Of a stretch of DNA of 64,000 nucleotides, positions 1 through 64,000 are shown one piece after another. The DNA lies in assembly GCA_949283075.1 (NCBI GenBank), contig CASDRH010000038.1, positions 44,483-108,482 on the forward strand, in the 5' to 3' direction. How positions within the stretch are numbered: position 1 is the stretch's first letter; the number at the start of each line of letters is the position of its first letter. The position numbers and the translations under genes were made by a program. The DNA is from an uncultured Pseudomonadota bacterium (GTDB lineage: Bacteria > Pseudomonadota > Alphaproteobacteria > Rs-D84 > CASDRH01). The notes under the pieces were generated by a model, which was not told where the DNA came from, did not search any database, and saw only the letters and a list, made by a program, of their open reading frames with translations.

Positions 1-782
1 TAAATATAACTACATATAACTTGTGTCGTATAAATATGTTTCTTCATGATATTAATTATAATAAATTTGATATCGCACTTGGAGATACATTGACAAATCC
101 GAAGCATTGGGATGATGAGCCTTTTGATGCTATAGTTTCAAATCCTCCGTATTCAATAAAGTGGGACGGAGATTCGAATCCTTTGTTAATAAATGACCCG
201 CGTTTTTCGCAAGCTGGTATTTTAGCTCCACGTAGTAAGGCAGACTTAGCATTTACGATGCATATATTGTCTTGGTTATCTGAATCAGGTACAGCAGCAA
301 TAGTTGAATTTCCAGGAGTATTATATCGTGGTGGAGCAGAACAAAAGATTCGTAAATATTTGATAGAAAATAATTTTATAGATACGGTAATACAATTACC
401 ACAAAATCTTTTCTTTGGAGTTAGTATTGCGACATGTATTATTGTATTAAAGAAATCTGCAAAGAAAGATAACAACATATTGTTTATAGATGGAAGTAAA
501 GAATTTATTCATTCTGGTAATAAAAATAAGTTATCAAACGATAATATTGACAAAATATTAGAAACTTATAGGAATAGATTACCAATAGAACATTTTGCTA
601 GCTTAATTCCGAATTCAAAAGTTATTGAAAATGATTGTAATTTATCAGTATCTTCATATGTAGAATCAAAAAATACAGAAGAAGAAATAGATATAAATAA
701 ATTGAACTTAGAAATTGCAGAAATTGTAAAAAGGCAATCAAAATTACGTGAGCAAATTGATGCTATAGTTGCAGAATTATAA
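1..782 (+). CDS. hsdM: Type I restriction-modification DNA methyltransferase subunit M; only the C-terminal part is in the window and the 5' end is truncated by the window edge
   Basis: The reading frame is open to position 1. An N6-adenine methyltransferase motif, SNPPYSIKW (NPPY), is present. The gene overlaps the start of the downstream specificity-subunit gene. Confidence 0.85.
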   Translation, partial: NITTYNLCRINMFLHDINYNKFDIALGDTLTNPKHWDDEPFDAIVSNPPYSIKWDGDSNPLLINDPRFSQAGILAPRSKADLAFTMHILSWLSESGTAAIVEFPGVLYRGGAEQKIRKYLIENNFIDTVIQLPQNLFFGVSIATCIIVLKKSAKKDNNILFIDGSKEFIHSGNKNKLSNDNIDKILETYRNRLPIEHFASLIPNSKVIENDCNLSVSSYVESKNTEEEIDINKLNLEIAEIVKRQSKLREQIDAIVAEL

Positions 783-801
783 AAAAGTAAGGATTAGTTT
801 T

Positions 802-1926
802 ATGTCCAAAATTGAAGAATTGATATCAAAATATTGCCCGAATGGTGTTGAGTATAAAGAATTAGGAATGGTATTAGATTATGAACAGCCATCTAAATAT
901 CTTGTTAATTCATCATATTATTGTAATGATGAAAATTTGATACCTGTTCTTACTGCTGGTCAAACTTTTATATTGGGATATACTGATGAAAAATATGGTA
1001 TATATAATGCAAGTAAAGATAATCCTGTAATAATATTTGATGATTTTACAACAGCATCACGTTGGATTGATTTTAATTTTAAAATTAAGTCATCTGCAAT
1101 AAAGTTGCTCACTCCGAAAATAGAATGTGTTTTTAAATATGTTTATTATGCTATGATGGAAATAAAAATTAATAATTTAGAACATTCTAGACAATGGATA
1201 TCTAAATATTCTAAAATTTTAATCCCACTGCCACCAATACCGGTTCAAGAAGAGATTGTTAAAATACTGGATTCTTTTACAGAACTAGAAGCAGAACTAG
1301 AAGCAGAACTAGAAGCAAGAAAAAAACAGTATGAGTATTATAAAAAACAATTATTATCTTTTAATAATGAATATAAAAATTTAAATCATATAAAATATAT
1401 GCCTATTATAGATTTAGCTCCAGTGTATAGAGGTAAACGACTTACAAAATCAGAATTAACTGCAGAGGGAAATTATCCTGTATATCACGGTGGTATTGAA
1501 CCATTAGGATATTATTATTCTAAAAATCGTGATGCTCATACTGTTATGATTATTAATGTAGGAGCATCTGCTGGAACAGTTGGATATAGTGATACTGATT
1601 TTTGGTCATCAGATGGTTGTTTTTGTATAGGTAAATCAGATCTGTTTATACCAAAATACTTATATTATGTTTTATCTTTGAAAGAAAAAGAATTTCGTTC
1701 TAAGGTTAGAAAAGCTGGTATTCCAACATTAGATAATTCTGTTGTTGAGAAAATTGTTGTTCCAATTCCTCCACTTGCTGAACAAGAACGGATTGTTGCA
1801 ATACTTGATAAATTTGATGCTCTGGTTAATGATATTTCTGTTGGATTACCTGCTGAAATTAATGCTCGTCGTAAGCAATATGAATATTGGCGGAATAAAT
1901 TATTAGACTTCAAAAAGGCTGAATGA
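802..1926 (+). CDS. hsdS: Type I R-M specificity subunit S with two target-recognition domains
   Basis: A conserved central repeat region (ELEAELEAELEARKKQYEYYKKQLL) and a C-terminal repeat region (INARRKQYEYWRNKLL) are typical of HsdS. An AAGGA SD precedes the ATG at 802. The gene sits between hsdM and hsdR. Confidence 0.8.
   Translation: MSKIEELISKYCPNGVEYKELGMVLDYEQPSKYLVNSSYYCNDENLIPVLTAGQTFILGYTDEKYGIYNASKDNPVIIFDDFTTASRWIDFNFKIKSSAIKLLTPKIECVFKYVYYAMMEIKINNLEHSRQWISKYSKILIPLPPIPVQEEIVKILDSFTELEAELEAELEARKKQYEYYKKQLLSFNNEYKNLNHIKYMPIIDLAPVYRGKRLTKSELTAEGNYPVYHGGIEPLGYYYSKNRDAHTVMIINVGASAGTVGYSDTDFWSSDGCFCIGKSDLFIPKYLYYVLSLKEKEFRSKVRKAGIPTLDNSVVEKIVVPIPPLAEQERIVAILDKFDALVNDISVGLPAEINARRKQYEYWRNKLLDFKKAE
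1282..1317 (+). repeat. Three perfect tandem copies of a 12-bp unit (GAACTAGAAGCA) encoding (ELEA)x3, in the central conserved region of hsdS
   Basis: Read directly from the sequence. The unit is in frame and perfect in all three copies. Confidence 0.9.
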
Positions 1927-3053
1927 TGGAAAAAAATTTTGAAACAATACAAGATCTTTTCAACTATGTTAAAAAAGATTTTGATGATTCAAATAGAAAA
2001 AATAAAGTTGCTTTAAGACTTATGTTTGCATCTAACACCTCTGGAAAAACGCGTTTGTCGGAGGCTTTTAGAGAAGAAGATAAACAAAATCTTGTAGAAG
2101 ATGATTCTTTAAGTAAGGTTTTATGTTATAACTCTTTCTTTGAAGATTATTTTCACTGGGATAATGAAAAATTTGTATTGAAGCTAGATAAATATTCTTG
2201 GATATCAAAATTTATAGAAGATGAGGGATTAGATGCTCAAATTATTGATAATTTCAAAAATATTACTAATTCTAAATTTAATATAGAATTTAATCAAGAC
2301 GGTGTTTGTTTTGGATATTATCTAGATGGTTATAACGAATTATCTACGATAAAAATTTCAAGAGCAGAAGAAAGTCAATTTATTTGGTGTGTCTTCTATA
2401 CAATTTTAAAAAGGGTAATAGAGTTATTATCAGAAAATAAGGAAAGCCGTTCAACAAATCTGTTTAATGAACTTAAATATATTATTATTGATGATCCAGT
2501 ATCTTCAATGGATGATAATAGGATAATAACACTCGCATTAGATTTAATACAATTAATTAAACAAATAAATATAAATAAACTTAATATATTGATAACAACT
2601 CATCATTGCTTGTTTTACAATATTTTGCATAGTAACTCTATTAAAGAATTTAGTATTAAGAGATCTGTATTAAAGAAAAAAGAAGATAATACACTATCTC
2701 TTGATATTCAAAATAAAGATTCTCCTTTTGCATATCATCTTATCTTATTGGAGGAAATAAAAAAAGCCGTTGATAGTGATAATATAAAAAAATATCATTG
2801 TAACTTTTTAAGAAGTATTTTAGAAAAAACTGCTAATTTTTTTGGATATAATGGTTGGCAGGATTTATTGCATGATAATGCTCTTCAGCATGAGTATATT
2901 GCAAAGCTGTTAAATAGTTATAGTCATAATAGTTTGGCAGAAATAGAATATAGTTCTTTGGAGTTATCTGAAAAAGAGATTTTTAAGAGAGAATTTAATA
3001 ATTTTTTTGAAAAGTTTCACTGGAAGGTTAAGGAGTCTAATGATAAAAATTGA
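1923..3053 (+). CDS. PrrC-like anticodon-nuclease candidate: an ABC-ATPase-like N-domain plus a C-terminal R-x3-E...H nuclease-like motif
   Basis: The N-terminal region has a Walker A-like ASNTSGKT and a Walker B/D-loop IIIDDPVSSMDD. The C-terminal region has LRSILE (R-x3-E) followed about 38 residues later by SYSHNS, resembling the PrrC catalytic R/E/H arrangement. The gene is inserted between hsdS and hsdR, as in the E. coli prr locus. Confidence 0.45.
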   Translation: MMEKNFETIQDLFNYVKKDFDDSNRKNKVALRLMFASNTSGKTRLSEAFREEDKQNLVEDDSLSKVLCYNSFFEDYFHWDNEKFVLKLDKYSWISKFIEDEGLDAQIIDNFKNITNSKFNIEFNQDGVCFGYYLDGYNELSTIKISRAEESQFIWCVFYTILKRVIELLSENKESRSTNLFNELKYIIIDDPVSSMDDNRIITLALDLIQLIKQININKLNILITTHHCLFYNILHSNSIKEFSIKRSVLKKKEDNTLSLDIQNKDSPFAYHLILLEEIKKAVDSDNIKKYHCNFLRSILEKTANFFGYNGWQDLLHDNALQHEYIAKLLNSYSHNSLAEIEYSSLELSEKEIFKREFNNFFEKFHWKVKESNDKN

Positions 3054-6000
3054 TAATATTTCTCAAAATACAAATAGTACTGTTGTAGCAGAATATAAAA
3101 ATGATGGTATTCGCTCAACTAATTATCAATCTGAAGCAGAATTGGAAAAAGAATTTATAAAGTTATTGCAATCGCAATCATATGAATATGTTCATATAAA
3201 AAGTAATGATGATTTAGTTAATAATCTAAGAGCTAAATTATCAGAACTTAATAATTACGAGTTTTCTAATTCTGAATGGAACAAGTTTTTTAATGATAAA
3301 ATTGCTAATAAAAACAATGGAATAGAAGAAAAAACTTCTCTTATCCAAGAAGATTTTATTCAGAATTTGGAAAGAGATAATGGCGAGATAAAAAATATTT
3401 ATTTAATTGATAAAGGAAATATACATAATAATAAATTACAGGTTATCAACCAATATGAAACAGACAATGGACAACGAAAAAATAGGTATGATGTAACTAT
3501 TTTAGTTAATGGTATACCTTTGGTACATATAGAATTAAAACGTCGTGGTGTTGATATAAAAGAAGCTTTTAATCAGATAAATAGATATAACCGTGAAAGT
3601 TTTTGGGCTGATAGTGGTTTGTTTGAATATGTGCAATTATTTGTTATTAGTAATGGAACTTATACAAAATATTACAGCAATACAACAAGAAACCAACATA
3701 TAAAGGAAGCGAAAAATAAAGCTTCTGTAAATATTAAAAAGACAAGTAATAGTTTTGAATTTACTTCTTGGTGGTCTGATGAGAAAAATAAACCTATAAC
3801 TGATTTGATGGATTTTACTAAAACTTTCTTTTCTAAGCATACTTTATTAAGTATTTTGACAAAGTATTGTGTTTTTACTGTTGATAAATTGTTATTAGTA
3901 ATGCGTCCTTATCAAATTGTTGCTACTGAAAAAATTATAAATAAAGTCCAAATTTCACATAATTATAAAAAATATGGTTCTATTGAAGCTGGTGGATATG
4001 TATGGCATACTACTGGTTCTGGTAAGACTTTGACAAGTTTTAAAACGTCGCAATTGGTTGCAAATTTTCCATTTATAAAAAAAGTAATGTTTGTTGTGGA
4101 TCGTAAGGATTTAGATTATCAAACTATGAAAGAATATGATAAATTTGAACAGGGGGCTGCTAATAGTAATACAAATACTGCTATTTTAAAACGTCAGTTA
4201 GAAGATACAAATGTAAAGATAATAATTACTACAATTCAGAAGCTTCATAGATTTATCAATAACAATGGAGATCATAAAATATTTAATGATGAAATTGTTT
4301 TTATTTTTGATGAATGTCATAGATCTCAATTTGGAGATATGCATAAAGCGATTACAAAAAGATTTAAAAAGTATTATTTATTTGGGTTTACAGGAACTCC
4401 TATATTTGCGAAGAATGCTTCTTCAGGAGGTGATATTAAACTAAAAACTACACAGCAAGCTTTTGGAAAGCAGTTGCATACTTATACAATTATTAATGCA
4501 ATTAGAGACAAAAATGTATTACCTTTTAAAGTTGATTATATTTCTACTTTGAGAGAGGCTGAAAATATATCAGATGAAAAAATATCTGATATTAATCGAG
4601 AAAAAATATTGATGGATCCAAAAAGAATTCATAATATTACTGGATATATTTTAGAACATTTTGATCAAAAAACAAAGCGTTCAGATAAAGCATATAATTT
4701 TAGTAAAGTAGATAATATAAAAGAAGTTGTTATTTCAAAAAATAAAGTAAAAGAATCAAAAAAACATGTCTATTTACTCGGTTTTAATTCTTTGTTTTGT
4801 GTTGCTAATATAGATATGGCAAAAGCTTATTATACTGAATTTAAAAAGCAAATGGAGCAATTACCACCTATTAATAGATTAAAAGTAGCTCTTATATACA
4901 GTTTTGGAGTAAATGAAGAAAACGGAATTATAGATGAAAATTCTGAAACAACAGAGGGGTTAGATCAATCTTCACGTGATTTTTTAGAAATTGCTATAAA
5001 GGATTATAATAAAATGTTTAATACAAATTATGATACATCCGCTGATAAATTTCAGAATTATTACAAAGATGTTTCTCTTAGGATGAAGAATAGAGAGATT
5101 GATTTATTAATAGTTGTTAATATGTTTTTGACAGGATTTGATGCTACTACATTAAATACATTATGGGTTGATAAATCGTTGCGTATGCATGGACTATTGC
5201 AAGCATTTTCACGTACAAATAGAATATTAAATTCAGTTAAAACTTATGGAAATATTGTTTGCTTTAGAAATCTTGAAAATATGACAAATGAAGCTTTAGC
5301 TTTATTTGGTGATGAAAATGCTGCTGGAGTTGTTTTATTAAAAACATTTAAAGAGTATTATTCAGATGGTTATAAAGATAAAAATGGGAAATATGTTCCA
5401 AGTTATATAGAGCTTATTCAACAATTACATGAAAAATTTCCAGCAGGAATTGTTATTGAAAGTGAAGAATGTAAAAAAGAATTTATTAAACTTTATAGTG
5501 TGATATTGAAATTAAAGAATATCTTAACTTCATTTGATGAATTTCAAGGAAATGAGATATTGTCTGATAGAGATTATCAAGATTATCACAGTATGTATAT
5601 AGAGCTTTATAATGAATATCGTAATTCAGTAGATAAGGAAAAAGAGGTAGTAAATGATGATATTGTTTTTGAAATGGAACTTATAAAGCAGATAAATATA
5701 AATATTGATTATATATTATCACTTATAAAAAAATATCATAGCTCTCATATGGAAGATAAAGAAATTTTAGTAAGTATATCTAAAGCAATTGATGCAAGTA
5801 TTGAATTACGAAATAAAAAAGATTTAATAATGGCATTTGTAGAAACAATTAATGCAAAAACTGATATAGAACAAGATTGGATTAGTTTTATATCAGAAAA
5901 TCGACAGAAAGAGTTAGATGAGATAATAGAAGATGAGAATTTAAATAAAGAACAAACATATAATTTTATGAAAAATGCTTTTTATAATGGTAATTTGTCA

Positions 6001-6150
6001 ACTGATGGTACAGAGATTGCTGATTTATTACCACCAGTATCTATTTTTGCTGATTCAGATGATAATATAACTGTAAAATTAAAAACTGTTATAAATAAGT
6101 TATTAAATTTCTTTGATAGATTCTTTAATATATCAGATAAAAATTTTTAA
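3040..6150 (+). CDS. hsdR: Type I restriction enzyme R subunit, an SF2 helicase-nuclease
   Basis: A Walker A-like TGSGKT (WHTTGSGKTLTSF) and a DECH box (FIFDECHRSQFG) are present. The length is about 1040 aa. An AAGGAG SD lies 8 nt upstream of the ATG at 3040. The longer ORF from 3007 overlaps the upstream gene. Confidence 0.9.
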   Translation: MIKIDNISQNTNSTVVAEYKNDGIRSTNYQSEAELEKEFIKLLQSQSYEYVHIKSNDDLVNNLRAKLSELNNYEFSNSEWNKFFNDKIANKNNGIEEKTSLIQEDFIQNLERDNGEIKNIYLIDKGNIHNNKLQVINQYETDNGQRKNRYDVTILVNGIPLVHIELKRRGVDIKEAFNQINRYNRESFWADSGLFEYVQLFVISNGTYTKYYSNTTRNQHIKEAKNKASVNIKKTSNSFEFTSWWSDEKNKPITDLMDFTKTFFSKHTLLSILTKYCVFTVDKLLLVMRPYQIVATEKIINKVQISHNYKKYGSIEAGGYVWHTTGSGKTLTSFKTSQLVANFPFIKKVMFVVDRKDLDYQTMKEYDKFEQGAANSNTNTAILKRQLEDTNVKIIITTIQKLHRFINNNGDHKIFNDEIVFIFDECHRSQFGDMHKAITKRFKKYYLFGFTGTPIFAKNASSGGDIKLKTTQQAFGKQLHTYTIINAIRDKNVLPFKVDYISTLREAENISDEKISDINREKILMDPKRIHNITGYILEHFDQKTKRSDKAYNFSKVDNIKEVVISKNKVKESKKHVYLLGFNSLFCVANIDMAKAYYTEFKKQMEQLPPINRLKVALIYSFGVNEENGIIDENSETTEGLDQSSRDFLEIAIKDYNKMFNTNYDTSADKFQNYYKDVSLRMKNREIDLLIVVNMFLTGFDATTLNTLWVDKSLRMHGLLQAFSRTNRILNSVKTYGNIVCFRNLENMTNEALALFGDENAAGVVLLKTFKEYYSDGYKDKNGKYVPSYIELIQQLHEKFPAGIVIESEECKKEFIKLYSVILKLKNILTSFDEFQGNEILSDRDYQDYHSMYIELYNEYRNSVDKEKEVVNDDIVFEMELIKQININIDYILSLIKKYHSSHMEDKEILVSISKAIDASIELRNKKDLIMAFVETINAKTDIEQDWISFISENRQKELDEIIEDENLNKEQTYNFMKNAFYNGNLSTDGTEIADLLPPVSIFADSDDNITVKLKTVINKLLNFFDRFFNISDKNF

Positions 6151-6191
6151 AATTAAATTTCATATTTTGAATAAAAATAAGGAGTATAGAT

Positions 6192-7310
6192 ATGAATGAA
6201 ATTAAAGAACCAAATATATTTAAATATGCAACATCTGAATTATCACAAGACGCTTTTTTATGTTGGTTAATAGAAAATGCAAAAAATGAGTATAAAGAAA
6301 CAGAATTGCATAAATTTGCAAAATTGTTTGTGTCAGAATTATTAGATAATAAAATATCAGAGTTTGAAATAAAAAATATTGAAAAGCAAGATAAAAAAAT
6401 TGATGTGTTTATTGATTTAGAAGATGATAAAGGTAATAAAATAGGAGTAATTATTGAAGATAAGACATCATCATATCTTCACGATGATCAAATATTGAGG
6501 TATGTAGAAAATAAAAAAAAGGAAGATTATAATAAAATATATGTTGTATATTTCAAATCAAGATTTATGTCAAAACAAGAAGAAAAAGATTTGGATAAAT
6601 ACAATGAAGAAAGAAATAAAGATAATTCTAATTATATATTTAATATTTTTAATAATGACAAAATTAATATATTTTTTAATGAAAATGGAAAAGGAATACA
6701 TTATTTATTAGATCAATGGATTTATAATTTTGATCAAAATTATAAAGAAATACAAAATACTATTGAGTATATAAAGAATAATAAATATGACTTTCATGAT
6801 AATTCTCAAAGAAAAGTGTTTTTAGATTATAGAGAAGTTTTTTTAGACTATATAGTTTCTGAAATTCAAAATGATGAAGAATTAAAAACAAAATATAAAG
6901 ATATACGGTGGTATATAACAGATCAAGCAAGGACTCCTCATATAGAAATATATACAAAAAATAAAGATATAAGACAGTATAAGATAGGAACAACTTTATA
7001 TATTATGTTTGATAAAAATGCTTATAATTTATCTATTAAACAACATATATTTACTAAAGATTACAAACGTATTAATGTAAGAAATAATGGATATAAAAAT
7101 GTTCCTTCAAAAGTTATAGAAGAAAAAGAAAAAATTGCTTTAAAGCTATCAAATGTTTGTGAATGGGATGAGCAAAATGATACTAATAAAAGATTAGTTA
7201 TATTTAAAAAAACTTTAAATCAAGAAATAAACGCTAATAATATAATTAACAGTTTAAAAGAAAATAAAGATATTGATAATATTATTCATACACTTGAAAG
7301 TATAGAGTGA
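6192..7310 (+). CDS. Lys-rich hypothetical protein with a PD-(D/E)xK nuclease-like motif
   Basis: The motif DVFIDLEDDKGNKIGVIIEDK (D...IIEDK) matches a PD-(D/E)xK core. The gene sits immediately after hsdR, next to the KAP NTPase. Confidence 0.3.
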   Translation: MNEIKEPNIFKYATSELSQDAFLCWLIENAKNEYKETELHKFAKLFVSELLDNKISEFEIKNIEKQDKKIDVFIDLEDDKGNKIGVIIEDKTSSYLHDDQILRYVENKKKEDYNKIYVVYFKSRFMSKQEEKDLDKYNEERNKDNSNYIFNIFNNDKINIFFNENGKGIHYLLDQWIYNFDQNYKEIQNTIEYIKNNKYDFHDNSQRKVFLDYREVFLDYIVSEIQNDEELKTKYKDIRWYITDQARTPHIEIYTKNKDIRQYKIGTTLYIMFDKNAYNLSIKQHIFTKDYKRINVRNNGYKNVPSKVIEEKEKIALKLSNVCEWDEQNDTNKRLVIFKKTLNQEINANNIINSLKENKDIDNIIHTLESIE

Positions 7311-7393
7311 TATTTAAATTTATTTCAAATATCTATTGTTTTTATTATTATTTGTTAATATCATGTCTGCTATATAACTAATTAGGATATGAT

Positions 7394-9724
7394 ATGAATT
7401 TTATTAAAAAATATTTAAACAAACCATTGTTATGTATAATTAGATTTATTAATCATATTGATAGTATTTATTTTAAAAATTACTATGTAAATCCTGATGA
7501 TATTTACCATATTATTAACAATAATTTAAATAATGAAGATATTTCATATAATGAACAATTAAAAGAATATATTTTAGTTAAATTAATTATCTTATTTAAA
7601 AGTACAATTAAAGTTTCATGTATAGTTGGACTTACTATTTTGATTTTGGGATTATTTAATCTTGTAAATTCTTATTCTTTTATATTTTTATTTGCTATAC
7701 TAATTATAGCCTTATACTGTTTTATTAAATATTTAAAATCTAAGTTAGATATATCTTTTAATAAATCAAAATGTTTTATGATAGAAGGACCATGGGGTAT
7801 AGGTAAAACATATACATTTAATACTAGAATAAAACCGGAATTAGCAAAACTTTTTAAAAATATATATTATGTATCTTTGTCTGGTTTGAAAACTCAAGAT
7901 GAAATCAGAGCTAAAATAATAAGTAAATATAAGATATTCAAAAACTATCACTTCATATTTTTCATATTAGGAGTGTCTTTTTTTATACTTTGGCTTTTTG
8001 CTTTTGTTAATACTAAAGATAGTTTAGCTTTATATAATCAATGTGATAATTGTTTAATTATATCTTTTAATTATTTTCCTAATTTTATATCTAATAAGAT
8101 AATAGAGTTATGGCCGTATATTGGAACTCTTATAAAAACACAATATTTAGAAAATATTATTCAAATAGTTCTATGGATAACAATTGGATATTGGGTATTA
8201 TGTTTACTTGGTTATAAATTTCTTATAAGTTTTATATCAAGCCTATCTAAAAAACACTTCGGTTTTGATATAGCTGATGAAAAATTAGATTTAACATTTA
8301 TAAATAATAAAGATACATTACTTGTATTTGATGATTTAGAAAGAGTTGCCGAAGATACAGATATAAAAAGCATACTAGGCTTTATTGGTAATTTAAAAGA
8401 GGTATATGGATTTAATATTATTTTAATCTGCAATGAAGAAGAGCTTAAAAAAGTATACGAAAGAGATAACTATCAAGTTGAGTTTATAAGTAAAAAAATA
8501 GATGGGCAAGAGGTGCAAATTCCTAAATATGATAAAAATAAGGATGTTAATAATAATTATAAAAGATATAAAGAAAAATTTGTTGATAAGACTTTATATA
8601 AAACTTTGGAATTTAGATTAAAAGTAAAAATATTTAAAGATAAATTTGATGAATATGGTGGGATTTTAATTCTAAAATTTGTAAAAAATATAGAGAATAC
8701 TATAATTTATTCATATGATAAATATGGTGAGAAAGAATATAAAGATGCATTTATAGATAAAATTAAAACAGATATTAGACTTTGGCAAAGAATTGTTGAT
8801 AATATTGATTATTTAATTCAGGAAACAAAGTTTTTTGAAAATATTATAGATGATTTAAAGTATGATAAAAATTGCAAATATTTTTATAATGAAAAAAATA
8901 ATACATATATTTTAGAAGAAGATTTAAAAGATATTGTAATATATATATTATTCTTTTCTGTTGAATATTCTTATGGATCACTTTTAGATTTTAAAGAATA
9001 TGTGATGTGTAGTTATGAATATGCTAAGTATAAAGATAATAAGAATTTAAATACCTTATATAAAGATCATAAGTACTATTTTTTATACAAAAAATTGTCT
9101 TTTATTGCTATAAATACTTCAAATATCTATATAGCAAATATGGCTTATAATTTAGTAATTGGCAAATTTGAAGATGTTAATGCAGATAAATTACTTCAAA
9201 ATAAGTCTGAAGTTTTATTAAGGTATATATTTAAACACTTAGTGTTGTCAAATATATTAGATGATAATAATAAAAAATATTTTATTAATAATTTTTCTGA
9301 AATATCAGAGTTTAGCGTGGATAATTGGGAAATAATCAAGGGATTTATACGTAATCATACATTTGATCAAAATGAAGAAGATAAATTTATAGATGAGTTT
9401 AAAAAATTAATAAAAAAATCTGATATATTTATGTTTTATAGATATTCTCCAAATTATTCTATAAATACAGATAATGAGTTTTTAAATAGAGTTTATAATA
9501 TTTGTTTAGAATATCTAAATAAAAATAGATTAATTAAAACAAAGGAATATTTTGATTCTTTATCTGAGACAAAAACAATAATTAAAAATGATATTATAGA
9601 TTTATTATTTTCTGAAGAATTTAAAACAGATGCTGAAGATTATGTAAAAAAATATCCTATAACTAATAAACAAATAATAGATTATTTAAAAAGTAATGAT
9701 GTTTTTAGGCATTTAAAGTCATAG
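7394..9724 (+). CDS. KAP-family P-loop NTPase with transmembrane segments inserted in the NTPase domain
   Basis: Walker A is EGPWGIGKTYTF. Walker B is LLVFDDLERV (the KAP hhhhDDLDR type). Hydrophobic helices lie before the Walker A motif and again between Walker A and Walker B. Confidence 0.65.
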   Translation: MNFIKKYLNKPLLCIIRFINHIDSIYFKNYYVNPDDIYHIINNNLNNEDISYNEQLKEYILVKLIILFKSTIKVSCIVGLTILILGLFNLVNSYSFIFLFAILIIALYCFIKYLKSKLDISFNKSKCFMIEGPWGIGKTYTFNTRIKPELAKLFKNIYYVSLSGLKTQDEIRAKIISKYKIFKNYHFIFFILGVSFFILWLFAFVNTKDSLALYNQCDNCLIISFNYFPNFISNKIIELWPYIGTLIKTQYLENIIQIVLWITIGYWVLCLLGYKFLISFISSLSKKHFGFDIADEKLDLTFINNKDTLLVFDDLERVAEDTDIKSILGFIGNLKEVYGFNIILICNEEELKKVYERDNYQVEFISKKIDGQEVQIPKYDKNKDVNNNYKRYKEKFVDKTLYKTLEFRLKVKIFKDKFDEYGGILILKFVKNIENTIIYSYDKYGEKEYKDAFIDKIKTDIRLWQRIVDNIDYLIQETKFFENIIDDLKYDKNCKYFYNEKNNTYILEEDLKDIVIYILFFSVEYSYGSLLDFKEYVMCSYEYAKYKDNKNLNTLYKDHKYYFLYKKLSFIAINTSNIYIANMAYNLVIGKFEDVNADKLLQNKSEVLLRYIFKHLVLSNILDDNNKKYFINNFSEISEFSVDNWEIIKGFIRNHTFDQNEEDKFIDEFKKLIKKSDIFMFYRYSPNYSINTDNEFLNRVYNICLEYLNKNRLIKTKEYFDSLSETKTIIKNDIIDLLFSEEFKTDAEDYVKKYPITNKQIIDYLKSNDVFRHLKS

Positions 9725-9868
9725 TTTTATGTTTGAATATAATTGTAAAGGGAATTACAGATTTAGATATAAAATAAGATTTAAAAAATTTTTTGAGAAA
9801 GAATAAAGATAAAATTTAATAAAGTTGTTATAAAAATATATTTTTTTATACTTTTGTAAAATTTATGA

Positions 9869-10105
9869 TTGTCTTTTACTCTTATAAGTTTTGTAGCTTA
9901 TAATTCATTTGCTTTTGATGAATTAGGAAATGAAGTTATAGATAAAAGAGTTGTAAAAGAATTAGATGGTATTGGAGAAAAATCTGATATCAATAAACAA
10001 GATAATGTAAAGGCTGAAAATTCTGTTAAAATATCTTCTTCTGAAAATAGAGATGATAAATTACAGCAGACTAAATATGATGAACAATTAAAAGAATATA
10101 AATAA
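9869..10105 (+). CDS. Small hypothetical protein, acidic and lysine-rich
   Basis: ORF only; no recognisable motif. Confidence 0.2.
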   Translation: MSFTLISFVAYNSFAFDELGNEVIDKRVVKELDGIGEKSDINKQDNVKAENSVKISSSENRDDKLQQTKYDEQLKEYK

Positions 10106-10139
10106 AGAAGAAAAAGATGAAATATAATATTTATCTTAA

Positions 10140-10775
10140 TTAAATATAATTTAGTTTTTTATATCTTTTTCTTATACATTGAATTGATGTTTCATGGACG
10201 CCTTTTGTTATTTCATAATATACAAAGCGTCCTATTTTTTTATATGAAACAAACTCATCTTCTTTTAATTTTTTTAAAAATTGAGACGCTTTTAATGCTT
10301 CCATATTTAAGCCTTTTGATATTTCTGATACGTTACTTTTCCCTTTTACAAGTAGAAATTCTAAAATTCTCATCTTATCTATATGTGAAAATAGTTTTAT
10401 TCTATTAGCTACCATTGTAGTATAATCTTTTGGTAGTATCTTTTTATAATCTTCTTTTAAAAAATAAAAATCGTTTGTCATATATCCAAATAATTTTCTT
10501 ATACACACAAAAATTGATGCAGGGTATTCTTCGAATATTTCATAGTATATGAATATTCCTTTTCTTGTTGTTTTTACTAAATTTGCATCTCTTAACTTCT
10601 TAAGGTTTTGTGATATTATTATTTGTTCTTCGTTTAATCCTTTTGTGATATCTGATACTGATGATTTACCGTTTACATCTAAAAATTCAAGAATTCTTAA
10701 ACGTAAAGGATGTGATATATAACTGATCCCTTTTTCTGCTTTTTGCATTATTTCTTTTGGTAATAAATCTTCCAT
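10140..10775 (-). CDS. Transcriptional regulator with two tandem winged-helix (ArsR/MarR-like) domains
   Basis: Two internal repeats, ILEFLDVNGKSSVSDITKGLN...LKKLRDANLV and ILEFLLVKGKSNVSEISKGLN...LKKLKEDEFV, each resemble an ArsR-type wHTH. Confidence 0.5.
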   Translation of the reverse strand: MEDLLPKEIMQKAEKGISYISHPLRLRILEFLDVNGKSSVSDITKGLNEEQIIISQNLKKLRDANLVKTTRKGIFIYYEIFEEYPASIFVCIRKLFGYMTNDFYFLKEDYKKILPKDYTTMVANRIKLFSHIDKMRILEFLLVKGKSNVSEISKGLNMEALKASQFLKKLKEDEFVSYKKIGRFVYYEITKGVHETSIQCIRKRYKKLNYI

Positions 10776-10875
10776 ATATTTATCCTTATTTTATATAGGG
10801 ATACATTTATTTTTATAATTTTTCAATAAAAAAATCCGTTGTTAAAAACGGACTTATTTTATTTGTTTTTTTTAT

Positions 10876-11244
10876 TTAATATTTGAATTGAATTGCTAAT
10901 TTATCAAATTTGTTTTGACTTTCTTCATTCCAGCCCAATATATAATGTTGCCCCATACATATTAATGGTGTGCCGACGCTTCTTTTATCTATTTCAAATT
11001 TATCTGCACATTCTATCATTAAATTTATGTTTTCTTGATTTGATATGTTTTTAAATTCAATTTTTAAATTTTTATGGTTTTTTGTTATATATTCTTCTGC
11101 TTCTTTACAATATGGACAACTATCTTTTGTGAAAAAGTATATTGTTTTATCGTCTATTTTGTCTGATTTGTATATTTTGCTCATTTGAGCGTTTGCATTA
11201 CTTATCATTATACCTGATAATATTATGTATATTATTTTTTTCAT
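10876..11244 (-). CDS. Secreted glutaredoxin/thioredoxin-fold protein with a CPYC active site
   Basis: An N-terminal signal peptide is followed by DSCPYCKEAEEY, the classic glutaredoxin CPYC motif. Confidence 0.45.
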   Translation of the reverse strand: MKKIIYIILSGIMISNANAQMSKIYKSDKIDDKTIYFFTKDSCPYCKEAEEYITKNHKNLKIEFKNISNQENINLMIECADKFEIDKRSVGTPLICMGQHYILGWNEESQNKFDKLAIQFKY

Positions 11245-11256
11245 TTTTCTTATCCT

Positions 11257-11838
11257 TTATTCAATACAACAATTTACTGCTTTTTTTACAAAGTTTTTCA
11301 TTCTTGTAAATTTGCTTTCATCTGATTTTTTTGTATTATTTGTTTCGGGTTTTATGTTTTCTATTTGTTTTGATATTTTATTTATGTTTTCATTGCCTGT
11401 TTGAATCCACTTAACATCATCAGTATTAATCATACCCATATTTAAACCCCAGAATATGCAATATAATTCATAAGCTTGATTGAATAATTTATATGCTTCT
11501 TCTTTGTTGTTTAAGCTTTGTTGTTTTGTTCCTACTTCCATTAAACGCATTGATGTTGCTAGTAAGTGTTTTGATATACACCAAACTTCTCCTTCATATG
11601 CTGGTATTACTTTTTGCATTAAGTTTTTTCGCATTTCTCTTATATCTTGTATCATATCATAAAATGATGTTTTTTCTGTCTTTGCACCTGAAAAAACTAA
11701 ATGTTCTTCTATTGATATTAAGTTCATTATAGCTATTGTCAAATCTTGATCTGATGATAAGTCTTTTGGATTTACTTTTTTTGCAGCATCATATTTTTCA
11801 ACAAATTCTTTTACGTTTTTTATTTTCTTTATATTCAT
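11257..11838 (-). CDS. Hypothetical protein
   Basis: ORF with coding-like composition; no motif recognised. Confidence 0.3.
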   Translation of the reverse strand: MNIKKIKNVKEFVEKYDAAKKVNPKDLSSDQDLTIAIMNLISIEEHLVFSGAKTEKTSFYDMIQDIREMRKNLMQKVIPAYEGEVWCISKHLLATSMRLMEVGTKQQSLNNKEEAYKLFNQAYELYCIFWGLNMGMINTDDVKWIQTGNENINKISKQIENIKPETNNTKKSDESKFTRMKNFVKKAVNCCIE

Positions 11839-11864
11839 TGTTTACTCCTTTCTTTTTGGTTTTA

Positions 11865-12377
11865 TTAGAATTTCAAATATGTAAAATATATGCTTGTTAT
11901 AATTAGCATTAATACTGGAATTACTACTTTTTCAAATGGGAAGTGTGCGTGTCCTCCATTTTTTACTTTCATATATTGGTATAGCTTTTGTGATATAACG
12001 TATATTATCCATCCTATTATTGCTGAAAATAAAAATTTATCTATGTATAGGATTTTGAGTATTACTTCTGGAGTGTATTTTAAGTCTTTTATATAAATTG
12101 CTCCTATCATTGAAAATGATAATAGTAATAAAATGTAATCTCTTGCTATGAAATTCCATTTCTTCTTTTCAAATAGCAGTATTGTCCAGTAGCCTAGTAA
12201 TGCTAATATTGCTCCTAGCCATATTGCGATTATATTATCATTTACTCCTAGTTTTCTTGCTATTGATAAGCTTGTTCCTATTGCTACTGTGCATACTATA
12301 CATGCTGGATTTGCTAATGCTGTTTTAGATATACTGCTTAATATTCCAATTGTTATTAATGTTTTTTTCATTTTCAA
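11865..12377 (-). CDS. Hypothetical membrane protein with a signal peptide and 3-4 transmembrane helices
   Basis: Hydrophobic segments throughout; no motif recognised. Confidence 0.35.
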   Translation of the reverse strand: MKMKKTLITIGILSSISKTALANPACIVCTVAIGTSLSIARKLGVNDNIIAIWLGAILALLGYWTILLFEKKKWNFIARDYILLLLSFSMIGAIYIKDLKYTPEVILKILYIDKFLFSAIIGWIIYVISQKLYQYMKVKNGGHAHFPFEKVVIPVLMLIITSIYFTYLKF

Positions 12378-12525
12378 CTCCTTTATATACTAAATATAAT
12401 ATATAGTATATTTAATAGATATTAAAAATGCAATATATTTATTTTGATATTATTTGATTATTCTTATAAATCATATGTTTATAATATTATTTTGCTTATT
12501 GATAAATTTATAAGTGATATTTAAT

Positions 12526-12556
12526 TATAAAAAGACGGGGCTTTACAAGCCCCGCT
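12526..12556 (-). terminator. Rho-independent terminator for the gtrA-like gene
   Basis: A GC-rich perfect 8-bp stem (CGGGGCTT/AAGCCCCG) is followed by a T-run on the minus strand, inside an otherwise AT-rich intergenic region. Confidence 0.6.
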
Positions 12557-12644
12557 AAAATGACACTCAAAAATAAAAACACTGCTTTTATTATGTAACA
12601 TATTTGAATGAATGTCAAGTTTTTTAATAATAAATATCTCTTAT

Positions 12645-13061
12645 TTATTTGAATGATATAGATTTATGTATGAAATAACCTAGAATAGCAACTATTATTG
12701 TTGCAATTGGTTGGGCATACATTGGATTTATTCTTAATATTTCTACTAATAAAGCCATTAATCCAGAAGTTATAATCATTAAAATAATCTGCATCGAAAA
12801 AGTTTTAATGAATTGTTTTTTGAAATCTCCTTCTTTTAAAAAGACATAATATTTTAAAGTGAAAATACTTACTGTTATTGATATGAAACTTGAAAAGTAA
12901 TAAATTACTAGGTAATTGAAAATATTTCCAAAAAGATAAAATAATGTTTGATATAAAAATATTCCAAAAACTGTATTAAATCCTCCAACCAAAAAGTATC
13001 TTACTGGTTCTGGTATCTTTATAAAGTTTTTGTATAAAAACATATATATTTTTTTTATCAT
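12645..13061 (-). CDS. gtrA: GtrA-family small membrane protein (polyprenol-sugar flippase-like)
   Basis: The protein is 138 aa with four transmembrane helices and the motif FLVGGFNTVFGIFLYQ. It is directly downstream of the GT2 gene. Confidence 0.55.
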   Translation of the reverse strand: MIKKIYMFLYKNFIKIPEPVRYFLVGGFNTVFGIFLYQTLFYLFGNIFNYLVIYYFSSFISITVSIFTLKYYVFLKEGDFKKQFIKTFSMQIILMIITSGLMALLVEILRINPMYAQPIATIIVAILGYFIHKSISFK

Positions 13062-13063
13062 AT

Positions 13064-14137
13064 TTATCTTTTCTTTTTATTTTCTTTTGTATTGAAATTA
13101 TCTTCACATTCAACAATGAATAAAGGTCTATCTTTTGTTTCTGTATAAATACGACCTATGTATTCTCCTAAAACTCCGATTGAAATAAGTTGTACTCCTC
13201 CGAAGAATAGTATTGTTACCATTAAAGATGGATATCCACGAACTGATGAGCCATATATTAATGTATTAATTATAATCCATAATCCAAAAATGAAAGCTAT
13301 AAATGAAATTAGTGAACCTATAACAAACCAAAAACGTAATGGCATATTTGTGAATGAAAATATTGCATTACTTGCCAATTCAAATAGTTTACGCCAGCTT
13401 TGTGATGGGTTTCCTGCAATTCTGTCTGGCCTGTCAAAGTAAACTAGCTGATATTCAAATCCAATCCAAGCCCAAAGTCCACGAATGTATCTTTGCTTTT
13501 CACATAATTTATTGAATTCATCAATTAGTTGTCTGTCTACTAATCTGAAATCTCCTGTGTTAGATGGTATATCAATGTTTGAAAAAATACGTATACATTT
13601 ATAAAATAAATTACAACCGATACGCTTTAATAATCCTTCACTTCTTGAGAATCTTTTTGCTAAAACTGCTTTATGACCATATTGCCATTCTTTAATCATA
13701 ACAGGTAATAATTCAATAGGATCTTGTAAATCTGCGTCCATAGGAATAGCACATTTTTTTGAAGCGTATTTGAATCCTGCTGCTAATGCAATTTCTTTAC
13801 CAAAGTTTCTTGAAAATTTAACTATTTTTATACGATTATCTTTTTTTGCATATTCTAATAATCTTAAATAAGTATTATCTTTACTTCCATCGTCTACACA
13901 TATGATTTCAAAATCTTTTGTTATTTTTTCCATTGCTGGTATTAGGTTATAAAAGAATATATCTATAACATTGCTTTTTGCTTCGTTGTAAAAAGGAGCA
14001 ATGATAGAAACAGAAATATCTTTATCTGCGATAATTTTTTTATTAAATCCAATGCTTCGTTTTTTGTCAACTTGGATGCGACCATTGTATTTTACAACCA
14101 ATGAATCTTCTTTAATTTTATTTTTATTTTTTACCAT
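13064..14137 (-). CDS. Family-2 glycosyltransferase, polyprenol-phosphate sugar transferase (GtrB/ArnC-like)
   Basis: GT2 motifs are present: VSIIAPFYNE, ICVDDGSKDNT and DADLQDP. There are C-terminal transmembrane helices. Confidence 0.75.
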   Translation of the reverse strand: MVKNKNKIKEDSLVVKYNGRIQVDKKRSIGFNKKIIADKDISVSIIAPFYNEAKSNVIDIFFYNLIPAMEKITKDFEIICVDDGSKDNTYLRLLEYAKKDNRIKIVKFSRNFGKEIALAAGFKYASKKCAIPMDADLQDPIELLPVMIKEWQYGHKAVLAKRFSRSEGLLKRIGCNLFYKCIRIFSNIDIPSNTGDFRLVDRQLIDEFNKLCEKQRYIRGLWAWIGFEYQLVYFDRPDRIAGNPSQSWRKLFELASNAIFSFTNMPLRFWFVIGSLISFIAFIFGLWIIINTLIYGSSVRGYPSLMVTILFFGGVQLISIGVLGEYIGRIYTETKDRPLFIVECEDNFNTKENKKKR

Positions 14138-15642
14138 TTTTCTCCTCTTAATATACCTATAAATAATTTTGTTGATTTTGATTTGTTGAATATATTATCT
14201 GATTTTATTTCAATAATATCAATTAGTTTTAAATTCGGAAAGTTGTTAGTATAACTATCAAATTCATCTTTTGTGTTTGCAAATACTATTATACCTTTGT
14301 TTTTGATGTCAGATAAGACTTCATCATTAACCCAAGAATTTTTATCTAAATTCATTTCAATGAATGTTTTTATTTTTTGATTTGTTTTTCTTTCTAAATT
14401 AACGGCGACTATTGATGCAATCCACATATCTCCGCCTGTGTATAGAAGTTGTTTGTTTCCTGTATGAGTTTCCCATATATCTATTGATTTATTTATTAGT
14501 AAATCTTGATTTATATTAAATTTTAAAGATGGAGTAGTTATTACTATTAAAACGAATATAACCGCATATATGATAGATATTATATAAGTATATTGGATAA
14601 ATTTTTTGAAAATTATTTCTGTATCATTATTAGTTTTAATTTTAAAGTTATAGAATAACCATATCCCAGTCATAAACAACATAGGAGTTCCCCACATTGA
14701 TTTTAAAGAAACTGCTCCTATAAATGAGCCTAGCATAGTTATTATTAAAGGTAAAAAAGTGATACAATTTATAAAAAATGTTTTATCGTTAGATGGTGAA
14801 AAAAATTTATTAAGTGTGATTTTGTTAAATTTGTTTTTATGAATTATGAATATTATTAAAAGTGGAATAATTAAAATAAATTGAGCAAAGAAAAATTTTA
14901 AAGGATAAATTAAATGATTTAATATAAAGTATTCTTGAGGTGAACCTCTTTTTAACATATATGTTAATGTGATAAAGTCATTATTAATTAGCCATTTTAT
15001 ATGTGGTATTAATGTTATTATAAATATTGTTAAAGCTATATACGGGCCTTTGTATTTTAAAGTTTTTCTTGCTTCTTTTGAAAAACAAAAATAAATGAAC
15101 ATAGCAGTAAATAATACGAAAACAAAGTATTTATCTAGAACTGATAAGGCTGCAAATAATCCTGTAAGTATCCAATCTGATGTTTTGTTTTTATGAATAG
15201 CTTGATAAAAATGATATACTAATGCTGGCCATAATAGTAAGAAAACTATGTTAACATTATATTCAACTGATGTTATGTTGTAATATATAATAGTGTCTAA
15301 AATTATTACTGATAGTATTGATAATTTATCTGATAAAAATAATTTACCAATTTTATATATATAAATAAATCCGGATATGATAAAGATTTGGCTTAATATA
15401 TAAACAGATTCTGGCAATCTGCAAAGTAATAAATAAAAGTAATATGCAAACCAACCTGATAGTGGAGGGTGTTTGTCTGTTCCAAATACTATGTTTTTAC
15501 CCCAAGTTATAGCTTCTATGCTATCCATAGGAATGACTCCTCTTAAAAAAGGTAGTAATGACCATACTATAAAGTGAAATAATAAAAATGTAATAAATAG
15601 TTTTAAATCGTTATTCTTTTTTAAAGATTTTAAAAAAATCAT
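14131..15642 (-). CDS. GT-C fold membrane glycosyltransferase (ArnT/PMT/GtrC-like)
   Basis: The protein is 503 aa and polytopic. It has the N-terminal loop motif DSIEAITWGKNIVFGTDKHPPLSGW, typical of GT83/GT39 members. It forms an operon with the GtrB-like and GtrA-like genes. Confidence 0.55.
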   Translation of the reverse strand: MIFLKSLKKNNDLKLFITFLLFHFIVWSLLPFLRGVIPMDSIEAITWGKNIVFGTDKHPPLSGWFAYYFYLLLCRLPESVYILSQIFIISGFIYIYKIGKLFLSDKLSILSVIILDTIIYYNITSVEYNVNIVFLLLWPALVYHFYQAIHKNKTSDWILTGLFAALSVLDKYFVFVLFTAMFIYFCFSKEARKTLKYKGPYIALTIFIITLIPHIKWLINNDFITLTYMLKRGSPQEYFILNHLIYPLKFFFAQFILIIPLLIIFIIHKNKFNKITLNKFFSPSNDKTFFINCITFLPLIITMLGSFIGAVSLKSMWGTPMLFMTGIWLFYNFKIKTNNDTEIIFKKFIQYTYIISIIYAVIFVLIVITTPSLKFNINQDLLINKSIDIWETHTGNKQLLYTGGDMWIASIVAVNLERKTNQKIKTFIEMNLDKNSWVNDEVLSDIKNKGIIVFANTKDEFDSYTNNFPNLKLIDIIEIKSDNIFNKSKSTKLFIGILRGEKW

Positions 15643-15761
15643 AATAAACCTCTGTTTAAATTTAAGTAAATTATATATTTAGATAAAAAATAATCAAATT
15701 AAAATTATTTATTTGATTTATATAGTTTGCAATAAATATTTATTTATTATAAAATTTTTTT

Positions 15762-16310
15762 ATGTGTCTTAATAAATCTTGTCTTAAATGTGGATTATAT
15801 AATTATCAAAAACCTATATATGATGATGAAAAGTTGTCTGATATTATGTGGGTTGGATTGTCTGCTAAATTAATTAATAATGATTTTAAAGCTCCTTTGG
15901 ATTTGAATACTGCTTCTGGAAAAATTATTTCTGATATTGAAATGATGACTTCTGATTTTGTTCATTGTAAAACTAATTTAGTTAAATGTGCTCCTTTAAA
16001 TGATGCTGGTAAATTAAGATATCCTTTTAAATCAGAAATGGATTTTTGCTTTGATAACTTGATTTTAGAAGTTAATAATATAAAGCCTAAAATTATATTT
16101 TTGTTAGGTAAAATTGTATCTGATTTTATTTTATCGAAAAATGGATTTGATAAAATTGCTTTATCTGATAATTTTAAATATAAATCTGTGCAGATAAGTG
16201 ATATTTTATATTATCCTGTTCATCATCCTTCTTATATTTCTGTTTATAAAAAGAAATTTTGTAAGCAATATATTGATAGTATTGTTGATATTATTAAGTC
16301 TAATATTTAA
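15762..16310 (+). CDS. UDG-superfamily protein, family 4/5-like uracil-DNA glycosylase with a 4Fe-4S-type Cys pattern
   Basis: An N-terminal CLKCGL (CxxCxL) plus later Cys residues, IIFLLGK, and a C-terminal VHHPSY (the HPS motif) are present. The motif A position is degenerate (VGLSAK), which is family-5-like. Confidence 0.45.
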   Translation: MCLNKSCLKCGLYNYQKPIYDDEKLSDIMWVGLSAKLINNDFKAPLDLNTASGKIISDIEMMTSDFVHCKTNLVKCAPLNDAGKLRYPFKSEMDFCFDNLILEVNNIKPKIIFLLGKIVSDFILSKNGFDKIALSDNFKYKSVQISDILYYPVHHPSYISVYKKKFCKQYIDSIVDIIKSNI

Positions 16311-16348
16311 TCCTTTATAAATTTTGTTTAATATGTTTATAATTGCTT

Positions 16349-17854
16349 ATGATTATTGATTATAAAGTTTTTACAGATAGAAAAGCTAAATCAAGAGTAT
16401 TGTCTTATATTGCTTTATTGGACAGGGTTTTGTTATGGGAATTTTTTGAATCTGTAAAAAAATATAATGTTAAAGATTTTAAGTTGTCTAGTTTATGTAA
16501 TAAAGAGCAACAATTTAATAAGCTATTAAATGATTTTAATAAAAATCAGAATGTTAGAGATTTTAATTCATATCCTTTTGATTTATTTGGGACTGAGGCT
16601 TTTTTGCATTTCTTATCGAAGCAGATTCAAAATATAAAAAATGATTTTGTTCATTCTTTAAGGTGTAGGCTTTTTATAGATATTCCAGAAAAAGGCTTTC
16701 CAGATTTAAGGAATAAAATTGCTAATATTATGTTGTTAAGACATTATTTTATTCATAACGGCAATCCTCAAAATGGTAATATCGTTATTGATGATAAAGT
16801 TGTTTTAGAAAAGCTTGATATTGTAAAAGCGTTTATTATTTTGTTTGTATTTCTTCCTTATGATTATGCAAATGATATTTTTAATTGTATTAAAGCTTAT
16901 TGTGATAATCCTGATGAATTAAAAACAATATTAGATAAAATTGATAAAAATAAGAAATATGTTAAGGACGATGTTTTAAAAAGTAATCCTGATAATAATT
17001 TTCCAACTTATAAGGATTTATTGGAATCTGATGCTTCGTTAAATAAATTTTTTGAAAGCTATCCTTATATTAGCAGTAAGCGTTTATCTGTTAAGATTAT
17101 GGATAAAAATTTTATCGGAGATTATAATATTGGGCGTATTGAAGCTGTTTTTATGGATTTATATAAATGTAAAGCAGCGGAATTTGTTAAAAAGAAACGT
17201 AAAGATAAATTTTATATGGAACAAATAAAATCTGTTTTTTTCTTGTTCATTAAGATTATTGAAGTTATCCAAAGATATTTTATATTTGAATTTGAAAATG
17301 ATAAAGATAATACAAATAAAAATTATATCAATATAAGGAATGCTGTTTCTCATTCAGATATATTTTTTTATGGAGAAAATAAACAAAAATATCTTGATGA
17401 ATTTGATAAAAATATTAGGGATATTTTATCTTTTTTTGATGAAAAGAAGGATAGAAAATCTTTGAAAATAGAATTTTTAAAAAGTATGGATTCTTTGTTT
17501 GCAAAACGTAATAATTTTAAATTGAAAGTTGTATATGATAAAACGAAGGATAATCATAAAAATCAAATTGAATTATATGATGTTGATGTCAATTTTAATG
17601 AGTTTTTAAAACAAAATGATTTTTCTGATTTTAATAAGTATTCAAGAAAAAGTGTTAATAATAAAATAAAAGAAATTATAAATTCTATATTATCAAATGA
17701 TAATAAAAATAATAGGGTTCAAAGGAAAAATATAAGCTTGGTTAAGTATTCATATTTGTTGGATTTGAAAAAGGAATTGAGAAGAATTTTGAAAAAAGCA
17801 AAAGAGGATAATTATCAGCAATATAATTCTTGTTTTCAGAAAAAAATTGGATAA
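16349..17854 (+). CDS. Compact double-HEPN protein (two R-x4-H motifs) adjacent to a CRISPR-like array; candidate miniature Cas13-like (type VI-like) effector
   Basis: The first HEPN motif is LLRHYFIHNG (R133-x4-H138 in ORF numbering). The second is NIRNAVSHSD (R332-N-x3-H337, the RNxxxH form typical of Cas13 HEPN motifs). The C-terminal tail is Lys-rich. The array starts 88 bp downstream on the same strand. The ORF track start at 16343 is TTG; the first ATG is at 16349. Confidence 0.5.
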   Translation: MIIDYKVFTDRKAKSRVLSYIALLDRVLLWEFFESVKKYNVKDFKLSSLCNKEQQFNKLLNDFNKNQNVRDFNSYPFDLFGTEAFLHFLSKQIQNIKNDFVHSLRCRLFIDIPEKGFPDLRNKIANIMLLRHYFIHNGNPQNGNIVIDDKVVLEKLDIVKAFIILFVFLPYDYANDIFNCIKAYCDNPDELKTILDKIDKNKKYVKDDVLKSNPDNNFPTYKDLLESDASLNKFFESYPYISSKRLSVKIMDKNFIGDYNIGRIEAVFMDLYKCKAAEFVKKKRKDKFYMEQIKSVFFLFIKIIEVIQRYFIFEFENDKDNTNKNYINIRNAVSHSDIFFYGENKQKYLDEFDKNIRDILSFFDEKKDRKSLKIEFLKSMDSLFAKRNNFKLKVVYDKTKDNHKNQIELYDVDVNFNEFLKQNDFSDFNKYSRKSVNNKIKEIINSILSNDNKNNRVQRKNISLVKYSYLLDLKKELRRILKKAKEDNYQQYNSCFQKKIG

Positions 17855-17942
17855 AATCGATTCTAATTCAGGTTATTTTTTTGAAAATAATCTAAAGACT
17901 TTAGAGAATTATATTGCAAAAACACGCATTTACATAATGTGT

Positions 17943-18110
17943 GGGGAGCTTAGGCTCCCTTTTACGTGATATGATTCCTTCTTTATATTATTCTCATACA
18001 AATTTTTAGGGGAGCTTAGGCTCCCTTTTACGTGATATGATTCCGCATGAATATTCTAATGTTTCGAATTGTTCGGGGAGCTTAGGCTCCCTTTTATGTG
18101 ATATGATTCC
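17943..18110 (+). CRISPR. Mini CRISPR array of three 36-nt direct repeats and two 30-nt spacers
   Basis: The repeat is GGGGAGCTTAGGCTCCCTTTTACGTGATATGATTCC at 17943-17978, 18009-18044 and 18075-18110. The last copy has one C-to-T change. Spacers lie at 17979-18008 and 18045-18074, are unique, and are both exactly 30 nt. The repeat contains the palindrome GGGAGC-TTAG-GCTCCC. The period is 66 nt. Confidence 0.7.
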
Positions 18111-18157
18111 TGTTATTTATTCTTGCTTGATTATTTTGTTTTTTATATTTTGTATAT

Positions 18158-18643
18158 ATGTTGATTGGTTTTAATCCTGTTATTGATTTTAATTCTAAAA
18201 GAATTGTTATTGGTTCTATGCCTAGTATTGCTTCTTTAAATGCTCGGCAATATTATGATTTTCCTTATAATGCTTTTTGGAAAATTATTTCGGTATTGTT
18301 TAATTCTTCTAATCCATTTGATAATTATTCTGATAAAATTAATTGCTTGTTAAATAATCGTATCGCTTTATGGGATTCTTTAATGAAATGCAATAGAGTG
18401 GGGAGCTTGGATTCAAATATTACTAATGAAATTCCTAATGATTTTAATGCTTTGTTTGATGAATATAAAAATATTGATTTTTTGATTTTTAATGGGCAAC
18501 AAGCTTTTAAGTTTTTTAAAAAATACAATCCCGTTTTGTTAAAAAGATTCCCTTTCGCAATAATGCCTTCAACTAGTCCGGCTAATGCTTCTGTTGATTT
18601 TTTTGCAAAACTTGATGCTTGGAAAAAAGTGTTGCTGTTTTAA
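18158..18643 (+). CDS. UDG-superfamily DNA glycosylase (Mug/TDG-like or hypoxanthine-DNA-glycosylase-like)
   Basis: GSMPSIASLNARQYYDFPYNAFWKII aligns with Mug GINPG...NRFWKVI. The C-terminal MPSTSPANA matches the family's PS-S-N motif. Confidence 0.6.
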   Translation: MLIGFNPVIDFNSKRIVIGSMPSIASLNARQYYDFPYNAFWKIISVLFNSSNPFDNYSDKINCLLNNRIALWDSLMKCNRVGSLDSNITNEIPNDFNALFDEYKNIDFLIFNGQQAFKFFKKYNPVLLKRFPFAIMPSTSPANASVDFFAKLDAWKKVLLF

Positions 18644-18682
18644 TTATTATGTTATTATTATTTTATTTATTGTGAGGTTATT

Positions 18683-19084
18683 ATGAATGATGTTTTAAAT
18701 TTTTTATCGGAAAATACTATTCAATATTTTGCAACTATCGGTTTAGATGGTAAACCAAAAGTTCGCCCATTCCAGTTTATGATGGAAGTTGATGGAAAGT
18801 TATATTTTGCTACGGCTAATAATAAAAATGTTTTTAAAGAGTTATTGAATAATTCTTCTGTTGCTATGTGTAGTTTGAGTAAGGATTTTAGAGTCTTGAG
18901 AATTTCTGCAGATGTTGAATTTGTTGATGATGTTGATTTTAAAAAAGATTGTGTGGAAAAGCACCCTTTTGTTAAGAAAACTTATCAAAGCGGAGATAAT
19001 CCTTTATTCGAAATGTTCTTTTTGAAAAATGTTGAGGCTTTTATTTCTGATTTAAAAGGGAATATTAAAAAATATCAGTTTTAA
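18683..19084 (+). CDS. Pyridoxamine 5'-phosphate oxidase-like FMN-binding split-barrel protein
   Basis: The protein is 133 aa with GKPKVRPFQFMMEVDGKLYFATANNKNVFKEL, resembling the PNPOx/general-stress-protein-26 fold. Confidence 0.45.
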   Translation: MNDVLNFLSENTIQYFATIGLDGKPKVRPFQFMMEVDGKLYFATANNKNVFKELLNNSSVAMCSLSKDFRVLRISADVEFVDDVDFKKDCVEKHPFVKKTYQSGDNPLFEMFFLKNVEAFISDLKGNIKKYQF

Positions 19085-19086
19085 AA

Positions 19087-19716
19087 TTATTGTTGCTCTT
19101 TTGCTATTTCCCATAGGTAAAATGATGCTATTGTGCAATAGGGTGAATATAACTCTTTGAATTCTTGAAATTTTGCTTTTGTTATTTCTGTTTTATGAAG
19201 TTTTTCTAATCCTTTTTTTAATGCGAAGTCTTTTAAGCTGAATATGTTTTTTCTTTGTAGTGTGAATATTAATAACATCTCTGCTGTCCAGTTGCCGATT
19301 CCTTTAAATGCTGTTAGCTGTTTGATTATTTCTTCGTCTGGTAGATTCCTTATTGCTTCGGGATTGAATTCTTTGTTTTGTATTAGTCTTGCTATTTGTT
19401 TTATGTATTCGATTTTTCTTGTTGGAATTCCTAGCTTGTTTATTATAGTTATGTCTGTATTTATTATTTCTGATGGTGTTATTTGTAGAAATTGATTTTT
19501 GAATTTATGCCATATTTTATCAAGAGAACTTGTTGATATTTGTTGTCCAATTATGTTGTATATGATTGATGAAAATATATTTGGGTTTATTTCTCTTTTT
19601 ATTATTCCGTATTTTTTTATGTATGGTTTTAGTTTTTTATCCTTTTTTATAAGATAATTTGTTTCTTTTTCGCTATATTCAAAATATTGCTTATTTATCA
19701 TATCTTTGTTTTTCAA
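19087..19716 (-). CDS. HhH-GPD family DNA glycosylase (AlkA-like 3-methyladenine DNA glycosylase)
   Basis: The helix-hairpin-helix motif FKGIGNWTAEMLLIF is present. The length is 209 aa. The gene overlaps the ogt stop, forming an operon. Confidence 0.6.
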   Translation of the reverse strand: MKNKDMINKQYFEYSEKETNYLIKKDKKLKPYIKKYGIIKREINPNIFSSIIYNIIGQQISTSSLDKIWHKFKNQFLQITPSEIINTDITIINKLGIPTRKIEYIKQIARLIQNKEFNPEAIRNLPDEEIIKQLTAFKGIGNWTAEMLLIFTLQRKNIFSLKDFALKKGLEKLHKTEITKAKFQEFKELYSPYCTIASFYLWEIAKEQQ

Positions 19717-20161
19717 TTTGTAATAATTTTTGTTTTATTTTTAATCCTCCTGCGTATCCTGTTAGTTCTCCTTTTGAACCAATTACTCTATGGCAAGGGA
19801 TTATTATTCCAATTGGATTTTTGTTGTTTGCATTTCCAACTGCTCTGTATGCTTTTTGATTTTTTATTTTTATAGCTATGTCTTTATATGTTCTTGTTTC
19901 TCCATATGGTATTTTTGTTAATTCATTCCAAACTGATTTTTGAAATTCTGTCCCTTTTGGATTTATTTTTATATTAAATGATTTTCTTGCTCCGTTTAGA
20001 TATTCATTTATTTGTTGTATTGTTTGTTTTATTATTTCTGTTTCTTTGTTTATTGCATCTTTTATTATAGCTTTGTTGTTAAATGATATGTGTGTTATTT
20101 CTTTATCATTTGATATTATTTGTATTTTGCCAATGCTTGTTTTGTATATTTTATAATACAT
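19691..20161 (-). CDS. ogt: Methylated-DNA--protein-cysteine methyltransferase
   Basis: The active-site motif IPCHRVIG is present. The protein is 156 aa. Confidence 0.8.
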   Translation of the reverse strand: MYYKIYKTSIGKIQIISNDKEITHISFNNKAIIKDAINKETEIIKQTIQQINEYLNGARKSFNIKINPKGTEFQKSVWNELTKIPYGETRTYKDIAIKIKNQKAYRAVGNANNKNPIGIIIPCHRVIGSKGELTGYAGGLKIKQKLLQIEKQRYDK

Positions 20162-20164
20162 TTC

Positions 20165-20998
20165 TTAATCTTTATATAGGCTTTTTAATAGTTTTATTTC
20201 TTCTGCGTATCCTTCTAATTCATTTGGGGTTTCTAAATAAAATGGTAGGTGTTTTAATTTTGGATGGTTTATTATTTTTGTTATTGCTTCTATTCCTATA
20301 AAGCCTTGTCCTATTTTTTCATGTCTGTCTTTATGGCTTTTGTATGGATTTTTTGTGTCGTTTAGGTGTATAGCGTATAATTTATTTAATCCAATTATTT
20401 TGTCGAATTCGTATAGAGTGTCGTCTAGTTTGTTTATTATATCGTATCCAGCATCGAATATATGGCAAGTGTCCATACATACTCCGATTTTATCTTGGTA
20501 TTTTGTTTGTGATATTATCTGTTGTATTTCTTGAAATGTTTTTCCGATTTCTGATCCTTTGCCAGCCATTGTTTCGAGCAAAACTATTGTTGTTTGTGTC
20601 GGACTTATTATTTGGTTTAGCATATCTGATATATATTTTATTCCGATTTCTTCTCCTTGGCCTGTATGTGAACCTGGATGAAAGTTATAATAATTATTTG
20701 GTATTAGTTCCATTTTTTGTATGTCGTCTGCCATTGTATTTATTGAAAAATTTCTTATTGCTTCGTCTTTTGAACAAGCATTTAATGTGTATGGTGCGTG
20801 GGCAAGTATAGGTCCAAAATTATTTTCTGACTTTATTTTTAAAAATTCTGATATGTCTTTTTCATCTATGTTTTTTGCATTTCCTCCCCTTGGGTTTCTT
20901 GTGAAAAATTGAAATACATTTGCTCCAATTTTAAGTGCGTCATTAATCATTGCTTTGTATCCTTTTGATGCTGATAAATGACAACCTATTTTTAACAT
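20165..20998 (-). CDS. nfo: Endonuclease IV (AP endonuclease family 2)
   Basis: [19 protein letters not shown] and [25 protein letters not shown] are present. The length is 277 aa. Confidence 0.85.
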
Positions 20999-21130
20999 AA
21001 TTACTCCTTTTGCTTTTAATTATATTTATTTATAATATATTAAAAAAAATATTAAATGCTATAATTTTTTGACTTGTATCATTTTATTATTTTTGTCAAA
21101 ATAATCTTGTTTTTATTGAAAGGATTTTTT

Positions 21131-21676
21131 ATGCGTTGTCCATTTTGCAATTGTTTAGATACTCAGGTTAAGGATTCTCGTATGGCTGATGATGGTTCAT
21201 ATATTCGTCGTCGTAGGTTTTGTCCTGAATGTGGTTCTAGATTTACAACATTTGAAAGAGTTCAATTGCGTGAAGTTATGGTCATTAAAAGTGATAATGT
21301 TGAAGTCCCTTTTGATAGAGAAAAATTATTAAAATCTGTTCAATTGGCTACTCGTAAGCGTGGTATTGATAATGAAAGAATTGATAAAATTGTTTCTAGT
21401 ATACAAAGGCAAATAGAAACTTCTGGTGAAAGTTCTGTTTCTTCAAAATATATTGGTGATTTAGTTTTAAATGCTTTATTGAATTTAGATATAGTTTCTT
21501 ATATAAGATTTGCTTCTGTATATAAGAATTTTAAGTCTGTAGAAGATTTTAATAAGATTATCAATAATATACATTGCTCCGATGATTCTTGTGTTGTTTT
21601 TGAAGATGATAAAAAAGAGCAAAATAAAAATAAATCTTTTGCTCCTAATAATAAATTAAAAGATAGTCTTTTTTAA
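21131..21676 (+). CDS. nrdR: Transcriptional repressor NrdR (zinc-ribbon plus ATP-cone), with a C-terminal extension
   Basis: MRCPFCNCLDTQVKDSRMADDGSYIRRRRFCPECGSRFTTFERVQ is present. The start at 21131 is chosen rather than the longer ORF from 21074. Confidence 0.85.
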   Translation: MRCPFCNCLDTQVKDSRMADDGSYIRRRRFCPECGSRFTTFERVQLREVMVIKSDNVEVPFDREKLLKSVQLATRKRGIDNERIDKIVSSIQRQIETSGESSVSSKYIGDLVLNALLNLDIVSYIRFASVYKNFKSVEDFNKIINNIHCSDDSCVVFEDDKKEQNKNKSFAPNNKLKDSLF

Positions 21677-21678
21677 TT

Positions 21679-22722
21679 TTATATTTTGACAATTACATAT
21701 TGTCCATTGTCTTGTACTCTGTATCCCTTTTGTTGTAGTGATGATATGATGCTGTTTCTATTTGATTGTATTTTTAATGATACTTGCATCATTTGAGGTG
21801 ATAGAGCTTTTACATTATATGATTTTATGAAGTTTAAGTTTTTTAACATATTTTCAATACTTATAACATCATTTATTGAGCGTATTGTAAATACTGCGAT
21901 TAGTTCAGCTCTATTATCTTTATTGTTTATAATATCTTTTTTATATATGGAATTTGTTATTTCTGATACGGCAGCAGCTATGTTTGAATATGGGTCTGCG
22001 TTGTTATCGAATCTTATTGTATAGTCTTCTGATGTGCCAGTATCAATTTTATTTACTTCTATTCTTGCTGATGAATCTGTTATTTCATATATTTTTGCTG
22101 TTATCACATTGTTTGCAGCATATGAGTTTGTTAGATTCATTAATTTTTCTGAATTTTCTTCGAAAGCTAAATTCATTGCTCCTGTTGAATTATTTGTGAT
22201 TGTTTGTATAGGTATTATGTTTGTTTTATCATTTCTGATATATGTGTTTATTGATTGAGCAATTGATGGGCTTTGATTTGATAAACCTCCTGATTGAGCA
22301 TCAATTACATATGGTATTAATAATGTATTTGATGGAGAATCTGTTATAAATTTAATTCCTTTGTTTGATAGGTATGAACCCAAGTTAGATACGCTGAAAT
22401 TAAAATTTATACTTGCTTTATATTTTGTTGCTGATGATTGCTCTTTGTTTATTTCCATACTTGATATAAAAGAATCTAGAGTCTTTAATTCTATACTTTC
22501 ATTTGATACAGAATCGTAATCTCTGCTTGTAAGAATCTTTTTTAATACTGTGTTATATGCAATCTTTTTTGCTTCATTTATTCCTTGTTTTTTAGCTTCT
22601 GATGAAGATGCTCCGTCTTGTTCAATTGTTATGTCTTGAACAGAGAATAAATTATTTGCAAATGTTGAATCTATTAAGCTGATTAATATTAATAGTATTA
22701 AAAATATTTTATTTGTTTTCAT
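21679..22722 (-). CDS. Hypothetical secreted protein
   Basis: A signal peptide is present and the composition is Ser/Asn-rich. No motif was recognised. Confidence 0.35.
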   Translation of the reverse strand: MKTNKIFLILLILISLIDSTFANNLFSVQDITIEQDGASSSEAKKQGINEAKKIAYNTVLKKILTSRDYDSVSNESIELKTLDSFISSMEINKEQSSATKYKASINFNFSVSNLGSYLSNKGIKFITDSPSNTLLIPYVIDAQSGGLSNQSPSIAQSINTYIRNDKTNIIPIQTITNNSTGAMNLAFEENSEKLMNLTNSYAANNVITAKIYEITDSSARIEVNKIDTGTSEDYTIRFDNNADPYSNIAAAVSEITNSIYKKDIINNKDNRAELIAVFTIRSINDVISIENMLKNLNFIKSYNVKALSPQMMQVSLKIQSNRNSIISSLQQKGYRVQDNGQYVIVKI

Positions 22723-22739
22723 TTTATTTCTCCCAGTTT

Positions 22740-23330
22740 TTATTTAGATTTCTTTTCCTCATTTGCTATTAATTCAAATAATTTGTTTGCAACCATTTTT
22801 GATGCTATGTTTGATATATCTGGTGAAAATTGTTTTATAACTCTTGTTTTATTATTTAATTCCATTCCTTTTTCAAGCTCTGTCTTAATTGTGTTTTGAG
22901 TCATATCAAATGTTTTGTCTTTCAAATACTCTGTCATTGGAGCTTTTGATTTTGGAGTTGTTAGCAATGATATTGCATCTGAAACAGACATATCATCTAT
23001 TGCTTTAAATATTATAGGTTCAGCAAGAGATATTCCTTTGTCTGCAATTTCGTTTAAATTTGTTTGTAAATCGTCAAGATTTATTACTATTCCAAATGTT
23101 GATTTTAATGCTGTTAATGCTTTATTTATGTCATTTGATGATAAGTTTATGTTATCACTTGCATTAATAAATTGTTGTTTTCCTTTTTCTACGTAGCTTC
23201 TTAATTTTGTTGATACTTCTTCTTTAGCTTTGCTTTTAAAGAATGCACAAGATGTTATTGTTGTGCTGAATATTGCTAATATTATAAATAAATATACGCT
23301 GTTTAGTTTTAATATATTTTTTAATTGCAT
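22740..23330 (-). CDS. Hypothetical lipoprotein
   Basis: The signal peptide ends in the lipobox-like ITSC. Confidence 0.35.
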   Translation of the reverse strand: MQLKNILKLNSVYLFIILAIFSTTITSCAFFKSKAKEEVSTKLRSYVEKGKQQFINASDNINLSSNDINKALTALKSTFGIVINLDDLQTNLNEIADKGISLAEPIIFKAIDDMSVSDAISLLTTPKSKAPMTEYLKDKTFDMTQNTIKTELEKGMELNNKTRVIKQFSPDISNIASKMVANKLFELIANEEKKSK

Positions 23331-23353
23331 TTTATCTTACCTTTCCTTTGTTT

Positions 23354-25054
23354 TTACATTTCTTTAACTGTTTTCATTCCTAATAAATAGCATAATAATT
23401 CCATTATTTGTTTTGTTAATAATGATATTGGCTCTTTACTTCCGGAAATTATTTCATTTGCATAAAAAGAATTGAATTTTTGTGCAATTTCAAATAAGTA
23501 TTCGCAAATTATATGAGGCTTTTTTAAATCATATGCTCTGTCTATTATATCTGGTAGCTTTACTAATGATAATTGTAAGTCTCTTTCGTATTTGCTTTCT
23601 GGAATTTGTATTTCCTTTTTTTCTAAATCTTCTTCTTTTATGTTATTTTTTTGTAATATTGAATTTATTCTTACTATTGAATATAGAATATATGCTCCTG
23701 TTTTTCCTTCTGAAGCAACAGCTTTTTCCATATTGAATATATAATTTTGTGTTCTGTCGTTCATTAAATCTGCAAATTTTAATGATGATATTCCTATTAT
23801 GGTTCCAATTTCTTTTTTATCTTTTTCTGATATATTTCTATCTTTTAATTTTTCGATTCCTTTTGAAATTGCCTCATTTATGGCTTCGTTTAATGTTATT
23901 GCTGTGCCATCTCTGCTTTTTAATGGTTTACCATCTTCTCCGCATATTGTTCCAAATTTTAGATGCTCTAAATGAGTTTCTGGTTTTACAAGTTTAGTTT
24001 TCCTTACAGCAGCAAATACTTGTTCAAAGTGTAGTGATTGTCTGTCATCAACTACATACAATATTTCATCTGGGTTAAATTTATTCATACGGTCTACTAT
24101 TGTTCCGATATCTGTTGATGCGTACATCAATCCTCCAGATGTTTTTTCCATTATTATTGGTGGTAGCTTTTTACCATCTGTATATTCAGGAGGGAGTTCT
24201 ATTATATATGCTCCGTTATCTAGTATAATTTCTCCTGATTTTTTTAGTTTTTCAATGGTTTCTCTTGTTATTTTATCTGCTGATGCTTCGCCTTCCCATA
24301 GATCGAATCTTGCATCTAATACTTCAATTATTTTCTTTGTGTGTTCTATTGATAAACTTGTAAATTGCTTCCATATTTTTGTTGCTTCTTCTTCCCCGTT
24401 TTGTAAATCATCGGTTGCTTTTAATGCTCTTTTATTGAAGTCTTCATTTTCTTTTGCTTTGTTAGAGGCTGTTGGATATATTTCATTTAAATCTTCTAAT
24501 TTTACTCCTGTTTTATCTAATCCTCTATCTCGAATCTCTTCTATTATTAAACCCATAGGTTTTCCCCAATCGCCAAGATGAACGTCTCCGATTGTTTTAT
24601 CACCTTTTATTTTACATATCCTTACAATTGATTCTCCAATTATAGTTGGCCTTAAATGACCCATATGTAGTTGTTTTCCTATGTTATAGCCGCCGTAATC
24701 TACTATTATTGTTTTGGATTTTTTGTTTTTGTTTATTCTGCTTTCTTTGTTGTGTAAAAGATTATTTGTTGTTTCTGATAAAAATTTATCGCTTAATTTT
24801 AAATTTATAAATCCGTTTCCAGCAACTGATACTTCTGAAAAAGTGTCTTTATCCTTGCTTAACTCTTCCTTTATTTCTTCTGCAATTTTTATTGGAGATT
24901 CTTTTTTTTCTTTTGCTAAACTGAAAGCTATGTTTGATTGGTAATCGCATAAATCTGGTCTGTCGGAAATTCTTATGTATTTTCCGTTTTGATCGGTATT
25001 TATTTTAAGCTTTTTAAATACTGATTTAATTATTTCATTTAGTTGATTTTCCAT
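23354..25054 (-). CDS. argS: Arginine--tRNA ligase
   Basis: The class I HIGH-type motif HMGHLRPTIIGESI and a C-terminal anticodon-binding domain are present. The start at the ATG encoding MENQLNEII has an AAGGG SD. The longer ORF extends to 25105. Confidence 0.9.
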   Translation of the reverse strand: MENQLNEIIKSVFKKLKINTDQNGKYIRISDRPDLCDYQSNIAFSLAKEKKESPIKIAEEIKEELSKDKDTFSEVSVAGNGFINLKLSDKFLSETTNNLLHNKESRINKNKKSKTIIVDYGGYNIGKQLHMGHLRPTIIGESIVRICKIKGDKTIGDVHLGDWGKPMGLIIEEIRDRGLDKTGVKLEDLNEIYPTASNKAKENEDFNKRALKATDDLQNGEEEATKIWKQFTSLSIEHTKKIIEVLDARFDLWEGEASADKITRETIEKLKKSGEIILDNGAYIIELPPEYTDGKKLPPIIMEKTSGGLMYASTDIGTIVDRMNKFNPDEILYVVDDRQSLHFEQVFAAVRKTKLVKPETHLEHLKFGTICGEDGKPLKSRDGTAITLNEAINEAISKGIEKLKDRNISEKDKKEIGTIIGISSLKFADLMNDRTQNYIFNMEKAVASEGKTGAYILYSIVRINSILQKNNIKEEDLEKKEIQIPESKYERDLQLSLVKLPDIIDRAYDLKKPHIICEYLFEIAQKFNSFYANEIISGSKEPISLLTKQIMELLCYLLGMKTVKEM

Positions 25055-25161
25055 TTTTGATTTACCCTTCTTATGCTTTCGTATTTTAGATATTAGAAAA
25101 TACATAAAAAAAAAGCAAGGTATTTCCTTACTTTTATTCAGACTTAATTTTACTTTTTTAA

Positions 25162-26079
25162 TTAAGCCTGAGTTATCCTTTTACGAGAGCTGTTTTCAAT
25201 GAATTGTAGTATTTCATTTGGCTTTGCGTATTTTTCGTATTCTTTTTTTACTCTTTCAAGTCTTATTTTGAATGTATCTTTTTTAGATACAAATAAATCT
25301 TTATAGAAATTTTTTAGTATTCTGATTTCTTCTTCTGATACTCCAGCTCTTTTTAAACCTACTAAATTTAAACCTCTTAATCTGAATGGGTCATATCCAT
25401 CACCAATACAATATGGGACTACGTCGGAATCTACTCCTGACATTCCTCCGATGAATGCACCTTTTCCAATTGTGCAGAATTGAGCAACTGATGCATCCCC
25501 GCTTATTATAGCATTATCGTGAATATATGCCTCGCCAGAGAATTTTGAATAAGCAGAAGCAACTATATTATTTCCGAATATACAATCGTGACCAACATGA
25601 ACATATTGTAAAAATACGCAGTTGTCTCCTATTACTGTTCCTTTATCCATATATTTTTCATCAATTTTTGGGCCGTTTGATGTTAATCCTGTTTCATAGA
25701 ATCGTTTTGGAGTTCCTAATGTTATTGTGCAAGCTTCTCTGATTACGCAATTTTTACCTATTTCTAATGGCATTGATTCTTTTGTTCTGTAATACTTTAA
25801 ATCGTTGTGCATTTCTCCAATAACTGCAAATGGGTATATTTCTGTTCCTTCTCCGATTGTTGTTTGTCCTGTTACAACTACGTGAGATTTTAATACAACA
25901 TTCTTTTTTAAAACTACATCTTTTCCAACTGTGCAGTATGGTCCAATTTTTACACCTTCTTCTATTACTGCGCCTTCTTCAATTATTGCAGTTGGGTGAA
26001 TATTTGTGTTTACTGATGACATATCATCGTCAATTACTGGATACATTTTCATTTTTGTTTTTAGATTTTCTATTGCCAT
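25162..26079 (-). CDS. lpxA: UDP-N-acetylglucosamine O-acyltransferase
   Basis: Hexapeptide repeats are present throughout, with an LpxA-like N-terminus (IHPTAIIEEGAVIEEGVKIGPYCTVG). The true start may be an internal Met. Confidence 0.75.
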   Translation of the reverse strand: MAIENLKTKMKMYPVIDDDMSSVNTNIHPTAIIEEGAVIEEGVKIGPYCTVGKDVVLKKNVVLKSHVVVTGQTTIGEGTEIYPFAVIGEMHNDLKYYRTKESMPLEIGKNCVIREACTITLGTPKRFYETGLTSNGPKIDEKYMDKGTVIGDNCVFLQYVHVGHDCIFGNNIVASAYSKFSGEAYIHDNAIISGDASVAQFCTIGKGAFIGGMSGVDSDVVPYCIGDGYDPFRLRGLNLVGLKRAGVSEEEIRILKNFYKDLFVSKKDTFKIRLERVKKEYEKYAKPNEILQFIENSSRKRITQA

Positions 26080-26179
26080 ATTTTTTTCTTAATCCTTTTG
26101 AAAAATTTTATTTCTTAAAGAGAATATATATAGAATCTGGAAAAATGTGTAATAAAAATATGTTTCAAAATATTACATA

Positions 26180-26433
26180 TTGCAAAAGGTATAAAAAATT
26201 TTATAATACGGATTGGGTTATTTGATATGACCTGAGGTTTGATAGCCTCCATACGAAGTGCCGGCCAGCGCAATGCTGGAAGGTGGTAAAATAAATCATT
26301 AACACAGATTTTTATCTGTGCTCTTGGTGGTGAATATACCACACTATCTCTTCGTATAGCTATCAACTTCCAGTCTGTGAACTGAAAGATGGTTCATTGA
26401 TTCGTTTAATAAAAAACAAGGAAGGAAAGAGCT
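26180..26433 (+). promoter_or_regulatory. Sigma70 promoter (TTGCAA 26180-26185, 16 nt, TATAAT 26202-26207) plus conserved ~220-nt structured 5' leader (copy A) of the cysteine-rich protein cassette
   Basis: The promoter and leader are conserved in all four leader copies in the window. The leader contains CCAGC-loop-GCTGG, GCTGGAAGGTGGTAAAATAA, a variable hairpin, GGTGGTGAATATACCACACTATCT, and AACTTCCAGC, which is complementary to GCTGGAAG. Confidence 0.6.
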
Positions 26434-26979
26434 ATGGAAAATAAGAAAAATAGAAAAGTAAAATTATTTTTATTAGAAATGATTGTTTTAGGAGTTTTTA
26501 ATTTTGTTGGAATAGAGCATGTATTTGCTCAAGATAAAAAAGAAACGCATATAACTATAAAAAAAGGATTAAATGATGAATTCCTTATTTTAAGTGGTAA
26601 TGGTCCAGATGTGGAAGTTTATGAATGCGTTGAAAAGGTATGTGTTGAGACTCAATATTGGTGTGACCCTGGTGTTATTAATTATACTTTAAAAGTTGAT
26701 AGTAGAGTTTGTGGAAATGGAGGAAAAGGAGATCATCCTCAACATGTAAATCTATATCCTGAGGATAATTGTCAGGCTAAAAAAGCGGTACATGTTTTTT
26801 GGAATTATAAAAAAGCTGATTGTGATTGGACAGATGAAGTATTTGGATCTCCGGATTATAAGAAATCGAAATGTTCTAAATATAAGTGCATAGCTTGGAA
26901 AGCTCCAGCAGATAAAGTTTTATCTTTGATGCCTCTTATTGGACAAGCAATGATTGATGTAAATTTAATTGAATATTAG
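26434..26979 (+). CDS. Cysteine-rich secreted protein, LIEY-tail family member 1
   Basis: A signal peptide is followed by about 12 Cys. The C-terminal tail is KAPADKVLSLMPLIGQAMIDVNLIEY. It is a paralog of 37172-37714, with N and C termini nearly identical and a divergent core. Confidence 0.7.
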   Translation: MENKKNRKVKLFLLEMIVLGVFNFVGIEHVFAQDKKETHITIKKGLNDEFLILSGNGPDVEVYECVEKVCVETQYWCDPGVINYTLKVDSRVCGNGGKGDHPQHVNLYPEDNCQAKKAVHVFWNYKKADCDWTDEVFGSPDYKKSKCSKYKCIAWKAPADKVLSLMPLIGQAMIDVNLIEY

Positions 26980-27064
26980 TAGGTTTACTGGTCGGTTGTT
27001 GTTAAGGTTTTGCTCACCTTTATTTTTAAGGAAGATATTTTTAAAGACTTAATAAACACAATAT

Positions 27065-27130
27065 CAGCTGGAAAGTTTGTAAGTTCATAGCACAACCTCC
27101 TTATTTCCTTTCCAGCTGGCCTTTTATTTA
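27065..27130 (+). terminator. Intrinsic terminator with a perfect 11-bp stem and a conserved loop (family copy A)
   Basis: The stem is CAGCTGGAAAG/CTTTCCAGCTG. The loop is tttgTAAGttcataGCACAACCTCCTTAtttc. A T-run follows. Confidence 0.6.
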
Positions 27131-27167
27131 TCTTAATTTAATCTTTTCTAATTTTCTTAAACACTAC

Positions 27168-27467
27168 TTGCAAAAAAATAAAAAAAATCTATAATACGAA
27201 GCAAGTCATTAAAAATTAATGGCCCGAAGGCGTAGAAACCTTTATACAGTAGTAGCCGACCAGCGCAATGCTGGAAGGTGATAAAATAAAAACCAACGTC
27301 TTTGAAAGTGCATTTTTTGCATTTTTATAGGTATCGGGTAATATATCACGCTATCTTCTACTGTATAGTTTCTAACTTCCAGCTGTGAAGTTAAGAAAAG
27401 TAATTTTTTGTTTTTGCTTTTTTTGTTTCTCGGCTTTTGTGAATTTTTATAAGGGAAGGAAAAAGCT
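27168..27467 (+). promoter_or_regulatory. Promoter (TTGCAA 27168-27173, 16 nt, TATAAT 27190-27195) plus conserved structured 5' leader (copy B)
   Basis: The CCGACCAGCGCAATGCTGGAAGGTG...AACTTCCAGC architecture is the same as copy A, with a different central hairpin. Confidence 0.6.
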
Positions 27468-28082
27468 ATGGTAAAAAATAAAATGAATAATAAAACAAAA
27501 TTATTTTTATTTGAGGTGTTTGTTTTTAATTTTTTTTCTCTAATTGGAATTGATTTGGCATTTTCTGAAGAATTAAGTACAAAAGCAGTTTTAAAAAGAG
27601 AGGGACAAAATTTAGTTTTATCTGCAAATAATAAAAATTATAAGTTAAGTTGTAAAACTCCAGGTTGTATTGTTTATAAGTGTGCTCAGTATGGATGTAA
27701 GGATGGAAAACATTATATATCTGGGGAAACATCAGGGGTTAATACAAAATTTACTGCTGAATTTTATGGCTGTAATAATGTAGACAATAAGGTTGTTTGC
27801 TCATTTAGGCCAGGAGCTGTTGGTGGGTGTGGGGATCAAGGTACTCATTGGAAAACAATGGAAAATGGAAATTGTTCAACAGAGTCATTTACTTATTTTG
27901 CTGGTCATCCTATTACGTTTTGTAATAATGGATGGATTAGATTTACTGCTACTCCTTTTTGTGTTCGAACTGAATGTATGACACAGGGATGTACAGAATG
28001 GGAAATAAATGGAAAAGATTTCTTAGCATTATTTCCATCAGTTGGTATGGCTACAATAGATCCAAATAATATAGAATTTTAA
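27468..28082 (+). CDS. Cysteine-rich secreted protein, LIEY-tail family member 2
   Basis: A signal peptide and many Cys are present. The C-terminal tail is CTEWEINGKDFLALFPSVGMATIDPNNIEF. Confidence 0.65.
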   Translation: MVKNKMNNKTKLFLFEVFVFNFFSLIGIDLAFSEELSTKAVLKREGQNLVLSANNKNYKLSCKTPGCIVYKCAQYGCKDGKHYISGETSGVNTKFTAEFYGCNNVDNKVVCSFRPGAVGGCGDQGTHWKTMENGNCSTESFTYFAGHPITFCNNGWIRFTATPFCVRTECMTQGCTEWEINGKDFLALFPSVGMATIDPNNIEF

Positions 28083-28096
28083 CTTTGGAGGATGTT

Positions 28097-28852
28097 ATGA
28101 AAAAGTTTATTATATTTAATATAATATTATTGATTGGGTTGTCAGATTTATATTCAAATACATTTAATTATGATTCTGCTGATGGTAAAGATATAATGAC
28201 AGCTATTGGTGGAAAAGGAAAAAAACAGCTTAAATGTAAAAAGATTGGATGTATATCTAATGCTAATGAGAAAATTTGTGGTGGTAGAGTTTTTTTTAAT
28301 AATACTACTATGGATGGAACTTTCTGTGATAGTTATTATGGTTGTGGATATGGAGGAGATAAAAAGTGTAAGGTTAAAATTTATACTTATGTTGATACAG
28401 ATTTACCTTTATCTTTAATGGGGAAGTTAAGTAAAAAGTATAAGAAAATTGAGAAAATAGAGGTTACTGATGAAAATGGTAATCAGATTGATGAATGTAA
28501 AGTAAGAAAGTGTAGCCAAGGTAATTATAATTGCTCTAATAGTGATTATTCTAATAAAGAAAGTATTAGTGAAATTGAAATATTTAGATATGAAGATCAG
28601 TCTTTAGTCTATAACTATTATCCTACAGATGAAATATATAAAGTACATTTAACAACAGGTAATAATTGCTCTGGATATTATGTAGATTATTCTTCTTCTC
28701 CTTCAGAAAGTAGATATATTACTGCAGAAGTAATTGATTCCCCTTGTTCAAAAGAAGGTTGTATTGAATGGGAAACAGATGCTTTGGATATATTAAGTAT
28801 TATGCCAGATATTGGATTGGAGGCGATTAACACATATTTAATTGAATATTAA
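28097..28852 (+). CDS. Cysteine-rich secreted protein, LIEY-tail family member 3, co-transcribed with member 2
   Basis: A GGAGG SD lies 5 nt upstream of the ATG at 28097, and the gene starts 12 nt after the member-2 stop. The C-terminal tail is CIEWETDALDILSIMPDIGLEAINTYLIEY. Confidence 0.65.
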   Translation: MKKFIIFNIILLIGLSDLYSNTFNYDSADGKDIMTAIGGKGKKQLKCKKIGCISNANEKICGGRVFFNNTTMDGTFCDSYYGCGYGGDKKCKVKIYTYVDTDLPLSLMGKLSKKYKKIEKIEVTDENGNQIDECKVRKCSQGNYNCSNSDYSNKESISEIEIFRYEDQSLVYNYYPTDEIYKVHLTTGNNCSGYYVDYSSSPSESRYITAEVIDSPCSKEGCIEWETDALDILSIMPDIGLEAINTYLIEY

Positions 28853-28937
28853 TCAAGTTTACTGGTCGGTTTCGTTTGTGTTGGAAGCTATTACACCTTA
28901 TATAATTTATGAATATATTTTTATTGTTTCTTGATTA

Positions 28938-29003
28938 TCAGATGAGTGAGTTTTTAAGTTCATAGCACAACCTCCTTATTTCTCATTCATCTGACTTTTT
29001 TTA
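28938..29003 (+). terminator. Intrinsic terminator with a 13-bp stem (one G.U wobble) and a conserved loop (family copy B)
   Basis: The stem is TCAGATGAGTGAG/CTCATTCATCTGA. The loop is tttTAAGttcataGCACAACCTCCTTAtttct. A T-run follows. Confidence 0.6.
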
Positions 29004-29096
29004 TTTTCAATTTCTTTAATTAATATTATTTAATTTTTTTATTATTTAATTTATGGTTATTCTTATTTTATTGAAGCTTTTATGATGGATTTGGTT

Positions 29097-29138
29097 GCCG
29101 AAGAATGATTTTTTTATGCACAACCTCCATTCTTCGGC
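29097..29138 (+). other. Additional hairpin carrying the same conserved loop motif (perfect 11-bp stem GCCGAAGAATG/CATTCTTCGGC, loop containing GCACAACCTCC)
   Basis: Read from the sequence. It lies about 100 bp downstream of the copy-B terminator, before the valS 3' end. Confidence 0.5.
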
Positions 29139-29159
29139 CTTTATAGAAATTTTAAATTT

Positions 29160-31844
29160 TTAGAATTGTTTTAGAATTATTTCTAATTTTTCAATTAAAA
29201 TTATAGTTGATTGTTCTTTTAGTTTCATATCTTCTATTAAATCTTTATCTGCATTATTTATGAAACCTTCATTTGATAGTTTTGATTTTATTCCATTTAA
29301 ATATTTTGTTTTGTTTTCTAATTCTGATTTTAGCATTTCATTTACTTTTTGCCAATCAACAGAATCTATTTTTATAAAAGATATTGTCCCATCTTTTATA
29401 GGTAAATCTACACTTTGTTTGTCTGTGTTTTCACAAATATTTACTCTTCCTAAATTGCTTATCATTTTTTTAGCAATTTTGCTGTTTGATATAAATTCAT
29501 TGTTTATTTTACAATCAATTATTTGTGAAGCTAATCCTATATTTGATTTAAATGACCTTATTTGTTCTATTATTTCAAATGTATCATTTGTTAGTGTCTT
29601 ATTTGCTTTTTTATAATTTTCAAATAAAGAATCGTCTATTTCTGATGGTAAGATTGATGAAGCTATGAATTTATATTCAGTATCTCCTATTTCTTGCCAT
29701 AGATGTTCTGTTATAAATGGCATATATGGATGTAGCAATTGTAATGCTTTTTTGAAAGTATATTTTGCAATTTGTTTTGTTTGTTCTTTTTCTGATTCAT
29801 TTTCTGTATCAGTTAGAATTACTTTTAATGCTTCTATATACCAGCTACAAAAATCGCTCCATATAAATTCGTATATATACATTATTGATTCTGATAGACG
29901 ATAATCTTTTATTGCTGTATCAATTGATTTTATACATTTGTTTAATTTTTCTAAAATCCAGACGTTTATATCAGTTAAGTTATGAAAATCATTTATGATA
30001 TCGTTTTTAGATAAATCTTTTGCTTTTAATATGTCATATCTTTCTAAAAATTTTGTAGCATTATATATTTTAGTGCTGAAATCTCTCCAACCTTCAAGTT
30101 GTTTTTCATTAAACTTTACATCTGCACCTGGCTTTGTTTGAGATACTAAATAAGCTCTTAATGCATCAGCTGAATATTGCTTTATCATATCCATTGGGTC
30201 TATACCATTTCCTTTGGATTTGCTCATTTTTTGACCTTTTGAATCTCTCATTAAGCCGTGTATGAATATGTGTTTAAATGGAGGAACTTTGTTCATACAG
30301 TATGTTCCTGCCATAATCATTCTTGCTACCCAATAGAATATTATGTCGAATCCTGTGATTAAAATTGTATTTGGATAGAATTTTTTTAAATCCGGAGATT
30401 CTGTGTTTGGCCAACCTAATGTCGCAAATGGCCATAGTGCTGATGAAAACCAAGTGTCTAGGACGTTTTCATCTCTTGTCAAATCTGATTTTGATATTTC
30501 TTTACCATATTCTTTGCTTGCAGATTTTATTGCTTCTTCTTCTGATATTTCACAGAACATTTTGCCATCTGGTCCATACCATACTGGAATTTGGTGTCCC
30601 CACCATAAAGACCTTGAAATACACCAAGGTTCTATATTTTCCATAAAGTGGAAATATATATTTTCGCGATATTTTGGTATGAATTTTATGATTTCTTTTT
30701 TTACTACATCTATTGCTCCATATTTTTCAATTAGAGTTTTTGTGTCTACGAACCATTGTTCTGTCATCATTGGTTCAATGATAGTTCCTGACCTTTCTCC
30801 GTATGGGATTACTGATTTTGTTTTTTCTATTTTTTCTAATATTCCCATTTGTTCCAAATCTGATACAACAGCTTTTCTTGCATCAAATCTGTCCATTCCT
30901 TGATATTTTTCAGGTGCATTTTCGTTTAGTTTTGCATTTAAATCAAATACTGAAATCGCTTCTAGGTTATGGCGTTTTCCAACTTCATAGTCGTTGAAAT
31001 CGTGAGCAGGAGTTATTTTTACTGCTCCTGTTCCTTTTTCTGGATCTGCGTATTCATCTGCTATAATAGGAATTTCTTTATTGCTTATAGGAATAATAGC
31101 TGTCTTTCCTATTAAATGTTTAAGTTTTTCATTTTCTGGGTGTATAGCAATTGCTACGTCAACAAATATTGTTTCTGGGCGAGTCGTTGCTATAACTATG
31201 TAATCATCTTTACTATCCTTTAATGCGTATCTGATGTAGTGCATATAATGTGTTTCTTCTTTTGATTCTACTTCTAAATCTGATACTGCTGTTTGTAATC
31301 TTATGTCCCAGTTTATAAGTCTTAATCCTTTATAAATTAAACCTTCTTTATATAGATTGACGAAGAATTGTAAAACTGCTTTTGATAAGCCTTCGTCCAT
31401 AGTAAATCTTTCTCTGTCCCAATCTGGAGAAATTCCTAATGCTTTGAATTGATTTATTATCATTCCGCCAGAGTATTTTTTCCAATCCCAAACCCTTTGT
31501 AAGAATTTTTCTCTTCCTAGGTCGTATCTGGATATACCTTCTTTATCCATTTGTTTTTCTACAACCATTTGAGTCATTATTCCTGCGTGGTCAAGTCCTG
31601 CTTGCCATAAGACATTTTTACCTTTCATCCTGTTATAACGGACTAGGACATCTTGAATTGAGTTATCCATTGCGTGTCCTAAATGAGCAACTCCTGTAAC
31701 ATTTGGAGGAGGCATCATTACACAAAAATTTTCTTCTGGATTGTCTGATGCTTTTGATACATCTGTTTTGAATATTCCTGCTTTTATCCAAGCGTCATAT
31801 ATTTCTTTTTCCAATTTTTCAAAATTGAATCTGTTTTCTAGCAT
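29160..31844 (-). CDS. valS: Valine--tRNA ligase
   Basis: HIGH (PPPNVTGVAHLGHAMD) and KMSKS motifs are present. The length is 894 aa with a C-terminal coiled-coil. Confidence 0.95.
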   Translation of the reverse strand: MLENRFNFEKLEKEIYDAWIKAGIFKTDVSKASDNPEENFCVMMPPPNVTGVAHLGHAMDNSIQDVLVRYNRMKGKNVLWQAGLDHAGIMTQMVVEKQMDKEGISRYDLGREKFLQRVWDWKKYSGGMIINQFKALGISPDWDRERFTMDEGLSKAVLQFFVNLYKEGLIYKGLRLINWDIRLQTAVSDLEVESKEETHYMHYIRYALKDSKDDYIVIATTRPETIFVDVAIAIHPENEKLKHLIGKTAIIPISNKEIPIIADEYADPEKGTGAVKITPAHDFNDYEVGKRHNLEAISVFDLNAKLNENAPEKYQGMDRFDARKAVVSDLEQMGILEKIEKTKSVIPYGERSGTIIEPMMTEQWFVDTKTLIEKYGAIDVVKKEIIKFIPKYRENIYFHFMENIEPWCISRSLWWGHQIPVWYGPDGKMFCEISEEEAIKSASKEYGKEISKSDLTRDENVLDTWFSSALWPFATLGWPNTESPDLKKFYPNTILITGFDIIFYWVARMIMAGTYCMNKVPPFKHIFIHGLMRDSKGQKMSKSKGNGIDPMDMIKQYSADALRAYLVSQTKPGADVKFNEKQLEGWRDFSTKIYNATKFLERYDILKAKDLSKNDIINDFHNLTDINVWILEKLNKCIKSIDTAIKDYRLSESIMYIYEFIWSDFCSWYIEALKVILTDTENESEKEQTKQIAKYTFKKALQLLHPYMPFITEHLWQEIGDTEYKFIASSILPSEIDDSLFENYKKANKTLTNDTFEIIEQIRSFKSNIGLASQIIDCKINNEFISNSKIAKKMISNLGRVNICENTDKQSVDLPIKDGTISFIKIDSVDWQKVNEMLKSELENKTKYLNGIKSKLSNEGFINNADKDLIEDMKLKEQSTIILIEKLEIILKQF

Positions 31845-31941
31845 TATTTTATCCGTTTTTTTATGATGAAATTCTTATTATTTTTGTATTATTAAAGAAT
31901 ATATAAAAGAATTTAAAATACAAGTGAAATATTGTTTTTAA

Positions 31942-32010
31942 AAGGCCAGCTGGAAAGGAAATAAGGAGGTTGTGCTATGAACTTACAAACTTTCCAGCTG
32001 ATATTGTGTT
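31942..32010 (-). terminator. Intrinsic terminator of family member 4; reverse-complement copy, nearly identical to copy A
   Basis: The reverse complement of 31940-32040 matches 27030-27125 almost base for base. Confidence 0.55.
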
Positions 32011-32052
32011 TATTAAGTCTTTAAAAATATCTTCCTTAAAAATAAAGTTTTT

Positions 32053-32580
32053 TTAGTATTCAATTAAGTTTGGGTCTACACGAGAGATACCAATTTCTGG
32101 CATAGCTTTTAATATGTCCATTACATCAAGTTCAATGTATTCAACTTCTCTGTTATTAAAATGATTTGGGTCGCTACTTGTGCTATACATTACACTTCCA
32201 TCAGAAAATTTATGTTCGTATACATCTTTATTTGTGCAATCACTCCATTCTCTTCCATCTATTGTTGATCCTAATTTTGTATACTTTCCACAGAATACTA
32301 TGTTTTGCCAACCTCTATTAGATGATGGGGGATTAATAGAATCATTGAAATTTAGTAGATTTCTACAATTTGAAGTATCAGTAGTACAAAATTTTGTAAC
32401 AGATACTGCTTTACCTTTGCTATATCTTAATTTAATTTTTTGTGATTGTTCTTGAGCTTTAATGTATTGATTACTTGATAAGCATAGAATTGCAATAAAC
32501 ATAAAAGTGATTTTTGCAATTTTGCTTTGTAATTTATTTTCTTTAAAAATACTTGTTTTTTTATTTACTATTTTTTCCAT
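32053..32580 (-). CDS. Cysteine-rich secreted protein, LIEY-tail family member 4
   Basis: A signal peptide is present. The C-terminal tail is VEYIELDVMDILKAMPEIGISRVDPNLIEY. Cys are distributed through the core. Confidence 0.65.
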   Translation of the reverse strand: MEKIVNKKTSIFKENKLQSKIAKITFMFIAILCLSSNQYIKAQEQSQKIKLRYSKGKAVSVTKFCTTDTSNCRNLLNFNDSINPPSSNRGWQNIVFCGKYTKLGSTIDGREWSDCTNKDVYEHKFSDGSVMYSTSSDPNHFNNREVEYIELDVMDILKAMPEIGISRVDPNLIEY

Positions 32581-32834
32581 AGCTTTTTCCTTCCTTGTTT
32601 TTTAGTTTAACAAAAACTGACTACTTTCTTTCAGCAATCAGCTGGAAGTTGAGAACTATGTAAGCTTTATAGTGTGGCATATTCACCACCAAAGGCGCCG
32701 GTTTTCCAGCGTTAATGACTTATTTTACCACCTTCCAGCAATTTATAGCTGGTCGGCTTGCTTACTAAGGCTCTCACACCTCGGGTCGTATTTCGACTTA
32801 GTTTTTATTATAGTTTTTTTTATATCTTTTGCAA
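32581..32834 (-). promoter_or_regulatory. Promoter (TTGCAA 32829-32834 and TATAAT 32807-32812 on the minus strand, 16-nt spacer) plus conserved structured 5' leader (copy D)
   Basis: The reverse complement contains CCGACCAGCtataaattGCTGGAAGGTGGTAAAATAAGTCATTAAC...GGTGGTGAATATGCCACACTAT...AACTTCCAGCTG. Confidence 0.6.
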
Positions 32835-32971
32835 TAATGTTTTTGTTTGCTTTTTATTAGTTTCCTTTTGATATTTATTAAATTGTATTTTTTCTATTTT
32901 TATTATATTGACTTTTGGATATTGTCTATTATAAAATTTTGTCAATTATTTTATTGTAATAATATTTTTAA

Positions 32972-33228
32972 GGAGTTTGTGATGACTGATAGAATTTTAA
33001 AGAAATTATTTAGGGGTAAAAAGATAGATATTTTGGATATATCATATCTTTTTAAGTCTTTTTAAGAGTGGTATTTATATTGATACTAAATATGGTAAAG
33101 CTGTAATTGTTTATCCCGGTATGAAATACTACAATGGGATTGATACAATTATAATACCAGAAAAAGGTGTGATAGTTGAAAGTAGCAACGGAGATATTTA
33201 TAAATATATTTCTGAAAGTAATTTATAA
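32972..33228 (+). pseudogene. Possible frameshifted small gene: two adjacent short reading frames joined across a T-run near 33058-33063
   Basis: Frame 0 reads MTDRILKKLFRGKKIDILDISYLFKSF and stops at 33065. The +1 frame continues as SGIYIDTKYGKAVIVYPGMKYYNGIDTIIIPEKGVIVESSNGDIYKYISESNL and stops at 33228. A T5 run lies at the junction. Confidence 0.2.
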
Positions 33229-33245
33229 AATTTTTGCTTTTAATT

Positions 33246-33288
33246 AAAATAACGCAACTTTTATTTTTGAGTTGCGTTATTTTTTTAT
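33246..33288. terminator. Bidirectional intrinsic terminator
   Basis: The perfect 10-bp stem TAACGCAACT/AGTTGCGTTA is flanked by an A-run upstream and a T-run downstream. It lies between convergent genes. Confidence 0.6.
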
Positions 33289-33310
33289 CTAATTATCAAA
33301 AATTAAATAA

Positions 33311-33760
33311 TTATTCGTTTTCTTCTTTTGCTTTTATTGATGGAGCCTCTTTTTGTTTTATGTTTTTTATTGTTCCATTTATTACCCCACCTTTTTCTAT
33401 AACTAAATTATGGTAAAATAATTTTCCTTTAATATTTCCTGTTGCATAAACATATAATGTCCCTGTTACTGTTAAAGAACCATCAAATTCTCCGCTTATA
33501 TGTGCTTCTTCAACAATTGCTTCTCCGGTGAATAATCCTCCGTTTATTATATCTAATGCTCTTGCATCTTTTATGTTTGCGTTTAATTGGCCTTCTATTA
33601 CTAAGCTGTCGCATACATCAATATCACCAGATATTTTTATGTTTTTTCCTATTACTAATTGCTTTCCATCGTTTTTATTAATTACTGTATGTGTTTGGCT
33701 GTAATTAAATACTGGTGTTTGCATAATTCCAGGTTTTTTATAATCGTTTAGTTTTGACAT
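33311..33760 (-). CDS. Bactofilin-family cytoskeletal protein
   Basis: The protein is 149 aa with beta-helical repeats, such as ISGDIDVCDSLVIEGQLNANI and ISGEFDGSLTVTGTLYVYATGNIKGK, typical of the bactofilin DUF583 domain. Confidence 0.6.
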   Translation of the reverse strand: MSKLNDYKKPGIMQTPVFNYSQTHTVINKNDGKQLVIGKNIKISGDIDVCDSLVIEGQLNANIKDARALDIINGGLFTGEAIVEEAHISGEFDGSLTVTGTLYVYATGNIKGKLFYHNLVIEKGGVINGTIKNIKQKEAPSIKAKEENE

Positions 33761-34090
33761 AATTCCGTTCCTCTTCAGTTCATTAGTTTTATCTTTTATA
33801 TGGTATGGAATTTATTAAAAAAAGCAAGTATGAATTTAATATAACCCTTTATTTATTATATCTTGTAATTTATTCAGAAATCTGGATATATGAAATCCAT
33901 CGCATACTGTGTGATGCACTTATATTGATATAGGTATAAATATTTTCCTATTTTCTTCTGTGTATTTTCCTATTGTAGATATTTGAAGTAAGTAATCATA
34001 TCCTTTTTTATGTTAAGATTAAATACTTAAAAAGTTATCCAAGGTATTATTGATACATTAAATATGTTTTTGGTGTTTGTGGATTTGATA

Positions 34091-34441
34091 TTATATCTTT
34101 ACTGTTTTTATTCTATATATTTTTGAATGTTTCTGTTTCGGAATTAAAATATGTATATAAAGGTCTAATTTATCGTATATTCTAACGATTCCTTTTGTAT
34201 TTGTAGCGATTCTAAATTCTTTGTGTGAATTTACTAATTTTCTTATTAAAAATATTATTGTTTGTGATATTTTTAAATTTAACTCTTTTATTTTTGTTAT
34301 ATCGATTTTAGTGTATATGCTATACATGCAAGGGATATTTTGTGTAAAATGTTTGTAGTAAATATTTCTTTCCCAATTATTTAAATTTATTGCTTTAAAT
34401 ATTAGGATTTCCTTTGTTTTTTTATAAAAATATTTTTGCAT
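34091..34441 (-). CDS. Hypothetical protein, possibly a gene remnant
   Basis: ORF only. It is flanked by long AT-rich non-coding stretches. Confidence 0.25.
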   Translation of the reverse strand: MQKYFYKKTKEILIFKAINLNNWERNIYYKHFTQNIPCMYSIYTKIDITKIKELNLKISQTIIFLIRKLVNSHKEFRIATNTKGIVRIYDKLDLYIHILIPKQKHSKIYRIKTVKI

Positions 34442-34670
34442 TTTTTATTGTTATTTATGTTTTTTGTAAAGTATTATTTGATATTTATTTTTGCTTATAT
34501 TTTTTATTTATTTTTTGATTTGTTTTGTCAATTCTTTTTGTCAAAAAATGCTTGCGGTGATTTTTAATTTTTTGTATAATTCGTCTTATCTGGTTTTTAC
34601 TCAGAATTGTTAAAAGGAATTTTCCATAACATTTTTTGCGTTGGAAAGGGAATATAAAAAGGAAGGAAAA

Positions 34671-35417
34671 ATGAAAAAAGAAAATAATAAAAACTTATCT
34701 AAAAATAATAATGTAACAAATAAGGCTCAGGTTGCTTATTTCTTGTGGTTAGAAAAAGGTTGTCCAGAGAGTATGGAAGAAGCTGTTTATATGTCAGTTG
34801 CTGATCGTCAATGTCCAGCTGGCGTTGATAAAGCAATATGGGATAACGCAAAAGCTAGATTAGCAAAACGTGTTTATGAAATAGCTAATATTAAAAAAGC
34901 TGTTGCTAATGAAGATAAAGTTGAAACTTTGAAATCTGATGTTTCAGTTGATAAAAAAGCAGAAGTTAAGAAACCAGAAGCAAAGAAAGTTGTAAAAGCT
35001 GTTAAAAAAGCAAAAGCAGTTGCTAAAAAGGTTGAAAAGAAAGTTGAAGCTAAAAAAGCTGAAATTAAAGCTGTTGTAAAAGCAGAAGTTAAGAAACCAG
35101 AAGCAAAGAAAGTTGTAAAAGCTGTTAAAAAAGCAAAAGCAGTTGCTAAAAAGGTTGAAAAGAAAGTTGAAGCTAAAAAAGCTGAAGTAAAGAAGATTGC
35201 TGAAAAAGCTAAAGCTCCAGTTATTTCTATTGTTAAAAAAGAAGAAGTAAAAAAAGCTGTTAAATCTGTTAAAGCTAAATCCTCTTCATCTAAACCAGCG
35301 AAGAAAATCGTTAATAAGGTGAAGAAAAATGATCCGCTTACAGAAGCTTTGAATAAAGCAGAAAGCAAAATTGTTTCTATTACAAATCATAATTTGAAGA
35401 AAGTTGTAAATAAATAA
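34671..35417 (+). CDS. Histone H1-like Lys/Ala-rich repeat protein
   Basis: An AAGGAAGG SD precedes the ATG at 34671. The C-terminal two thirds is AKKVEKKVEAKKAE-type repeats. Confidence 0.55.
   Translation: MKKENNKNLSKNNNVTNKAQVAYFLWLEKGCPESMEEAVYMSVADRQCPAGVDKAIWDNAKARLAKRVYEIANIKKAVANEDKVETLKSDVSVDKKAEVKKPEAKKVVKAVKKAKAVAKKVEKKVEAKKAEIKAVVKAEVKKPEAKKVVKAVKKAKAVAKKVEKKVEAKKAEVKKIAEKAKAPVISIVKKEEVKKAVKSVKAKSSSSKPAKKIVNKVKKNDPLTEALNKAESKIVSITNHNLKKVVNK
34959..35204 (+). repeat. Perfect tandem duplication with a 123-nt (41-aa) period, of which about 105 nt are identical, inside the histone-like gene
   Basis: gcagaagttaagaaaccagaagcaaagaaagttgtaaaagctgttaaaaaagcaaaagcagttgctaaaaaggttgaaaagaaagttgaagctaaaaaagctgaa occurs twice, at 34959 and 35082. 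Confidence 0.85.
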
Positions 35418-35440
35418 TTTGTTTTAGAATTTGAATTTTA

Positions 35441-35470
35441 GCTGGATCGAAAGGTCCAGTTTTTTATTTT
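35441..35470 (+). terminator. Intrinsic terminator after the histone-like gene
   Basis: The stem CTGGA-tcgaaagg-TCCAG is followed by a T-run. Confidence 0.5.
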
Positions 35471-35539
35471 TATTTATTGATTATTTTTTATGTTAGCTAT
35501 ATAAAATAAAAGTAATTTAACCGATGAAAGAGGTGTCTT

Positions 35540-36832
35540 ATGTTAGATATAAAATTTATACGTGAAAATGTTGATATTGTTAAAAATGCTATAAAGGTTA
35601 AAGGGGTATCTTGTGATTTGGATGCTTTATTAAAACTTGATGAAAAAATTATTGCTAATAAAACTGAAGTTCAAGGTTATCAAGAAAAAGTTAATGCTTT
35701 GTCAAAGCAAATTCCTGTTGCTTCTGATGATGATAAAAAGAAAATGGTGGAAGAATCTAAAAATTATGGGGATAAAATTAAAGCTTTAGAAAAAGAAATA
35801 GAACCTGATTTAAAAAAATACAATGCTTTGTTGATGAGTGTTCCTCAAATTCCTGATCCTTCTGTTCCTGTTGGGGCTGATGATTCTGAAAATGTTGTTA
35901 TTAAAACTAATGGTGAAATAACAAAATTCGATTTCCAACCTAGAGATCAGATGGAATTAACAGAACTTAATGATTGGGTTGATTTTGACCACATAGCAAA
36001 AGTATCTGGGGCAAGAATTTATGCTTTGAAAGGAGAACTTGCTCGTTTGGAAGTTGCTTTACATATGTATGTTTTAGATAAACTTGCTAAAAAAGGTTTC
36101 CGTCAGATTAGTTGTCCTTCACTTTGCAAAATTGATGCTTTATTTCAAGCTGGGCATTTCGTAGGTGATGATCCGTCTGTTATGGATAATGATGTTTATA
36201 AAATTGAGAAGGATGAGCTTTGTTTAGCTGGAACTTCTGAAATTATTATAAATGCTTTGCATCAAGGTGAAATCTTAAATGAAGATGATTTACCTGTTTT
36301 ATATGCTGGTTATTCTCCTTGTTTCAGAAGGGAAGCTGGGGCTGCTGGTAAAGATACTCGTGGTTTAGTTCGTGTTCATCAATTTATGAAGGTTGAAGAA
36401 TTTGTTATTTGTAAAAATGATATTGAAGAATCTAAAAAATGGCATCAGGTTTTACAAAATTCTATGGAAGAATTATGTGCAGATATGAATATACCTTGCC
36501 ACGTTTTAGAAGCTTGTACAGGTGATATGGGATTTAATAAAATATATATGACTGATGTTGAAGCTTGGGTTCCTTCACAAAATAAATATCGTGAGGTTTC
36601 TTCAACTTCTACTATTGGAGATTTCCAAGCTCGTAGAACAAAGTTAAGATATCGTGAAAATGCTACTGGTAAAGTGCAATATTGCCATACTTTAAATAGT
36701 ACTGGTGTTGCTACTCCTAGGTTTTTAGTTGCTTTTATTGAAAATAATCAGAATGCTGATGGTTCTGTTAATATTCCTGAAAAGCTACGTCCTTATATGG
36801 GAGGAGTTGAAAAAATCGGTGGTAAAAAATAA
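35540..36832 (+). CDS. serS: Serine--tRNA ligase
   Basis: An N-terminal coiled-coil arm and class II core motifs are present. The length is 430 aa. Confidence 0.9.
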   Translation: MLDIKFIRENVDIVKNAIKVKGVSCDLDALLKLDEKIIANKTEVQGYQEKVNALSKQIPVASDDDKKKMVEESKNYGDKIKALEKEIEPDLKKYNALLMSVPQIPDPSVPVGADDSENVVIKTNGEITKFDFQPRDQMELTELNDWVDFDHIAKVSGARIYALKGELARLEVALHMYVLDKLAKKGFRQISCPSLCKIDALFQAGHFVGDDPSVMDNDVYKIEKDELCLAGTSEIIINALHQGEILNEDDLPVLYAGYSPCFRREAGAAGKDTRGLVRVHQFMKVEEFVICKNDIEESKKWHQVLQNSMEELCADMNIPCHVLEACTGDMGFNKIYMTDVEAWVPSQNKYREVSSTSTIGDFQARRTKLRYRENATGKVQYCHTLNSTGVATPRFLVAFIENNQNADGSVNIPEKLRPYMGGVEKIGGKK

Positions 36833-36858
36833 TTATTTTTTCAAATCTTTTATCTTTA

Positions 36859-36890
36859 AAAGCTGGTGTTTATTATCAGCTTTTTTTTAT
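36859..36890 (+). terminator. Intrinsic terminator after serS
   Basis: The stem AAGCTG-gtgtttattat-CAGCTT is followed by T8. Confidence 0.55.
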
Positions 36891-36905
36891 TACTTTTATT
36901 TATCA

Positions 36906-37171
36906 TTGCAAAATTATCATAAAAAACTATAATTGTTTTTTGATTGGGGGATAAACCAATCAGAGGTGTCAGAGCCTTTACATCAAGTAACCGACCGGCG
37001 ATTTGCTGGAAGGTGGTAAAATAAGTCATTTGTCGTGCTGTCTTTCAGTGCGCGTCTTTTGTGGCGAATATGCCACACTATCTCTTGATGTATAGTTCTG
37101 AACTTCCAGCTGTTAGCTGAAAGGTTGATGGCGTTTTTTGTTAATTAAATAAAAAATAGGGAGTGTGAGCT
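36906..37171 (+). promoter_or_regulatory. Promoter (TTGCAA 36906-36911, 16 nt, TATAAT 36928-36933) plus conserved structured 5' leader (copy C)
   Basis: CCGACCgGCGatttGCTGGAAGGTGGTAAAATAAGTCATT...GtGGcGAATATGCCACACTATCTCTT...AACTTCCAGCTG is present. Confidence 0.6.
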
Positions 37172-37714
37172 ATGGAAAATAAAAAGAATAGAAAAGTAAA
37201 AATATTTTTATTTGGAGTGTTTATTTTAGGAGTTTGTAATTTTGTTGGATTAGAGCAAGGTATTGCTCAAGATAAAAAAGAAACGCATATTACTATAAAA
37301 AAAGGTTTAAATGATGATTTTATTATTTTAAGTGGTAATGGTCCGGATGTGAGAATTGCTGAATGTGCTGAAAAGGTATGTGTTCAGATGAGTTATTGGT
37401 GTGATCCGGGTAGTGTTGGATATATTCATGATGTGAATAGTGATGTTTGTGGAAATGGTGGAAGAGGGAAACATCATAAAACAGCATATTTAGATTATAA
37501 TAGTAATTGTCAAGCTAGAGTAAGAACTAAAACTAGTTATAAAACTTGGGAAGGTTGTTATGATTTATATTCAATAGTTGGCTCGCCATCTTATAAGAGA
37601 TCTGGATGTTCTAAATATAGATGTATAGCATGGAAAGCTCCAGCAGATAAGGTTTTATCTTTGATGCCTCTTATTGGACAATCAATGATTGATGTTAATT
37701 TAATTGAATATTAG
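37172..37714 (+). CDS. Cysteine-rich secreted protein, LIEY-tail family member 5 (close paralog of member 1)
   Basis: The N-terminal 50 aa and C-terminal 30 aa are nearly identical to member 1, and the core is divergent. Confidence 0.7.
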   Translation: MENKKNRKVKIFLFGVFILGVCNFVGLEQGIAQDKKETHITIKKGLNDDFIILSGNGPDVRIAECAEKVCVQMSYWCDPGSVGYIHDVNSDVCGNGGRGKHHKTAYLDYNSNCQARVRTKTSYKTWEGCYDLYSIVGSPSYKRSGCSKYRCIAWKAPADKVLSLMPLIGQSMIDVNLIEY

Positions 37715-37773
37715 TAAATTTTTTGGTCGGTTTCCTGCTTAAATTTATGTGTCTATTTTTATGGTTTTGAATG

Positions 37774-37826
37774 ACGACTTGTGAGTAATTTTTGCACAAC
37801 CTCTTATTCACAGGTCGATTTTTTTA
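37774..37826 (+). terminator. Intrinsic terminator with a 14-bp stem (two G.U/U.G wobbles) and a conserved loop (family copy C)
   Basis: The stem is CGACTTGTGAGTAA/TTATTCACAGGTCG. The loop is tttttGCACAACCTC. T7 follows. Confidence 0.55.
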
Positions 37827-37828
37827 TT

Positions 37829-37859
37829 AAAAAAAGCCTGATTAAAACAGGCTTTTTAA
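37829..37859. terminator. Bidirectional terminator between family member 5 and rplY
   Basis: The stem AAGCCTG-attaaaa-CAGGCTT is flanked by A/T runs. Confidence 0.55.
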
Positions 37860-37879
37860 AGTTTTGATGTTTAGAAGTT

Positions 37880-38557
37880 TTATTCTTTATCTTTTTCCTT
37901 ATCTTCTTCTTTTTCATCTTTAACTTTTGTAGCAGGAACTTCTGTTGCTTCTGGAGCTTCATCAGAAATTACCTCTTCTTCTTGTGGAGGTGCTATTGTC
38001 AATACAGTAGGATTGTGTTCTTCTGTAATTGTTTCAACAAGCTTTGCTCCTGATGGTAGCTTCAAGTCTGCCATTGTTATTGAATCTGCTATTTCCAAAT
38101 CTGTGATATCTATTACTATACTTTCTGGAATGTTTGATGGTAGACATTTAATTTTTACTTCTCTGTGAACTATGTTTAATAGTCCGCCAAGTTTGATTCC
38201 TTTACATACATCTGTTCCAATTATTTCTAATGGAATTTCGATTTCGATTTCTTTCTTTGGATCAATTCTTAAAAAATCTACGTGTAATGGTGTATCTTTT
38301 ACTTTGTGATATTGTATATTATGACAAAGTGTTAATTCTTCTTCTTTACCATCTATTTTTAATACGAATTGTCTTGTTTTAAATCCCTTTATCTTTGTTT
38401 GAACTATTAATGCTCTTGGGTCTAGTTCTATTGATATAGGGGCTTGTTTGTTTCCGTATATTATGGCTGGTATTAATCCATTTCTTCTGATGCTACGTGC
38501 GACCCCCTTGCCAACACCTGCTCTTGAAGAAACTTCTAGTGTTACTTTATTTGACAT
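37880..38557 (-). CDS. rplY: 50S ribosomal protein L25 / general stress protein Ctc (long form with an acidic C-terminal tail)
   Basis: The N-terminal region matches L25 (LEVSSRAGVGKGVARSIRRNGLIPAIIYG). Confidence 0.8.
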   Translation of the reverse strand: MSNKVTLEVSSRAGVGKGVARSIRRNGLIPAIIYGNKQAPISIELDPRALIVQTKIKGFKTRQFVLKIDGKEEELTLCHNIQYHKVKDTPLHVDFLRIDPKKEIEIEIPLEIIGTDVCKGIKLGGLLNIVHREVKIKCLPSNIPESIVIDITDLEIADSITMADLKLPSGAKLVETITEEHNPTVLTIAPPQEEEVISDEAPEATEVPATKVKDEKEEDKEKDKE

Positions 38558-38837
38558 TTTATTTTCCTTTTATTTTTTGTTTATTTAAATTGGAAGCCTC
38601 CAAGGGTGTCTTCCCAATTTGACTTATTAGAGTATATTTATTTCTTGTAAAAATCAATATAAATATGTTTTTTTTATAATTTATATGCTATGTTTCCTTG
38701 TAATCATTTCTTTTACATGGTATTATTTTACTTGTTTTTTTATGAATTAAAACCTTGAAAAATTAAAACTTTAATGTATTATTATGTTGATTTTAGTTAA
38801 TATTGTTTCAAGAATAAGATTTTTGCGGGGGTAATAT

Positions 38838-39428
38838 ATGACTGTTATGATGCCGAAAGCTACGGCTGTGTGGTTAATTGAAAATACAACTTTGACTTTT
38901 GAACAAATTGCAAGATTTTGTGATATGCACGAATTAGAAGTGCAGGCAATTGCTGATGGTGATGCTGGAAATATTATTGGTATTTCTCCTATTCAAAATG
39001 GACAATTGACTGCTGAAGGTATTGCTGAATGTGAGAAAAATCCTAATAAGCATTTGAAATTAGACGAAGGTGTTAAGCACTTTATTGAAGAAAGTAAAAA
39101 GGTTAAACATAAATATACTCCTTTGATACAAAGAAAAGATAGACCTGATGCTATCGCTTGGATTTTGAAAAATCATCCTGAAATATATGATGCTCAGATT
39201 TGTAAGATTTTAAGAACTACTAAAAATACAATTGAGTCTATTCGTAATAAAACTCACGCTGATATTATTAATATTAAGCCTAGAAATCCTATTGCTTTGG
39301 GATTGTGTACAGAAGAGCAATTACGAAAAGCTATTGATATGGGGTTAAAACGTTCTAAAAGAGCTCCGATTGTTGTTGAAGCTCCTGTTTTTGATGAAGA
39401 TGATAAGTCTTCTGATGATTTAGAATAA
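38838..39428 (+). CDS. Conserved alphaproteobacterial protein of the DUF1013 family
   Basis: [38 protein letters not shown] matches the DUF1013 N-terminus, a family restricted to alphaproteobacteria. It lies immediately upstream of rpoD. Confidence 0.5.
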
Positions 39429-39514
39429 TTATTTTTTGTTTTTATTATGCTCGAAACTTTCTTTTTGATAGTGCGAGCTTTTGTTATAAATTGTTTTTTG
39501 TTCGGGGAAAGTGT

Positions 39515-41626
39515 ATGTCAGATAAAAAAATTGATGATTTAACAAATAATTTCTTTATAGATTCTTTAAGTGATAATATTAAAAAATTAATACGTAAACA
39601 TCAATCAACAGAGATTATTTCTCATAAGTTGATTTGTATTGCTTCTGAAAAAGATGGTTTGTCTAGTGATGAGTTGGAAGAGGTTATTGCAACTTTAGAT
39701 GATATGAACTGGACTATTGAATATGATGATGACGATTCTGCAGAATTTTCTGATGATGATATAGATGATGATATTACAGAACCAGATGAAGATGGTAGTT
39801 TATATATGGGTTCTGATGATGATGATGATACTTCTTCAAAAAATGTTTCTAATGTTGAACAATATGATGAAGATTCTGATGTAGGAACTGTTAATGATGA
39901 CCCTAAATTAAGAGAGTTTTTAAATTCTCATAAGGATATTTCTGATACATCTTCTTTATCAATGATACGTAGTGTTGACCCATTTAGAACTTATGTTCGT
40001 AATATGGGTAATATTGATTTATTGACTAAAGCTGGGGAAATTACTATTGCAAAGCGTATTGAGGCTGGTCGTAAGCTTATGATTGAGGGTATTTGTAAAT
40101 GCCCTATGTGTTTGCAGATGATTTTATCTTGGTATGATGATTTAATTGCTGAACGTGTGCAGTTGAGAGATATTATTAATTTGGATTTAATGTATAATGG
40201 CTCTGGTCCAGAAGATGTTGATGATAATATTGACGATATAGACCCTGATGAAATGGATGCTGAAATGGCTATGGATGGTAAGATGTCAGATGATTCAGAA
40301 CTTGATGATATGGAAGATTCTGATGAATCTGAAGATTCTGATTATGAGGATTCTTCTTCTGTTTCTAATGCTTATATGGAAGAGGCTTTACGTCCTGTGG
40401 TTATTGAAACTATGGAGAATGTTAAAAAGGTATTCGCAAAGCTTTATAAAATACAAATGGCTAATTTAGAAGGATTTATTGAAAATGCTAAATTTACTCC
40501 TGATTATGGTAAAAAGTACACTTCTAATCTTTCTTCTTTGGTTGAACTTTTGAATACTATTAAGCTTAATGATGCAAGAGTTGCTGAAATTTTAGATGCT
40601 TTAACTCAAAATCATAGACACTTGATTACTCTTGAAGGTAAAATTTTACGTATTGCAGAAAATTGCAGAATATCTCGTGATGATTTCTTAAATAATTACA
40701 CTGACGAGGAAATGAATCCTAAATGGCTTTCTAAAATAGCTAAAAGTTCTGATAAAAAATGGCAAAAGTTTGCTACTGTTCATAAAGATGAAGTTTCAAA
40801 TATTAGAAATGATATTTTGAAAGTTTGTAGAACTACTGGTTTGCCTGTTGCTGAATATAAAAAAGTTGTTGAGATTGTTTTAAAAGGTGATAGGGAATCT
40901 AATAAAGCTAAACAAGAAATGATTGAAGCTAATTTACGTTTGGTTATTTCTATTGCTAAACGCTATCAGAATCGTGGTTTACAGTTCTTGGATTTGACTC
41001 AAGAAGGTAATATCGGTTTGATGAAAGCTGTTGATAAGTTTGAATATCGTCGTGGTTATAAGTTTTCTACTTATGCTACTTGGTGGATTCGTCAGGCTAT
41101 TACTAGGTCTATTGCTGATCAAGCAAGAGTTATTAGAATTCCAGTTCATATGATTGAAACTATTAATAAGTTGAAAAAGATTTCTAGGCAGATTATGCAC
41201 GAAACTGGAAGGGAAGCTACCTATGAAGAATTGGCTGCTAAAATACACTTGCCAGTTGAAAAGGTTCGTAAGGTTATGAAAACTAAAAATAATCCTATTA
41301 GTTTGGAGTCTCCTGTTGGTGAAGATAATGAAAGCTCTTTTGGAGATATATTAGAAGATGAAAATGCTTTACGTCCGCTGGATGTTACAATTTATTCTAA
41401 TTTAAAAGAAATTACTACTCGTATTCTTTCTACTTTAAGTCCTCGTGAGGAAAAGGTTTTGCGTATGCGATTTGGTATTGGTATGAATACAGATCATACT
41501 TTGGAAGAAGTCGGTAAACAATTTGCTGTTACAAGGGAAAGAATTCGCCAGATTGAAGCAAAAGCTTTGAAAAAATTAAAACATCCTACTAGAGCAAAAC
41601 GTTTAAAAACATTCTTGGAAAATTAA
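39515..41626 (+). CDS. rpoD: RNA polymerase sigma factor RpoD (sigma70) with long acidic insertions
   Basis: Regions 2.x-4.2 are conserved ([39 protein letters not shown], and the C-terminal HTH). Two Asp/Glu-rich low-complexity stretches lie in the N-terminal and non-conserved regions. Confidence 0.95.
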
Positions 41627-41718
41627 TTGTTTATTGCTTGTTTTATAAGTATTTACCTATTGAAAATAGGCTTCTTTTTTGGTATAATTTTTTATTGAGA
41701 TATTATTGGAGAGAGAGA

Positions 41719-42639
41719 ATGTATAAAAATAAACTAAAAATATTCATAGTATTTATTCTTGTTTTGTCTTTTGGAATTGTTAATTTGAATGGAGCTTATG
41801 CAGAAGATAGATGGGGTGGAGTTAATACTCAACAATCAACTCTTCCTTCTGTTACTTCTGATGGAATGAGTCAGAGTTATGCTTCTCAAAATGTAGAAGT
41901 AAGAAAGGATTTAGAAAAAGTTAATAAAAGTAAAAAGGGGTGGGATATAACTAAAGCTGTTATGGGTGCTACTGCTGCTTTGGGTGCTGGTGTTGCAATA
42001 GCTGGCTTTGTTGCTCCTGGTTTGGATCAAAATGCAAGAACTGCAATGATTGCTACAGGCTTACCTGTTGCTGCTGGAGCTGGTGTAACAGCTTTTATTG
42101 CAGATGGTCAGTCTAAAGAATTGAGAAGAAAATCTTTAAATTTAGAAGGAAGAATTGAGGATAATTGGGATGCTATGACAAGAAATGCTCAAGTCGGTCA
42201 GGATATAGTTTTAGCAAATAATATGAAACAATCAGGACTTTCAAATAGTTCTACAAATGCTATGCATGCTGGAGCAGTTGAGGATATATATTTTGGACCA
42301 GTTGGGGGAGGTAATGTTCCTAATCAAAATGGAAATAATCCTCCTAATAATCCGCCTGCTACACCTCCGACTAGAGATATTCCTTCAGGTGGAAATGCTG
42401 AAAATGGAGGAACTGGAAATAATTTATGTTGTTTTGTTTATACTTATGATAGTGTAGATATGTTTCGTGTGGTTCGCGAAATGCTTAAATATTCTGTTGT
42501 TCCTTGTAGTCCTGATCCTGGTGATGCTAAATTTATTTATCATAGAACTCCATCAAATGGAGAATCTTATTCAGATTTAGAGAGAATTTGTTATAATAAA
42601 TATATCGAAGTTTTTAATAAGCGTAGAGCTTCTAGATAA
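41719..42639 (+). CDS. Hypothetical secreted protein with a Gly/Ala-rich and Asn/Pro-rich central region and a Cys-containing C-terminus
   Basis: A GGAGAGAG SD precedes the ATG at 41719, and a signal peptide follows. Confidence 0.4.
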   Translation: MYKNKLKIFIVFILVLSFGIVNLNGAYAEDRWGGVNTQQSTLPSVTSDGMSQSYASQNVEVRKDLEKVNKSKKGWDITKAVMGATAALGAGVAIAGFVAPGLDQNARTAMIATGLPVAAGAGVTAFIADGQSKELRRKSLNLEGRIEDNWDAMTRNAQVGQDIVLANNMKQSGLSNSSTNAMHAGAVEDIYFGPVGGGNVPNQNGNNPPNNPPATPPTRDIPSGGNAENGGTGNNLCCFVYTYDSVDMFRVVREMLKYSVVPCSPDPGDAKFIYHRTPSNGESYSDLERICYNKYIEVFNKRRASR

Positions 42640-43117
42640 ACCTATCTAATATTAATTTTGCGGAAAGGGAATTTATGTTCTCTTTCTTTTTTTTTCTTGT
42701 TATTTTTGCTTCGTTATCTAATAAATTGTTTTGCATTTCTTCTGCGGATTTTGATGTTCCTGCTTCATTTATAAATGATATATATTTTTCTATGTTTTCT
42801 GATATTAATTCTTCGTTTAATTTATTTGTAAATTCTTTTATAGATTCTATTGTTTCGTTTTTATATCCATCTTTTTCTTTATGCTCTGGAAGACCTATTA
42901 TTATTGCTGTTGGATTATATTCTTTTATTAAGTTTGTCCAAAAGTTTTCTTTTTGTCTTATTTCATTTTGTATTACCGGTTTTATTGGTATTGTAAATGT
43001 GGCATTTTCATCAGTTATTGCTAATCCTATACATTTTTTTCCCCAATCTATTCCTAGAATAGTTTTATTTTTTTCTGTTGTTATAATTTCTTTTAATTTG
43101 TTGCAATTTACTATCAT
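42632..43117 (-). CDS. ruvX: Putative pre-16S rRNA nuclease / Holliday-junction resolvase-like YqgF (RuvX)
   Basis: ILGIDWGKKCIGLAITDE and a downstream acidic motif fit a RuvC-like fold. Confidence 0.65.
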   Translation of the reverse strand: MIVNCNKLKEIITTEKNKTILGIDWGKKCIGLAITDENATFTIPIKPVIQNEIRQKENFWTNLIKEYNPTAIIIGLPEHKEKDGYKNETIESIKEFTNKLNEELISENIEKYISFINEAGTSKSAEEMQNNLLDNEAKITRKKKKENINSLSAKLILDRFI

Positions 43118-43210
43118 TGATGTTAAATTCTTTTCTATTGTAATTTTGATATTTTATCATTATTTCATTTTTCTAATTTGAAGATAACAATAAATAAAAG
43201 GGTAAGTCAA

Positions 43211-43519
43211 ATGAGTTTTTCTAAAGATGATGTTAAAAATGTTGCTATGTTAGCTAGATTATCATTTGATGATGATAAATTGCAAAAAATGCAAACTGAA
43301 TTGAGTGCTATCATTGATTGGGCGGATGCTTTGCAAAGTGTTAATACAGACGATGTTGAACCTTTATTCAATGTTTCTGATAAAAATGCTCCTATGCGTG
43401 AAGATAAAGTTGTTATGATGAATAATCGTAATGATGTTTTGCAAAATGCTCCTGATTCAGATGATAATGATGATATTTTGAATAGACAATTTTTTGCTGT
43501 TCCTAAAATGATAGAATAA
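43211..43519 (+). CDS. gatC: Glu-tRNA(Gln)/Asp-tRNA(Asn) amidotransferase subunit C
   Basis: The size is ~100 aa and it sits directly upstream of gatA. The start at 43211 (MSFSKDD) is preferred over the ORF track start at 43178. Confidence 0.7.
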   Translation: MSFSKDDVKNVAMLARLSFDDDKLQKMQTELSAIIDWADALQSVNTDDVEPLFNVSDKNAPMREDKVVMMNNRNDVLQNAPDSDDNDDILNRQFFAVPKMIE

Positions 43520-43541
43520 CTTTTTTGTTTGTGAGGGTATT

Positions 43542-45047
43542 ATGACTATTTTAACAGATTTGACTATGCTTGAAGTAAAAAAATCTTTGGAAAATAAAGA
43601 TTTTTCTGCTGTTGAATTAACAAATGCTTATATTGATAATATTAAAAAGCATAAAGATTTGAATTGTTTTATTACTGAAACTTTTGATAGAGCTATTGAT
43701 GATGCAAAAGCTACTGATGATCGTATATCAAAAGGTGAAAGTTTGAAGTTACTAGATGGTATTCCTATCGCAATGAAAGATTTGTTTTGTACAAAAGGAA
43801 TATTGACTACTGCTTCTTCTAAAATATTAGGTAATTTTATTCCTACTTACGAATCTACTGTTTCTCAAAAATTGATTGATGTAGGTTCTGTTTTGTTAGG
43901 TAAAGTTGCTTTAGATGAATTTGCTATGGGTGGTTCTACTAAAACATCTTATTATGGTATAGTTAAAAACCCTTATAAAGATAAAACTCGCCCTGATAAA
44001 ATTTTAGTTCCTGGTGGTTCTTCGGGTGGTTCTTCTTCTGCTGTTGCTGCTGGACTTGCTTTGGGAGCTACTGCTACTGATACTGGTGGTTCTGTTCGTC
44101 AACCTTCTGCTTTTACTGGTATTGTTGGTATTAAACCTACTTATGGAAGAGTTTCTCGTTGGGGATGTGTTGCTTTCGCTTCTTCTCTTGATACTTGTTC
44201 TGTTATGGGGCGTAATGTTATAGATGCTGCTTTAATGTTGCAGGCTGTTTCTGGATATGATGAAAAAGATTCTACTTCTTTTAAATCTGATGTCCCTAAT
44301 TGGTTTGATGATTTACAAAAAAATTCAGATCAATCTTTAAAAGGTATTAAAATTGGTTTACCAAAAGAATATTTTGAAAATATATCAGAAGAGTTAATGA
44401 ATGTTATACAGGCTCGTATTAATGATATGAAAAATTTAGGGGCAGAGTTTATTGATATTTCTCTTCCTTCTACTAAATATGCTTTGCCTGTGTATTATAT
44501 AATTGCTCCTGCTGAAGCTAGTGCTAATTTGGCAAGATATGACGGTGTTCGTTTCGGATTTAGAAGTTTAAATGATAATAAAGAATTCGAATCTTTAAAT
44601 GATATGTATATAAAAACTAGAACAGAAGGATTCGGTGAAGAAGTTAAACGTCGTTTGATGATTGGAACTGCTGTTTTATCTTCTGGTATGTATGACCATT
44701 ATTTCTTAAAAGCTGCAAAAGTTCGTCGTATAATATCTAATGAATTTGCTGATGCTTTTAGTAAGGTTGATGTGATTATGACACCAACTGCTACTGGTGG
44801 CGCTTTTGCTGTTGATGATGTGATGAGCCCTATTGATATGTATATGAATGATGTATTTACTGTAGCATCTAATTTAGCTGGGGTTCCTGCAATTTCTATA
44901 CCAGCAGGTAATGATAGCAAAACTGGATTGCCTTTTGGTATGCAGTTGATTGGTAAAATGTTTGATGAAAGTTCTATTTTAAGAACTGCTAATATTGTTG
45001 AAAAGACTGTTGCATTTGATAACCGTCCAAGTAAATTATTTTGTTAA
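43542..45047 (+). CDS. gatA: Glutamyl-tRNA(Gln) amidotransferase subunit A
   Basis: The amidase signature GGSSGGSSSAVAAG is present, with a catalytic Ser-cisSer-Lys context. Confidence 0.95.
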   Translation: MTILTDLTMLEVKKSLENKDFSAVELTNAYIDNIKKHKDLNCFITETFDRAIDDAKATDDRISKGESLKLLDGIPIAMKDLFCTKGILTTASSKILGNFIPTYESTVSQKLIDVGSVLLGKVALDEFAMGGSTKTSYYGIVKNPYKDKTRPDKILVPGGSSGGSSSAVAAGLALGATATDTGGSVRQPSAFTGIVGIKPTYGRVSRWGCVAFASSLDTCSVMGRNVIDAALMLQAVSGYDEKDSTSFKSDVPNWFDDLQKNSDQSLKGIKIGLPKEYFENISEELMNVIQARINDMKNLGAEFIDISLPSTKYALPVYYIIAPAEASANLARYDGVRFGFRSLNDNKEFESLNDMYIKTRTEGFGEEVKRRLMIGTAVLSSGMYDHYFLKAAKVRRIISNEFADAFSKVDVIMTPTATGGAFAVDDVMSPIDMYMNDVFTVASNLAGVPAISIPAGNDSKTGLPFGMQLIGKMFDESSILRTANIVEKTVAFDNRPSKLFC

Positions 45048-45070
45048 TCTTTTAGTTAAGTGAGGGTAAT

Positions 45071-46549
45071 ATGCCATATGTTATAAAAGGAAATACTGCT
45101 GATTGGGAAGCTGTTATCGGTTTGGAAGTTCACTGTCAGGTTATATCTAAAAGTAAATTGTTTTCTTCTTCTTCTGCGGAATTTGGAGCTCAACCTAATG
45201 AACATGTTTCTTTGGTTGATGCTGCTATGCCTGGAATGCTTCCTGTGCTTAATGAGTTTTGTATTAGACAAGCTGTTAAAACAGGTTTTGGTTTGAACGC
45301 TAAAATCAATAAGCTTTCAAGATTTGATAGAAAAAGTTATTTTTATGCTGATTTACCTTCTGGATATCAGATTACTCAACAATATGCTCCGATAGTTACT
45401 GATGGTTATCTTGATATACTTGATGATGATGGTAATACTAAACGAATCAGAATTAACAGATTACATGTTGAACAGGATGCTGGTAAATCTGTCCATGATA
45501 TGGATCCTGATAAGTCTTTTATTGATTTGAATCGTGCTGGTGTTGCTTTGATGGAGATTGTTTCTGAACCTGATTTATCTTCTCCATTTGAAGTGTCTGA
45601 GTATTTGAAAAAAATGCGTCAGTTAGTTCGTTATTTAAAAACTTGTGATGGTAATATGGATGAAGGTTCTATGCGTTGTGATTTAAATGTTTCTGTGCGT
45701 AAAGTTGGAGAAACTAAATTTGGAACTCGTGTAGAAGTTAAAAATGTTAACTCTGTGAAATATGCTGCTACTGCTTTAGAGTATGAAATTAAGCGTCAAA
45801 TTAATGCACTTGAAAATGGTGAAGAATTAGTTCAGGAAACTAGATTATTTAATCCTAATACTGGAGAAACTCGTTCTATGCGTAGTAAGGAAAATGCAAA
45901 TGATTATAGATATTTTCCTGATCCTGATTTATTACCTGTTGTCTTATCTGATGAATTATTACAGGAAGTTAAAAATGAAATGCCTATGTTGCCAGATGAA
46001 AGAAAGGCTTTCTTGATTGATAATTATTCTTTGTCTGCTTATGATGCTGATGTTTTGTCTTTGGAAAAAGAAGTTGCCGATTTCTTTGAAAAATCTGTTT
46101 CTTTATCTAAACATAAAAATGGTAAGCATATTTGTAATTTGATGACATCTGAATTGTTTGCTTATTTGAATAAGGATAATTTGACTATTGAGCAAAGTTT
46201 TGTTAGCGAACAACAATTAGCTGATATTGCTGATAATGTTTTAGATAATGTTATATCTGGTAAAATTGCAAAGGATTTATTTAAGTTATTATATGAGAAT
46301 CCTGATATTAGAACTGATAAAATATCTGATATAATTGAAAAACAAGGTTTGAAGCAGGTATCTGATACTGGTGCAATAGAAAAATGTATTGATGATGTGA
46401 TTGCTAATAATACTGACAATTGGAATCAATTAAAATCTGGAAAAGATAAATTAATTGGTTGGTTTGTTGGTCAAGTTATGAAAGAAATGAAAGGTAAAGG
46501 TAATCCTTCTATTATAAATGAATTAATTATTAAAAAGGTTAAAGAATAG
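45071..46549 (+). CDS. gatB: Aspartyl/glutamyl-tRNA amidotransferase subunit B
   Basis: GatB/YqeY domain architecture; 492 aa. Confidence 0.95.
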   Translation: MPYVIKGNTADWEAVIGLEVHCQVISKSKLFSSSSAEFGAQPNEHVSLVDAAMPGMLPVLNEFCIRQAVKTGFGLNAKINKLSRFDRKSYFYADLPSGYQITQQYAPIVTDGYLDILDDDGNTKRIRINRLHVEQDAGKSVHDMDPDKSFIDLNRAGVALMEIVSEPDLSSPFEVSEYLKKMRQLVRYLKTCDGNMDEGSMRCDLNVSVRKVGETKFGTRVEVKNVNSVKYAATALEYEIKRQINALENGEELVQETRLFNPNTGETRSMRSKENANDYRYFPDPDLLPVVLSDELLQEVKNEMPMLPDERKAFLIDNYSLSAYDADVLSLEKEVADFFEKSVSLSKHKNGKHICNLMTSELFAYLNKDNLTIEQSFVSEQQLADIADNVLDNVISGKIAKDLFKLLYENPDIRTDKISDIIEKQGLKQVSDTGAIEKCIDDVIANNTDNWNQLKSGKDKLIGWFVGQVMKEMKGKGNPSIINELIIKKVKE

Positions 46550-46557
46550 TTTAAGTT

Positions 46558-47913
46558 ATGTCTGAAATGAAAACTTTTTATTTGAAAACTTTTGGTTGCC
46601 AAATGAATATATATGATAGTCATCGTGTATATGATTTAATGCAATCTAATGGGTATTCTTTTGTTGATAATCCTGTTGATGCTGATGTTGTTATTTTGAA
46701 TACTTGTTATATTCGCGAAAAAGCAAGTGAAAAAATATTTTCTGAACTTGGCAGAATTAAAGTTGCTAAAAAACACTCTGGTAAATTTGATAATTTTGTT
46801 GTTGCTGTTATTGGCTGTGTTGCAAAAGCAGAAGAAAATAATATATTTGATAGAGTCCCTTATGTGAATATAGTTTTAAGTCCTTCAAAATATCATTTGC
46901 TACCTGAAAAAATTTCTATTGCTTTTAATAATCCTGATGAAAAGATTATTGATGTCGGCTTAAATGGAGTTGAAAAGTTTGATTATTTAACTGATATATC
47001 TTTATCTTCTTTGTCTGATTATTCTGCTTTTATTTCTGTCCAAGAAGGATGCGATAAGTTTTGTACTTATTGTGTAGTCCCTTATACTAGGGGTAGAGAG
47101 GTTTCTCGACCTTTTGAAGATGTTATTGAAGAAGCTAAAAAATTAGATAATGGGAAAACTATTGAAATTACTTTGTTGGGACAAAATGTTTCTGCTTATA
47201 ATGGAAAAGATGCTTCTGGTAATCAACGTTGTTTAGCTGATTTAATCGAAGAAATTGCTAAATTTGATTTTGTTAAGCGTATAAGATATATTACTTCTTA
47301 TCCAACTCAACTTGGAGATAGGCTTATAAAATTACATTCAACTGAAAAAAAATTACAACCTTTATTATTTGTTCCTATTCAATCTGGTTCTGATAATGTG
47401 TTGAAAAAAATGAATCGTAGATATAATCAACAACAATACAAGCAAATGATTGATGATGTGTTATCTGTTTTTCCTGATGCAAAGTTTTCTTCTGATTTTA
47501 TTGTTGGTTTTCCAGGTGAAACTGATGATGATTTTAAACAAACTTTGAAAATAGTTGATGAGGTTGAGTTTATAAATTCTTTTTCTTTTAAGTATTCTCC
47601 TAGACCTCATACTCCTGCACAGAAAATGGATAATCAGGTTCCTGAAGATGTTAAAACTAAACGTTTGATTGAGCTTCAAAAGCTTTTATCAGATAAGCAA
47701 CTTGCTTTTAATAAATCTTTGATTGGTAAAGTTATACCTGTTTTATTTGAATCTGTTGCTAAAAAAGAAAAGAATTCTATGTTTGGTAAATCTGAATTTA
47801 TGCAGACGGTTATTGCTGATTATAATGAAAATTGTATCGGTAAAATTGTTGATGTTAAAATTTTAGAAGCAGATGCTTTTACTTTAAAAGGTGAATTAAT
47901 TGAAAAAAAATAA
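46558..47913 (+). CDS. miaB: tRNA-i6A37 methylthiotransferase (radical SAM)
   Basis: An N-terminal MTTase domain, the radical-SAM motif CDKFCTYC, and a C-terminal TRAM domain are present. Confidence 0.85.
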   Translation: MSEMKTFYLKTFGCQMNIYDSHRVYDLMQSNGYSFVDNPVDADVVILNTCYIREKASEKIFSELGRIKVAKKHSGKFDNFVVAVIGCVAKAEENNIFDRVPYVNIVLSPSKYHLLPEKISIAFNNPDEKIIDVGLNGVEKFDYLTDISLSSLSDYSAFISVQEGCDKFCTYCVVPYTRGREVSRPFEDVIEEAKKLDNGKTIEITLLGQNVSAYNGKDASGNQRCLADLIEEIAKFDFVKRIRYITSYPTQLGDRLIKLHSTEKKLQPLLFVPIQSGSDNVLKKMNRRYNQQQYKQMIDDVLSVFPDAKFSSDFIVGFPGETDDDFKQTLKIVDEVEFINSFSFKYSPRPHTPAQKMDNQVPEDVKTKRLIELQKLLSDKQLAFNKSLIGKVIPVLFESVAKKEKNSMFGKSEFMQTVIADYNENCIGKIVDVKILEADAFTLKGELIEKK

Positions 47914-48337
47914 TTTATTATTTTTAGTAAATGATGATAGATGGAAGCAAATTATTCCTGATTATAGTAAAATTGCTGAAAAAATTTGTGATTTATTAAA
48001 TTTGCAAAATAAAGAAATAAGTTTTTTATTGACTAATGATGATGAAATTCACATATTAAATCGTGATTATAGAAATGTTGATAAGCCTACGAATGTTTTA
48101 TCTTTTGAAAGTGAAGATGATTTTATGTTGGGGGATGTTATTGTTTCTATTGATACTTTGATTATTGAAGCTGAAGAAAAAAATATTCCTGTTGAAAATC
48201 ATTTTACTCATTTGATTTTACATGGGATTTTACATTTATTAGGGTATGATCATATTGAAAATGATGAAGCGGAAATTATGGAGAGTAAGGAAATTGATAT
48301 TTTACAAAAACTTGGAATATCTAATCCTTATGTTTAG
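47900..48337 (+). CDS. ybeY: Endoribonuclease YbeY
   Basis: The motif HLILHGILHLLGYDH (HxxxHxxGxxH) is present. Confidence 0.8.
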   Translation: MKKNNLLFLVNDDRWKQIIPDYSKIAEKICDLLNLQNKEISFLLTNDDEIHILNRDYRNVDKPTNVLSFESEDDFMLGDVIVSIDTLIIEAEEKNIPVENHFTHLILHGILHLLGYDHIENDEAEIMESKEIDILQKLGISNPYV

Positions 48338-48345
48338 GAGAGTTT

Positions 48346-51300
48346 ATGTTTTTAAGTTTAAAAAAAATATATTTGAATTTTATTAATACAAAATTTGGGC
48401 CTTATTTTATGATGTTAATCTTCGGATTGTTAGCATCATTGGCTTTGCCTCCTTTTCAATTTTATTTTATTTCTGCTTTAGGATTTATTTTTGCTTTTAT
48501 TTATATAAATAAAATTTCTTCAAAAAGACGTAGTGTTTTTTTGATGATGTTTTTTTATTTTGGATTTTTTATTTTATCTAGTTCGTGGTTATTACATTCT
48601 TTTATAAATAGTTTTACTATTTATATAAAAATTATGGGTTGGATTTCTTTTCTTGGATTTTTCTTTGCTTCTACTATTTATGCTTTGCCTTTTTTTATAT
48701 TACCTTTATTTAAAAATGTTTTTGGTAAAGCTTTAGGTTTTGCTGCTTTGTTTGCTATTTCAGAATGGATTAGGTCATTTATATTTGTTGGTTTTGGTTA
48801 TAATATGCTTGGTTCTATGTGGTATGATGTTTTACCTATTGTCCAGTCTGCTGCTTTGTATGGAGTTTATGGGTTAACTTTCTTTTCAGTTTTGTTGTTT
48901 TTATTACCTTATGTTTTGTTTTTCTATCGTAAATGTTTAAGTAGAATTATTATTCCCGTATTACTTTTATTTTCTTTTTATGCTTTTATCGTATCTTGGG
49001 GATTTTGGAGATTACATTTTGCAGAAGAATCTTTAAGAGAGGATTTTAAAGTTAGAATTATTCAACCTGATTTTCCTCCTGTTTATAAAGCTATAACAGA
49101 GCTTATTCAAAAGAATACTCAAAATTTAAGAGATTTAACTACTGTTAAACCTCTTGATAATATAGATATGGTTTTTTATCACGAAACTGCTTTTAGATAT
49201 TTTATTTCTAATTTTTATGAATACAGAATTAAGGAAGAATTAGATGGCTTAATACCTGAAAAAGGCTTCTTTGTTTCTGGAATGCCTAGATTAGAATATG
49301 TTTTTAATCAGAAAAAGCAGGATATTGATAAAATGCTTTATAATTCTGTTGTCGGTATTGATAGTAATTTTGAATTACAAACAAAGTATTTTAAACATAG
49401 ATTAGTTCCTTTTGGTGAATATATTCCACAATTTTTTAAGATGTTTTTACCTAGTGTTTTGACTGCTGGTGGTTCTTTTTCTTTTCCTGAAGATAATAAA
49501 AATTTATTGATTTTCCCTGATATTGTTAAATATCCTTCTATTTTGGCAACTATATGTAATGAAGATAATTATGCTGGTCAGCTTGCTGGTTTTGATATTA
49601 AGAAAAATGCTGATGTTATGTTGAATGTTGCTAATTTAGCTTGGTTTGGTGATAAGTTTGTTCAAAAACAAAATTTAGCTGTTGGTGTTTTAAGAGCTAT
49701 TGAAGAAGGTATGCCTTTTGTTCGTGTCATTAATAATGGTTATAGTTCTGTTATTAGTCCTTATGGTAAAATGATTTCTGGTGATGTTGTTGTGGTTGGA
49801 CATGATTATAAGACTATATTAGAAGAAAAAATTGATAATCATATTGGACCTTTCCAAATTGGAATTATGGATGTTAAAGTCCCTAATAGAATTAAGTATA
49901 CTTTATATTCTATGACTGGAAATTATTTGATTATTTCTTCTTTATTTATTCTTGTGATTTTATTATTGCTTTTTTCAAAAAAGGATTCTGTTTGTAAAAC
50001 TGATTTTGATACTAAATCTTTTAAAAATTGTGTTTTGAAAAATCGTGATGCTTCAAATAAATTTTTGTTTTGCTTTTTCCAAAGTTTAAAAGAATTTATT
50101 TTATTTAAATTTAATAAAAATAAATATTTGTTTATGAAATTATTTAATTACTTTGTTATTATGCTTTTTGGTATGTTTATGGTTTTGGCTACTCCGCCTT
50201 ATAACTTATTTTTTCCTGCTGTTGTTTCTATTATGGTTTTTTATTATTTTTATAGTGAAAAAACAGATTCAGCTTTGGATATTTATTTATTATCTTTTTC
50301 ATTTTTCTTTGGATATTTTTTAATTGGTTCTTTATGGCTTACTGGGCCGATGAGACTTGCAGGAGTCCATAATGCTTTTAATAGATATGCTTTATTATTT
50401 ACATTTTTAATTCCGTTTTTTGTTGCTTTTTTTACAAGTCTCCCTTTTATTTTTGCTAATAGAAAAAATCAGATTTGTAAATTATTGATTTTTGCTTTTG
50501 CTTTTGCTCTTGGAGAATTTATACGTTCTAGATCTGAAATATTAACAGGGTTCCCTTATATATATATTGGCGCAATTTGGATTCCTGTAAAGTCTGTTTT
50601 GCAATTTGCATCTTTATTTGGAATATATGGGTTAGCTTTTATTACCTCTTTAATTTTTGCTTTTCCAGTTTGGTTATTTGTTAATTTTAAAAGACTTTCT
50701 AAAAAAATATTGCTTTATGTTTCTGCTTTTGTATTGATGTTATTTTCTTTTATATTTTTATGGGGAATATTTAGAATTCCTGACAAAATTGAGTTTAATC
50801 AAAATTTGAATTTGAGGCTGGTTCAACCTATGAAAAGCCGTAGGTTAGATTTGTATGATATGCCTTATTTATTAAATGATTTTAATAAGGTAATTGATTT
50901 AGTTAATTTTGAAAAGGATGCTAAAACAAATCTTGTTATTTTAGCGGAAAATGTTGTTCCTTTTAATTATGCTAGTGATAGTTTACTTGCAGCTGATAAA
51001 GATAAGTTTGATTTATTGAAAAAAATTACTCCTGATAATTCTTATTTAATAATGGGATTTGTTGGTAAATATGTTAATGGTAGTTTGTTTTTTAATGATG
51101 CTACGGTTAAGCATTATAATATGATTGCTGTTTTTAATTCTGATGCAAAAATGATTATGGATTATAAAAAAGTTCACCTTGCTCCGCTTGGAGAGTATGT
51201 GCCAAAATATCTTGCTAATTTATTTCCAAGAAAGATTACAGCCGGTGATGCAGATATTATATCAGGAAAAGTTAGAAATGTTTTATTTAATTTTGAAGAT

Positions 51301-51879
51301 GCTGAAATTATTCCTCCGTTTGTTGGTAATTTGTGTTATGAGGAAAATTATAGTTCTTATATAACTGATAAAGATATTATGAATAATAATAAAGTTGATT
51401 GGTTATTAAATTTAACTGATGATATTTGGTTTAGAGATTCTGTTTTGCCTTATCAACATTTTGATGCTTCTTATTTGCGTGCTGTTGAAGAGGGATTGCC
51501 TTATGTCAGAGTTTCAAATGATGGACCTACTGCTGTTTTAGATGCTTATGGGCGTTTGGTTGAGGGTAATGCTAAACTTATGGAGTTTGCTTCTGATGGA
51601 AAATGGCATAAAATATCAGATGAGAAAAGAAATAAATTGGATTATTCAGAAATTGGTGTTTTGGATGTAAAACTTCCTTTGCCTCCTGAACATAGGACTT
51701 TATATTCAAAAACTGGAGATGTTTTGATTAAATATATTTTAATATCTGGTTTGATTATAGTTTTATTGATAGATTTATTGATTTCTAATTACTTTAAGAA
51801 AAAATATATTCAGATATTAGATTTATTTTATAAAGTTAAATGTGGTTTTAAACAAATATTAAATGCTAGAAAGAGTTAG
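48346..51879 (+). CDS. lnt: Apolipoprotein N-acyltransferase: two complete Lnt modules fused in one 1177-aa ORF
   Basis: Module 1 (about aa 1-545) has the CN-hydrolase catalytic context YHETAF, KHRLVPFGEYIP, ICNEDNY. Module 2 (about aa 598-1177) has LAENVVPF, KKVHLAPLGEYVP, LCYEENY. Each module has its own N-terminal transmembrane bundle. Confidence 0.75.
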   Translation: MFLSLKKIYLNFINTKFGPYFMMLIFGLLASLALPPFQFYFISALGFIFAFIYINKISSKRRSVFLMMFFYFGFFILSSSWLLHSFINSFTIYIKIMGWISFLGFFFASTIYALPFFILPLFKNVFGKALGFAALFAISEWIRSFIFVGFGYNMLGSMWYDVLPIVQSAALYGVYGLTFFSVLLFLLPYVLFFYRKCLSRIIIPVLLLFSFYAFIVSWGFWRLHFAEESLREDFKVRIIQPDFPPVYKAITELIQKNTQNLRDLTTVKPLDNIDMVFYHETAFRYFISNFYEYRIKEELDGLIPEKGFFVSGMPRLEYVFNQKKQDIDKMLYNSVVGIDSNFELQTKYFKHRLVPFGEYIPQFFKMFLPSVLTAGGSFSFPEDNKNLLIFPDIVKYPSILATICNEDNYAGQLAGFDIKKNADVMLNVANLAWFGDKFVQKQNLAVGVLRAIEEGMPFVRVINNGYSSVISPYGKMISGDVVVVGHDYKTILEEKIDNHIGPFQIGIMDVKVPNRIKYTLYSMTGNYLIISSLFILVILLLLFSKKDSVCKTDFDTKSFKNCVLKNRDASNKFLFCFFQSLKEFILFKFNKNKYLFMKLFNYFVIMLFGMFMVLATPPYNLFFPAVVSIMVFYYFYSEKTDSALDIYLLSFSFFFGYFLIGSLWLTGPMRLAGVHNAFNRYALLFTFLIPFFVAFFTSLPFIFANRKNQICKLLIFAFAFALGEFIRSRSEILTGFPYIYIGAIWIPVKSVLQFASLFGIYGLAFITSLIFAFPVWLFVNFKRLSKKILLYVSAFVLMLFSFIFLWGIFRIPDKIEFNQNLNLRLVQPMKSRRLDLYDMPYLLNDFNKVIDLVNFEKDAKTNLVILAENVVPFNYASDSLLAADKDKFDLLKKITPDNSYLIMGFVGKYVNGSLFFNDATVKHYNMIAVFNSDAKMIMDYKKVHLAPLGEYVPKYLANLFPRKITAGDADIISGKVRNVLFNFEDAEIIPPFVGNLCYEENYSSYITDKDIMNNNKVDWLLNLTDDIWFRDSVLPYQHFDASYLRAVEEGLPYVRVSNDGPTAVLDAYGRLVEGNAKLMEFASDGKWHKISDEKRNKLDYSEIGVLDVKLPLPPEHRTLYSKTGDVLIKYILISGLIIVLLIDLLISNYFKKKYIQILDLFYKVKCGFKQILNARKS

Positions 51880-52848
51880 ACTCATTAAAATAGCATCTTC
51901 TTTATTTGAGTAATAGTTTTTTCTGATAGAATCTTGTTTAAATCCATATTTTGTGTATATATGTTTTGCTGTTTCATTTGATTTTCTTACTTCTAATAAT
52001 ATTTTATTTTTTTCCTGTTTTTTCATTTGTGATATGAAATATGTTAGCAAATATTTACCTGCTCCTTTATTTTGGTATTGTTTTTCTATTTCTATATTTA
52101 TTATTTCTGCTGTATCACAGTCTATTATTTGATATTCTATAAATCCTATTTCTTTTTCTTCGTTTGATATTGTATATTTAGGATATTTTTGAGTGTTATT
52201 TTCTTTTATTATATATGATATTGGCTTTGCATAATGTGGCCTTATATAGCAAGGTAGTAATGGTTGATTTATAAAATCTTTTAATTCTGTAATTGAGTTT
52301 GTTATGTATTTATATAATTCTTTTATATCATAATTTTTATTTGTTTCTATTATTTCGTTTTTGTCGTATGTTTTTAGCAAGTTTTCAAAATCTGTTTTTG
52401 TATATTCGTAAGGATTTGTAATTGCTTTTAAATTATTATATGAAAATATTTGTGCGTATGTTGTGTCATTATTAGTGTTTATTTTTACTATTTTATAATT
52501 TGTATCATTAGTTTTATTTTTTATTTCTGTGTATAAGTAAGCTTGGAATAAAGATAATTGTATTATATTAAATTTATTTTTTGTTGTTGATTGAACACCT
52601 GTTTTTAATCCACTTAAAAATGCCATTGATAATCTTATTCCTGTAAATGAACCTGGGCCTGTGATACATATTGCATAATCTATATCTTTTGTTTTTATTT
52701 TAAGATTATTTAATGCTTCGTTATATATTTCTATTATTTCTTCGCTTGTGTTTTTTGAGTTATCTATTTCTTTTGTATATTGAGTTTTATCATCTTTAAA
52801 TAATGATAGCTTTAAATTTGATGTGGAATCTATTATTAATATTATCAT
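51859..52848 (-). CDS. Fusion protein: TsaB-like N-domain (t6A biosynthesis) plus RimI-type GNAT acetyltransferase C-domain
   Basis: The N-terminus MIILIIDSTSN...AICITGPGSFTGIRL is TsaB/YeaZ-like. The C-terminus LEVRKSNETAKHIYTKYGFK is GNAT-like. Confidence 0.65.
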   Translation of the reverse strand: MIILIIDSTSNLKLSLFKDDKTQYTKEIDNSKNTSEEIIEIYNEALNNLKIKTKDIDYAICITGPGSFTGIRLSMAFLSGLKTGVQSTTKNKFNIIQLSLFQAYLYTEIKNKTNDTNYKIVKINTNNDTTYAQIFSYNNLKAITNPYEYTKTDFENLLKTYDKNEIIETNKNYDIKELYKYITNSITELKDFINQPLLPCYIRPHYAKPISYIIKENNTQKYPKYTISNEEKEIGFIEYQIIDCDTAEIINIEIEKQYQNKGAGKYLLTYFISQMKKQEKNKILLEVRKSNETAKHIYTKYGFKQDSIRKNYYSNKEDAILMSLTLSSI

Positions 52849-52944
52849 TTATATTTGCTTTTTACTGCTTTTGTCGTTGATTTTTTTATGTTTTTTATAT
52901 TAGAATATCATATATTAAAAGTAAAGTTTTGATTTGTTGTATTT

Positions 52945-53907
52945 ATGGAGGGAATTTTGGCAAATAAAATATTTTCATCTTTGAATAGATTAGCTTTTGA
53001 TTTAAATGATTTGAATTCTTTGGCTTCTGGTATATTTGAATTGTCTATGGAACCTATGATGGTTTTGGATTCTTTGGGAAGAGTTGCTGCTATTAATCCT
53101 GCTTTTTGTCAGATGACTGGTTATACAGATGCTTATTTACAAGGTAAAAATTTAGGCTTCTTATTTGCTGGATATGATGACCCTGATACTGCCGTTCAAA
53201 GCTTTTTAAGTGAATTGATGAAAGATGGATATTGGCACGGACAAATAGTTTCTCGTGCTGTTGACGGTCATCTTATTAATTTAGAGGCTAAGTTTGCTGA
53301 TGTGTTAAATCAAGATTCTTTAAATCAATTTTATTTTGGGGTTTGTTCTCAATTAAATCGTATAAATCCTTCCGAACAATGTTCTGATGGTATTAACTTT
53401 AATCCTAATATTGATTCTTTGACTGGGGTTTTAAATCTTGGTTCTTTTATGTATAGGTTGGAATATGCTATCAGAATGTCTGAAAAATATAAATTGAATC
53501 TATCTTTATTATTGATTGATATTGATAATTTCCACAATTTGAATGAACAATTTGGTTATGTTTTTGGTGATAGACTTATTAAAAAATTTGCTATTGAATT
53601 AAATAAATTGTTAGATAAAGCTGATACTGTTGCTCGTATTAAAGATGATAAATTTTTGATACTTGTTAATGATGTTAAAAGTCAAAAACAGATTGAATTA
53701 AAAGCTAATCAAATTTTTGGGCATTTCCAAAATAAAGGACTATTTGGAAATATGTTAAATACTTTGCCTTTTACTATGGCGATTGCTTCTTATCCTGTGT
53801 CTGGTAAAACTGCATCTGATTTAATAAAAGCTGCTGTTGACATTGTTGCAAAAGGAAAAGATAATGGAGGTAATCAAATAGTTTATGATAAGTTATTGGT
53901 GAAATAA
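52945..53907 (+). CDS. PAS-domain protein with a degenerate GGDEF domain, probably non-catalytic
   Basis: The PAS core is PMMVLDSLGRVAAINPAFCQMTGY. The GGDEF-domain upstream motif FGYVFGDRL is present, but the GG(D/E)EF position reads IKDDKF. Confidence 0.5.
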   Translation: MEGILANKIFSSLNRLAFDLNDLNSLASGIFELSMEPMMVLDSLGRVAAINPAFCQMTGYTDAYLQGKNLGFLFAGYDDPDTAVQSFLSELMKDGYWHGQIVSRAVDGHLINLEAKFADVLNQDSLNQFYFGVCSQLNRINPSEQCSDGINFNPNIDSLTGVLNLGSFMYRLEYAIRMSEKYKLNLSLLLIDIDNFHNLNEQFGYVFGDRLIKKFAIELNKLLDKADTVARIKDDKFLILVNDVKSQKQIELKANQIFGHFQNKGLFGNMLNTLPFTMAIASYPVSGKTASDLIKAAVDIVAKGKDNGGNQIVYDKLLVK

Positions 53908-54797
53908 TGAGATGTTTATTTTTGGGTGATATTGTTGGTTTAAATGCTGTTAAAGAATTGGTATCAAAGCTTTCTATTATTCGCGAAAATTTGAATTTAG
54001 ATTTTGTTATTGCTAATGCTGAAAATTCTTTTAATGGTTTTGGAATTACAACAGAAATTGCTGATACTTTATTAAAATATGGTGTCGATGTATTGACTAC
54101 TGGCGATCATATTTGGAATCAAAAAGATATTTTTAAATATATTGGTAATCAGCCAAAGCTTTTGCGTCCTATGAATTTGATAAATCGTAAAGATGGGATC
54201 GGTTTTAATAAGTATAGAATTGCTGATAAATATGATGTTGTTGTTGCTAATATGTTAGGGCAGGTTTTTGTTGAAAATGATACTACTAAAAAGATTTCTA
54301 GTCCTTTTAATTCGGTTGAAAATATTTTCAAAAAATTTGTTTTAAAGAAAAATTTTGATGCGGTTAAAAGCTCTTTGCTTTCAGATGAAAATGGTAATTT
54401 AGTTTTGCCTGAACCTGTTGATGCTATTATTATAGATTTTCACGCAGAAGCTACTTCTGAGAAAATGACGTTTACTCATTTTGTTGATGGTAAAGTTTCT
54501 GCTGTTATTGGAACTCATACTCATATTCCTACTGCTGATACTTGCATTTTTAATAATGGAACTGGTTTCCAATCTGATGCTGGAATGTGTGGGGATTATG
54601 ATTCTTCTATTGGTATGACTTTTGACACCTCTTTAAATCTTTTTACTGTTAGAAATCCTGAAATACGTTTGACTGTTGCTGATAAGAGTATTTCTTTGTG
54701 TGGAGTTGTTATTGATATAAATGATAATACTGGCTTGACTGATAAAATTGAACCTTTTAGAATTAGCGATAGGTTAAGCAATACTCATAATTTTTAG
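53907..54797 (+). CDS. YmdB-like metallophosphoesterase (TIGR00282 family)
   Basis: MRCLFLGDIVG, VIANAENSFNGFGIT and VLTTGDHIWN match the family. Confidence 0.65.
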   Translation: MRCLFLGDIVGLNAVKELVSKLSIIRENLNLDFVIANAENSFNGFGITTEIADTLLKYGVDVLTTGDHIWNQKDIFKYIGNQPKLLRPMNLINRKDGIGFNKYRIADKYDVVVANMLGQVFVENDTTKKISSPFNSVENIFKKFVLKKNFDAVKSSLLSDENGNLVLPEPVDAIIIDFHAEATSEKMTFTHFVDGKVSAVIGTHTHIPTADTCIFNNGTGFQSDAGMCGDYDSSIGMTFDTSLNLFTVRNPEIRLTVADKSISLCGVVIDINDNTGLTDKIEPFRISDRLSNTHNF

Positions 54798-54802
54798 TTG
54801 AT

Positions 54803-56011
54803 ATGAAAACATCAAAAATTGATAGACTTATTTTAAGTAATTTTAGATCTTATTCTGATTTTTCTGTTGATTTAGATAATGCAGATAATATTGTTATTTG
54901 TGGAAATAATGGGGTAGGTAAAACTAATTTACTTGAAGCTATTTGTCAGTTTGGTTCTTTATCTAGTTTTTCCCCTATATTTCGTAAAGCAAAATTTTCT
55001 GATATGGGGAATGTAAAAGTTGATAATTTAGATAAATGGCAGGTGTTTTGTTCTATTAGAAATGATGATGTTAATTATAATTTATCTGTTCAATACAAAT
55101 ATCCTTTGAAAAATAAGAATAAGTTGTCTGATAATTTAGAAAGAGAAGCTTCTGATTTAGATTTTGATGGAGATTTTCAAAAAGAATCTGCTGAAAAACT
55201 TTTGTTTATTAATGGTAAAAAAATATCTGATAAAAGTAATATTTTTGATTATGTTCGTATGGTTTGGTTAACTCCTTTTATGGATAGAATTTTTACTGAT
55301 GCTTCTTCTGATAGAAGAAAATTTTTTGATGGACTTATTGGTTCTTTTAATCCTTTATATTTTGGTATGTTAAATGATTACAATAATGCTTTAAGACAAA
55401 GGTCAAAATTATTAAAAACTTCTGTTAAAGATTTGTCTTGGTTGGATGCTATTGAATCTAATCTTGCTGGCTTGGGTGTTGCAATTGCAGTTGCTAGATT
55501 GGAATTTGTTGAGTCTATTAATAAGTTATTATCTGTTTCTTTTGATGGATTTCCTAAAATATTATTGCGTATTGATGGGGTTATTGAAAATAAACTAATT
55601 GAAAATATTTCTGCATTAGAAGTTGAAATGTTTTTTAAAGATTTATTATTAAAAAATCGTAGTGATTTTGAAAAATCATCTTTTGCTTTTTCTCCTGGGG
55701 TTCATAGAAGTGATTTTTATGCTTTTCATATTGTTAATGATATTCCTGTTTCTCTATGTTCAACTGGGGAACAGAAATTATCTTTATTATCTGTTATAAT
55801 GGCTTATTCAAAAATGATTAAATTAGTTTTTAATATTCCTCCAATCGTTTTGATTGATGAAGCTCCTGCGCATATTGATTCTGATAAAAGAGACTTGTTT
55901 TTTGCTGAATTGCAAAAATTAGGAAGTCAGACTTTTTTTACAGGAACAAACAAAGAGTATTTTAATTTTTTAGATAAGTTTAATACAAAGATTTTAGAAT
56001 TATCTAAATAA
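54803..56011 (+). CDS. recF: DNA replication and repair protein RecF
   Basis: Walker A GNNGVGKTNLLEA, the ABC signature region CSTGEQKLSLL, and Walker B VLIDEAPAHID are present. Confidence 0.85.
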   Translation: MKTSKIDRLILSNFRSYSDFSVDLDNADNIVICGNNGVGKTNLLEAICQFGSLSSFSPIFRKAKFSDMGNVKVDNLDKWQVFCSIRNDDVNYNLSVQYKYPLKNKNKLSDNLEREASDLDFDGDFQKESAEKLLFINGKKISDKSNIFDYVRMVWLTPFMDRIFTDASSDRRKFFDGLIGSFNPLYFGMLNDYNNALRQRSKLLKTSVKDLSWLDAIESNLAGLGVAIAVARLEFVESINKLLSVSFDGFPKILLRIDGVIENKLIENISALEVEMFFKDLLLKNRSDFEKSSFAFSPGVHRSDFYAFHIVNDIPVSLCSTGEQKLSLLSVIMAYSKMIKLVFNIPPIVLIDEAPAHIDSDKRDLFFAELQKLGSQTFFTGTNKEYFNFLDKFNTKILELSK

Positions 56012-56548
56012 TTAAAACTTACTATAATTTAATAATTCTAATAGTTTTGTTGTTTCTTTTTCAATTGTTAGCTTTATTAAGCTGTCTATTTCTGAACTTG
56101 ATTTTGCTATTGATAGAATTGTTAAAGTTTCTCTGAATGCTAAAATTGCGGTTTCTATTTCTGGGATTATTATATTTTCTGTATTTTGTGCTTCTGTTTT
56201 TATTTTATTGTATATATCATCAAATGATTTTTTTAAAGTTTTGAATATTTCTTCTTTTTCTGTTTGTGAAATTTCTTCTTGCTTGTTATTGAATTGAAAT
56301 GGATTTATTTGCTCTTTTACAGATGTTGATTTTTTCATAAATCCATTGTTGTTTATTATCCAGTCTATGCTGTATCCTTTTTCTGATAATATTTCTAAAA
56401 CTTTTGATGATGGAGTGTTTTTTCCATATTCGTAATTTTGCCATGTTGGTAAACTTACTTTTGTAAGTGTAGCAATATCGTATTGAGATAATCTCAAATC
56501 TTTTCTTATCTGCCTTAATCTTGTTGCTATTGTTGATTGTTCTGTCAT
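56012..56548 (-). CDS. XRE-family HTH transcriptional regulator
   Basis: An N-terminal HTH is present (LRQIRKDLRLSQYDIATLTKVSLPTWQNYEYGKN). Confidence 0.55.
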   Translation of the reverse strand: MTEQSTIATRLRQIRKDLRLSQYDIATLTKVSLPTWQNYEYGKNTPSSKVLEILSEKGYSIDWIINNNGFMKKSTSVKEQINPFQFNNKQEEISQTEKEEIFKTLKKSFDDIYNKIKTEAQNTENIIIPEIETAILAFRETLTILSIAKSSSEIDSLIKLTIEKETTKLLELLNYSKF

Positions 56549-56730
56549 TATTTTTAGTTTAACATAATAAATTATATATTTTTATTGACAATACATAAAA
56601 TATTATGTATATTTTAATTATTATTCAATTTATATTTAAAAAAGCTTTATTAAAAACTTATTTAATTATGTTATTTGCTTTTATTATATATAAATAATTA
56701 TATTGTGTCAATTTATATAAAGAGGGTTTT

Positions 56731-57090
56731 ATGAACAATTTATTAAGTAAAAACAATTTTGTTAATAAATATATTGGTGAAAAAATTAAATTTTTTAGAA
56801 AACAGTTAAATATGACTCAAAAAGATTTAGGGGATATTATAGGAATTTCATTTCAGCAAATACAAAAATATGAGCAAGGTGTGAATAGTATTTCATTTAA
56901 TAAATTATTGGATATAGCTAATGCTTTGAATGTTGATGTTAATCTTTTTATTGATGGTTTATTAAAAGTTAAATCTGCGAACTTTTCTGTATGTAAATTT
57001 AATGACGATTCTTATGAGTTTTTATTTAAATATAATAAATTATCTGATGAGTTAAAAAGTAGTATAAAATACATAGTTAACGCTTTATAA
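56731..57090 (+). CDS. XRE-family HTH transcriptional regulator, divergently oriented from the previous one
   Basis: An HTH is present (IKFFRKQLNMTQKDLGDIIGISFQQIQKYEQGVN). Confidence 0.55.
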   Translation: MNNLLSKNNFVNKYIGEKIKFFRKQLNMTQKDLGDIIGISFQQIQKYEQGVNSISFNKLLDIANALNVDVNLFIDGLLKVKSANFSVCKFNDDSYEFLFKYNKLSDELKSSIKYIVNAL

Positions 57091-57161
57091 CTTGTTTTAT
57101 TTGCTTTTTTGACATTTCGTTATATAATTATTAATGTTTACTTTCAACAGAGGAGGATAAT

Positions 57162-57317
57162 ATGAAAAAAATTGCTATTATATCTTTTGTATTTGCTGTG
57201 GTTGTTGCTAATGCGAATGCTGTTATGGCTAATGTAGAGTGTTTAGATAAAGAATTTAATGAATGTATTGATTGTATGGGCGGCCCAGAAGCAAAAGATG
57301 CTGCTTTGTGTGATTAA
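57162..57317 (+). CDS. Small secreted Cys-containing peptide (51 aa), gene 1 of 7
   Basis: The SD AGGAGGA lies 6 nt upstream of the ATG. It encodes MKKIAIISFVFAVVVANANAVMANVECLDKEFNECIDCMGGPEAKDAALCD. An upstream TATATAAT box and a downstream hairpin plus T-run are present. Confidence 0.5.
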   Translation: MKKIAIISFVFAVVVANANAVMANVECLDKEFNECIDCMGGPEAKDAALCD

Positions 57318-57432
57318 TTTTATATAATTTTTATTTAAAGTTTGGTTTTTACCAAACTTTTATTTTTTGTTGAATATATTCTTGATTCGTGATATAGTAT
57401 TATTGTTTATAATGCTAACTAAGGAGACTGAT

Positions 57433-57576
57433 ATGAAAAAAATGGTTATTGGATTATTTGCATTAGTTGCTATTTTATCTGCTGGTAATGCTTTTGCAGG
57501 TTGCACTCAATGTTTGGATAAATGTGGTGGTGATGGTATGGCTTGTCAGCAAAAATGTGCTTCACAATGTAGATAG
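57433..57576 (+). CDS. Small secreted Cys-rich peptide (47 aa), gene 2 of 7
   Basis: The SD AAGGAG precedes MKKMVIGLFALVAILSAGNAFAGCTQCLDKCGGDGMACQQKCASQCR, and a terminator hairpin follows. Confidence 0.5.
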   Translation: MKKMVIGLFALVAILSAGNAFAGCTQCLDKCGGDGMACQQKCASQCR

Positions 57577-57691
57577 TTTTTTATAAAAGATTTTTATTTG
57601 TCGCCTTTTAAGGCGATTTTTTATTGCCTTTTTATTTGCTAGTGCTATAATTTTATTGTTTCTATTAAAAATATTAACAATGGAGGCGGAT

Positions 57692-57823
57692 ATGAAAAAA
57701 TTAGTTGCTTTAACTTTAGTTGCTTGTGCTTTATGTGTTTCTGCTGGTGCTTTAATGGCTGCTCCTTCAGAAAAAAGCTTGAAAGCTCAATGTAATTCAG
57801 GTGTTGCTTGTGATAAAAGATAA
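57692..57823 (+). CDS. Small secreted Cys-containing peptide (43 aa), gene 3 of 7
   Basis: The SD GGAGG precedes MKKLVALTLVACALCVSAGALMAAPSEKSLKAQCNSGVACDKR. Confidence 0.45.
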   Translation: MKKLVALTLVACALCVSAGALMAAPSEKSLKAQCNSGVACDKR

Positions 57824-57889
57824 TCTTTTATACTAGTTATATAATAAAGCTCTACGTAAGTAGGGCTTTTTGTTTATATTGGAGTTTTA

Positions 57890-58514
57890 TATGTTTAAGC
57901 TAATTTTTATTTGTCCTGATAAATTTAATAATTCTTATAGCTTACCATCTTTTGGTAATTTAATAAAATTAAATGAAATTATTAGTGCTTCTAAACAAAG
58001 TTGTAATATAAAAAAAGGTATTATTATTTTTATTGGTGAATTTTGTGATAGCTTTGGAAAAAGTTTTTTTAATTACTTTTTATCATTTAATCATTCTGAT
58101 TATTGGAAGTTTTATATAACTTTTAATGGTAGTAAATATTTTATAGATTTATTAAAAAGATTTTATAGTTATGATTTTAAAATCTATGTTGTTGCTCATA
58201 GCTGGGGTGCTAATGAGCTTATTATGGCTTTATCGAAACAAAATAATTTTGATATAAGAATTGATTATATGTTAACTTTGGATCCAGTTGGTTATCGTAG
58301 AGTGAAATTTAAACCAAATTGTGTGAAATTGTGGGAGAATATTTATATTAAGAATCATTTGTCTTTAATTAAATGGCCTAATATTCTTGCTTTGATTGGT
58401 CATCCTAAAAAGTATATAAAATATGCTGATATTAATAACTTTTTTAACTCTCCATTTCATCATAATAATATTAATTTTTTTATTAATTCTTCTAGTTTGT
58501 TAAAATTACTTTAA
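57890..58514 (+). CDS. Alpha/beta-hydrolase-like protein (lipase/esterase-like AHSWG nucleophile elbow)
   Basis: VVAHSWGANELIM resembles a GxSxG motif. The start is probably the ATG at 57890 (MFKLIFICPD). Confidence 0.35.
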
Positions 58515-58611
58515 TTTTATTTTTTATATGTATGTTATAATATGATTCGTTAATAGTAACTTATTAATATTAACTTTTTATTAATATAAACAATTAAGAA
58601 TGGAGGAAAAT

Positions 58612-58842
58612 ATGAAAAAAATATTATTTACTTTATTAGCAGTTTTGCTTTCTGCAAATATTGTTATGGCTCAAGAAGGCCCTGAAGGTAAAGGAAAAGG
58701 TAAAGGCGGAAAAATGCCTCCTGAATGTAAAAAATGTTTAGAAGATAATGGTATGGTTAAAGGTGATAAAGCTTCTATGAAAGCTGCTCTTGAAAAATGT
58801 CAAGCAGAATGCCCAAAACCTGAAGCTGCACCTGCTGAATAA
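58612..58842 (+). CDS. Small secreted peptide (76 aa), gene 4 of 7
   Basis: An extended -10 TGTTATAAT at about 58530 and the SD GGAGGA are present. It encodes MKKILFTLLAVLLSANIVMAQEGPEGKGKGKGGK...CQAECPKPEAAPAE. A terminator lies at 58863-58900. Confidence 0.55.
   Translation: MKKILFTLLAVLLSANIVMAQEGPEGKGKGKGGKMPPECKKCLEDNGMVKGDKASMKAALEKCQAECPKPEAAPAE

Positions 58843-64000: not shown

Follow-up and report, generated by a model that had tools for sequence, protein, structure and literature searches.

The 3' untranslated regions (3'UTRs) of a family of small, Cys-rich, hypervariable secreted proteins, private to one lineage of an AT-rich uncultured bacterium, carry hairpins with differing stems and one conserved loop, and this loop is complementary to translation initiation regions of the same family. 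We suppose that such loops are antisense elements that would occlude the ribosome-binding sites (RBS) of family members, mainly in trans; judged from the sequences, the probability of this reading is roughly 0.55. The hairpins lie in the window, i.e. the whole stretch of 64 kb of DNA that was analysed, and in related contigs.

The paralogous proteins of the family are only 22-40% identical, and their cassettes occur one at a time, dispersed among housekeeping genes. No Pfam match was obtained for the proteins, and no Rfam family for the hairpins or the 5' leaders, either at the gathering threshold over the whole window or at E<=10 in 26100-29200. A family-profile search of the contigs of GTDB species representatives returned 38 pattern matches, which is about the chance level according to our own estimate from the information content of the pattern; none of them was confirmed, and thus the family is absent from the GTDB species representatives. 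For ValS, the closest GTDB proteins, which come from Rhizomicrobium and from unclassified Proteobacteria MAGs, share only 41-54% identity. A scan of JGI metagenomes with the leader pattern gave 78 matches, all of them GC-rich chance hits, and revealed no leader, no box1-plus-motif combination and no family gene.

Hairpins in the Window and in Related Contigs

The motif GCACAACCTC occurs in five exact copies in the window, at 27090, 28965, 29118 and 37794 on the plus strand and at 31966-31975 on the minus strand. With up to one mismatch allowed, 1.04 occurrences are expected by chance, and the observed number was matched in 0 of 100 shuffles; the sole near-match (63581) is located within the gyrB coding sequence. 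All five exact copies sit in stable hairpins (-16 to -21 kcal/mol, z-scores from -2.2 to -5.2) 60-100 nt 3' of the stop codon of a family gene, and each loop carries the motif, as had been claimed; the motif is entirely unpaired and abuts the 3' arm. None of the 17 sites in the window with one or two mismatches falls in a hairpin.

Hairpin A (27065-27118, plus strand; -20.6 kcal/mol, z -4.8) belongs to the 3'UTR of the family gene 26434-26979 and has the stem CAGCTGGAAAG/CTTTCCAGCTG and a long loop with the sequence ...GUUCAUAGCACAACCUCCUUAUUU, the core being at 27090-27099. Hairpin B (28938-28994, plus strand; -19.4 kcal/mol, z -5.2), in the 3'UTR of the two-gene family operon 27468-28852, also has a long loop (core 28965-28974), on the stem TCAGATGAGTGAG/CTCATTCATCTGA with one G.U pair, and is followed by a good U-tract. 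About 100 nt past it lies hairpin C (29097-29138, plus strand; -16.1 kcal/mol, z -2.2), an orphan or a second hairpin, with the stem GCCGAAGAATG/CATTCTTCGGC, the loop AUUUUUUUAUGCACAACCUC and a weak U-tract, 22 nt from the stop codon of valS on the opposite strand. Hairpin D (37775-37817, plus strand), in the 3'UTR of the family gene 37172-37714, combines the stem CGACTTGTGAGTAA/TTATTCACAGGTCG, containing two G.U pairs, with the short loop UUUUUGCACAACCUC (core 37794-37803) and folds at -16.1 kcal/mol as sense versus -9.2 kcal/mol as antisense RNA. Hairpin E (31947-32000, minus strand; 3'UTR of the minus-strand family gene 32053-32580) lies in a 109-nt segment (31939-32047) that repeats the hairpin A module (27018-27126) in reverse complement with 100% identity. 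All five predicted hairpins are thus present, but D starts at 37775 rather than 37774, and E, as an exact inverted duplicate of A, leaves four independent stems in the window. The cassettes have a second conserved 3'UTR element, Box1 (TGGTCGGTT), directly after the stop codon (26989-26997, 28863-28871 and 37724-37732, plus strand).

The enlarged set, consisting of the window and related contigs, comprises about 16-18 different stems, 13 of them with the exact 10-mer, which is enclosed in loops of 14-32 nt. A search of 296 kb of this lineage found 21 distinct contexts of the 10-mer, all of two types: the loop of a gene-sense 3'UTR hairpin and, as the reverse complement, the 5'UTR/start region of a family gene. 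Among the hairpin contexts with the exact 10-mer, 15 of 16 lie 3' of a family gene in a single orientation, only C being orphan-like, which argues against a dispersed repeat of the REP/MITE type, whose copies have conserved arms and are not tied to any one gene. A further orphan hairpin, R (contig L005), has a degenerate motif.

The stems had been described as unrelated, and their sequences do differ, with bases as diverse as CAGYC, CGAC, GGG, GCCG, GATT and TGAA; about seven stems of the enlarged set, however, have the common base CAG(U/C)...CUG.

Strand and Transcription Termination

The outer stems of the enlarged set contain, when read on the gene-sense strand, about 11 G.U and no A.C pairs, as counted from sense and antisense folding together with direct reading of the hairpin arms; those of the window account for one G.U in B and two in D. 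As all the wobbles are G.U on the gene-sense strand, as the original prediction had it, the structure is RNA. Antisense folding costs hairpins D, P, M, J and L2a 4-7 kcal/mol. The comparison of whole-hairpin minimum free energies (10 in favor of the sense strand versus 8 of the antisense) is not decisive, since perfect stems fold equally well both ways and only the wobbles are informative. The cassettes bear sense-strand RNA hairpins in their 3'UTRs.

As to the view that these hairpins are intrinsic terminators, it holds only in part. Like terminators, they are stable stems 60-100 nt past a stop codon, and the U-tract following them is good in about 10 of 18 and weak in about three; however, it is absent in five (G, H, K, Q and R). 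The loops of intrinsic terminators are typically 3-8 nt long, whereas those considered here are longer and conserved in sequence, and a consensus terminator scan with loops of 3-8 nt called no motif hairpin. Just 3' of hairpin D, a canonical bidirectional terminator (AGCCTG-attaaaa-CAGGCT with a T-run, 37835-37858, not assigned to either strand) was read directly from the sequence, which indicates that a motif hairpin need not be a terminator. Its persistence both without a U-tract and before a canonical terminator argues for a role beyond termination.

The Loop and Its Complements

The invariant unit of the loop is GCACAACCUC, which long loops extend to UUCAUAGCACAACCUCC, while short loops read UUUUGCACAACCUC; its conservation on differing stems supports the view that selection acts on the loop and not on the stem. 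The proposed likeness to the 3' tail of 16S rRNA has not stood as the conserved feature: ACCUCCUUA, corresponding to that tail, occurs in the long-loop copies only, and CCUC is all of it that is invariant. The remaining invariant part, GCACAA, matches the family start region instead. GCACAACCUC is antisense to the Shine-Dalgarno (SD) sequence GAGG, the spacer UUGU and the GC preceding AUG (GAGG-UUGU-GC-UAUG), so that the invariance of GCACAA would be explained by its complementarity to the spacer and to this GC; in long loops the complementarity runs across the AUG. In a 5'UTR, the word corresponding to the loop core would be GAGGUUGUG(C), and a loop variant such as ACAAACCUCC would be matched by the start-region variant GGAGGUUUGU. 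The loop variants are C-to-U changes (N has ACAAUCUCU, J has UAU for CAU) that still allow pairing with the target G as G.U, and the change in J destroys the antisense ATG; as an argument this is weak, because in an AT-rich genome neutral changes, too, are most often C-to-U.

The perfect complements belong to two family genes outside the window, famY and famX, which have GGAGGTTGTGCTATGAA at their start codons. The match to the loop is 17 nt in the famY start region (contigs L092, 12929, minus strand, and L099, 10330, plus strand) and 16 nt in that of famX (L092, 2547, plus strand); in a strain variant of famX (L093) it is replaced by GAGGCTGTGC, which would introduce an A.C mismatch into the duplex. 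A second famY site, GAGGTTGTGCAAAAA in the 5'UTR, gives a perfect 15-nt match with short loops of the D type, and up to four different loop-complementary sites are found in the famY 5'UTR, versus one in the famX start region. famY itself lacks the loop motif and is followed by an ordinary terminator in L092 and by an unrelated loop in L099. Both genes probably belong to the same genome as the window, as suggested by the shared assembly ERZ16268121, whose scaffold_22 (L008) encodes a SerS identical to that of the window, shares its hairpin D context and is collinear with it from serS on.

No start region within the window is more than a partial complement. Over both strands of the 64 kb, loops A and B have their best non-self partner in the start region of family gene 37172 (AUAGGGAGUGUGAGCUAUGG, 37155-37178, plus strand), with duplex energies of -23.6 and -23.9 kcal/mol, respectively. 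Partial complements of the long loops are present in the start regions of family genes 26434 (AAGGAAGGAAAGAGCUAUGG, 26418-26440, plus strand), 27468 (GGGAAGGAAAAAGCUAUGG, 27452-27474, plus strand) and 32580 (AAGGAAGGAAAAAGCUAUGG, 32574-32596, minus strand); in the first of them CCUCCUU pairs with AAGGAAGG and CAUAGC with GCUAUG. Pairing with the family leaders of the window that carry the AAGGAAGG SD, as originally proposed, is predicted but moderate (-15 to -18 kcal/mol), the perfect partners being famY and famX.

The complementarity is specific to the family. The mean energy of the duplex with loop A is -21.1 kcal/mol for 16 family start regions versus -9.3 kcal/mol for 101 non-family ones (p=4e-10), and with the core by itself the means are -7.6 and -3.7 kcal/mol (p=2e-4). 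Complements of at least 14 nt inside family 5'UTRs were found for 8 of 16 real loops; in the control, an average of 0.81 of 16 shuffled loops had any match of at least 14 nt anywhere. The extended 5'UTR/RBS complementarity that marks 3'UTRs acting in trans is therefore present here beyond chance, and it supports the supposition that the loop probably pairs in trans with family SD regions.

Several other pairings were rejected. Loop G also matches, over 12 nt, the start region of a lipoprotein gene from outside the family (L095, 458), which was judged to reflect a generic strong SD with a spacer and no specific target. With the 5' leader hairpin GAGGUGU...CCUU the loop forms only 6-8 bp with a bulge, and this leader element already folds locally into a hairpin supported by covariation. 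Between the leader sequence GCCGRCCAG and Box1 (YTGGTCGGTT, following the stop codon) there is a real 9-nt complementarity; however, the central leader position (A/G/U) is uncompensated in Box1, leaving U.U or C.A in three cassettes.

Proposed Mechanism and Alternative Explanations

The mechanism that we favor would operate as follows. The stem needs only to pair and displays a single-stranded loop antisense to a translation initiation region of the family type. Being part of a full-length mRNA or of a stable 3' fragment, the loop would form a loop-to-linear duplex with a family 5'UTR/RBS, most strongly with those of famY and famX and more weakly with those of other members, its own mRNA included. 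Such a duplex would block binding of the 30S subunit and might create a substrate for RNase III. Expression of hairpin-bearing members would in this way repress the target members, resulting in cross-regulation or a hierarchy within the family, and in most cassettes the same hairpin with its U-tract would also terminate transcription. On the opposite side of the balance, the version acting in trans rests on a few target genes, loops of 14-32 nt exceed classical kissing loops, and the complementarity could have originated when a piece of a start region was duplicated in inverted orientation, without serving any function at present.

Extended to the whole family, the proposal becomes that of an mRNA-mRNA cross-repression network, in which members carry the same antisense silencer loop and a few hubs carry arrays of sites; we put it forward tentatively and hold it to be possible but rather doubtful. 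If it is true, transcribing one set of paralogs would translationally silence another, which would make up an RNA-based hierarchy or a mutual-exclusion switch for the variable surface/secreted repertoire of a host-associated bacterium.

Other explanations have to be weighed against antisense pairing with family start sites. The loop could be the site of a sequence-specific RNA-binding protein governing mRNA stability, localisation or processing, with the complementarity to start regions being incidental. An invariant core on varying stems is typical of protein-recognised stem-loops, and here the 10-nt core, placed at the 3' side of the loop or close to it, is unchanged in 13 hairpins, the stems of which all differ; besides, conservation is higher in the loops than in most start regions of the family, and the second box, TGGTCGGTT, is devoid of an RNA partner supported by covariation. 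We nevertheless find a protein site unlikely, since it leaves unexplained both the perfect 15-17-nt complements in family 5'UTRs/start regions and the match of two loop lengths to two famY sites, and the cassettes are not linked to any candidate gene for such a protein. Somewhat less likely again is that the hairpins are ordinary intrinsic terminators, whose loops are functionless relics of an inverted duplication of a family start region and were carried along with the 3'UTR as gene conversion spread it. The good U-tracts of about ten hairpins fit this, as does the mobility of the 3'UTR modules (those of A and E are identical, although the upstream genes are different); common descent is visible in the CAGYC base of several stems, and the flanking 3'UTR boxes are likewise common to the cassettes. 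However, neutral loops should drift faster than stems, while here the loop is invariant despite the low identity of the paralogs and the wholly diverged stems, its length is poor for a terminator, and the hairpin is kept where a U-tract is missing or a separate terminator stands beside it. Action in cis, in which the 3' loop folds onto the SD/start codon of its own mRNA and limits or times translation, has a precedent in icaR of Staphylococcus aureus (PMC3868564) and draws on the partial complementarity of each hairpin-bearing mRNA's start region to its own loop (-10 to -17 kcal/mol). We consider it improbable: own pairs yield -4 to -17 kcal/mol, short loops only a weak -4 to -10 kcal/mol, the perfect complements belong to other genes, and no covariation of the loop with its own start region was detected (own versus paralog, mean z +0.36), so that own start regions are matched at most as well as those of paralogs, with a slight disadvantage on average, which leaves the icaR-like version unsupported.

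The remaining two explanations shift the function to DNA or to the opposite strand. If the element marked the ends of mobile cassettes, as a site of recombination or inversion or as a REP/MITE/attC-like mobile repeat, this would agree with the scattering of the cassettes, with the opposite orientation of the motif at the two ends of family genes, with the orphan copies C and R, and with the 109-nt inverted repeat, which flanks valS plus an operon and at which at least one assembly contig (L001) terminates exactly. In recombinase sites, however, the arms are conserved and the center is variable, which is the reverse of what is observed here; the excess of G.U over A.C argues for selection on the sense-strand RNA, the 3' copies all have one orientation relative to the gene, there is no linked recombinase, and loop inversion would need longer inverted segments than those present. 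Integron attC sites in particular have conserved core sites (R''/R' GTTRRRY) at an imperfect stem base, a variable center and a linked integrase; the hairpins described here, with a conserved loop in the center, variable stem bases and no integrase adjacent to the cassettes, were rejected as attC. We thus regard a DNA-level role as very improbable. Least credible of all is the coding of small peptides, e.g. type I toxins, by the antisense strand. A/E and B read AAGGAGGTTGTGCTATG there, an SD and ATG opening ORFs of 15 and 18 codons, but the peptides are unrelated past MNL, the antisense RNA stems would hold C.A mismatches, and the comparative data contradict it, as the ATG is missing from short loops and replaced by ATA in J. 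The mini-ORFs are therefore not the conserved feature, as the original prediction had also concluded; the antisense SD plus ATG that it had noticed was a key clue, read, however, as a possible ORF and not as mimicry of the target.

Comparison With Known Systems

Only few single cases of bacterial 3'UTRs regulating in trans are known, and conserved anti-SD loops are found mainly in dedicated sRNAs; here, a putative regulatory module is built into hypervariable secreted-protein paralogs and aimed at their own start-site sequence. If the proposal is true, a variable gene repertoire would be coordinated or ranked at the level of RNA, which is usually accomplished by DNA rearrangement or transcription factors. 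The sequences are defined (the loop, the famY and famX start regions and the upstream famY site), which makes the prediction testable in a heterologous host, and the combination of a variable stem and a conserved loop at gene ends may serve as a search signature for such modules.

Among the closest precedents are the cuckoo RNAs of Alphaproteobacteria (CcsR/RSs0680, ar14/SmelC397), the stems of which change in a compensatory way around a conserved C-rich, anti-SD-like loop presumed to occlude the RBS (PMC4615179, PMC8034643). Like them, the hairpins described here are alphaproteobacterial and have variable stems and one conserved anti-SD-like loop motif. However, the cuckoo motif is CCUCCUCCC, displayed on 2-4 adjacent hairpins of a dedicated sRNA (PMC4615179, PMC8034643), whereas here it is GCACAACCUC(C/U/A), on a single hairpin ending each hairpin-bearing family mRNA; each 3'UTR has just one, and B and C are the sole pair spaced by no more than about 100 nt. 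The loop, moreover, has no Rfam match and fits the SD-spacer-AUG of specific paralogs rather than a generic SD. In icaR of S. aureus, pairing of a C-rich motif of the 3'UTR with the SD region prevents initiation and yields a substrate for RNase III (PMC3868564), and a C-rich 3'UTR motif complementary to an mRNA SD region is likewise what we observe; but icaR is one self-acting gene, while here at least 16 paralogous cassettes are involved and the perfect targets are other members. As for the 3'UTR of vigR in S. aureus (PMC9217812) and the 3'UTR-derived sRNAs (reviewed in PMC5502269), other mRNAs are controlled through base pairing with the 3'UTR of a coding transcript, and the same kind of control is proposed here. 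Those, however, are single hubs with diverse targets, whereas in the present case the module is replicated across a family and would be aimed at the start region typical of that family.

The gene family and its setting

The window has a G+C content of about 27%. Between 26.1 and 37.9 kb it contains five members of one gene family, organised as four transcription units: the single-gene units at 26434-26979 (+), 37172-37714 (+) and 32053-32580 (-), and the two-gene operon at 27468-28082 and 28097-28852 (+), with valS, serS, rplY and a gene for a bactofilin interspersed among them. The proteins are small and secreted; the part between the conserved signal peptide and the likewise conserved C-terminus (...MPxIGxSxIDPNLIEY; MPEIGISRVDPNLIEY in the family proteins P0001-P0051) is Cys-rich and hypervariable; paralogs are 22-40% identical, and no Pfam domain was found in any of them. 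Alleles of one locus differ strongly between samples. The family resembles a rapidly evolving repertoire of effectors or surface proteins. In the fusion members (16121-17131 (-) of the related contig L002; P0022, P0024 and P0026 (L096 10001-10813)) an N-terminal domain of about 170-200 aa with the motifs YHGT... and GDGFYFT precedes the Cys-rich family C-terminal module, which here ends with IDPNNIEF; their leader and 3' hairpin are the same as in the rest of the family, and such an arrangement would be in keeping with a polymorphic toxin or an effector. The window also encodes a Lys/Ala/Val-rich protein with 123-nt tandem repeats (34641-35417, +), whose N-terminal DUF2934 match is weak, under the Pfam cut-off; all seven assembly contigs recovered via SerS begin within or just past this gene, upstream of serS.

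The family is rare: among 5.8 billion proteins a single-sequence search retrieved 5 members and a profile search 36 family proteins or clusters, all from a few ENA/Logan sample series. It was not found in GTDB species representatives, and a scan of JGI metagenomes with the leader pattern gave no related cassette. The nearest ValS proteins, 41-54% identical, come from Rhizomicrobium or unclassified Proteobacteria MAGs, and the matches of neighbouring genes (TrcR/DUF1013, CarD, LppC, AsmA, LpxA) are consistent with an alphaproteobacterium-like lineage that is not represented. A further 23 loci (L001-L013, L092-L101/L102) came from contigs that encode 12 of the proteins retrieved, the window SerS among them.

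Every family transcription unit opens with a TTGCAA-16-TATAAT promoter. The leader that comes next, some 230 nt long, is conserved and structured, and at its end a terminator-like hairpin with a U-run directly precedes the SD sequence. Leaders are located at 26208-26433, 27196-27467 and 36934-37171 (+) and 32581-32806 (-), and outside the window at L002 9768-10000, L092 2290-2546 and in L094, L095, L096, L099 and L101. Their invariant blocks (GCUGGAAGGUGRU, GAAUAURYCACRCUAU and AACUUCCAGCUG) are separated by variable hairpins; the leader looks like a riboswitch or attenuator, and it has no Rfam match. In the 3'UTR a TGGTCGGTT box close behind the stop codon comes first, then an AT-rich box and finally the motif hairpin; the minus-strand unit lacks the first of these. 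This G+C-rich box, (C/T)TGGTCGGTT, lies 5-12 nt past the stop codon of most family genes (26989-26997, 28863-28871 and 37724-37732; same position in L002, L094, L095, L096, L099 and L102). It is complementary to GCCGRCCAG of the leader, but a 5'-3' helix is not supported, because the central position does not covary, being U.U or C.A in three cassettes. In most cassettes the AT-rich box (T)ATATTTTTAAAG (27040-27055; equivalent positions in L002, L094, L095, L101 and L092) precedes the motif hairpin by 20-35 nt. It could act as the -10-like element of a separate transcript of the hairpin; no consistent -35 element was found for it.

Conserved loops in variable stems

The original prediction described five hairpins with unrelated stems and a common loop. 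The motif GCACAACCTC has indeed five exact copies in the window, a count reached in none of 100 shuffles, and all five are unpaired within stable hairpins at 27065-27118 (A), 28938-28994 (B), 29097-29138 (C) and 37775-37817 (D) on the plus strand and 31947-32000 (E) on the minus strand. It is not merely a frequent word, because none of the 17 sites with one or two mismatches falls in a hairpin. The 10-mer occupies the 3' border of the loop, or a position close to it, in every copy. Four of the stems are independent, but the fifth is not, since the 3'UTR module with hairpin E (31939-32047) is an exact 109-nt inverted repeat (100%) of that with hairpin A (27018-27126). This repeat flanks a 4.8-kb segment with the two-gene family operon and valS; its minus-strand copy has replaced the gene's own TGGTCGGTT box, and contig L001 of another assembly ends exactly at it. 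The repeat is a sign that 3'UTR modules have been converted recently, and it might serve as a substrate for inversion.

The window and the 23 further loci together contain 16-18 different stems, thirteen with the exact 10-mer and five with a variant (ACAAACAACCUCC, CACAAACCUCC, ACAAUCUC, AAACAACCUC, CACAACCUCC). One subtype of the family, famY, located outside the window, lacks the loop motif: in L092 it ends with an ordinary terminator, and the loop of its hairpin in L099 is unrelated. An orphan weak hairpin in L005 (270-320, -), with a 6-bp stem CGAAGG/CCTTCG and the loop ...AUAACACAACCUCCUUAUUU, sits 3' of a membrane-protein gene from outside the family, beyond that gene's own canonical terminator; most probably a cassette has decayed here and left it behind. 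The 16S-like ACCUCCUUA is confined to the long-loop copies.

As had been claimed, the structure belongs to RNA of the sense strand. The outer stems contain about 11 G.U and no A.C pairs on this strand, the other mismatches being U.U or bulges; the wobble-bearing hairpins are 3-7 kcal/mol less stable when folded as the antisense strand, and all 3' copies share one orientation relative to the gene. The wobble asymmetry and the single orientation point to the RNA of the mRNA strand as the selected structure.

Their designation as intrinsic terminators applies to a part of the set. Hairpins with a good U-tract, about 10 of 18, probably do terminate, but in five (G, H, K, Q and R, on related contigs) the U-tract is absent, hairpin D is followed after 17 nt by a separate canonical bidirectional terminator (37835-37858), and none of the motif hairpins was picked up by a consensus terminator scan, which allows for loops of 3-8 nt. 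For these reasons we regard termination as a frequent second role, not the conserved one.

What the loops match

The reverse complement of the long loop, AAUAAGGAGGUUGUGCUAUGAAC, is a translation start region of the family type, (A/G)GGA(A)GG-N3-5-GCUAUG(G/A)AA. The annotated ATG of famY carries GGAGGTTGTGCTATGAA, a perfect 17-nt complement, in two diverged orthologues (L092 12929-, L099 10330+), and the start region of famX, another family gene outside the window (L092 2547+), a perfect one of 16 nt. Upstream, the famY 5'UTR has the site GAGGTTGTGCAAAAA in L092 and its G.U variant GAGGTTGTGT in L099; the former is complementary to the short D-type loop UUUUUGCACAACCUC over 15 nt without a mismatch. 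Further, GTGAGTGCTA of this 5'UTR complements class-2 loops (...GCACUCAC...), and GTCAACGTAATAAA in L092 is complementary over 14 nt to the loop of the famY hairpin in L099, a loop that is otherwise unrelated. The famY 5'UTR (L092 12930-13130, -; L099 10070-10330, +) contains three to four separate short segments that are conserved between two otherwise diverged orthologues, and each of them complements the loops of another class of family 3' hairpins; in L092 these sites are kept while the aptamer-like core of the leader is lost.

In 296 kb, each of the 21 distinct contexts of the 10-mer is either the loop of a 3' hairpin or a 5'UTR or start region of a family gene. In an RNAduplex comparison of 16 family with 101 non-family start regions, the means were -21.1 and -9.3 kcal/mol for loop A (p=4e-10) and -7.6 and -3.7 kcal/mol for the core alone (p=2e-4). 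Across both strands of the whole window, no non-self site pairs better with loops A and B than the start region of gene 37172 (-23.6/-23.9 kcal/mol, z about -5.5). Complements of at least 14 nt within family 5'UTRs were found for 8 of 16 real loops; of shuffled loops, a mean of 0.81 of 16 had a match of at least 14 nt anywhere. The few substitutions in the paired loop part are all C-to-U (ACAAUCUCU in hairpin N; UAU for CAU in J, abolishing the antisense ATG) and would still pair with the target as G.U, which is weak evidence, as C-to-U is also the commonest neutral change. At 32908-33065 (+) a promoter-like TTGACT-18-TAAAAT precedes AAGGAGTTTGTGATG, opening a 27-codon ORF (MTDRILKKLFRGKKIDILDISYLFKSF); its start region resembles a family-type target and ranks fairly high as a partner of loops A and B (-19.9/-18.6 kcal/mol).

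Proposed mechanism and alternatives

We consider it somewhat better than an even bet (about 0.55) that the loops act by RNA-RNA pairing, as antisense to family start regions. The suggestion that the loop pairs with SD regions would then stand, but as an antisense specific for family starts, not as a mimic of 16S rRNA. The stem would display a single-stranded loop of 14-32 nt, at which a duplex would start to form with the SD-spacer-AUG of family mRNAs and with sites further upstream in their 5'UTRs, most strongly in the case of famY and famX; the duplex would keep 30S subunits from binding and might expose the RNA to RNase III cleavage. When hairpin-bearing members are expressed, translation of target members would drop, and mildly that of all family members, which may amount to cross-regulation or dosage control within the family. 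Since the upstream site of famY in L099 lies between the 3' strand of the leader (AACUUCCAGC) and the attenuator hairpin, pairing there could also affect attenuation.

A protein-binding loop would account for the invariance of the motif, yet it leaves the 15-17-nt complements in family 5'UTRs unexplained, and we hold it to be unlikely. Slightly less likely still is an inert relic of inverted duplication, which would explain the origin of the loop but not its invariance beside fully diverged stems, given protein identity of 22-40%. Fold-back in cis onto the gene's own start region is improbable: the own start is no better a partner than that of a paralog (mean z +0.36), and the best partners of every loop are the famY, famX and P0044-type start regions, which favours action in trans. 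Sites acting at the DNA level are contradicted both by the wobble asymmetry and by the layout, with a conserved centre and variable arms, and appear very improbable. The antisense mini-ORFs are scarcely credible as the conserved unit, in agreement with the original prediction, as they are not conserved across copies.

Comparison with known systems

The family hairpins have no Rfam match. Variable stems around a conserved C-rich loop, which they display, are the hallmark of the alphaproteobacterial cuckoo/CcsR RNAs, whose motif CCUCCUCCC occurs in 2-4 hairpins of dedicated sRNAs (PMC4615179); however, the family hairpins lack the sequence and architecture features that define this group. Pairing of a 3'UTR with an SD sequence is established for icaR, in cis and with RNase III (PMC3868564), and a trans-acting mRNA 3'UTR for vigR (PMC9217812). 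By analogy, the family element would work like these systems while belonging to none of them. What is new is a single antisense module replicated on all paralogous members of a family and aimed at the family's own type of start region and, alongside it, the presence of several matching sites in hub 5'UTRs.
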